Shown here: one piece after another, positions 1 through 64,000 of the stretch | Numbering within the stretch: position 1 is the first letter of the stretch | How the letters are laid out: every line of letters begins with the position of its first letter | DNA from: Lytechinus pictus | Lineage: Eukaryota | NCBI RefSeq assembly: GCF_037042905.1 | Contig: NC_087251.1 | Coordinates: 14,820,001 to 14,884,000 of the forward strand | Length of the DNA stretch: 64,000 nt | Direction of reading: 5' to 3' | The notes under the pieces: generated by a model | Databases searched by the model: none | The model's input: only the letters and a program-made list of their open reading frames with translations | What the model was told of the DNA's origin: nothing | Made by a program: the position numbers and the translations under genes

Positions 1-1978
1 GGTGTGGTCCCATCGGAATTAGTAGCGTTCACATCTGCATTGTGCTCTATATAAACATGACATGAACAGCAAATCAATTCAAAGATTCAAATCACATAGT
101 ATCAATGGGGGATTTTAATGAATTTGGTAATTTGAATGAAAATCATCTGCGATCATCATCAACTAGCCATAATCTATCAAATCATTCAATGTCTTACAGA
201 AAAAATATGTGTACATGTTAATGAAACACTGATTTAGTTCAAATGATTTTCAGACAAGCTGTAGAGGCATTCAAACTCAGTTATGAAACCATTCTGTTGT
301 TAGGTATCCATCCAATAAACTAAATTTAATTTGTTTAACATTTCAATCAACAATCATTGTTATTAATATCATTTTATATATCAAAACAAATGAAATATCC
401 ATATTGAGAGATAATATCTGCATAAACATCAAACATGGAAAAAAAACTATTAAAATAAATTACATATTAATACAAACAAAAAATATTCCAATAGCCAATT
501 GATTTATTGAAGGGCAATTGGCAAGTGACCAGAAATCTTTGATAATAGCATTCTAATTTTCATCCTTCAATTGTATCAACCCAATGTTGCCAAGAATTAA
601 ATTCAAGATCTTTCAATTAACGAGAATCTCTTGGAAACCAATGCCTCGAAAATCAATCTAAATTCGGGATCTCTTATACACACATAAAAACAACAAATGA
701 TCTGAGATTTCATTTAATTTATACAGATTGGCATTATTTGAAATGAAATTAAATAACCATCACAGTTATGAAGATAGACTGCATTTCAAAGCACTTTGGA
801 GGCCCAGTTTATACAAAATCATATGAATGGAAATATAATAATAAAAAACAACCTTGAAAGATATGTATTGTGTCTTTGTGTATGTACTGTACATGTCTAG
901 TAGGATTAAGGTGAACTGTGTTCTAAATAAAACTTTTCATTTCAAGCCTTACCTAAGAGTATTTTGATGATTTCTAGTCCTGAGAAGCTAGCTGCCCAAT
1001 GTAGGGCTGTATTGCCCCCTGTTGCTTCATCTTTATTATTGATATCAAGACCACTATCTAGAAACTGCTTCACTTGCTCTGCCCTAAAAAAAAATAGCCC
1101 AAAATATCAAATGTTAGAAAATGAAGAAAGTGATGCTTTTCTTACTTTGATATTAAAGGTCAAGTTCACCCCAGAAAAAAGTTGATTTAAATAAATAGAG
1201 AAAAATCAAACATGAATAACGCTGAAAACTTCATCAAAATCGGATGTAAAATAAGAAAGTTATGGCATTTTTAAGTTTCGCTTAATTGTCACTAAACAGT
1301 GATATGCACAACTTCAGTGTCATGCAAATGAGTCAGTCGATGATGTCCATCACTCACTATTTCTTTTGTTTTTTATTGTTTGAATTCTACAATATTTCAT
1401 TTTTTACAGATTTGACAATAAGGACCAAGTTGACTAAATCATACAGTATTAAACAATGCTAATTCCACATGTTCAGGGAGGAATTAATCGTTGTTTCACT
1501 TGACAATGATGGGAAAATCAAAATATTTCATATAATAAAATACAAAAGAAATAGTGAGTGGGTGATGTCATCGGTTCCCTCATTTGCATACCGAACAGGA
1601 TCATATGTGCATATAACTGTTTTGAGAAATTAAGCGAAACTTTAAAATGTTGTAACTTTCTTATTTTACATCCGAGTTTTTCTTGTTTGATTTTTCTCTT
1701 TCTATTCAAATCAGCTTTTTGTTAGGGCGGACTTGTCCTTTAACTAGAAAGGCAGGCAGGCTAGAGAGATGCACTGTGACATCCGCATATATGCCATTTG
1801 CAGGGGCCTCAGGAATCCCTAAAAAATATAAAATCACTTTTAGATAGTTTACCAATTGTGAGTCACCACCAAGATTGTCTTCTTCTACATCATCATCACC
1901 ATCATCATCACCACCATCATCATCATCATCACCAGCATTATCATCATCATCATCACCTTCATCATCATCATCATCATT

Positions 1979-2010
<32 letters not shown>

Positions 2011-2014
2011 CACC

Positions 2015-2051
<37 letters not shown>

Positions 2052-2058
2052 CCATCAC

Positions 2059-2150
<92 letters not shown>

Positions 2151-2152
2151 CC

Positions 2153-2204
<52 letters not shown>

Positions 2205-5200
2205 CCATCATCATCATCACCATCATCATCATCACCTTCATCATCATCATCACCACCATCATCATCATCATCATCACCTTCATCATCATCATCATCATCA
2301 TCATCACCATCATCACCACCAGCACCACCTCCTCCTCCTTCCTCTTCCTCCTTCTTCCTCCTCCTCCTCCGCCTTCCTCCTCCTCCTTTTTCTTCTTCCT
2401 ATTCTTGTTCTTATTCTTCTTCTTCATCATCATCTTGTTCCTCCTCCCCCTTATCATCATCATCATCATTATAATCTTCATTAACATTTTTGTCACCATC
2501 ATCGTTATCACAATGCCTTCATGTATTCAATTCAATATCGTCAACACCATCAGTCCATAATCATTACCATCACTGTCATGTGTATTGTCTTTATCATTAT
2601 TTATCATTTTATCACCACCATCATCACTGTCATCATCATCATCTTCTCCTTCTTCTTCATTATCATCATCACTACTGTCATCATCATGTAATTTAAAAGC
2701 AAGCCAGGCTATGGTTTTAAACATTTTGGGACCTTATCCACTTCTCCTTCATTCAACTGTACAGTGAAATTATGAATGTGAATGTTTTACTTATCAAAAA
2801 AACTGTGCTGTAGGTCTACTTTCAAAATCATCAGCCTATAATAAGAGAATTATGGTCACATGAGGTATACTATTTAGTGTGTTTAACAAACCATGACAGA
2901 ATCAATACTTATGGCTGAACAGATCAACTTTCACATAGGGTTCACAAATGGAAAATAGACTTTGGCAAACATACATTTCAAAATAGTACTTTGTTTCTTT
3001 CCCAGCACTTTGTTCTGTTTAAGATGCCAAGTTAACAAAGACAATAAAATGCTGTTCAGTAAAAAGCATTGGACATGGCCTTGGGAACTGTGCTGAACAA
3101 TCAAAATCACTAGTTTATAGCAAAGATATGATATAAGGGAAAAAACAAGGCCTAGGCCCTACTATACCACGATCAATCATTTTTTTTCTGCTCAGAGGTC
3201 ATGTACATAATTATGAAGAGTTTTCAAACAAACAACTGTGCATGTGTGTATGAAATACATATTGGTCTGCCTTATTGCGGAACTTAACTGCTGTAAAACT
3301 CATGCATTAAAAATTATAGCATGTTCAGAAATGTTTGGCAGGAAATGCATATGTACCACAAATCATCAATCAAACTTTTAAAGGATTAGATAGCACAATT
3401 ACAGTGCATACAATGCCTATGGATTTTAAAGAAATTTTCACTGATTACGCTGACACTTGTTGAAAATTTCCATATAGATTTCATTCAACATTGAGCTGTA
3501 AATTAAGTGAACTTGGCTTTAAATCAACTACAAGTATATTTACTTGTGAAATTTAACAGAAGAAAAAAGGTGTTCTCACCCTCCAAAATAATAAGATTTT
3601 ATAAACAAGTGGAATGCCTCTGGCCGTCTCACCTGCATCACACGATTCAATATAGCAGCAGTGCTGATTTTGAAAACTACTATAACTCGCACAAGATGTT
3701 CAGTGATACTTGGTTACTCTTATTTCCACGTTTTATGAACTAGACCAATACACTTATAGAGATATGATGGCAATTCAACAAATACCCCCAACGTGGCCAA
3801 AGTTCTTTGACCTTACATGACCTTTGACCTTGATCATGTGACCTGAAACTTGCACAGGATGTTCAGTGATACTTGATTACTATTATGTCCAAGTTTCATG
3901 AATCAGATCCATAAACTTTCAAAGTTATGATGGTAATTCAACAGATACCCCCAATTCGGCCAAAGTTCATTGACCCTAAATGACCTTTGACCTTGGTCAT
4001 GTGATGTGAAACTCATGCAGGATATTCAGTGATACTTGATTAACCTTATGTATAAGTTTCATGAACTAGGTCCATATATTTTCTAAGTTATGATGACATT
4101 TCAAAAACTTAACCTTAGGTTAAGATTTTGATGTTGATTCCCCCAACATGGTCTAAGTTCATTGACCCTAAATGACCTTTGACCTTGGTCATGTGACATG
4201 AAACTCAGGCAGGATGTTCAGTAATACTTGATTAACCTTATGGCCAAGTTTCATGAACTAGGTCCATATACTTTCTAAGTTATGCTGTCATTTCAAAAAC
4301 TTAACCTCAGGTTAAGATTTGGTGTTGACGCCGCCGCCGCCGTCGGAAAAGCGGCGCCTATAGTCTCACTCTGCTATGCAGGTGAGACAAAAACCTTGTT
4401 ACCAAAATATACAGGAAGGTGTACATATAATAGAAGAGCCGTAGCAGAGCGGTCTTTAGTGCCAGACGAACCAAACCTGACCAAAGATCCTGTGCCCCTG
4501 AGCAAGGCATCTATAAAATTGCTCTTTTAATTCTTTAAAATTCTGATAGTGACATTAAAGGTCAGTCCCAGACGTAAATATTAATTACACATTTCCGAAA
4601 CAGACATGCAAAGAGTGATTGAAGAGTGCTAGCAGATAGATCCATAAAGTAAATATCAAATAGCCTTTATCCTCTCTGCATTCTATTGATTGAGTAAACA
4701 ATTCATCAACACCAGATGTTCGTTTTAATCGTATGTGGTGTAACTTGTCGTGATTCAAGAAATTAATGTAAAATGGGCACGAAGAACATTTCATGCATTA
4801 TCTTTTGTATGAAGTGAAAGTGTCAGTTTGTGTTTAAATAAAAAGACACAATCATCACCGACAATTCAAATTTATGTAAGTCAACAATGAAGTCCAATAA
4901 ATGTATTCACCAAAGTCATAGCAATTTTCAAGACTTTTTAGAACAGATATATGTAATCTACTATTTATATCTACCTCCTCTGAGTAGAACAGATTTGACT
5001 TCGACTTCGTTACACTGTATCTACTAGTCTATACTAGTTTAAGCCAATGGTGAATCAATATGCTCCTCATCATATTTTTATGAAATTCATATTTCATTTA
5101 AGAGAGAGACAGGGGGAGTTGGGGTGTTTTCATAAAGCTGATCATGAAGTTAGAGATCACTTTACATGTGAGGAGAATATTAAAAGCCTGGTAGGGTGCA

Positions 5201-8200
5201 CAATCACCTTTAAATTACATCAACATTAACAATTACATTTAAACTTTATAAAAGTAAATTTTCATAGTGCACGGTACATGTATATTACCTGCCATGGTTC
5301 GCATGATTTCAATTTAAATCCAGTCATTTTTAGATACAATGCTGGAGAAAAAATTTATACTTGGCTTGCATTCTGGCACTTTATTCTTGTCATTCAAGAA
5401 GTCGTGTATAACTTTAAGAAAAGCTTTGTGCAAAGACCCCTGATATCAGAACTTACTTGGATTGAGCAATGGACTGCAGAAGAACATCATGAAAGACCAT
5501 GCTGAGTTGTTTGGAAGCTTTAGCGATGTCGTAAGCTGTCTGTTCTTGACTGTCTTTAATAGTAGGATCAACACCAGACACCAACAAGGCTCTTACAACA
5601 TCAGCATTACCAAGCTGTAAACGATATCAAGAAGGGACATTTATAAGCAATGGATGGCAGCTAATCTGAGAGTTTGAATAAAGTAAATTGGAAAATGTTT
5701 TAAAGCAATGTTCTACGGTATTTATAACTGTCAGATTTCTACCATTATCGAATCACCATCTGATACAAAGTTCTCACAACATAAGCATTGTTGTCAGAAA
5801 AAGATATCGCTCAAGATGATTAGTAATGGGTGCCAGCTAACTCTGAACTTTGTATTAGTGCCACCTATATCAATACAGAGCAGGATGACACTTGATGAGA
5901 TCGGTGAGATGTTCTGGCTTCTATTTTGAACACCAAAAGACCAGCCCATTGACCAGACAAAAGTAAATTGATGACAGGATCCTATATTAGGCTTCCAGAT
6001 TGATAAATAACATTCCAGTGTAACTGGATATAGAACAGAATTACAAGTGAGCTCAGTAGTTGCTCACTCAACAAGGTTTCACCCAGAAATGCTCCAATGG
6101 CTTGAGTAAACAGCTTTCTGTACAAATAGTGAATTTTCAGTCGAGTAACAGACTGAAACTGGTAAATAAAATGAAGGAAAATGGAAAACAACAAAAGCCT
6201 GAGATTGCACAATAGTTGTTCCATATAAATTCTGAAAAATGTGAGTTCTTAGAATACAAATGGCCTCCATACATCCTGTGAAAAACATGAATTTTGACAA
6301 TATACTGTACAGATCTTTATAAGACCAATCTCAGTTCTGGCCTGGGACAGTGGTTTTATTTGTTGACCAACAGGTTTTCCTTTTGTCAGTGCCAACAATT
6401 ACATTCATGAAATGTACTCCAGGGGAGCATTTGCTGCATTTCATCAATATTTTCATCTAACAAAGTTGTCATATCTGACAACTTTTCTTGATCTTGATTG
6501 GCTGAAGAGCACTGTTTAATATAGTAACTGTCTGATAAAACGTCTGACAAGACCTTTCATGAAACACACCTCACATCAAGAGGTTCAGTACTTTCAATAA
6601 ACAAAGTTATTTACTGTACCCCTTCCTCCTCCCCTCTCTTACCCCCTCTCCTCTTTCTCCCTCTCTCCTGTGATACAATGGAAACCTACAAATTATTGTT
6701 TTCACAGTACTATATACAGTAAGTCTGAAATCGTGGAAATATCTGTAAGCAAACATACATGAATTAGCTTTTTACAGTGCATGCAATTTTACAAATTTAA
6801 AGGTAAAGAACACCCCAGAAAAATGTTGAATCTAATACAGAGAAAAATCAAATTAGTATAACGCTGAAAATTTCATCAAAATCGGATGTAAAATAAGAAA
6901 GTTATGACATTTTAAAGTTTCCCTTATTTTTCACATAACAGTGATATGCACAACTCAGTGGCATGCAAATGAGACAGTCGATGAGGTCCTTCACTCACCA
7001 TTTCTTTTGTTTTCGATTGTTTGAATTATAACATATTTCATTTTTACAGATTTGACAAAAAGGACCAACTTCACTGAACCATGTACATGTAGTATTAAAC
7101 AATACTAATTCCACATGTTCAGTGAGGAATTAATCGTTGTTTCACTTGACAATGAGTTGAAAATTAGAATATAGAATATTTCATATTTCATATAATAAAA
7201 TACAAACGAAAGAGTGGATGACGTCATTCTCCTCATTTGCATACCAACCAGGATGAAATTTTCAGTGTTATGCTTGTACGATTTTTCTTTTTTTATTCAA
7301 TTCAACTTTTTGTTGGGGTGGACTTGTCCTTCAATAAACTTGAAAAGCCATTCTCCATAAATCTCTATTTAATATAACAGTTCTTTAAAAATTAAATATG
7401 TGGTAATTATTCAGGAAAAATTAAGCTGCCATTTTGAAGAATGAAAGCTGATCAAATAGGGCTTTAAAATTAAAATAAATATTTGTGCTGAATGCGTACA
7501 ACATATACTTTAATACAAGAAGGCCAACTTACTCAATAATGACACTTCTTGACCAATCTGTCCTATCATTCGGTAGTACCAAACAGCTCTCCACTTTAAT
7601 AGCTTATGTATTCAAGTCTTTAAAAATGAAGGAACAGGATTCTTACACTTTCAGATAAAAACACACCCAGGATATTGATCAATCTTTTTGCTGTATCTCA
7701 ACATCAGACAAACATGTTTAATACCAGTACAAATGTTTGTACCAGTACAAATGAGTACTAAAATTCAACCAAAGCATAAAAATGGGGTAAACAAAAATGT
7801 ACTACCAGGATATATTCATGAACACATGTAGTATTCAATTTTGTTTCAAAGATTAAAATCAATGAGAGTTCTAAGACAGCACTGATAAACAGACCATTAG
7901 ATTTTGTATGATACCACTTGTACTGGTATGAATTCTAACTTTTTAAAAACATAGAAATAGCGATAAACATTTGAGACATGATGAAGTATTTTTCAAAGGG
8001 TAAATTGTACCAGTACATATTCGCAGTCATATCAAAAACATTGTATCACATTTTTTCTATAAAATATCCCAAATTAGACTAAAAAAGGTTAAACTCTTTT
8101 ATCAGATTGAGATTTTCAACCTAATTTTTTCATTGGCCCCTCAGTCATACTAATCTAAAAGAAATGAAGATAGTAGTAATAAAAACAAAATGGATACTGA

Positions 8201-11200
8201 ACAATGGCCATTGGCTCAATTAGCTCCTCATCATGAAGTAATTAATTAATTCTACCATTTTGGCTAAATATGTTATCAAGATACCAATAGTGAGCATTCC
8301 GGTAGTTCATTATCCCAATTTATTACCATCTGTGTCATTATTGCTTGATTCAATAAGAAATGACAAATCTAATTCATATCTATATATTAAAAAGATCATG
8401 TAAGGTAAACTTTGTAAATGCTAAAAGTTTTGATGAATTCGCTTCTATAAACCATAAATTTATAATTTTAAATTTGCTTTGTTCCCCTTTAAAGAGAAAA
8501 AAAATTACATAATAATTCATAGATTAATAAGGGACTTAAACTAAGCAATATGATCATGTAAACAATTTTTTTTGGAAAATGTTGCTTATTTCTGAGAGAG
8601 GATCAGGGTACATGCATTTGGAGGAGAGGGACCTACAGGAGTCAAAACAACTAGGCTATCAAATGAACTATTAAGCTTCTTTTTTTTAAATCGAGTGAAT
8701 TATATTCAGAGATAACCAACAGATGACGCATAATGAATTGCAGATAGAAATTACTCGGAATGCATTGCAATCATAGATCATTTTGGTGCACTTACATATA
8801 GATACCAAAATTTAGAAGAAAAAAAATGATGACCTGCTTTCCAATCCAATCATTTCTAACAATAATATATATTCACAGGATAATCCCTTTTCTTTCTTTT
8901 TTGTATAAGTTAAGTGATCATCATTTTTAAAATCCTTTACTAATCCTGCTATTTATTCAACAACATAAAAGTAAGTTATGAAAACTCACCGATCATTTAA
9001 GGTCCAATAAAATGAAAGTGTAAATTTGTCTCTGTCGAACACGAGTAAACACACTATTTCTCTCAATGATTATACAGAGCAGATCTGTAGTATGACTTAA
9101 TACATAGCTGGTCTAGAAGCAAATGAGGTTTGTTGTCTCATTGCCAGGAGAATTACTTTGCATTTGGGTTTAGAAGGGTATTGAGACTGTGAATTGAACA
9201 GGTTAAGCATACAATCCATGTACAGACTAAACCCCCTATTTAAACCTCCTTGTTTTCACATCAGCTTTTGTTTGGATAGCAATGAATAGAGATTTGTACA
9301 AATGAGAGAGTTTATTCCAATTTTTTCTATAGGGTTGGTTTTTAAAGAAACATGCAAAGGTTTCTTACAATAACTGTCTGAAGCAGTAACTTGTGTGATA
9401 TTTGTTTAATGGGTCAGAAGTTGTTCAACCTTTAAATTGGAATCTCTTGACTTTTAATAAGTGTCGCACCACCAAACGGACTCCAATCATTGCACAGCAA
9501 CTTGCTCACATTAGGCGGTTTCAAACCGCCTCGATCACAAGAATCCCCGTTAAATTACGAGAACATTTTTAGGCTAAAAAATACCCATTAATTATTCCTG
9601 CATTCACACCGCCCCGAAACATACCCCTCGGGATCAATTCCTGAAGTTAGGAGCATGCGCAGTATGGTCTAATAAGCAGACAAGGCGCGAGATTCAAAAC
9701 CACTAGCCCAGCAGCCACCCACGGCGCCCGCGCTCAACAACACACTGGGCTAAAAGTTCCTGTAAATTGCTTTCACATTGCCAAATACCTGCGACCTTGG
9801 AAAAATCCCCGCGAAAGTTCTCGTAATTTCGCCAAGTACCTACTATTTAGCGGGTATTTTCTTTCGGGGAAATTACGCGTAGTTTGCTTTCATATTACCA
9901 AAATACCTGGTATTTTCTGATCGGGGTAAATTTCCCGATCAGAGAATACCTGGAACTGACGAACTTCGAGGCGGTCTGAAACCACCTATTGAGTCTGATC
10001 CCTTGTCAACATGAGCTTCATTGTGGGGAGATTGAGGGATTAAAATACTTGTATTCCCTATTCATATTCCACCCTGTAAAGCAGTCACTTGTAACTTTTT
10101 TGAATAAGTTTTATGAAACAGCGCTTAAGATAATGTATGCGTTTTGGATGTCAAAATATGGATTTTGCAAATTATATTCAAATTACAAATCGCGCTCTAT
10201 AGCACTGCTACAGTGTACACCATGTGTGGGTGTGTTCAATCAGGAATAGTAGATCCATGGTTCAATGTTGGTTTCCAAATTTGAACAGGCTCAACTTGAA
10301 TCACGAGTGAAAACGCTATTACAAAGCGCAGATATGAGAAAAAAAGGGTGTGTTCAATGTCCTCCATTCCCGGTTGTGTAGTAAATGTCTTTCAAATCTC
10401 GATTCGGAGAAAATTTTAAATGTTGAAAAAGATACAATTGGAAATGTGATCAGCTCAGATTTTATGACCTTCAGCAGATGTCGCGAAAGCAACATTGAAC
10501 ACAATTGAGTTTTGAAACGTCATTAAATTTGCTCTTGCAGAGGAAGCCTACACAAGCATGTGCCAAAATTGACTATTCTTGTGATGGGTGAAACTGCACA
10601 ATAAAGCTGTGCTAACAAAAGCAGGATATTTAAAGGTCAAGTCCACCCCAGAAAAATGTTGATTTGAATAAATAGAGAAAAATCAAACTAGCATAACGCT
10701 GAAAATTTCATCAAAATCGGATGTAAAATAAGAAAGTTATGGCATTTTAAAGTTTCGCTTAATTGTCACTAAACAGTGATATGCACAACTCAGTGTCATG
10801 CAAATGAGTCAGTCGATGATGTCCATCACTCACTATTTCTTTTGTTTTTTTATTGTTTGAATTCTACAATATTTCATTTTTTACAGATTTGACAATAAGG
10901 ACCAAGTTGACTATTAAAATCATACAGTATTAAAGCTAAATTACAGTAGTTGTGCAGTAAAACACTAAATTCGTGAGAAAGTCTGTAAAACCAAGATTAA
11001 GTATGACTATATCATCGTGGATCTAGATCTGGTACAGTTACATAAACTGAACTTTGTGAAATCATAAAATCTAAGCTGAAATACGATCACACTGAAGATC
11101 GCCAACACAAGTAGGCACACGTGGGACAGTGTATTATTATTGCTGGAATAAAGACCAGACGGAAGTGACCGAATCCGCGCTTATTTTGCTTATTTCTCAG

Positions 11201-14200
11201 CAATTACACAATTTCTTCCAGAATCCTTTTGCACATATTTTTTATTCATACAAACAGACACTTGGGTGGCCATTATATTAGATTCTGTAAAAAGTCATTT
11301 TGAGATCGTTACCAGAACTGGAATTTACCTTTAAACAATGCTAATTCCACATGTTCAGGGAGGAATTAATCGTTGTTTCACTTGACAATGAGGAGAAAAT
11401 TAGAATATTTCATATTTCATGTAATAAAATACAAAAGAAATAGTGAGTGGATGACGTCATCAGTCTCCTCATTTGCATACCAACCAGGATGTGCATATAA
11501 CTGTTTTGTGAAATTAAGCGAAACTTTAAAATGTCTTAACTTTCCTATTTTACATCCGATTTTGATGAAATTTTCAGTGTTATGTTTTTTGGATTTTTCT
11601 CTTTTTATTCAAATAAACTTTCTGTTGGGGTGGACTTGTCCTTTAAACACAATGGACATATAAACAGCAATAAATTAACACTGAACAGTGCACTTCTGAT
11701 CGTGTTTGTGTTTTGAGTTTTGTAATATAATTTTCAATCATGATTCATGCTGCTGCTTAAATTTTAAAATCGAAATTGAACAAATGGTATCCTAAAAATA
11801 CTAGTAAATAAAATTTCTACTAGTAGGGGCAGCTGTTTGAAGGGGGGAAATACTATACTATGACCGGGCTCTCTCTTTTCACTATTCATTTTTGTCTCTT
11901 CTATTCTTTCTTTTCTTTTTTTTAATCATCCAAAATATCAGGAAAGGGGGTCTGTCATCGCCATCCCCAGGGGCAGTGCCCCTGTCTTCTAAAGTACATG
12001 TACTGTACTTTAACTTAATAGCATGAAGTGCACTCTTTATAGATATTCAACAAGAAAGCAACAACATTGGCATCATTCCCAATGCTTTTAATAGTTTGTT
12101 TTGCCTATCATGCCTGTGCCCCTATAGCATACTGAAGAAGGCCATATGAGGTCAAACGAGAATCGTTTCTGCTTTGAATAGTATGTAGTTTAAATCAATA
12201 AAAGAAATAATATCATCCTGTTTCTCAAACTCAACCGTATGATCTGGTCATGAGATTGATTTGTGGAGGAAACTTTCTTCATTTTATTAAGAAATAATCA
12301 ATCAATCTTAAAAAATAAGATTATGAAGCAGGTTTTCTCAATTTTCTTGCTTTTATTTATCAGCCTGTAACATTATATCCTTACATTACAAATGCTTGGG
12401 CACAGCCATTCTGTTTGTTTGAGTGGCTGTGAGCCCTGATTTTCACCTTTCCAAAAAACAGGAGATTCTCTTTTTGTCATTTATCAATTACCGTTCAGCA
12501 AAATAAAAGAGAAACAGACTAAAACAGTAAAAAGAAAGTTGGAAACAGATCAAATCATCAGAGTAATAAGCAATTCAAATGTACATACTAAATGTAAATC
12601 TCAAAATACAGGATACAAATACATACTTCAGTAATAGCTATTTTTCAAACTACATAACTTCTCATTTGGAGTAACTCATGAGCATACATGTATGGTATGC
12701 ATTATGTAGAGATGATCATGAATCATGGATTCTGAAAATATGCATATTTCAAATCTAAATTGGGTATTGAAACATAGAAGGTAATTGTAGCCAATTTACC
12801 TTGTTCGACTGAATATTATACTAGATGAATGTGAAGTGCCCATATTGTAGTGTACATATTGAATAAAATTGGATTTATGGTAACAAATGTTTTGCATGAA
12901 CCAATTACAAAATGCTGTATTAACTGTACATCAGTTTGGTGAGCGTTTTGAATTTTTCTTTAAAAATAAATTACCTTAGCAGCTAGATGTAGCATATTTC
13001 CATGGTCCGGGGTGACAGAATTCAATGCATCCAAAAGTTTGGTATCCATTGTTGTGCTTTGATTACCTATTTCAATAAATGAAAAGAAAATGAGATAAAA
13101 ACAGTATTAATTATCAATAAACGATCTAAAATATAGTTTATTTTATCAAAGTTACTCACAATTTTTACTGAATGATATTCATTTTTCATTTCATGATTTA
13201 TATATTTCCAGTTAAACAATCATACACATAATGCAGCTAAAAAGCTGAAATGTATGTATTTGCACATGTAGTAAACAATATACAAAATGAAATTCTATAT
13301 GCACTTCACAAGTTATCAAGGAGATTGATAAAATACGGTATTGCACTGTGTTTAAAATGGGAGGTCCTGCATTTGTATTGCATATATTTTTGTTTATTGC
13401 GTAAAATCATGCCAACAACGATATTGCGATGATATTGACAATATCAAAATCAAACCAAGATTATAGATATAGTAGAGTCTACATATAAGTCAACCTTTAA
13501 AGTCAAATCCTTTGCAAGACCAGAATTTGCAATATGTGTTTCTTACATTTTTTATAGTAAATTTTCACCCAGATTCACTTTGTCCAAGAGATTCAACTCA
13601 TATTTTTATTTACTGTTCTTCGATTTTCAAAATATTCAATAAGGACCTTTAACACTGACCATATATTCATGTACATACTTCTGTCAGAAAAATAAATCAA
13701 ATCCCATACAGAACAAATGAAAATGAAGCAAATAAGAAGTATTAAGAGACCATTATTCAATTATTCAAGGGATAGCAATATTCTCACAATCATCAACAAC
13801 AATAGCCTAATGATAAAGAAATAAATTAGAATACTGTATCTGACAGTGCTACATGTAAATCATATGTGTAATCTTGTACATACAAATAATAGGATGAATG
13901 TATCAGGCCTGTTTACTTGAAGCTAAAACTACACGTATCAATCTCTGCAGCATATAAATGTTCATGTACAGTCCAAAGAGCGACTAAGTTATCAATAGTT
14001 TCTCTACCACTCATGTGAAATATTTCTCATTTTGGGCAGCTTTGAGAGCTGAATTTCAAGTTATTGAAACACATCACTGATATCACTGACTGATATAAAG
14101 TGACAGAAGTCCTGTCAAATTTTCAAACAGTACTTAAATATTTCCATAATAGAAAACAAATATGAAATATATTGAAGGTGACACAACCAAATTATTATCA

Positions 14201-17200
14201 TAAAGTTTATCTACAGTGTACACTTAAAAATGATTAATATAATCCCATTCATGTCAGAACTAAAAGTGAGAAAAGCAAAACATAACAGAGAAACAATCAC
14301 AACTTTCTATCACTATTTACCAAGTAGGCAGTCTGTACTTTACAGGAAGAAGAAGGTGAAAATTTTAGAACTTACAAAGTCACTTCAGATGGAAGAGCAA
14401 ATACATGTACATACCCCCACTCATACATGTACAATGTAGATACAGGGAGCAAATTTTGTTTCACGTTGCAATGAGAATCAGTATACAGCAGAGTAGTTGG
14501 AGCTGATACAGGTGATAGGATCAGTGAACAAAATGAAAGGACATTGACACTGGCGAGCACAAATAATAAATGGGTGGAGGGTTGAAATCAGTTAGCCATG
14601 TTACAAAAATATCATTAAGAATATAAAAATCTTTCATAATAGCAAAATGCTTTGGTGTAGGTTCTTGTGAGGTAGGCATAGCCTCGGTCAAAGTTCATTG
14701 GTCTTTAAGTGTTGAGAGATCAGTATGTAATACTGTGCTGTGAAGTTCTGTAATGTTTGAATATACTGTGCAACATTATGACAAACAATGTATGAGATGT
14801 TCAGCAAAATTAAGTGAACTCAAATAATTTTAATGGCATGCTGAAGTCAAATTGGTTCGGATAAAATATCCAGAGAAAAATGAATGAAACCTATTGAACA
14901 TGGAGTAAAATACATCAAAATAATGAAAATATACTAATCATTTTATAAATATTATTCTTATCAATTAAAGTTTATCTTCGTGACAGCACTTGTGAGTTGG
15001 TCTCCTATGTATTGTGCACTATTACTAATACCAAGGAGGTTTCAAATGAGATGGAGTAACAGCAAATAAAATCCCTTTGAACAAGGTTAAAATCGCCAGC
15101 AGAAAGTATGTCAGGCATGCACTTTCCTCAACATCTCTTGCTATTGTGTAGACAAATGATTCCCGCATGACTCTGCAGCTATAGGTCATACATGTATATA
15201 AAGGGAAATATGCTATTGTGATGATAATTACTTTTTCGCCGCATCTGGTCTGGTTATATGTGTAGTACGTACATAATTCGGAGGCATGCGAAAATAAACT
15301 ATGCAATGTCCTGAAATATGACTCAAATTTCCTCGACTGGGCATGTGCGGGCACTCATCTGGCATATATACAATAATGAATAGCAATATTCCATCAAACA
15401 CATTTAAAATTTTAATTTGCCGCAAACGATCGGAAGTGTTAAAATCTGGTTTCAGTAAAGGTCAAATTCTTACTTTTTCCACTAAGTAAAAGGTAAATTG
15501 ATACAATCTGGGCAAATATCTCACCGTAATAGTGCTTGGTTATTGATGTCTTGTCATGCGTACAAATTTCTGTTTGTTTCTTAATATAAAAGATAGAAAA
15601 TTGATCCAAATGGATATTTGTAAAATTTCACTCCTCGGATTTCTTCACTGAAACTGGCGGCTTCGAAGGCGGACATCAAAAAGGTCTTAACTGACGTTCT
15701 TTCTTTTATGCTTCTTTTAATGCTTGAATAAATTTGTTGCCTGTTGGAACTCCAGTCATAGAAACTTCTTGCTAATACCAAATTTGAATTCCATACATGT
15801 ATACTGGCATTTCTTCAAGGACTATAAAATGATTAAATATGACATCAAAGAATATAATTTTCATTTTCATACAATTACATGTACATCACATGCTTCTACA
15901 GACAAAAAAAAATCTATCATGAACCGTTTTGCAAAATGCATATGAGATAACAATTACATGTATGTGATGTCAAAAATAACTTAAAATTCTTATCTATATG
16001 TATAGGCTACCTTCATTACTGTTTTTCCATTTATCAGATTTCATTAAAACCCACTTGGCATACATGTAGGGTCTTAACTTTCCCTTTAACAGTTTCAACA
16101 GACCCATTTCAACAATAATGTTAAGTCTTACTGAGAAGGTAGAATATTACAACATTCTTTACACATAAGTTTGTGAATATTTTTGGTAAAATATAGGAAG
16201 ATAATTCATTTCATTGTAAAACTTCATTATTTTTTTAAGTTTGAATATCAATGTAATGTTTTTGTCAATCTATGTGTAAACCCGTCAGTGTCAACCCTCT
16301 ATCAATAAGGACTCACAACATGTGAGTGTACACAACATTATTTATTATTTAACCTGAAGGATTAATAATTTTCTTATGTTAGTTTCATTATTGACTGAAA
16401 CTTATTGATGAAAATATTTTGTTAATTAATGGAATTATACACTGTCATTTTTTCTGTAGCAATGATTGTCAGCTTATATTAAAAACAGTACACAAAAATG
16501 CATTAATTGTGAATTTGATTGGTAATTTTTCATAAATGAAAGGATTTTTTCTAGAAAAAAAATCTCTGAGACAACATTCTCTATTGAAAATTCTCTATTT
16601 GAAATTTTAGAAAATTGATTTGATCCAAAAAGATGAAAATCACATCACTGATTTTTTAACTAATTGTATGTTCAATTTTCACATTGACTTGCTGAAAAAT
16701 TCAAACCTGATTTGTCCACTTTTCTTTTGAACGAATACAAAAATGGTCATAAAATTGAGACATTTTTATTGCATGAAAGCACACAATGTATACTATAAAT
16801 GTTTCGATTAATTTTCAAACTTTTATTTCTTTTGATCTCACCCCTGTACATCCCCTCTATAATGATGTCCTGCTTTGCATTCCTTGTATATTACAAACAA
16901 TTTTCTTTGCTCCTCTCTTCATATGCATATTATACAATTGGCCTCATGACAATTTTAGTCCTCGAAGCATGGACCTACATGTACTCCTGGTGGAAGCAAT
17001 GTTTATTTATTTTAAAAAAAAACACTTTGAATACATTCATTATGATTTATAGCAACTTTCATAGGTTCTTTTCTACACAAATTATCACCACAGGGAAGCA
17101 AGGCTTGAATGTGTATGCTGTTTGTGAACTATGCAGGGAAACACTAGCTATATATGCTAGACCCAGGCCACTCTTCACAAGTTATTAAATAGAGGATTAA

Positions 17201-20200
17201 GCCCTTGGGACAAGTTGGCTTATAATATGAAACAAAAATCAAAGAATATGATCGATAAAAGTTTGAGTATAATTTGAAAAACAATAAGAATTTTTTTTTT
17301 TTAAAGAATGCCACAATAACTAAAGCTACGGAGATCCTCTGATTGGCAATGTGACCGACAAGTACAACTCTCCCCTTTGTACACTAAAAAGTTAGGATAA
17401 CATTTCAAAAACTTAACCAGCTTAAAAATGTCAATGTTGGCAATGCCACTGCAGTCGGAAAAGTGGCCCCTATAGTCTCGCTCTGCTATGCGGGCGAGAC
17501 CAAAACTAGTTGTATTCAGCATTGTACATTAAATTGAACTTGGGCAGCAGGGCCAGGGGCTATTATAATTTCCAGACCAAAAGAAAAAGTGTAATCCAAA
17601 CCTTTTACTCAAGAGCTGTTAAAAATCGAAATAATTTTTTTTTTTCTCAAAAATATATTGTAAAAAATTTTTCCAAATTTTCCCACAGCTCAGAAAACAC
17701 AACAACACTAAGTCTATATCCTCTTCAAGTGACAAAAAAAAACATGTCAAATGCAAAGAGGGGTGCAATCAGAGTCTCCAGCTGATATCTAAAAAAAAAA
17801 ATAAAACTTATCTCAACTCACTTCTCATTTTCATGCTCTCTGCTCATCAAAACCTTTGCTGAATTTTGAAAAACTATTGTGCTTGACTGCTGCTCGATAT
17901 GACTGAATTTATAAAGTGTTTGGTAAACAAACTTGTTGTTGTATTCTTTTATTTTGGGCCAATTCTGCACACCCTTGGTGTCGAAAGCTCAAAGTCAAAC
18001 TAAGAGTAGACCGAAAAAGCGGTCCATTTTGGTCAGGATATGATCCGCTGAAACTTCGTCTGGCTTTGCGGCATCCCCTCCCTTTATAGTTTTAGACCGA
18101 AGTGTCCTATCATAGGACTCCTATGAGTACCACAGTGGTGGTGGTAAACACCATGCCATGATAAACGAACGCAATTGGCTGGGGCATGTATCGCTATGGG
18201 GACTGTTTCATGAAATGGTCTTTGGTAGAACCGCTCTTCATAAGAACAAGATATCGCTCGACTGTTTCACAAAGCCGATTTGGGCGATATGAAGAATGGT
18301 CCTTGGAAAGATACCTCCAGACATGTCCTACAAAGGCATGATCTTCTTTGCACACCACCCACCACCGTCGGCATTGAGAGAAAATGCGTTTACTGCAAGC
18401 CGCACTAACATATCACCTTTAAACATTTGGGGGGGTCATTTGATAGCACTCTGATGCATTTTATCTGGGATGGCGCCAAGTTATTTTTTATATGGGGGCT
18501 GTCATCAAACAGATATTATTTTAACATCTCCGGGATAATCTAGGCCCAAATAATTTTTTAGAAATATACATGTTTCCTTTTATTTTTTCCCTCTTTTCCC
18601 CACCCCTTTTCCAGTTTTTTTTTTTCAACCAAACTTGAAATATCGAAATGGGTGGCAATCTCTCTGACCCCTCATGCTTCATCATTAGATTAACAACATG
18701 AAAACAATTCTTTTAAAAAGAAATTATGTATGGTAAAGAAAAAAAACCATGATACAAAATAAAGATGTTACTAAACATGCTAAATCATTTATTTATTTTT
18801 CTTTCATTTTCATTATCATTATTATCATTTTTTTGCTGAAATTGATTATAATTAATGAAAATTGTTGGATTTGTGCTAACTTTAGTTGATGAATTAAACA
18901 AAAAAAATCTGCAGTAACAAAATAGCAAGGGCCTAATTAATATATAGATTAGGCATATAGCTTACAAATCAATCACAATCATTAGAAATCAAGATAAATT
19001 GTACTTAAAAGAAATGGTTATTGAAAGTCCTTACGAAAAGGTGCATTTTAAATTGTAGGGTAGCCCTATGTCATGTCAAAGCAAAAATGTACATGTCGAC
19101 TCCTTAACTTTGAAGTGTTGAACTTTTTATACTTTTTAATATTTTTTTATATTCTTGAAGCTTATGTTCTTATATAAACTTCCATAAAGTTATCAAATTT
19201 AAATATGGCCAATGTTTATGATTGATCATTGTCATGTTTAGCATTGTTTCTGTAAATAGTATTTTCTATTGCGAATTGATTACACACATTTTTCTGTTTT
19301 ATTATTGCAAAGCACTACCCACTTGACATCTATATGCACCAATTTTCATATTTTGCTTGTCTTTGGATAATTTTCATGCAAAGTTATTTGTTAATTCTCC
19401 AAACACTCACATGTATATTTCTTGCCTTATTTATATCCAACAAATAAAAATATAATTAAATAGATTTTCCACATGCAGCCTCTCATATTTTCCTTTTTAG
19501 TCTTCATACGATCAGACACGTTGATTTTGTTCACTCCATTCAAACCCTACTTTTACCTCAACAAATAACATTTAAAGCATAATTGTAAAATTATCACTAT
19601 AATTAATAGTAATGTTGTCGATAGGCCTCATATCGACATTGATGTCAACATACAAAGGATTTTCAATGTTTCCGACATGTCGACATGCACAAAAACTTGA
19701 TTCTCCAGAAAAAATGTGGATTAAATCAGTGATTTTGGAAGTGAATTCACTCTAGCTTAGTGAAAATATGTTTTCCCGAACTGAGCCTGTATCATACAGA
19801 TCTAGATCTAGTGTGGGGATATCACTCGTGTCATTTGATTGAGAGTGTTATGTGCCACGATCTAATGATTTTTTTTAATGTTAGGGAGCCTAGACTAGGC
19901 TAAATTATGGTCCCTTTTTCATGTCGACATTGTCGATGTCGGGATTAATTTTTAAGCGACATGTTGACATGGATTTTTGTTCCCAACAACAGCACTAATA
20001 ATTAAAGTATTCTATAAAAAATCAGAATATTGAATACAGTGTCAAAAAACACCTTAAACTCTCATTCCTTAATGAGTACAACATATAACACATATGAACT
20101 GCTTTCTCTTTTCCGAAATACTTGACTCTCGACCCTATTTCTCTTTCCCCTCCCCTTTCCCTTTTCTCTGCTGGACACAATCGTTTTTTGTTGTTTGTTT

Positions 20201-23200
20201 TATTCCCCCCAGTTTTTAATATTCCCTTCTCCCCCTAATTTATGTAGTCACAGCCCCCCCTTTTCCTTGTTATTCAAACCTATTTTGCCGTTCTTCATAT
20301 GGTCAAGATTGTCCTACTTTACTTTTAATTACATACGATTAAGATTACTACAAATTTATCCCAAGGGACTTACCATTACAAGCTTTGCTTTTTAATAAGT
20401 CCCTCATTTTCATTTTCACATGCTAACTGTAATCTATAATTTGTCTAATTATCAAAATGTGTTTGGAACAAAAAGAATTATATATACTTTGACTATTTCC
20501 TACGAATTTGTTAATTAATTATTGAAGTATTCTTATGACACTTATTCTGTTATGTACATTCATACATGTACATGTATTACATAATCATTATTACATAATC
20601 ACCAGACATCTTTGTCATCTCATCTCATTCCTTATTGGTTTATCTTATGAATTGGGTTCTTACATTTTAGTTCGATCCTTCCATTTTCTTTAGTTTGATT
20701 GGTTGCTATTTCTAATTTAAATATTTATGTAAATTATAGAATGATTTGATTTTAGCTGAGGCAAAGCAGCCCAGATATTAAACAGTGCACTACCAAACTT
20801 CTTCGGTTTAAGTTCTCTTCGTTTTGCGTCTGTTTCACTTATTCCCCCTTCAGCATGATTGATTGAGTTTGTTGATTTAGAACTTCATTTATTTTCTACC
20901 TCCAAACATATAATTTTCTCAACCTTACAACTGGTGGCAGCGTCGGTTCGACACCTTCACGCTATTCTTCAACTTTCCTCGGTTCCACGATTCAGTTTTG
21001 TCTGCATGCTCATCCTTTATCATCTGCTTTAGGAATAAACTTTTACGAACCTCGTCTGTCTTTTGGTCTACCCGGTGCTTTCCAACAGCCATTCGTCTTT
21101 CTGCTCAACTTACCTGGTGAGTGACGACTCCTGTTTAGTCTGAGTACATAAACCTGCAGTACCTGGTCGAAGTGAAACCGCAATCATCTCTGAACTATAT
21201 CCCGAATACCTATATTTGTCTGCTACTGCCTCTTTATTCAGCCTGAAGACTCTCTTCACATCTTTAAGAGACTCTACTCCTTTCCACCTGAACATTTATT
21301 TTGCCACCATAACAATTTGCTGTGATTTCAGATCACTATGTCACGCAACTATTCTTCGGACACTAATGCCATGCTATCACGTCTAGATAGTTTGGAACGA
21401 GCCCTTCAACATCTTCAAGGCAATGTTACCCAACTTCAGGCATTGTTGTCCACATCTGCCCGATCATCTCCAACTCATGTTGCCGCCACGATGTGCAATA
21501 AGACAACACAGACAGAGCCGTCTCGTGTGTCTGCGCCAATGGACCTTGATAATCTCAACCACAAAGTAAGTGAATGTCAGAATGAGGACAGAAATATTTC
21601 AATGCTGAAATACTTCCTGGAACATGACATTAAACCCAAGACCAAGGAGATTGCTGATTTTGAGCCCCAAATGCGTCGACTTCTCTGGCAATACCAACGT
21701 TTCTTCCTGAAGGACGGCAAACTTTTCCGCAAACGAATGGCCTCTGACCGCATAACTGAACACCACCAACTCGTCGTTCCAGCAAACATGATTCCTGATG
21801 TCCTGAATACTTTCCATCCGCTGGATAATCACACAACATTAGAATGCTCAATTTCCACCATCTCTGATCACTTCTTCTGGCCTAGCATGAAGCGAGACAC
21901 TACTCAATTCGCAAGAACATGCAGCGCTTGTCAACTAGCACAAAGTCACGAATCATTAGCCAATCTGGACCAGATGCCAGCATCAGCCATCCGCACCGCA
22001 GTTTGCGCCATAACCGAACTAACGAAAGATTTCATCAGACGCACAGATCCACCTAGAAGTTTGAGACGGAAACGACATTGCAAGAATCGGCACAACAACA
22101 ACTTTCGCAAACCACCAGCAGATCTCCAACCACCACGTTCACCTCCGAGAGATTACCAGCCGCAATCACCAGAGAACCCCTGGAAAGATCTCTCTCACAT
22201 GCGCTCTTATTTCGCTCATCCAGACCATGACACATCCTCATCGCCAAGAGACTACCACCATTCGCGATCAACTCGTACAAGGGACCATCACCACTATCAT
22301 TCGCCACCAAGATACCGAGATTACTCACCTTCAAGAGAACTGTATCCTGAGAACCATACCATCAACTCACCAGATAGATGGAGAGACTCTTATATCAACC
22401 CACCAGATAGATTCAGAGACTCATCTTCCAGGTATACTTACCAACATTCCTCTCATGAACATTTCCCAGTTTGAACAATTACTCTTGAAATGAGAAACCC
22501 TTTAGTGAACTCGGTGCTCATATGTCATTTGCAAACTCTTCAAAATGTCAAGTCTTAATGATCATTGGTATGATTTTCTGATTCTATATATATATATATA
22601 AATGTGCAATTTTACAAGAAAACATTTTGCTTAAGAACCTTTTTTCAGAAGGTGCCAAGCATTTCATGTGCATTTACGTCTATTTTACTATGAAAGCAAA
22701 TATATATCGAGATGTTATGTATTTTTTATGTTCTCAAAATGCTTCAATAAAACCTTTTACAAGGGCATCATTTTAAAAAAAAAAAAATTGAACTTCAACT
22801 GAAAATTTCAATTTTCTCATACAGTACATAAATAGTCATATAAAAAGATTTGAATTTGTCTCCCCCCCCCCCCAAAAAAAAGGGACATCAAAAATTGTGT
22901 TTTATTGTCAAAATTACTCTCATATATTTTCACCTTCATTATAGCTCTTAAATCAAGTTTACTGAAGCATTCACTTTTGAAAAGTTTAGAAAACGTTTTG
23001 TGCTTATATCTCAAAGTTACGAAATTTCCTTTTTATGTCATCGATATGTTGATTGCATGTATAATGTTTGTGTTATAGAATATCTGTTCGTTTAACTCAA
23101 ATTGAAAATGAATTCTTTTAATTGAATACATTTATAAAAAAAAAAAAAAACCGAAATGTACTTATCAATTCAAAGTGTATGTTTTACATCGGCTATAGAC

Positions 23201-26019
23201 CTATAAAAAAAAAAAATCAAACTTTCTTGATGAACAAATATTCATGAACACAAGTTCCTGAATTTTGCCTGTTGATATTATTTTCATTGTACCTGGAGAG
23301 TCTAATAACTGCTTTTGAACAGAATTGTAATATTTATTCTTACATCTTATCAATATACCATACTTTTTATTGCTAAGGAAATATGTAATTTTTGTAAATT
23401 TTAGTCTTGCAACTACTAGGTTTGAAAGAAAACATGGATTTTAATGTTTATGCAGATATCTATATTTAAAATTCTTAATTAGTTTTCCTACTCCCTGTTT
23501 TGATGTCTTAAAGTAAAATTGGAAAAGTTAACTTAAATACATATTCGGCAGACCCACTCTGTTGAATTATTATTCTGCAGCAATTTTAGATTATTTGATC
23601 AACTTCAATATCTCAATATCTTAAAATTTCATTAGTATTTTATCTTGTGCTTTTTAATATTTACTATTCATTTGAGCTGTTACATTGATTTCATTTGTCT
23701 TGTAGTGCTCTCATATGAGTTATTGTTATTCCATTTTGTTAGTCCAGGAGATATCATTTTCCTTTTCCAGTTGAAAAAAAAAAGAAATCTTAGATAATTT
23801 GAAGAAAAAAATATATATATTCGATGATTAGTACAAATTTTATCTTTTCTGAAAAAAAGTTTAATTCTTTTTTTTTTCTTAATTGATATAGTAATTCATT
23901 TCATGTCATGCAAGTATAAGATATACATTGAAATTATTTGCATGTTCATTTATTTTTTTACTGAAGCACAAGTCTTTTTTTTTAATGAAATTACACATAT
24001 GATGCCAAAAATGAAAAGTTTAAAATTCTAGTAAGATTTTTTTCTTCTCCAAATTAATCCTTAATTCTCTCCTGGTCATCACATTTAGATATCAATTATA
24101 TCATTGTGTGATTTTTGTTTCAATATTATGTAAATAATGTTAGATGTTAATATTGTTCATATCTGGTTTTGCAAAAACTGTTTATTTTAGTTCTTTGATT
24201 TAAAAATTGAGGACAATTTTTTTGGAAGGAGAAAGTTTATGTAGGATGGTTATTTTGTCATTTTGCTATTTTGTCTATTTCCTTTATTCTTCAGCTGTTG
24301 TACATTTCCGTTCTGTCTAGACTTATGTTCATTTGCATTTCTTTTCAGCCTAAGGTTATTTGAGTTTAATGATATTCAGTTGTCATTCATTCATTCTTCT
24401 CTGAATGCCTTTCCTCCAATTCTCTTTTGTCATCTTCATTCCTTCTCTATTATCTCTTCAGGTGTTCCACTCATTCCATCCCTCACCTGACTCCTTAGTT
24501 TCTACTTCCATTATTACATAATCACCAGACATCTTTGTCATCTCATCTCATTCCTTATTGGTTTATCTTATGAATTGGGTTCTTACATTTTAGTTCGATC
24601 CTTCCATTTTCTTTAGTTTGATTGGTTGCTATTTCTAATTTAAATATTTATGTAAATTATAGAATGATTTGATTTTAGCTGAGGCAAAGCAGCCCAGATA
24701 TTAAACAGTGCACTACCAAACTTCTTCGGTTTAAGTTCTCTTCGTTTTGCGTCTGTTTCACTTATTCCCCCTTCAGCATGATTGATTGAGTTTGTTGATT
24801 TAGAACTTCATTTATTTTCTACCTCCAAACATATAATTTTCTCAACCTTACACTAACTGTAATCTATAATTTGTCTAATTATCAAAATGTGTTTGGAACA
24901 AAAAGAATTATATATACTTCGACTATTTCCTACGAATTTGTTAATTAATTATTGAAGTATTCTTATGACACTTATTCTGTTATGTACATTCATACATGTA
25001 CATGTATATATATGTTTGTTATGTTTATTATCAGAAAATGGAAGTGAAATAAACTAAACTGAAACTGAAACTGAAAATTACTTAGATACATCAATTTGTG
25101 TCGGACAAGGGTATCTTCTGTTGAAATATCAATGAAAGGTGTCTCTAAACTAATGGGTTCTAGATAAGGGAAATAATGAAAATTTAGATTTTATCCAGTT
25201 ATGTTTGTGAATCTTTAAAGTTTTTTCTCTTTTCTACCTCAAAAAGTACCGGTAAGCTCCATACATTAATTTTACTATCAGCAGCCTAATACATGAAAAA
25301 TTATTTGATCTCCATTTATATGATTTTAAGAAAAGTCATTCCGAAATAGAAGGTTCAGGTGATGATAAAGACTAAATATTTTTCCGATACTATATGTCGC
25401 GGACTTGAAAGTCAAAATTGCCTTTGTGAAACAGAAAGCGCTGATTTGTCGCCAATCTTCCTATCTCGAAAGAATGGCTCTAGGACATTCCTACCTATCC
25501 ATCATCTCATCATGAAACAGGCTCATGTTCTAGATGCATTAGAAACAATAAAAGATATCATTATCAATGGTTAGGAGTGAATTGTTTGTTTGGTTTACCG
25601 TTTAGCCTAGATTTGAAAGTTTGTTTGGAATCAAATTTTTTTATATTTTTAGTCACATAAATGAAATATTTTTGAGAAACTATTGAAATGATTAACATTA
25701 GAGAATAAGAAGTTACACATTTGAGATAATATCAACTTCAATTTTTTTGTGGAATAAAGAAAAAATCATGTTAAATCGTAAGTTATTACGTGCGCAGAAA
25801 TGCCCCCCCCCCCCCCCCCAATTCTATATCGGTCGACTACGGAGCTTCCACGCCGTCGCGCCCGGCCCTGCCGGTGAGGATGCCGCGCACATTTCACTCT
25901 AACAGTTAGGCCTACTCACCTGATGACTTTGGCGTAGAATGGTTATCAATTGCAAGACGAATCACATCTGTTCTACCACTTTCAACTGCTAGTTTAATTT
26001 GCTGAACAGTTTCCTCCAT
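1..26019 (-). CDS. Ankyrin-repeat protein, 5' part (gene continues beyond window start). Coding exons 26019-25920, 13066-12975, 5614-5457, 1083-953, 46-<1
   Basis: The exons have GT/AG boundaries and compatible phases. They join in frame to MEETVQQIKLAVESGRTDVIRLAID...HGNMLHLAAKLGNADVVRALLVSGVDPTIKD...QTAYDIA...VKQFLDSGLDINNKDEATGGNTALHWAASFSGLEIIKILLEHNADVNATNSDGTTP, which is clear ankyrin consensus (G-TPLH-AA--G---VV--LL--GAD-N). Confidence 0.88.
1157..1739. mobile_element. Non-autonomous DNA transposon (Kolobok-like MITE, TTAA|AGG...CCT|TTAA)
   Basis: Long imperfect TIRs (aggtcaagttcacccc / gggcggacttgtcct) flanked by TTAA. Similar copies at 6801-7330, 10634-11642 and 32492-33126. Confidence 0.75.
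1886..2690. repeat. (CAT)n/(CAC)n trinucleotide microsatellite with degenerate (CCT/CTT)n tail, intronic
   Basis: About 440 bp of near-pure catcatcat, followed by a degenerate continuation. It explains the poly-His, poly-Ser and poly-Met ORFs. Confidence 0.97.
3603..4393 (-). mobile_element. Helentron/DINE-1-like (pearl/Tsp-type) non-autonomous element with internal ~164-bp tandem repeats
   Basis: Subterminal inverted repeats gtctcacctgcat / atgcaggtgagac, a short palindrome and (GCC)n near one end, A/T-run flanks, and repeated 'tgacctttgaccttggtcatgtgac...' units. Confidence 0.75.
6801..7330. mobile_element. Kolobok-like MITE, same family as 1157-1739
   Basis: High similarity to the 1157-1739 copy, with a TTAA left flank. 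Confidence 0.75.
9513..9987. mobile_element. MITE, probably PIF/Harbinger type
   Basis: TIRs aggcggtttcaaaccgcctcga / tcgaggcggtctgaaaccacct around a GC-richer body. Confidence 0.7.
10634..11642. mobile_element. Kolobok-like MITE carrying a nested second TTAA-targeting MITE (10934-11330)
   Basis: The host matches 1157-1739. The insert interrupts 'cagtattaaacaatg' and is flanked by duplicated TTAA (10930-10933 and 11331-11334). Confidence 0.82.
17400..17502 (-). mobile_element. Terminal fragment of the Helentron/DINE-like family
   Basis: catttcaaaaacttaacc...gtcggaaaagtggcccctatagtctcgctctgctatgcgggcgagac matches the end of 3603-4393. Confidence 0.65.
19607..19997. mobile_element. hAT-type MITE with 8-bp TSD ATAATTAA
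   Basis: TIRs tagtaatgttgtcg / caacaacagcacta. ATAATTAA at 19599-19606 and 19998-20005. Repeated atgtcgacat motifs inside. Confidence 0.75.
20586..24852 (+). mobile_element. Non-autonomous Gypsy-type LTR retroelement: truncated 5' LTR 20586-20929, full 3' LTR 24240-24852
   Basis: 344-bp direct repeat (20586-20929 = 24509-24852) ending in CA. PBS tggtggcagcg at 20932-20942, complementary to the tRNA-Leu 3' end. PPT ggaaggagaaag at 24224-24235, followed by TGTAGG. Confidence 0.88.
21338..22474 (+). CDS. LTR-element ORF (378 aa): coiled coil + Gypsy integrase HHCC zinc-binding domain + Arg/Ser/Pro-rich tail; no RT, RNase H or DDE core
   Basis: QLVVP...VLNTFH----H...FFWPSMKRD...RTCSACQ is the Gypsy integrase Zn-binding signature. 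The ORF is uninterrupted and GC-richer than its flanks. Confidence 0.8.
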   Translation: MSRNYSSDTNAMLSRLDSLERALQHLQGNVTQLQALLSTSARSSPTHVAATMCNKTTQTEPSRVSAPMDLDNLNHKVSECQNEDRNISMLKYFLEHDIKPKTKEIADFEPQMRRLLWQYQRFFLKDGKLFRKRMASDRITEHHQLVVPANMIPDVLNTFHPLDNHTTLECSISTISDHFFWPSMKRDTTQFARTCSACQLAQSHESLANLDQMPASAIRTAVCAITELTKDFIRRTDPPRSLRRKRHCKNRHNNNFRKPPADLQPPRSPPRDYQPQSPENPWKDLSHMRSYFAHPDHDTSSSPRDYHHSRSTRTRDHHHYHSPPRYRDYSPSRELYPENHTINSPDRWRDSYINPPDRFRDSSSRYTYQHSSHEHFPV

Positions 26020-26334
26020 ACGCCTTAAAAATTATCTGCCTCTGAACCTAAAAGGAATTAATTACAGAACGAAGCGACTTCCAATTCCACGACTGCGGCG
26101 CCACGTCTTGGTAAAATAGTCTGTATTCAATACGGTACTCCACTTGTAACTTAACCGGCCACCAACACATTTAAAGCTAGGTCAAGTCCACCCCAGAAAA
26201 ATGTTGATTTGAATAAATAGAGAAAAATCAAACTAGCATAACACTGAAAATTTCATCAAAATTACAGGATTCTTAAACCTACTTCTACTGTTCTGCTCTT
26301 TCCACAGCTGTAAACATTGATGATTCAGCATCTA

Positions 26335-28202
26335 CAGTGCGTCCCAAAAAAAACTATACACTTTTGAAATGGCTGCCAAATAAAAAATGTAGCACTTTGG
26401 GGAAAAAGACTTACATATATGGAAATGTTGTTGTTGTTGTTGTTGTTATTTTAAATAGGCAAACTAGTCAGTCGTAGAAAGCCAATAAAGTCAACTTTCA
26501 AATGACACCAAAAATTTGGAAAACTATTCAGGGTTGAGCGAGCACTGCCCACTGAAACAAAGGGTATGAAAATTAGGGTGGGCTGGAATCCCTTTTAGCC
26601 TTCCAATTTATATCAGTTTTTGAGAGGCAGCAAATCCTTTCGAACTTGCAAAGTTAAGGGCGTTGTGATAAATTAATGATCAACCGTGACCAGTTTTGGT
26701 TGCATAAGCAAATTTTATAAATTATTAAATTGAACTTTAATGCATGAGTGAACACAAATTACACTTTTTGGGCAGCATTTCAACTTGATTATTTGGATAT
26801 CTTTTTGGGCAGCATTTTAACTTTATCATGTGGATTTCAGCAATGTGTTCATGGGAGTCGGCGGGAGAATAGGGGGTGAGATAGAACTTAAGTGGGAGAA
26901 GTAGGTTGATGGAATAAGGCTCAACAGAACATTCAGCCCCTGCCCCCTCCACGTCTTTCCCGCCCTCCCCTCCTGTTGAGAGACTAATGGCTATTGTCAT
27001 GTACGCGTAAAGTCCAGAGCAGAATGTTGATTTAATTATTAATTCTGAATTGGGGCATCAACTTTTTCCTATCAATCATTTAATCAACAATTTATCAGTA
27101 AAACAACTCATTCAATGTGCAATGTGATCAATCAAACATTCATTTTTTTCAATTAATTATTTCATTAATCATCATAATCATTAAATTTCTTGGTAATCAT
27201 TCAATAACAAAACTGACCATCAGCCACCGGTCACTTGGCAGTTATAAGTTTTGAATACGCTACAATCCAGGAAGTGAGACAGAGAGAGAGGGGCCGGGGG
27301 CTGGGAAATGGTGGTGGAGAGGGGAGGGTACATATGACTTTTAATTTGTAATTTTTAAAGGACAAAAGGAAGAGGAATGCCCTTTTAACCAAGTCTTAGC
27401 ATATCTCGCCCTCTTGCTTGTAACAGGTACCATCACATTACTCTGACTCTCACGAACACACTTCTGAGGTCCACAAGGTGCATATGCTACACTAAAATTA
27501 CAATTGCTGTTCACTCATGATTAAATTTCAATTTAGTAACTCATGCAATTTAGTAACTCATGAAATTTGCCTAAGAAACCAAAACTTATCTCACTCATTA
27601 ATTTAGCTTAGCAAGTTCCAAAGGACTAACCACTCAAAAAAACTGTAAGGCTAATTCCTGCCCAGCCTAGCCGAGCTTAGTCTCTCAGGAGAGAAGCGGG
27701 GGGGGGGGTTGAGATGGAGAGAGGGGTTGCTAAATGTTCTGTTGACCTTTATCCCATCAACGTACTTCACCTACCTAAGTCATATTACCCCCTCTTCTCC
27801 TGACTGTCATGAACACATTGTTGAGATCCACATGATAAAGACAAAAAATTGCAATTCATGATCACTCATGCTTTAAATTTCAATTTAATAACGCATTAAA
27901 TTTTCACAAACAATAAACTGATCACAACTGATCTTTAATTCACCAAATAACCCTCAACTTTGCATGTACCAAACAAAAAACCTGAAAGAAATTGGAAGGC
28001 TAATTCCGGCCCACCCTAATTTTCATACCCTTTGTTTCAGTGGGCAGTGCTCGCTCAAGCATGAATAGTTTTCCAACTTTTTGGTGTCATCTGAAAGTTG
28101 ACTTTATTGGCTTTCCATATCTATAAGTCTTTTCCCCCAAAGTGCTATATTTTTTATTTGGCAGCCATTTCAAAAGTGTATAGTTTTTTTGGGGACGCAC
28201 TG
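26335..28202. mobile_element. Tc1/mariner-type non-autonomous element with long TIRs (TA TSD)
   Basis: TA|cagtgcgtcccaaaaaaaactatacacttttgaaatggctgcc ... ggcagccatttcaaaagtgtatagtttttttggggacgcactg|TA. Inverted homology extends for several hundred bp. Confidence 0.85.
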
Positions 28203-28335
28203 TACTGGATATAATAAAGACAATCGGTACAAGAACCCATTTATGTTCACATGCAGCCATGGTTTGCTCTGACAGGCTATCGGGCCCCGAGTGGGATTGC
28301 TGGCAGTTGTGTCAGGTGTATCAGGGGCATCAAAG

Positions 28336-29599
28336 CAGTGGCGTAGCTAGGATTTTTTTCCTGGGGGGGGCACTGGGGGGTCCTTGCTTTTTCAGGGGGG
28401 GCACCATTTTTTCGGTGTGTGTGTATGTGTCACAAGGGCGGATCCGACTTTCGCCAATAGGGGACGGTGCCCGAAATTATCTTCACCTATCTTTTCCCCG
28501 ATCAGTTACTTCTTAGTTTTATTCTTATAAAACAACATTAACATGAAATAATCTCATAAGCCTTATAAAAAGTGCGAGCGCGAAGCGCGAGCGATTTTTT
28601 TTTTACTTTCATGTATTTTGTCCTGAAAATTTAATATTCTTGGCAATGTTATGTATGATCCTGAACAAGATTCGTATGTAACTAGATGGTTACTGCGAGC
28701 GCGAAGCGCGAGCAAATTTTTTTGACATTCCGACCTAAAAATTGTCATTCTAAGCACTTTTTGTATTAATAAATGGGATAGGTATGTAACAATCAATTGA
28801 TGCGAGCGCGAAGCGCGAGAGGTAGAAAATTGAGATTTCAGACCTAAAAGCGGGACACTCTATTCATATTTTGTAAATCATAATTAGGATATAGTTAATT
28901 GGGTATCATTAATAATGCGATCATGAAGCGTGAGCAGACAATTATTGATATTTTGATGTGAAACTGGATAATTTAAGTACATTTTAAATAAAGAACATGC
29001 AGGCTATCGCGCATTTTTTAGATTTAGACCTAGAATCTGGGCATTCTGAATACATTTGTTTAATGGAACATTATGGAATACACCTAGACAACATAAAATT
29101 GGCAAATCAAACAATGTGACCACGCAGCGTGAGCTTAAAATGCTGATATGTAGACCATAAAAACAAACATTTTACAGAGCACTTAAATTTGTAAATGAAA
29201 AAAAAATAGTGAAAGCTTGATGTCCGAGCTAAAATATGTTTTGTATATAGACTTCAAAACTTGCTCCATATCAGCCAATTGAGCAAGATATGAATCTCAT
29301 CGAACGGGCAATTCTGGCGCGAAGCGCAAGCAAAAATTTTATATGGTAACATGAAAGATTTTTTTTTACAAGTCTTCCCCTCACATTATATCATTCACTC
29401 GTCTTCCTCCTCTTATTTTCCTCTTCTTCTTTTTTCTTCTGTCTTTCTTCTTTTTTTCTTTTTTTTTCTTTTCTTCTTTCTCCGTTTTTTTTTTTTGCTC
29501 TGCCAATTTTTTTCAGGGGGGCACCTGGGGGGGCACACCAAATCTCAGGGGAGGCACGTGCCCCCCCCCCCCCCCATGCCCCCCGTAGCTACGCCACTG
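28336..29599. mobile_element. hAT-type MITE with 8-bp TSD CATCAAAG
   Basis: TIRs cagtggcgtagcta / tagctacgccactg. TSD at 28328-28335 and 29600-29607. Recurrent gcgagcgcgaagcgcgag motif inside. Confidence 0.88.
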
Positions 29600-29747
29600 C
29601 ATCAAAGGATGGAGGAGCAGGGCTCTCGGGTGAGCAGTCACTGGGACCATAAACCTAAAAAAAGTGTCTTAATTGACTTCCATGAAAATTAGAAACAGAT
29701 GTGTCCGAGTCCATCACCTTCTCTTCCAACATGCAACAGCTACCACC

Positions 29748-29894
29748 ATGCCTACTGTATCCTGCCCAATTCCAGGCTGCGACTACGTCACGCCGGATCT
29801 GGATGCCTCTACTGTTGCTGCCCTGCTCACGACCCACTCCACCATTCATGCCTCTGCTGGGACAGGGTCTGCTGCCAAGATAGAGAAGGTCAAG
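29748..29894 (+). pseudogene. N-terminal fragment of a retrotransposon gag-like ORF, truncated by a MITE insertion
   Basis: MPTVSCPIPGCDYVTPDLDASTVAALLTTHSTIH...AAKIEKVK has a CxxxxC...HxxxH pattern that I recall from invertebrate LTR-element gag N-termini (not checked). It is cut at 29895. Confidence 0.5.
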
Positions 29895-31011
29895 CCCGGG
29901 GGGGGGGGCACTTCCATTGACGAGTGGATACCATGCGCGACCATGGGGTCTCGAAAAGCACCCTAAACACGTATTTTCCTAATTCTGAAAATGCACCCCT
30001 TAATAAGTATTGGCGTCTGAACCCTACCCTTAACAAGTATTGGAAAAAAAAACGATACTCTTGACAAGTACTCCCTGAAATGAACCCCTCTAAGTACAGT
30101 GATGGGTCCATCAGTCGTTGGTTTTACCTTTACACACCATTTGTTTAGTACGGCTCCATGCGGGCTCCATCATGCACCTTCTACACCTCGCGCAAATTGG
30201 ACTCTAAACATGTAGTGCTGGGGCAAAAAGGACATCCTTATAAAATATTAATTTTGTTTTATCATTCCCGCAAATATGACCCTAAACACGTAGCTTTCCT
30301 AGCGAAATAGATACCCTTTTTTCATTATTTTTGTGTTTTTGACACCCTTATCACGTTACGTACGTAACGTGCCCTATCTTGAAAAAGACATCCTTTTTAC
30401 GTGTTTTTTTGGTCGCGCATGGTATCCACTCGTCAATGTAAGTGGCCCCCCGGGCCGGGGGGGGGGGCCACTTCCATTGACGAGTGGATACCATGCGCGA
30501 CCATGGGGTCTCAAAAAGCACCCTAAACACGTATTTTCCATATTCTGAAAATGCACCCCTTAACACGTATTGGCGTGTGAAACCCTACCCTTAACAAGTA
30601 TTGGAAACAAAACAATACTCTTGGCAAGTATTCGAAATGAACCCCTAAACAAGTACAGGAATATTATGTCACGGGTCCTTCGGTCGTTGGTTTTACACAT
30701 CATTTGTTTTAGTACGACCCCACCTTCCACACCTCGTGCAAATCGGACTCTAAACAAAAAGTGTTGGGGCAAAAAGGACATCCTTTATAAAACATTTTAA
30801 TTTTGTTTTATCATCCCCGCAAATTTGACCCTAAACACGTAACTTTCCTAGCGAAATAGATACCCTTTTTTCATTATTTTTGTGTTTTTGACACCCTTAT
30901 CACGTTACGTACGTAACGTGCCCTATCTTGAAAAAGACATCCTTTTTACGTGTTTTTTTGGGTCGCGCATGGTATCCACTCGTCAATGTAAGTGGCCCCC
31001 CCCCCCCCCGG
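29895..31011. mobile_element. Head-to-tail dimer of a CC(C)GG-terminal MITE (29895-30454 and 30455-31011)
   Basis: Each unit has TIRs ccggggg..cacttccattgacgagtggataccatgcgcgacc / ggtcgcgcatggtatccactcgtcaatgtaagtggccccccgg. The two ~560-bp units are similar but not identical. Confidence 0.85.
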
Positions 31012-31894
31012 ATCTGTGTATATCTCAATTGGTCTTTTGCTTTGGCATGTAACCATTCATATTAAATAGTTAATGTGTCATGTGTGTTGTCTGCTTTTCC
31101 CTGCTTTTACTGCGCGATCCACATTTCCGAGGATCCATAAAAATAATACTGCATGTGCTGATAGTAAAGTCACATAAATTATATACCAAACTATGAGAAT
31201 TGAAATATATAGAAAATCCATTATCTAAATCTAAAATTATCAATACATTGATCATCTAATCGCTGCTTGCATTATCCGAATTGAGTCTGTGTTATTATCA
31301 GGGTTGGCGGAGCGAAGTTGAAAGTGGGGGGGGGGGCACATGCAACTCTCGGACTCAAAAAGGGCCCCTTTTCTTTTGAAAATAAAGGCACTTAAAATAA
31401 AAGAAAAAAATGACTTATCCAAAGTGATGTGGCAAAAATTTTTAGGGGGATGGATATGACGTATCACATAAATTTATAAGAAGCTGCGACCAATCAAAGC
31501 GAGCAAGCAAAAAAATTGACATTTTTATAATTAAAATCCAATTTCGTGATAGATTTTGACAACTAATACTAAAAAAAACTCTTTCCTTTTCTCTTTTTTT
31601 CTTCTTGGTCGTGAAAAATTTGGGGAGGGGCAAGAGCCCCCATATGTACGCCTCTGCTTACCGTATCTACCCCACTCAAAAATGATAATATTATTTTCTT
31701 GTTTCAAAGGGACACTCCTTAACACGTAAAATGGGTCCTTCTCAGGTGAAAGGGGTACAGAACACGTTCGTGTGGGGCACTTTTCTTTGATAAAAAGGGG
31801 GGACTGATACGAGAAAGGGCACTTACACTTACTCAAAGGGCACAGAACACGTTTTTGAGGGGCACCTTTCTTGGGTAAAAAGGGCACTGATTCC

Positions 31895-32215
31895 CCAGGA
31901 CCAAAATCCAGTTGAAACCAATTAGAGCAAAACCAATTGAAACCAGTTGGCCAACTGGTTTCAATAGGGAAATTGGAACAACTGGTCCCAGTTGAAACCA
32001 GTTGCCAATTGGTTCCAGTTAAAACCAATTGGTTTTTGGTTTCAATTGGTTCCAGTTGAAACCAATTAGGCAACTGCATTTTAATTGGTTCGAGTTGTTC
32101 CAAATTCCCGATTAAAACCAGTTGAATCCAATTAGAGGCCACTGGTTTCAATTGGTTCCAGTTGAAACTAATAAAATTGAGGCAACTGGTTCCAATTGGA
32201 ACTTCCAGTTGGAAT
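31895..32215. repeat. Array of AAACCARTTG / CAAYTGGTT motifs in both orientations (transposon subterminal-repeat-like)
   Basis: More than 15 copies of aaaccagttg/aaaccaattg and their reverse complements. Confidence 0.75.
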
Positions 32216-32392
32216 GAACTTCATTAGTTAAGAAGTAATTAGCATTTGTACTAACTCTTGCTTATGTCAACACAAAAGTATTGTTAAATGTAAAGGGCAT
32301 TGATGAAATACACTCTCATATATATATGAAGGAGCTTCGAATATATGTATTTGTAGTTGATGTAATTTGGCAACAGTTAGTGGTGTACTAAT

Positions 32393-33373
32393 CAGGGGCG
32401 GATCCAGGATTTTTCGAAAGGGGGCACATTCCAGAGGAAACATTTGAAAAGTTAAAAAAAGAGTAAAAGAAGGGTTTCAACCAAATATTAAAGGGCAAGT
32501 CCACCCCCCAGAAAAAAAATTGATTTGAATAAATAGAAAAAAATCAAACAACAATAAAGCTGAAAATTTTATCAAAATCGGACGTATATAAGAAAGTTGT
32601 GATATTTTAAAATTTTGCTAATTTTTCACAAAACAGTTCTATGCTCAACTCAGCAATATGCAAATGAGAGAGTCGATGATGTCACTCACTCACTATTTCT
32701 TTTGTTTTTTATTGTTTGAATTACACAATATTTCAATTCTTATGGATTTGACAATTATTGGGGCCCTCTTGATTGAACCACAAAATGTTAAAACAATCGA
32801 ATTCCACATGTTCAGGGGGGAATGAAACTTTGTTTCAAATGACAATGAGGAGAAAATTATAATATTTCATATGATAAAATACAAAGGAATTAGTGAGTGG
32901 GTGATGTCATTGGTCCCCTCATTTGCATACTGACCAGGATGTGGATATAACTGTTTTGTGAAATTTAACGAAACTTTAAACTGTCATAACTTTCTTATTT
33001 TAGATCCGATTCAATTGGATCTAAAATAAGAAAATTATAACATTTTAAAGTAAATTTTCAGTGTTATGCTTGTTTGAATTTTGTTTTTCTATTCAAATCA
33101 TCTTTTTGTTGGGTTGGACTACTACTTTAAGGGGATTTCGTCCACGAAAAATTTGACAAACAAAAAAAAGTCTTCACTTTCGAAAGAGGGGCACACTTCT
33201 GTATTAATGGCATTTTTACATTACAAATTTTAATTGTGCCTCTCAAGGGGCACGGGCTGGCTGTGCCCCCCCCCCCCGTATGTACACGTTCGTGAGGGGT
33301 GCATTTTTACTTGCGTAAAAAGGCTTCAAAAAGTGGGGGCACTGTGCCCCCTGCCCCCAGGATCGCCGCCCTA
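32393..33373. mobile_element. caggggcggatcc-type (hAT-like) MITE region with nested Kolobok-like MITE (32492-33126)
   Basis: Left end caggggcggatccagg, right end ggatcgccgcccta. The nested element is flanked by TTAA and matches 1157-1739. Confidence 0.6.
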
Positions 33374-33958
33374 GTTACTATCATCCATAATTCTTACAAT
33401 CAGTTCGCTACCATTAATGTTATATAAAGGTGTTGTAATGGGCAATGACGGATGTATATCTTTGGCAGGAATATCCAGATAATTGTGATTTGTTACAGTA
33501 AATTTTACTGCGAGGTCAAAATAAAGAATTATTATTATTACAAGGAGAAAGTATGAGCCTACATTTTTTAAGAAATCGGAATACATGAAAAATTACTCTC
33601 TAAATTCCGTAGATTGAAAGTCAATCTATGATTGTGGTCATCATTGACCAATCCAAAACTGGATGGAAATTTTCAAGCGAATAGAGACTATTTGGTTGAA
33701 AACTTAAACTTTTGATCCGTGATCGCAATCTTTTGAATTACAGTATGAATTATCCAGCAGTATTGTGGTGAGATAAGTTACAATGATCAGTTCTCCCGTG
33801 CATGATGCCATCACCCTTCTTAAAGGCTACATATCTATATGTTAATGTGATATTCGCCGTTTTTAAATTGTCATTTACATCCAATTTTGATAAAATTTTC
33901 ATTGTTATGCTTGTTCTCTTTTTATTCGAATCAACTTTATGACACGGGAATGAACTTG

Positions 33959-34265
33959 TATGGAAGCTAAAAAGTGCCACCCAGGTGTTCATATAATAAT
34001 CTTGCTATGTCTACATCCCTTAGAAAAAATGACCAGATGACGATCGAGATCTCGAATCTCGTCATGTCTACATCCCGGGGTCTACATCATCATGTGGTAG
34101 AGATGATCAGATGGCAGATGACAAGATCTTGGATCTCGTCATGTCTACATCCTGTGTAGACATGACGATATCCAAGATCTTGTCATCTCATAATCTTTTT
34201 CAAGGATTGTAGACATGATAAGATGATTATCTGATTATCTGGGTGGCATTTTTAAGCTTCCATAG
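33959..34265. mobile_element. MITE inserted into the terminal repeat of a Kolobok-like remnant
   Basis: TIRs tatggaagctaaaaagtgccacccag / ctgggtggcatttttaagcttccata. Internal catgtctacatc repeats. Followed by gacttgtcctttaa. Confidence 0.7.
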
Positions 34266-34525
34266 ACTTGTCCTTTAAAAAAGCAAATAGATCCATGCCG
34301 GATGAAGAATAATGTAGGCCTATAGCGTTTCAAAGCCGTTGAGAATAATGATTGATTCTGAAAATGAATGATACATGTTCATCTCAAATTATGACCAATT
34401 TACAGTTTCCAAAGAAGAAATATACAGTATATATATTTCTCAAAAAGATATTGCTTTGAATGTATGATTTTCTTGTCGCAAAACGGTTTGAGAATTCAAT
34501 GCTGGCACTGCAAAATAAAGTGGTC

Positions 34526-34540
34526 TAGCGCCATCTATTG
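34526..34540 (-). promoter_or_regulatory. CTCF-like binding motif
   Basis: tagcgccatctattg reads CAATAGATGGCGCTA on the minus strand, matching the CTCF core AGRKGGCGC. Confidence 0.45.
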
Positions 34541-34956
34541 TTTATCTTGAGACAATAGTGTGAAGCGCCGCGCCCCTGCCCCACTGAACTGGAAATACGT
34601 ATTTCCAGTTCAGTGCCCTGCCCCACTGTAGTGCCCTGCCTCTTGCCCCCTGTCGAAAAACAAAGTAAAACAAAAATAATTTATTCACTCGAATATAGAC
34701 AGAATATATGAGTGACAAAACTATAAAATGGAATAATCCCTCTCATTTAGCTGTCTGTTAACAATCTTGTATTTTACATCTCACTCCCTGGATAGATATA
34801 GAGCGAGCGAGCAAAAAAATAGTTGAGAATTTAATCGTTGTAAAAAGATGAATCCTTTTTAAAAAAAGTGCTATTTATCGATAGAAAATCCCTTGTTTTC
34901 TTTGAAGAGAAAAAGGTAATTATCATTCACATGAATCACGTCACTTTGTCTCCGCT

Positions 34957-35979
<1,023 letters not shown>

Positions 35980-36431
35980 TCAGGGACCCATCTCACTCCC
36001 TGGATAGATATAGAGCGAGCGAGCAAAAAAATAGTTGAGAATTTAATCGTTGTAAAAAGATGAGTCCTTTTAAAAAAGTGCTTTTTATCGATAGAAAATC
36101 CCTTGTTTTCTTTGAAGAGAAAAAGGTAATTATCATTCACGTGAATCACGTCACTTTGTCTCCGCTGCGCTACATCACTGGTGAGCCGCCCGCATGAAGG
36201 CCAGTCCATTCATTATGTTTGGTTGTTTCTTTAATTCTTATCCTCATAATTGTTTACCTACCATGTAATAGCTCCATGCTTCTACCTATTCCGATAAACG
36301 TCATTCAAGTTTTCTAACTATGGACCTACTACTCTGAGTGATACCCTCCCATCGATCCGACGTGGATGCCTGTCAAGCGCATCACCCCCCCCCCCCCCCC
36401 GTAAGATTGTTTTGTAAACATCCTCGGGTCG

Positions 36432-36450
36432 CACGTGAAGTGTGCACGTG
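36432..36450. promoter_or_regulatory. Tandem canonical E-boxes (CACGTG-N7-CACGTG) in the CRY-DASH promoter
   Basis: CACGTG at 36432-36437 and 36445-36450. Further CACGTG at 36138 and CACGTT at 36566. They lie upstream of a likely non-coding first exon ending 36621 (GTAAGA donor). Confidence 0.65.
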
Positions 36451-37278
36451 TTCACAAGTTATGAAACCTCCGAAACTTGCGACCGACTCCAGCTAGCTCG
36501 CAAGCGCTGTCCTACTGTGCGATCCACTGAGGTTGAGTGGTGCACAAGCTAAGCGGTATCAGAGTCACGTTTGTGCGATCACGGCTGAGATTTGTTCAAG
36601 ACTATAAAGCCAAGCAAACAAGTAAGATCATTTATAATTGTGTTAATCTTTAAATTGATTGGAATCATATTTCATACGGAGTCGATATCGGCCCTGGTTT
36701 GGGTGGCAAATATAACGTTAATTTATAAGGCCTCCGCTCCGGGCTCTATCTCTCATTACTAATATAACTACTAACAACACATAAGGCCTGGATATTGGCG
36801 TAAAACCGCATTCCGTGATTGATGTACGGTATGTTGTCTCTGCCTAGCCTCTCTTAATCGAACTTCTCGATGTGGAGTCTCTCACTCAGTTTTAAAATAA
36901 GAATGTTTGATCATTAAAGTATCTGTATCATCTTGCATTTCCCAGTGGTGTGATCACACTGTGATCAGTTCTTAGCCTAAGTTTTACTTTTACTTTTAGG
37001 CACATGATCTTTGATGGTGAATGTTGAGCACGTTACCGGTTTTCAGACACCTCTCACTCTCTGAGTCTCGGGGTTATTTAGTGCCAGTGGTATTCTTAAC
37101 ATGGTTAAACTAAAGAATTCAGTTCAGAGATATGGGAATAGATCTAAATAAATGTTTTCCCAAAGAAGTGTTATCGTAATCAAAGTGAATTTTCATATAT
37201 ATCCACCATGATTAGAATGACATTTCTTTTTTTCTTTTTCTTTTTTTTTACTCACTCACTTTCTTCAAACAGGCTACC

Positions 37279-40200
37279 ATGGCAGGAAGAATGAATATTA
37301 TTATTTGTCTCCTTCGAAACGACCTGCGTTATCATGATAATGAGGTAAATGCTATGTTAAACAATTCCACCTGCAGTAAACAGTCTAAAGATGGAAAATG
37401 TATATGGGTTTTACTCAGAGGCGCTATGAGTAAAAAAATTTGATAGGACGGAACATGACGTGTGGGGGAATAATTTTTTTAAGTTGCCATAAGATACTGA
37501 AAGTACATGCACTAGGTCAATTGCTGTACATATCGCTAGGCATGCTGTCGTGAAAAAAATTTATTATTCAACAGAGTATAATAAATGGGGCTTATAAACC
37601 AAGATAAAACTTTTCTTATGGTAAAGGAAGTGTAGGCTAAGAATGAAATATCAAGCTTTTTTAAAATTTGTCTCACATGTAGGTTCTCTTCTGGGCACAT
37701 AAGAATGCAACCAATGTGATTCCACTCTACTGCTTTGATCCTCGGCATTATAAGAGCACGTATAACTTTGGATTCCCAAAGACGGGTCCGCATCGTCTCA
37801 AGTTCCTCCTGGAGAGTGTTGAGGATCTCAGAAAAACTCTTCAGTCAGTCGGAAGGTTGGTTCTAGATTTGTAGTTTAAGAATTGTCTGGAAGTGTTGTG
37901 AAGTTTTTACAATAGTGCATAAATTTGTAACACCATGTATCTATCTTGTGCGAAAGGGAATGAGTCTTATCGTTATTGTCAAAGTGTTTACACTTCAAAC
38001 ACATTGCGGCTTACCATTAGAATCTGATGTTATGTGATATAATGTATCAAGTGTGTGATGCATCGTTCTTACACTACAGTTGGTATCCATGCTCTCATAA
38101 TCGATTATGACATTGGATTGTAAAGTTACTCCCATGTTGCTTTAGTTTTTACCAGAGTACGCAAGTTGATATCCATGAAGACCGTTGTTCAAAATTGTAG
38201 CATGTCCATATGAACACTTCTATTTTTGTCTGAAATTTGGTGAATGGAGATTAAATTCTCTTATTTTTTTCTCTCTTAATTCCTCTTCCCTTGCCCTTCC
38301 TCTTACCCTCCCTCTCTCTTCTGCCCCCACCCCTCTCTCTCTCTCTCTCACACACCCTCTGTTTTTATTACCATTTCTCAATCAGTGGCTTGGTTGTAAG
38401 GAACGGTCAGCCTGAGGATGTGGTAACTCAGTTAATCCAGCAGTTTGGAAAGGATGAAGTTGCTGCAGTTGCACTGCAAGAAGAGGTGAGGTTTTCTCAT
38501 TACATATTTACCTGTTATTTTATTTTTGAGTGTTAGCAGATCGGCAGATGAAAGGACATTTTAAGAAAAAAAATAATGATATGATTTATTTGATGGTGCA
38601 TAGCTTTCAGTGTGTTTATCAAATGGTAATTATAAATCAATTTATAAACATGTACTAATGTTAAAAGCAATGCTTTAGCATGACAGTTGATCATGCTTCA
38701 CTCTGGTGAAACTCCCTACAGGGGCTGGTTGCAAAAACAGTGGCAATAAATGCTACCAAGAATCATATCTAATTTGATTTTCCACCAATTAGCGATGGAA
38801 ATTTTGGGCTAGTGTAAACTCTTTATTAACACAACCCTTTTGCAACAGGACCCAGGTCTTGTTTTTATTGACTGAATTCCAACATTATTTATTTGATAAG
38901 GTGACTTCTGAGGAGCTGGATGTGGAGGCTGGTTTGCAGCAATCTTGCTCCAAGCTTGGGGTCCAATTGAAGAAGTTCTGGGGATCCACCCTCTATCACA
39001 GACAAGATGTACCATTTGATCCACAAGGGTGAGTGTCAAACAGTTCCATTAAAAAATTTAATGAAATGGGGCTATCCCACTGCTGCCACCCACAAAACAT
39101 ATGATACAAAATAATAATTCCAGTCAAGTGTTGGTGAAGGATTTGTTGTTGCAAATATTCAACTTAAGAATTAGTATAAAATCCTTCCTGACATATATGC
39201 ATAAAAGACAATTTAAAAAAGGATGAAAATCACTTAGTATCTTTTATATTCTCCTGAAGTTTTGCATATTATAGGAATATCAGGAAGTATGTGGATATTG
39301 TTCAGTATTTGAAAGTCTTGATGGTCACCAATTATTTGGCATTAGTTCAAATTCTACTCCTGTTACCAAATCAAATGATAAAAAAAAGAAGAGAAAACCA
39401 GCCACATGTTAAATGACTTGGAAACTGAAAAGTAATCAGTATGATTACATGGATACATATCCCACCTGCTGCTTGTATTGAAAATGATTCTATTATGAAT
39501 AGTCACTGAGTTGAATGTTATATCCTACCGCTGATGCACAAAACTTAAAATATCTAACAGAATCTGTCAATTTCTTCAAATAGTGGTTTCAGATTGCGAA
39601 AAAAAAGTGAGATTTTGATGACATATAGAGAGAGAGGTGCTGCTACTCCATTTGCCCGCGCATGCACATTCATATAAGACAATGCACATGAAAATACTAT
39701 TTACATAGAAGACTTGTCAAGTTGTCATTTTGATGGCGTGGGTTCACATCCCACCGCTGCCACCCATTCACTTGAAACTATTCTCTTGACTAAACCAGTC
39801 ACCTAGATGAAGATTTCATGCGAGTCATTCTTATGCCCTTGGTGAATGAATTCTCATTTGACTTTCTGTTGTGGATGATTGCGCTATGTTATTGTGATGC
39901 AGAAAAAGAAATAAATCAAGTAGTGCCATTTCTAGCGATGTCATAAGAAGGTTACCGTACACATATCTGATCATTCTGATGATATACATGCATGGATTTA
40001 AAGACTGGGCTATTCATCTCCTTTTGACCTATGGCTGCCCTCCATCCATGTCTTCAATACAAAATGTTGTACCATCTTAATATGTTGTCCATTCAGTTCT
40101 TTTAATGGATGTCTTCATGTTGTTCTCTTTAGTCAAGTTATGTATCATATCATCTGCAGTCAACTACTCAGTGCCCCCTCCCTTATTTTAATGCGATTGA

Positions 40201-52969: not shown

Positions 52970-55900
52970 TTATGTCCTCTGAATCATGATCTGAAATTTA
53001 CCTGCAAGTCAAAATAACATTAGGATAACATAACAGAGTAAAGCATAACTTCTTATTCAGGTAGATACATTCCACCTTGACACATAGCATAAATATCATT
53101 ATCAAGAGGCCCACTTATCCCTCATCAACCTTTTACAATGTCTTTGTCTTAGCAGATATGATTTATGGTTTTGACAGCAAGATTGATTATAGTTATAAGA
53201 TTTGCTGTGGAATTTTGAATCATCTAGCATCATTAGTGTGCTTAATGCCTGACATTAATCTTGAACAATGCTACATACCATTCACATTTGCCTTATATCT
53301 GCAGCAAGAATGAAATATGAAACAATACACTTTCAAATGCATGAAAATAAAGTATGTCCCACTGAATACCATTTTAGATTTCCAAAATGGGTAATTTTGG
53401 ATTAACTTGAATAAACAAAATATCTTTAAGAATATTAGAACTGGAAAATACAGAGAAGATGAATCTAGTAACATTAATATAGAATTACCCTGTAGATGAT
53501 CATACTTACATGCTGGCATAGTGCTGACTTCTGCTGTCACGACACAGTTGACTCCTAAGTTTGCCAGACCACCTCGTATTAAACCACATGGGAATGCTAA
53601 GTACTGTAAGAAACAAAAAAGGAAAATATGACTGACTTTAAAACAATCTAGTGATCTTGCTACAAATATACCAAATGATAGATTAAATTAGAAATGAATT
53701 GCTCAGTTATTGGCAAAATAAGCAAGGCCTTCATACCGAGAGATATTTTGTCCAAGATGTAACGTTACACATGTGACATGCTATAACTTGTCCTTGATTG
53801 AGTTGCTAATAATCAGTGCTTTTTTAGCTTTACTTTTTTTTGCCGGGATTCCTTAATTTCATATTTGCTGGCATTAATATGGAATAGAAAATTATGATAT
53901 GAAAATAAATAATATTCAAATCAACTTGAAATACCTTTCATCATGATTATTGCTGATTATAACTTCTTGATTTAAACAAAACAAAGAAAAATATAAGGAT
54001 ATTCACCATATCTGATAAGTTTAACAAAAATATTTTACAAAGATTACTGAATGTAATCAATCAATTGGAGAGGTATAAGGCTAACAGCAAGCTTCTCCCA
54101 CACTCATTCTTGACTTAAACACATTCAAACAACATGATATTTTGAAGATATTATGTAACTACTTACTATCTAGTCTGCAGGCACAGACCATTATTAAAAC
54201 TTCAACCAAAAAGTGGGTCCTGAGACAAGTCTAGCACACAAATTTTACAATTTTATAATCCATTCAGCACTGGTAGGTTTCGAATTCGGATCATTTTTCT
54301 TTTTCACCAAATCAAGATTTGTGCTGACAAGCTATCATACATCTGTGATTCAAATACATGTAGTCACAATGGTGAGTATACATGTATGCTCCCTACCAAA
54401 GGTCTCTGGAGATCTGACAAGGTATGATTTTAACTAATAAAAGTAATAAATGAAATGAACTTCTCTCACCCGTGGTGCTGATTCAATATACTGTTTGCCA
54501 GAGGACATCTGAGTGAGCAGTCTGAATTTGTTATCTTGCAAAACATACACCCCCTGTGACATGAGAAAATAAAAGATAGATTAAAACATAATTATACCGA
54601 GCTTAAAGTCATATGGAATATACGGTGTGAACTCACTCCATTATAAATACAAATAAGTTCAAATTAAACCACAAGAGGAAATACTTCATGAAGATAATTG
54701 TTTTAAGAATCCCCCTCACCTGATGGTTTGTTCTGAGATTATCAACCTGCTTCTTGTAGACCCCATTCCATAGATCCTTGCACACAAATTTGATGATGTC
54801 CAGTTCACTGCTGAATCGAGGGCTGTCTCTCGTGAACTTCTCAATCAGACTCTGACCCACTCGATAACCCATCTGCTCTAGCTTGGAAATCACTTTATCC
54901 TGAAATAATTGCAAGGCAGAAACGATCACAGTAAACGTCTCTAGAGTATGTAGGCAATTGATTACAACAGAATCAAGAATGCAATTTTAGATTAATTGTA
55001 GTTTAAATAGTTTCAAATTGGTTGCATGCATTGCTTGAGACATTGCATATGCTCACTACGATTCATTTTGCTTAATTTAACAAAACAGTTATATGTGCAC
55101 ATCTAGATCGGTAAGAAAATTAAGGAACTATGACGTTTCTCACTTACTATTTCTTTTTCTTTTTTTAAATATGAAATATATTCTCCTCTTAATGTGAAAA
55201 CAAAGTTTGACTGCTCCTCCAACTATGGAGTTTAAATTTATTTATTGCGATATGATAAACGAGTCTCCATATCCATATTACAAAATCTGCAAAAAATTGT
55301 ATCTACAAAAGTACAAAAGAAAAAGTGAAAATGACTCGATCTAAATTGCATATCACCACGTCACAGTGGCAAATTGCCCATTGACTGCGTTCAACTAATA
55401 GTCCAGCTCTGCATGGTGATTTGGAGACCGCTGATTGGTTCATTGAAACAACGAGTGATTTCAAGTTCGGAGTTCGTAGCGTGAAAAGGCTGTTGAATCG
55501 AACTCTAACACCGAGCTCGATCCACAGGAACGATACCGTTCGCGCTTCGATAGCCTATGACGTCATGCCTCTGCACTGCTGATCATCTTAACTTCACGCG
55601 AGAACTTCTCAACAACGAAAGTGAAAGTGGGGAGAAATTACAGTACATCTCATCTTACAGAATGCAAAGGCTGAAAATACTTCAAGAATCCAAAATAATG
55701 TTGTCCATTCATGTGTATAACGAGGCTCTAATGATTTGCACTCATCTTGTCTGTCAAAATCTAATTTCAGCCTGTTCACTGCCTGTTTGTGGGCTTCAAA
55801 TCACCACATCAACACGAAACTTGAAATCACGAGTTTCCCATTCTCTGGGGGTGGTGTTGGTGAATGGGGAAATTACACGTAGATCGTCAACATCAGCTGT

Positions 55901-58900
55901 GATGCTCGGTTCAGCAGACATTCAACACCAGCGCTCAACACGAACTGCCAGAAATATGTCATATTTTCCAAGGTCAATCCCTACACTTGCATCATTTCAA
56001 GTATGGTGTTGTGGCTGGTGTTGCTGTTTTCACTCGGTCGATTGGACAGATTCCTGGAATGGAGATATGGTACGAACCATTTGGATATGCTTATAACGCC
56101 ATGCTCAATGTCCAACTGAACGACGGTATCGATTTACCGACATCGTATGAAGGAAACGAAGCTATCTACATTAAGGCTTCTCAATATATTGGGAGGGTGA
56201 TGTCAAGGACATTTCAACCCGAAGGACTATCATATGAAAAACTAAAGAAGATGTTAGAGAGTTCCACTGCAGAGGTGGTCTTTGTGAAAGATATAGGTCT
56301 TGCAATGCAGCGTGATGATCTCAGAGAGTTGATTCCTAAAGGATATCGCCATTCCTTTTTTATCCGGCATCCTCTCCTGATGTACTCATCACTTCATAAA
56401 GCTAACTATCAACATCTGAAGGGCAATAATCTCCTGCATGAAGATGAAACATGTGAAACTGAATTTGATATGAGAAGGCACATAGAAATGAACAACCCCT
56501 TTGATTACTACAGAAGTCTGTATGATCTTTGGAAGTACATCAAGGAAACTATTGATCCTGAACCAGTAATTCTTGATGCTTCAGATTTGCAAAGGAATCC
56601 CTCTGCGGTGCTTCCTCTCTACTGCAAGGCGGTAGGACTGCCATTTACCAACAACATGCTCGGATGGGAAAATGCTCCTCTGGATGATATTCAGTCATGG
56701 AACACCACTTGTAATATTAACATTCACATAGGATTTTTTGAAGGAGTGTTATCAACCACAAGGTTCTCTCCACCCAAAGACCTCCCATCACGTGATAAAT
56801 TGACCCCTGACGTCATCGAGCTAGCTGATGCAGCTTAACCGTTTTACGAAGAAATGTACAAAAATCGTTTACATTGAAAATTAATAATTATAAAAAAAGA
56901 AGAGAGAGTTTCAATACATTTTTTCTCAAGATAGATCTTAACACGTTGCATATTATTATCTTGATATCTTAGAACCATTTATGTATATCATTATCAGTCT
57001 ATGTTTACAACCACTTGAAGTGGGGCAGAAGGCTGGTTGCCACACGTATTCAGTTACGTATTTCTGCCCATGGTATTCCAGTGGTTTATTTCTATTATGT
57101 ATCTTTAATTCTGTGCTATCTGCATTGTTATGTTATCTTCATTTTGGCAAAGAAATAGAATATTAATAGTAGATTTAATTTTGCCTACTTTTTAATCTTT
57201 AATATCAAACAATTTTATGGATCTAAATGATGATTTTAAATTACCTTGTGGTTTTGTTTGCCTTTCTGTGATGCATACCATTGTATAGTGGGAGCTTTCG
57301 AAAATAGGGCTAGTTTAGAAATGGCTCAAATCCTTTCTTACAGATCGGAGACAACGAGTGATTTTTCAGGGTTTCTCTTCCACTTGGGTGAATGTATCTT
57401 CAGGCGTGCCCCAAGGGAGCTGCCTAGGCCCACTACTCTTTAACCTCTTTATTAACGACATTTCCTCACAACTCTCTTCTTCATGTGTTCTTTTCGCAGA
57501 TGATATCCTCCTATATCGTACTATCACTTCCCCCGAAGACGAAAACATTTTTCAGAATGACTTGAATTTGTTACATGTTTGGTCCCTTCTCAACTCTATG
57601 TCTTTCAATTTGTCGAAATGCAAAATCATGCATGTGACAAGAAGTAGGAAAACTCAATTCCCTTTATACACTTTGAATAACTCCTGATTGACAACTGTAT
57701 CCTCGTTTAGGTACCTTGGCATCACAATAAGCAATAATCTACAATGGAAACTACATGTTGATAATGTTGTAAGCAGGGCAAATCGCCTTCTCGGCTTCAT
57801 TAGACTAATTGCAGGCAAGTCTTCTACTGTTTCAATATTCTCACTTTATAAGTCTCTTATCCTCCCTATATTGGAATATGCCTACCCAGCGTGGCATCCT
57901 AACACCATTCAACAGGAAAAGCAACTAGAAAGAGTGCAGCGAACAGCTACACGTCTGGCCCTCAAGCAGCGGAAGGGAGATATGTCTTATGAAGATAGAC
58001 TCTCGCGCCTCAATTGGTCTAGTCTTGCCTCAAGAAGGGATTATTTGCTCTGTTCCTTTAATTTCAAATGTTTACATGGTCACATTCAATGTGAATCTCT
58101 CTCACGAAATGTCCTCATCAATTCCCGTCATCAAGAGCTCCTTACATTTTGTCATCCGTCTTCTCGAACACAAGCTCTCTTTCTCTCACCCTCTCGCCGT
58201 TTCCCAAGAATATGGAATGCTCTCTCCACTGAAGTTAGGGATGCTGCTGTTCTCAATTCATTACCTTCCTTCCTCCTTTCTCTAAAACAATCCCTCTTTG
58301 CCACAAGATAAGAAACAAGACTAATTTTAACTTCATTTTTGTTTGGGCTTCTTAAATTATAAATTATTATATTCTTAATTATATTCCATTCTATTAGATA
58401 TGCTTATATTAATTTACTGTGTTTATCTCCACATTGCCAGATTAGATCAGAATAGTATTACAATACTCATCATCATTGTTTTTCTTCACCAGTCTACTTA
58501 TTAATGACCAGTTGACTACCTTTCTAATTATTACTTTCAGTCATTCTCTAGTTATATGTAAACATCAATCAGCTTCTGCATTTCATTATTATTTTATAGA
58601 AATTTCGCCAAACATTGGGCTAGATTATATTTTTTGTAATTTGTTTTCTAAGTTGATATTTGTACGCAGTGCTACATGTGGGGGTGATATGCTTCCGAGC
58701 AACAGCTATTTATTATGCTTTTATCACCCCTGACCAGCATGTAGCACTGCTCCATTCTGTATTGGTTGTTTTTACCATGTATAATGTCATCTATGTTTGT
58801 ATCATGATTTGGTCAAATAAATAATAATAATACTAAACCCACCCACCGTGCGTGCTTTGCACGCACCGAGGCCGCTGTGCAGCTTGCGAGTTGCGTCGCT

Positions 58901-61900
58901 TTGCACTGCCAAGCGTCTGGATCTGGATGTATACGATGCATGGCCCACCGCGCATAAACGTATCAGGTACTTGACCTGAATTTTGCCGGGACCGGCAGGT
59001 GCAATACACCGGGTGAACACCCTACTCTTTGACGAATAGTGTATTGGTTTTAACGTGCATCTAGGTTGTGACTATACACGGGACCAACATTTGCGTCCTT
59101 TCCGATGGACGGAGTGTTTTCCAACTGCATTCACACCTGCACTGAATACAATGGTGAGGCACTCTAACACACAACGCTATAGCATCAGACCTTTTTGTTA
59201 GAAGCGTTTAGGCATGAGCGGGACTCGAACCCCTCACGTTGAGATCTACAATTTTATCCGAAACATGCGCTCTCTAAGTCTAACCGACTGAGCTACGCTG
59301 CCTCCCTAGAATGAACCTGGCAAGAACTTTGCCGCCCGGTATATATTTAGTTCCTAAGACCCCGTATTTTACCCTTGTGGTCAGTTCCTTAGACCCCCAT
59401 TTCAGGGTTTCTTGAGGCACACCCCCATCAAATATAATTTGATTTTGATTGCCCTAGCCCCGGCCCGGGGCTTGAGTTTGAGATTCTGACTTTTCAATGA
59501 TTCTAAATCTAATATAATTAATATTAGACAGCTGGCAGCCGTCTGTTTTGAGGAGAGTTTTAACATTTTTGATTTTTTTTTTTTAATTTCTCCTTGTACA
59601 CAGACGGCTCGCTATCGTGCAGCCACCATTAGGGGGTTAACAATGCAAAATTCCCCCCGACGGGGCATCATCGATTTTCGTCTTTATTTCATAAAAATAT
59701 ATAAAAAGAACTGTACCAAAATAAAGATTATTATTCTATTCCGTTTTGGCCTGAAATGCACCAAAACGGGGAAAAATAAACTTAAAAGGTGGAAAAACAG
59801 CGACTTACTTCGGCTGTCGCGCAACTTCACACTTCCCTGTTTTATCCGAACTTAATACATAAACATGTGGCCATTGAGTCCCTGTACAGATCGAGCTACA
59901 ACTTCGGTCTCTGTATTTGGTGAGTGGAGCGAACGGAGTTCAGCGGAACAACCAACATAACAGAGACCTATGGAGATTGTGGCTGGATCATGGGCGCACG
60001 CATGGTACGCATAGTGCTGCGACGGACCATGCGTACGACCACGCCATAAGTATATAAATAGCCCCAATCTCCGAGTGATTCAAGTTAGTTTCTCAGTTTA
60101 TAAAGTTCAGTCAGTTGTTGGTTCCAGTCAGTTTCAGAGTACAGAGTTTGTCTTGTGAGAATACACGTCGAGTCAATGGACATCTAGTGGTAGCCATCGC
60201 CCGCATCGCGTATCGATTATCAGCAGCTTCATCATGTATGGATACTCCGAGGACATTACCAGACGCAGATCCTAAGAAGGACTGATCAAGGGATCAAGGT
60301 AAACCCTCGTCTCTATAGGCTCAGGTGGGCAGACCGAAGCTTTTGAAGTTTTGGTCTAGAGTACCAGCGCAACAAAAAGAAGCAACAAAAAGTTAAAATT
60401 TAGTAGAATTAATCAAAATTGTATTGACCAGACCCAAACCCCGCTGAAAAACCAAGAAATCTGATAGGAAACGGCTTTAGAACAAATATCCGTCGTCAAT
60501 CGTCGAATCATGTGCCGGAGCTCGCAGTGGAAGTAGTGAGACGATAATTTAGCATGTTGACATCATAGAACTGATTTTGAAGAGTAAAAATATTTCGCCA
60601 CCGCGACAAGAATCGGCCGAAAACAAGATGGCGGCGTAAACATCGGGCAAGTCGCTTCCGTCTATTCATGATATTTTTCTCATTTTTTTTTGATGAATTC
60701 TTGTCTAAAAATAAAATCCATAGCATAGAAATGTCGGAAATGAAGTTGTATCCCATGTACATGATTTAGGGCTAGATCTTTTAGAAAGAAAGTAGAAATC
60801 TCGGGGGCGAAAGTTTCAGGTTTTTTGGTGGTACACGCAAAAGTATATGACGGAAGCCCTGGCTTCGTATGAGAGTGACCTTACGTTAGTAAATGATTTT
60901 TACTCTCTAGAAGCCGCCTGGCTAGGCCCGCCCACGCACAGATGCAGTTACTCTATAGTAGGCCTATATTCATAGGGTGTCTGAAGCCACACTGAAAAGT
61001 GTCAGCATAAGACAGGCTGATTTAGGGGAAAATATGGCACATTTTTTTCGGGAAGTTCAGGCTACTAGAAAAATGTGATCTGAATTGATTATTAACTTGT
61101 GTTTGGCATGTATGGAAAGAGAAAATTCAGGGGCTTCTTTTGACAGTAAGGACAAGTTTGTATGATCATTTTAAATAAGGATTTAGAGATAAATTGCAAA
61201 CCCTTATTTTTGTGTGTGTTGAGATTGCCATTTCCCCATGCGTTTTCTATGGGAAAATTAAATTTCTGTTTTGCACAATTTTTTCACTTTGTCGCAATTT
61301 TTCATTGTGATCTGGTTTCCAAATCTTTATAAAAATCATACCATCAGAAAGAGCATAAAAAATCCTATTGGACTCTTTATGGACAAGTTTTTGGCATTAA
61401 TAATAAATTTATAACAGCTCTCGGAAGCTAAAAATTTGGATTTGTGTGTGTCCATTTCTTAACTAGGGCCTAGTAGTAGTACCGGTATTAACTTACAAGT
61501 TACACAGTCTATGGCAGAGAAATGCTGGAAATTGACCTAATTTCATTCTTCTTTTTTGCAGCCAATAATCAGATTTTTTTCAAAAATGTTACATTTCTGT
61601 CAGTCTGAAGGTCATTTCTCTTCAAATTCACAAAGAAAATGTGATATTTTCTTGAAATAAGAAAAATAATATTTTTCTCCAGAGTCCAGACACCCTATAA
61701 TATAACCCAGAGAGCTCCCGCCCGCACAGCGGGCGGGAGCCCAGAAGCTCACAGTGTATTCTACCATTGCCACCGGACAAGGGTGATTTATGGTCTAAAT
61801 ATTTCTCCAAATGAATTGTGAAAACAAAAAGTGTACAATTACCACGATTATATGGATGAAGGTCTAGCGAGTGGCAGATTCCTGACATCTGAGCACAGTC

Positions 61901-62646
61901 TGGAACCTCAAAAAAAACAAAAGTTCTTTCCTTCTACCCAGTCTCGATCGGCCGTTTTGTTACGATTTTTAACAAAAATGGCCGATCGAGACGGGGTAGA
62001 AGCAGAGAACTTTTCGTTTTTTTGAGGTTCCAGACTGTGCTCAGATGTCAGGAATCTGCCACTCGCTAGACCTTCATCCATATAATCGTGGTAATTGTAC
62101 ACTTTTTGTTTTCACAATTCATTTGGAGAAATATTTAGACCATAAATCACCCTTGTCCGGTGGCAATGGTAGAATACACTGTGAGCTTCTGGGCTCCCGC
62201 CCGCTGCGCGGACGGGAGCTCTCTGGGTTACCTATAATATTAATAATAATATTAGGCCTAATATTATTAAACTTGGAATCACAAATTGATACATTTGTTC
62301 CTCGAATAGATGGAGTAAAGAACTGATGACATAAGCCAAAACTTTTAATATTCTAAATTAGAGTCTACTAAATAAAAATATGGAAGATTTCCCCGCGAGT
62401 CTCCACTACGTGGTTCACCGGTTCCTTAATCTTGAGCCCCGCCGCCGATACGGGGAAACTCACCGAGCCTACACGGTAAACCGCAGTTTGGTGGGAGTGG
62501 CAGTGCCAGTGCAGTGGCACCAGTGCCCCTTTCTCTCTAAATTTAGACCAAGTGTCATAGTTTACCTTTTCATCTGAGTTTGTTGTTCGCTGCACAAAGT
62601 CTACTACTTCCATATGGAGAAAGTCAAAAATAAAATCATCTGCCAT
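52970..62646 (-). CDS. TRAPPC6B: Trafficking protein particle complex subunit 6 (TRAPPC6A/B, Trs33 homolog), 156 aa. Exons 62646-62566, 54899-54720, 54553-54470, 53603-53510, 53001-52970
   Basis: Joined translation MADDFIFDFLHMEVV...KLEQMGYRVGQSLIEKFTRD..RF..ELDIIKFVCKDLW...KKQVDNLRTNHQGVYVLQDNKFRLL...YLAFPCGLIRGGLANLG...VTAEVSTMPACKFQIMIQRT*. All introns GT-AG (471 nt). Confidence 0.94.
55956..56877 (+). pseudogene. Intronless sulfotransferase-like gene (BCAT-like N-terminal / Sulfotransfer_5-type family) nested antisense in TRAPPC6 intron 1, apparently disrupted
   Basis: Motifs IWYEPF, VFVKD, GYRHSFFIRHP, PVILDASDLQRNP...YCKAVGLPF...MLGW. Apparent frameshift near 56005-56025 where the W..PRS.ST loop is expected. 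In-frame TAA at 56836 is followed by PFYEEMYKNRLH*. Confidence 0.72.
57319..58800 (+). mobile_element. 5'-truncated CR1/L2-group LINE: RT C-terminal half (57319-58311) plus 3' UTR
   Basis: WLKSFLTDRRQRV, SGVPQGSCLGPLLF, LFADD, FNLSKCK, YLGI and LERVQRTATR motifs. In-frame TGA at 57685-57687. 3' UTR stem gggtgata...tatcaccc (~58682-58729). Confidence 0.9.
58818..59305 (-). mobile_element. tRNA-derived SINE with Deu/Nin-like central domain
   Basis: Minus strand: A box tagctcagtcggttaga, B box ggttcgagtccc, central gcacgttaaaa...cactattcgtcaaagagtagggtgttcacccggtg, and a (TAT)n tail. Confidence 0.75.
60973..61697. mobile_element. MITE with short TIRs tagggtgtctg / cagacacccta
   Basis: 11-bp perfect terminal inverted match. 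Superfamily uncertain. Confidence 0.55.
61703..62230. mobile_element. Palindromic (foldback) MITE with 9-bp TSD CCTATAATA, MULE-like
   Basis: Arms of ~260 bp are near-perfect reverse complements. TSD at 61694-61702 and 62231-62239. Confidence 0.9.
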
Positions 62647-63349
62647 TTTCACTGGAGAAAGTAGTTTAAGTTAGAGATGAAAAATTGGCTCCGCGATATC
62701 CGAGCAAATTTCAGCTGGCCTGCATCTGCGAGCTGCTAATACCAATACAGTGTGCATACGCTTCAGCTATACCGTATGGATGCTAAACTCCAATTGTGCT
62801 AAAACAAAAAGTGAAATCCACTGTCATTTTTCACCAAACTTTGCAGATAGATACTTTAGTACCTGAATATTCCAAATATGCAAAAATTAACACGGGTTAA
62901 TTGTGGAACGTCCTTAAATGTGCACAGATCATGATGTGCACAAATATATGTCCTTAAAAGAGGGGACATTCTTTCTATAAAATTAAAAAGTCTCTCTCTG
63001 ATTGGGACAAGGAAGGCCATAATTGCTGCGAGATTATTCCAGAGTATGCTAAACATTTAAGGACCTTTTTGTTTGTTTATGGGTATATCTTTGCAATAAT
63101 TTCAGTCTGTACATAAAAAGGAATCAGACACAGTCTACACATATAGCTATCTTGTAAACGCTGATTAAAATTTTTGCTGGAACTAATTAGAATCTATATC
63201 CCTCCTCAACTTTTAAAAGATTCAATTGGTCACTTTCCTGTCATTTTCCTATATTCTTTTGTCCTCCTTTTTACAAATGGTTCATAACTTTCATTGCTGA
63301 CTTTTCACATACCGGGTATCTGGATCATGAAGTCAAATACATGTAGGTC

Positions 63350-63748
63350 GGTAAATTGCCAATTCGTCTACTCCCAGCTCATCCACTCACCACATGGTCT
63401 ACTTTCATTTAGTCTATAATGCCATTCTGTCCATCGAACACTCAAACAACCATTTGGTCCAAATAGCCACTTGGTCCAAGAGTCACTTCGTCTAATTACC
63501 ATTTCGTCTATGACCAGTTGGTCTAATATCCACTTCATATTCATTCATTTTGCACAATTAACATTTAGTCTAATTAGGCAAAATGTATATGGACTAAATT
63601 ACTATTGGACCAACTGGTTATAAGATGAAATGGTGAGTGGACGGATTGGCAATTAAACCATGTGGATAGTGGACGTCGAACTGATGATAGACCAAATGAT
63701 GAGTTGGCGATAGGACAAAATTGGCATTAGACGAATTGAAACTAAACC
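63350..63748. mobile_element. Non-autonomous TIR element built from ~20-bp subrepeats
   Basis: aattgccaattcgtcta / tagacgaattg and gacggattggcaatt inverted ends, with repeated ttggtct/agaccaa units. Confidence 0.55.
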
Positions 63749-64000
63749 AGTAGTACTATATCCAGGTCTATAAAATAATGCTGACATGATACCAAAATCT
63801 TTCACTTCCAAAGACCCTTTTATGACACTAGGCTCCAGTTTCTTCACTATTTTCAGTATTCATACTTTATTTATTGCCACTCAGTACCCCCCAGCCCCAA
63901 ATGCTCTCTCTCCTTCCCTCTCTCCCTCTCTGACATCATCTTCCCCTGCCCCCCCCCCCTCCCTCTCTCTCTTTGTATCCTGGTTGTTTTCCCTTTCAAC

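Follow-up and report, generated by a model that had tools for sequence, protein, structure and literature searches.

The analysed stretch of 64,000 nucleotides of the Lytechinus pictus genome (the window) contains a member of a young, recently mobile, non-autonomous LTR retrotransposon family of the Ty3/Gypsy (Metaviridae) type. The first 235 amino acids of the protein encoded by its single open reading frame (ORF) are under purifying selection. As judged from its sequence, the protein is an ancient, selectively kept gag-pol deletion chimera and not the product of chance or of a recent accident. Protease, reverse transcriptase (RT), RNase H and the DDE core are all missing from the element, so that its cDNA must be made and inserted by enzymes which an autonomous Gypsy element supplies. 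An enzyme-less element which encodes a fragment of integrase thus probably moves with the help of a complete element's machinery. The best explanation, which we consider rather probable, is that an old chimera derived from gag-pol serves the non-autonomous family by joining the Gag-Pol/integrase assembly of a helper.

The layout of the window copy is given in Table 1. The original prediction of a 378-residue frame flanked by a primer-binding site (PBS) and a polypurine tract holds in most of its details. The translation contains the helix, NKTTQTEP, RSLRRKRH and all of the tail repeats (SPPRDY, SSPRDY, SPPRYRDYSPSR, INSPDRWRDS and INPPDRFRDS), the two 344-bp repeats are without difference, and the long stretch 3' of the ORF is AT-rich, as had been stated (GC 0.307 in 22001-24000). 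The 344 bp shared by the two repeats are not the full length of the LTR, which is 613-641 bp in the nine other full copies of the family; the 5' LTR of the window copy is without its first 269 bp. The cut 5' LTR, the 155-bp duplication and the filler are specific to the window copy and aberrant with respect to the nine canonical copies. The PBS is presumably that of tRNA-Leu, and a tRNA scan of the window detected no tRNA gene.

Table 1. Features of the element and of its protein (positions are those of the window; aa, residues of the ORF)
Feature	Position	Strand	Basis or remark
Left copy of 155-bp target-site duplication	20423..20577	+	99% identical (1 mismatch) to 24853-25007
8-bp filler tacataat, 5' junction	20578..20585	+	same bases recur a few LTR positions downstream
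5' LTR, last 344 bp only (approximately end of U3, R, U5)	20586..20929	+	100% identical to 24509-24852
Leader (5' UTR)	20930..21337	+	strongly conserved between copies
PBS TGGTGGCAGCGTCGG, TGG-type	20932..20946	+	starts two bases past the LTR end
Single ORF, 378 aa	21338..22474 (stop codon included)	+	frame intact in all 10 full copies
Long helix, putative coiled coil, RxDSLE motif (aa 5-40)	21350..21457	+	low-confidence AF2 model, conserved in homologues
TQT anchor, predicted (aa 57-59), in disordered linker aa 41-68	21506..21514	+	invariant in alignment A1
Integrase N-terminal extension domain (NED) and HHCC zinc-binding N-terminal domain (NTD) (aa 71-203)	21548..21946	+	AF2 model, Pfam
AVCAITELTKDFI helix (aa 221-233)	21998..22036	+	13 invariant columns in A1; helix in model
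Disordered tail (aa 236-378), SPPRD/SPDRW-type repeats	22043..22471	+	disordered in model
Basic patch RSLRRKRHCKNRH (aa 240-252)	22055..22093	+	basic cluster kept in homologues
AT-rich non-coding region	22475..24223	+	AATAAA at 22746-22751
Polypurine tract GGAAGGAGAAAG	24224..24235	+	read from sequence
Full 3' LTR, 613 bp, TGTAGG...CCTTACA	24240..24852	+	sequence and comparison of copies
Right copy of 155-bp target-site duplication	24853..25007	+	directly after 3' LTR

A search of the 812-Mb genome gives 13 DNA matches, ten of which are full length with 95-100% identity. The ten full copies, about 4.0-4.7 kb in size, are dispersed over nine contigs, and each has its own PBS, polypurine tract and pair of LTRs with TG...CA ends. 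All nine canonical copies are flanked by perfect 4-bp target duplications, which the 155-bp duplication replaces in the window copy. The two LTRs of a canonical copy are nearly identical, with no mismatches in seven copies and one mismatch in two. The frame is open in every full copy (370-389 aa) and broken in two fragments. All indels among the copies are in frame and represent slips of repeat units in multiples of three. The ORF is therefore neither single-copy nor broken in the other copies, being open in all of at least ten, and the proposed multi-copy non-autonomous family is a real one. The leader is 98-100% identical across the ten copies, and elsewhere in the genome it is represented by one 84% fragment only. 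The pattern of LTR end plus PBS is found genome-wide in nine copies only, all of them belonging to this family. The region 23088-24091 is replaced in one subfamily. The LTR search also revealed short relatives at C16, C4 and C12, with LTR pairs spaced 2.6-2.7 kb apart and an LTR identity of 85-90%.

The fold of the conserved core is that of an integrase front end. Integrase_H2C2 is the only Pfam family in the ORF (PF17921, aa 147-203, E 2.2e-10, score 40.9 bits with the cut-off at 25.5); families of gag, protease, RT, RNase H and rve were not detected. None of the four zinc-binding residues (H160, H165, C195 and C198) varies in A1. The AF2 model of the domain (aa 60-240, 75 sequences), which includes the AVCAITELTKDFI helix, has a pLDDT of 92.8 and a pTM of 0.78. 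PFV integrase residues 8-104 superimpose on this model with a Z score of 8.7-9.5 and an rmsd of 2.1-2.3 over 85-94 aligned residues (VIA-align), and Ty3 integrase with a Z score of 8.8 and an rmsd of 3.6 over 110 residues. The top 11 rows of a Foldseek search are all PFV or Ty3 integrase, all with E values above 0.001 (best 3.6e-3), and a profile of the family plus pol matches Ty3 Gag-Pol (7q5b) at E 3e-32. Residues 71-203 thus share the NED and NTD fold of the Ty3 intasome (7q5b) and of the PFV intasomes (3oy9, 4e7k), in agreement with the integrase linker and HHCC finger recognised originally. Unlike the Ty3 and PFV integrases, the protein has neither a catalytic core nor a C-terminal domain, stands alone in an element without RT, and carries a coiled coil in front of the domain and a basic disordered tail behind it.

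The AVCAITELTKDFI helix is the best-conserved stretch of the family and is located where the catalytic core would start. The segment AVCAITEL can be matched by eye to the pol strand FADIAEL; the alignment by MAFFT does not place the two exactly on each other, and they are regarded as occupying the same position only. The tail is rich in P (15%), R (15%), S (14%), H (10%), D (9%) and Y (7%), and its basic patch RSLRRKRHCKNRH may be NLS-like or nucleic-acid-binding. The AF2 model of the whole ORF, made from 5 sequences, is poor (pLDDT 39), and its low-confidence stretch 36-68 holds the TQT. A search of the ESM Atlas gave no usable match for the protein.

The TQT is present at the aligned place in all 12 public members which cover it and in 10 of 10 genome copies, and P0005, P0007 and P0008 have two TQT sites in tandem. 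Nine of 98 other H2C2 proteins contain a TQT within 70 aa upstream, about 1.8 being expected, and some autonomous pols have one in the stretch that separates RNase H from integrase. A canonical LC8 of 89 aa is encoded in the genome. The predicted complex of the ORF with LC8 has a score of 0.62, against 0.06 for the best control. Of 78 solved complexes 51 attain the mark of 0.62, as do 2 of 108 mismatched pairs, in a test which is uncalibrated for peptides. ORF residues 50-59 and 61 form the predicted interface, which lies on the canonical groove, with a partner pLDDT of at least 51 and an agreement between runs in at least 60% of the contacts. The structure prediction suggested earlier as a check of the LC8-binding consensus has therefore passed its controls; this outcome may reflect likeness to the numerous LC8-peptide complexes of known structure.

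LC8 clients such as Panoramix in SFiNX (PMC7919418) have TQT anchors adjoining coiled coils. The window ORF is like these clients in that its TQT follows a long helix at a distance of about 15 residues and lies within a disordered stretch, binding to the groove being predicted. Binding of DYNLL1 to the integrase of HIV-1 has been reported (PMC6171947, citing Jayappa 2015). No description of an LC8 motif in retrotransposon pol or its derivatives was found in a literature search which covered few of the subscription journals.

The pol origin of the core was established with tblastn of the gag and pol of an autonomous Gypsy element from the same genome against the internal region 20930-24239. Residues 793-933 of pol match window positions 21503-21934 with 33% identity (E 9e-19) and are colinear with ORF aa 56-199; no other remnant of gag or pol was found in this region in any frame at E<=1. 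The element is regarded as a non-autonomous derivative because Integrase_H2C2 is its only Pfam family and no further pol or gag remnant is present. The earlier statement that no capsid, protease, RT, RNase H or DDE core is recognisable agrees with both the Pfam and the tblastn results. Even the closest pol in the genome has no more than about 30-35% identity to the part which the two share, and the split from pol must therefore be old. The earlier view that the element is not a simple deletion derivative does not hold in that form: the ORF did originate by a gag-pol deletion, being colinear with gag and pol, and this deletion is old and selected.

A sister family, L054, is present in the same genome and still has a gag N-terminus. 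Its 569-aa ORF is the sole long ORF in a 3.8-kb stretch which starts with the LTR of the element, and at least four further open frames of 578-586 aa exist, as do public members of the same type (P0016 and P0018). The order of its parts is a gag N-terminus, a coil, AGTQTD, NED, H2C2 and a basic region, so that from the coil onward the order is that of the window family. The ORF of L054 aligns with aa 24-367 of the window ORF (E 6e-25), and the coils of the window ORF and of this gag-N fusion family can be aligned with each other. The gag N-terminus of about 100 aa, which the window family has lost, is 49% identical to the gag of an autonomous Gypsy element, C1 (E 9e-28). L054 and C1 also agree in the first 14 bases of the PBS, and their LTRs have 95% identity over 368 bp; the window family shares neither of these. 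The common LTR suggests C1 as the helper of L054. The polypurine tract and the LTR start of C1 are similar to those of the window family.

An autonomous Gypsy element with the same LTR ends and PBS, the presence of which had been anticipated, was not found for the window family: searches by leader, by LTR (with scores for 40 of 256 candidates) and by LTR end plus PBS returned only the family itself. Among the 40 of 256 LTR candidates scored, relatives with 83-86% identity had no adjoining pol match but one, which lies beside C1 by coincidence. The C1 element next to that relative carries its own, different LTRs.

In the solved intasomes, the NED-NTD is in contact with the ends of the viral DNA and with the core of a partner subunit. 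The role proposed here for the window protein would make use of the same contacts. The coil would give a parallel dimer, clamped at the TQT by the LC8 of the host, and nucleic acid would be bound via the NED and the basic tail region. The NED-NTD would be used for entry into the Gag-Pol/integrase assembly of the helper, with the protein docking on the helper integrase, and the RNA or cDNA of the parasite would thereby be carried into helper particles and the intasome. A bolder version, which we put forward tentatively and think less likely to be true than false, is that a long-lived parasitic lineage has made the integrase front end its own trans-acting subunit. An LC8-clamped coiled-coil NED-NTD dimer with a nucleic-acid-binding tail would then plug into the intasome or Gag-Pol lattice of the helper and steer it to parasite cDNA, and LC8 would be an integrase-dimerisation cofactor across the Gypsy clade. 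The clade-wide role is suggested by those autonomous pols in which a TQT, too, lies between the RNase H and the integrase.

An alternative is that the protein is a minimal substitute for Gag, a packaging and nucleocapsid-like factor which acts only in cis on its own RNA and has no integrase role. The coil would multimerise, the basic and S/P/R/Y-rich tail would bind RNA, the zinc module would be a nucleic-acid finger, and helper particles would be entered via gag-type contacts. The gag of C1 lends this idea some appeal, having no CCHC knuckle and consisting of a helix followed by an SPxRY/R/S/Y-rich tail similar in composition to that of the window protein, and the sister family retains a true gag N-terminus. 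Gag-only non-autonomous LTR elements, TR-GAG, are described from plants (PMC4350172). The window family itself has no gag N-terminal domain, no Pfam gag and no significant similarity to the C1 gag in BLASTP (best E 0.42). Because of this BLASTP result, homology between the two tails was considered and dropped, the likeness being compositional only, and a gag origin of the coil and the tail is not supported for the window family. Selection, moreover, best keeps the integrase parts, which are the NED-NTD fold and the following helix, and the tail, the supposed RNA binder, evolves with an omega of about 1. We therefore judge a Gag substitute to be unlikely, with perhaps a minor share of the probability.

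That the protein might instead be an interfering factor, a dominant-negative decoy which poisons the helper integrase or particle assembly, is suggested by the isolation of an integrase multimerisation part from its catalytic core. It also recalls the capsid-derived, self-encoded restriction factor of Ty1 (10.1101/741611). The p22-type factor of Ty1 described there is, like the window protein, a truncated structural protein of a retroelement which could act in trans; it is an inhibitory capsid fragment coming from an autonomous element, whereas the window protein is derived from integrase and belongs to a separate, actively transposing lineage. The family has transposed at least nine times recently with canonical integrase signatures, so that the helper works in the presence of the protein, and the gene is located in a multi-copy mobile element and has no fixed host locus. 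Interference is for these reasons improbable.

Helper entry by a selected protein, the preferred reading, agrees with the conservation of the protein beyond this genome. The same layout, the TQT included, recurs among public homologues, where about 10 clusters have it and the most distant members are about 31% identical. Ten representative clusters have E<=1e-30 and the next matches, which are pols, have 1e-27, a sharp fall. P0001 (71-74% identity) and P0002-P0004 (40-44%) have the architecture of the window ORF, and the RxDSLE coil, the TQT, H160/H165/C195/C198, AVCAITELTKDFI and the basic patch are invariant. The AVCAITELTKDFI helix is retained in P0007, P0008, P0009, P0012 and P0013. An SPPRD-type tail is kept in distant homologues, and the tail is thus not the out-of-frame junk which a chance deletion might have left. 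The best matches of P0002 in the L. pictus genome have only 41-61% identity, and P0002 therefore comes from another genome. Degenerate P0002-like copies were seen at C4:18855004 and C3:8949505.

Selection was also examined among the copies in the genome. Over the whole ORF there are 19 synonymous and 31 non-synonymous state changes; with the N/S site ratio at 3.5, a binomial test gives p=0.008. The constraint resides in aa 1-235, where 14 synonymous and 14 non-synonymous changes correspond to an omega of about 0.29 (p=0.0012); in the tail the numbers are 5 and 17 (omega about 0.96). Changes confined to a single copy (12 synonymous, 22 non-synonymous) and shared changes (7 and 9) give no clear difference. 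The nucleotide diversity, pi, is 0.011-0.012 in the ORF, 0.0084 in the leader and 0.044, four times that of the ORF, in the non-coding region 22475-23088.

It is very improbable on these data that the ORF is a neutral relic, a recent chance in-frame deletion of gag-pol which is open only through the youth of its copies. The copies are indeed very young, the tail has an omega near 1, and the indels are slips of whole repeat units in multiples of three. Against this stand the omega of the first 235 residues, the old split from the nearest pol and the layout kept in about 10 clusters, from other genomes too.

Raw RNA-seq reads over the element number 114, 134 and 11 in three runs. The reads are strand-specific, nearly all with the first mate on the + strand, which would be antisense under the commonest library type; as they may be of either polarity with respect to the ORF, they are not counted as proof of its expression. 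Coverage extends from 20586 to about 22700 and is almost nil in 22780-24120. One run has a joint 22660>20917 in 13 reads. Integrase-derived host genes of the GIN1 type are known, and a conserved protein under purifying selection could be such a domesticated gene lying merely between repeats; but ten dispersed copies on nine contigs with their own LTRs, PBS and polypurine tracts, a 4-bp duplication in nine of the ten, and RNA reads without introns make this the least credible explanation, one with hardly any probability left.

Non-autonomous LTR elements are usually either non-coding, as are TRIM and LARD, or gag-only, as are TR-GAG and BARE2. BARE2 belongs to the non-autonomous LTR retrotransposons and retains one ORF. 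The window family differs from TRIM and LARD, which have no coding capacity, in carrying a conserved and selected 378-aa ORF. It resembles BARE2 and TR-GAG (PMC4350172) in being a short LTR element with a PBS, a polypurine tract and one conserved ORF, which has no pol enzymes and depends on an autonomous partner. The ORF of those two plant elements is a GAG precursor, whereas the window ORF has no detectable capsid, is found in a non-plant host and has a conserved core consisting of the integrase NED and HHCC domain plus an LC8-type motif. No description of an ORF fusing gag with an integrase NTD in non-autonomous LTR elements was found in the literature, the search covering few of the subscription journals.

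A parasite lineage has thus long kept, in several genomes, a protein composed of the DNA-end-binding and multimerising domains of integrase plus an LC8 motif. If this protein joins the helper machinery, the family would be a natural experiment on the action of the integrase NED and NTD in trans. It would also bear on how hyperparasitic retroelements obtain a share of helper particles and on whether metaviral integrases use LC8. The L054-type family and C1, with their common LTRs, are a concrete helper-parasite pair for comparison.

The window element belongs to a mobile non-autonomous Ty3/Gypsy family with a single protein, an old fusion maintained by selection. Reading from its N-terminus, a coil is followed by a TQT site, the integrase N-terminal extension (NED) and zinc-binding (NTD) domains, a conserved helix, a basic patch and, last, a disordered tail. 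The ORF is present as originally predicted, and its translation contains the heptad-like helix, NKTTQTEP, the HHCC region, RSLRRKRH and the SPPRDY/SPDRW-type repeats. The absence of enzymes is borne out by Pfam, which returned only Integrase_H2C2 (aa 147-203, E 2.2e-10, exceeding the curated cut-off) and no match in the ORF to gag, protease, RT, RNase H or rve. A tblastn comparison of the whole internal region with the two proteins, gag and pol, of an autonomous Gypsy from this genome matched pol 793-933 to window 21503-21934 (33% identity, E 9e-19), and no gag or pol remnant was found in any frame beyond this pre-integrase/H2C2 stretch.

A TGG-type primer-binding site (PBS) and a polypurine tract are both present. 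The two 344-bp repeats first taken as the LTRs are indeed identical, but the family LTR is longer, and the 5' LTR of the window copy lacks its first 269 bp. Upstream of it stands a copy (1 mismatch) of the DNA beyond the 3' LTR, followed by the filler bases. The window copy is therefore a 5'-truncated element within a 155-bp target duplication, a combination unique to it, and was probably produced by an aberrant, one-ended or repair-mediated insertion, unlike a normal integrase event. The leader is conserved at least as well as the ORF (98-100% in 10 copies, pi 0.0084) and may carry packaging or dimerisation signals. Elsewhere in the window, two ~163-bp repeat arrays lie 45 kb apart, and short-period (8-15 bp) tandem arrays give rise to spurious long ORFs.

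Coordinates of features in the window and in the L. pictus assembly (G000; C numbers are its contigs)
Feature	Location	Strand	Remarks
Window ORF	window 21338-22474	plus	378 aa
Leader	window 20930-21337		408 bp
Family LTR, 3' end of window copy	window 24240-24852		613 bp, TGTAGG...CCTTACA
Target duplication, left	window 20423-20585		155 bp, plus 8 filler bases
Target duplication, right	window 24853-25007		155 bp
~163-bp repeat arrays	window 3667-4392; 48596-50205		
Short-period arrays	window 1706-2560; 34880-36209		
Sister family (L054)	G000:C1:29831714-29835496	minus	ORF 1132-2841
Autonomous Gypsy (C1 element)	G000:C1:37510338-37522400	minus	L056+L053+L055
Short LTR pairs	C16:28505145/28507815; C4:19507644/19510371; C12:25616780/25619354		
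LC8-like genes	C2 (16.58-16.63 Mb, 29.40 Mb, 31.51 Mb); C11 (23.28-23.32 Mb); C6; C10		Dynein_light matches

Modelled whole, the protein gave a poor result (pLDDT 39), in which residues 5-40 form a helix and 36-68 make up a low-confidence stretch. A second model, restricted to aa 60-240 and drawing on 75 sequences, had pLDDT 92.8 and pTM 0.78. Its top 11 Foldseek rows were all PFV or Ty3 integrase, with probability 1.00 and E-values of only 3.6e-3 to 2.3e-2. VIA-align superimposed it on PFV integrase residues 8-104 (Z 8.7-9.5, rmsd 2.1-2.3, 85-94 residues) and on Ty3 integrase residues 17-138 (Z 8.8, rmsd 3.6, 110 residues), the next unrelated row having Z 2.1; a family-plus-pol profile matched Ty3 Gag-Pol with E 3e-32. 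The HHCC finger had been recognised correctly, and these fold matches indicate that the adjoining "Gypsy pre-integrase linker" is the NED. The NED and the HHCC domain in PFV and Ty3 intasomes contact the viral DNA ends and the partner's core. Two more helices (aa ~196-210 and 215-235), outside every structural match, follow the HHCC domain, and the second bears AVCAITELTKDFI.

The TQT motif lies ~15 residues past the long helix, within the low-confidence stretch. It is found at the aligned place in all 12 public members covering that place (P0005, P0007 and P0008 have two sites), in 10/10 genomic copies and in 3/3 gag-N fusions. Among 98 other H2C2-bearing representatives, 9 have TQT within 70 residues before the extension domain, where ~1.8 would be expected from its overall frequency in the same 98, only those with enough upstream sequence being counted. 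At this position the autonomous pols examined in this genome carry T[NY]QTQPEN or a close variant. The occurrence of TQT in pols, fusions and homologues indicates that the motif is characteristic of the clade and has been fixed in the derived proteins.

Among the genes of this genome is an intronless one for a canonical 89-aa LC8 (dynein light chain). When ORF aa 38-80 was modelled together with a pair of LC8 chains, the predicted complex had a score of 0.62, versus 0.06 for the best control; in the benchmark, 51 of 78 solved complexes and 2 of 108 mismatched pairs attain that mark. The runs share at least 60% of contacts, partner pLDDT is at least 51, and ORF residues 50-59 and 61 are placed on the canonical LC8 groove. 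The pass may stem from resemblance to solved LC8-peptide complexes, peptides lying outside the tool's calibration, and the prediction supports the likeness of the motif rather than binding itself. According to a passage in PMC6171947, citing Jayappa 2015, DYNLL1 has been reported as an HIV-1 integrase binder. The assembly holds 19 Dynein_light (LC8) matches, 18 of which cover almost all of the model (from positions 1-3 to position 86) within one intronless open frame; most of these genes form two tandem clusters, an unusual expansion.

In the proposed mechanism, the coil and LC8 would dimerise the protein, the NED and the tail would bind nucleic acid, and the NED-NTD would give entry to the Gag-Pol or the intasome of a helper. 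Two rival roles are that the protein is purely a packaging factor substituting for Gag, or that it is an interfering decoy. The closest known kinds of element are BARE2 and TR-GAG. BARE2 is a gag-only non-autonomous element. TR-GAG is of the same type, according to a passage in PMC4350172. The defining feature of both is a GAG ORF, which the window element lacks (no Pfam gag; BLASTP against gag not significant), whereas TRIM and LARD elements are defined by having no ORF at all. The literature searched, of incomplete coverage, contained no account of non-autonomous LTR elements that carry an integrase-NED/NTD fusion protein, or of an LC8 motif in retrotransposon pol.

Word-indexed searches found the public homologues P0001 (365 aa, 71-74% identity to the window ORF) and the cluster P0002-P0004 (417-494 aa, 40-44%). 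Their alignment with the ORF retains the coil motif RxDSLE, TQT, MDL, the four zinc ligands, the basic patch and SPPRD-type repeats, and has 13 invariant residues, AVCAITELTKDFI. The best matches of P0002 in this genome are merely 41-61% identical and partly broken, so the homologues come from other genomes, and a chance deletion would not have lasted across them in this way. When 1.84 billion representatives were searched with a profile, 10 clusters stood at E<=1e-30; beyond them came a sharp fall to 1e-27, where the matches are Gypsy pols and gag fusions.

The 10 genomic copies differ in the ORF by 19 synonymous and 31 non-synonymous state changes, at an N/S site ratio of 3.5 (binomial p = 0.008; mean pairwise omega 0.48). 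The constraint is located in aa 1-235 (14 synonymous, 14 non-synonymous, omega ~0.29, p=0.0012); the tail, aa 236-378, has 5 and 17 (omega ~0.96, not significant). Single-copy changes (12 and 22) and shared changes (7 and 9) show no clear difference. Nucleotide diversity is 0.010 in the 3' part of the LTR, 0.008 in the leader, 0.011-0.012 in the ORF and 0.044 in the 600 nt downstream of the stop codon. The idea that the ORF is a neutral relic is contradicted by this omega in aa 1-235, by the 10 clusters, and by the layout and invariant residues, the layout being retained in members as low as 31% identity.

The ORF DNA has 13 matches in the 812-Mb eukaryotic assembly, 10 of them full length (95-100% identity) and spread over 9 contigs. 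The frame is open in all 10 (370-389 aa), with length differences that trace to frame-preserving slippage in an AAC run and a 33-nt repeat unit; two fragments are broken. The 9 full copies other than the window copy have perfect 4-bp target duplications, and their LTR pairs have 0 mismatches in 7 cases and 1 in 2 (one of these also has 2 gaps). Such duplications and near-identical LTRs indicate very recent, integrase-made insertions, here of an element with no integrase core or RT of its own. A domesticated host gene is contradicted by the dispersed full-length copies and by these insertion marks.

The leader is confined to window-family copies plus one old fragment, and the LTR end with PBS to 9 window-family copies. 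LTR relatives are numerous (256 candidates); among the 40 scored, those at 83-86% have no adjoining pol match with one exception, which lies coincidentally upstream of an autonomous element whose own LTRs differ. Searches of the genome with the leader, the LTR (40 of the 256 candidates scored) and the LTR end plus PBS found no autonomous Gypsy sibling of the kind envisaged by the original prediction. Three LTR pairs, 85-90% identical to the window LTR and only 2.6-2.7 kb apart, had no ORF match among the scored candidates and may be ORF-less relatives.

None of the indexed records containing the sequence is labelled as RNA. Sampling ~6% of each of three raw rRNA-depleted RNA-seq runs, labelled with the same species, yielded 114, 134 and 11 mapped reads. 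The first mate is on the plus strand in nearly all pairs of the two positive runs; the commonest library protocol would make such reads antisense to the ORF. Depth is 2-17 from 20586 to ~22660 and almost zero at 22780-24120, an AATAAA stands at 22746-22751, and no introns were seen in reads over the element. A contig, 20801-22608, comes from a run guessed to be RNA. All that these reads support is that the LTR-ORF part is transcribed in a strand-specific manner. In run X20, 13 reads (11 start places) join window 22632-22660 to 20917-20929, fusing a short 3' non-coding piece to the last 13 LTR bases and continuing into unknown sequence.

The origin of the fusion is indicated by the pols of this genome, which are colinear with ORF aa ~56-203 (27-33% identity, and up to 35% in another search), and by the sister family L054. 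The autonomous C1 element has identical 532-bp LTRs, a 1438-aa pol with ~1.7 kb of non-coding DNA 3' of it, and a 372-aa gag with an SPxRY-rich tail and no CCHC knuckle; an unrelated 85% relative of the window LTR lies directly upstream. L054 is 95% identical to it over 368 bp of LTR, shares its first 14 PBS bases and is ~80% identical in parts of the 3' non-coding region. The 569-aa L054 ORF (at least 4 open frames of 578-586 aa are present in the genome) comprises a gag N-terminus (first 98 aa 49% identical to C1-element gag, E 9e-28), a coil, AGTQTD, the NED, H2C2 and a basic tail, and can be aligned to aa 24-367 of the window ORF (24% identity, E 6e-25). The L054 family shows the intermediate state between a gag-pol element and the window-type ORF. 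A putative gag origin of the window-family coil rests on a MAFFT alignment with the L054-type coil; BLASTP of the window ORF against gag gave no significant similarity, and its tail resembles the gag tail in composition only. Pol colinearity and the L054 intermediate indicate that the architecture, predicted not to be a simple deletion derivative, is the product of an internal gag-pol deletion, though not a chance one, as its layout persists in homologues. More than one non-autonomous lineage, indeed several, has acquired or retained this deletion-type architecture.
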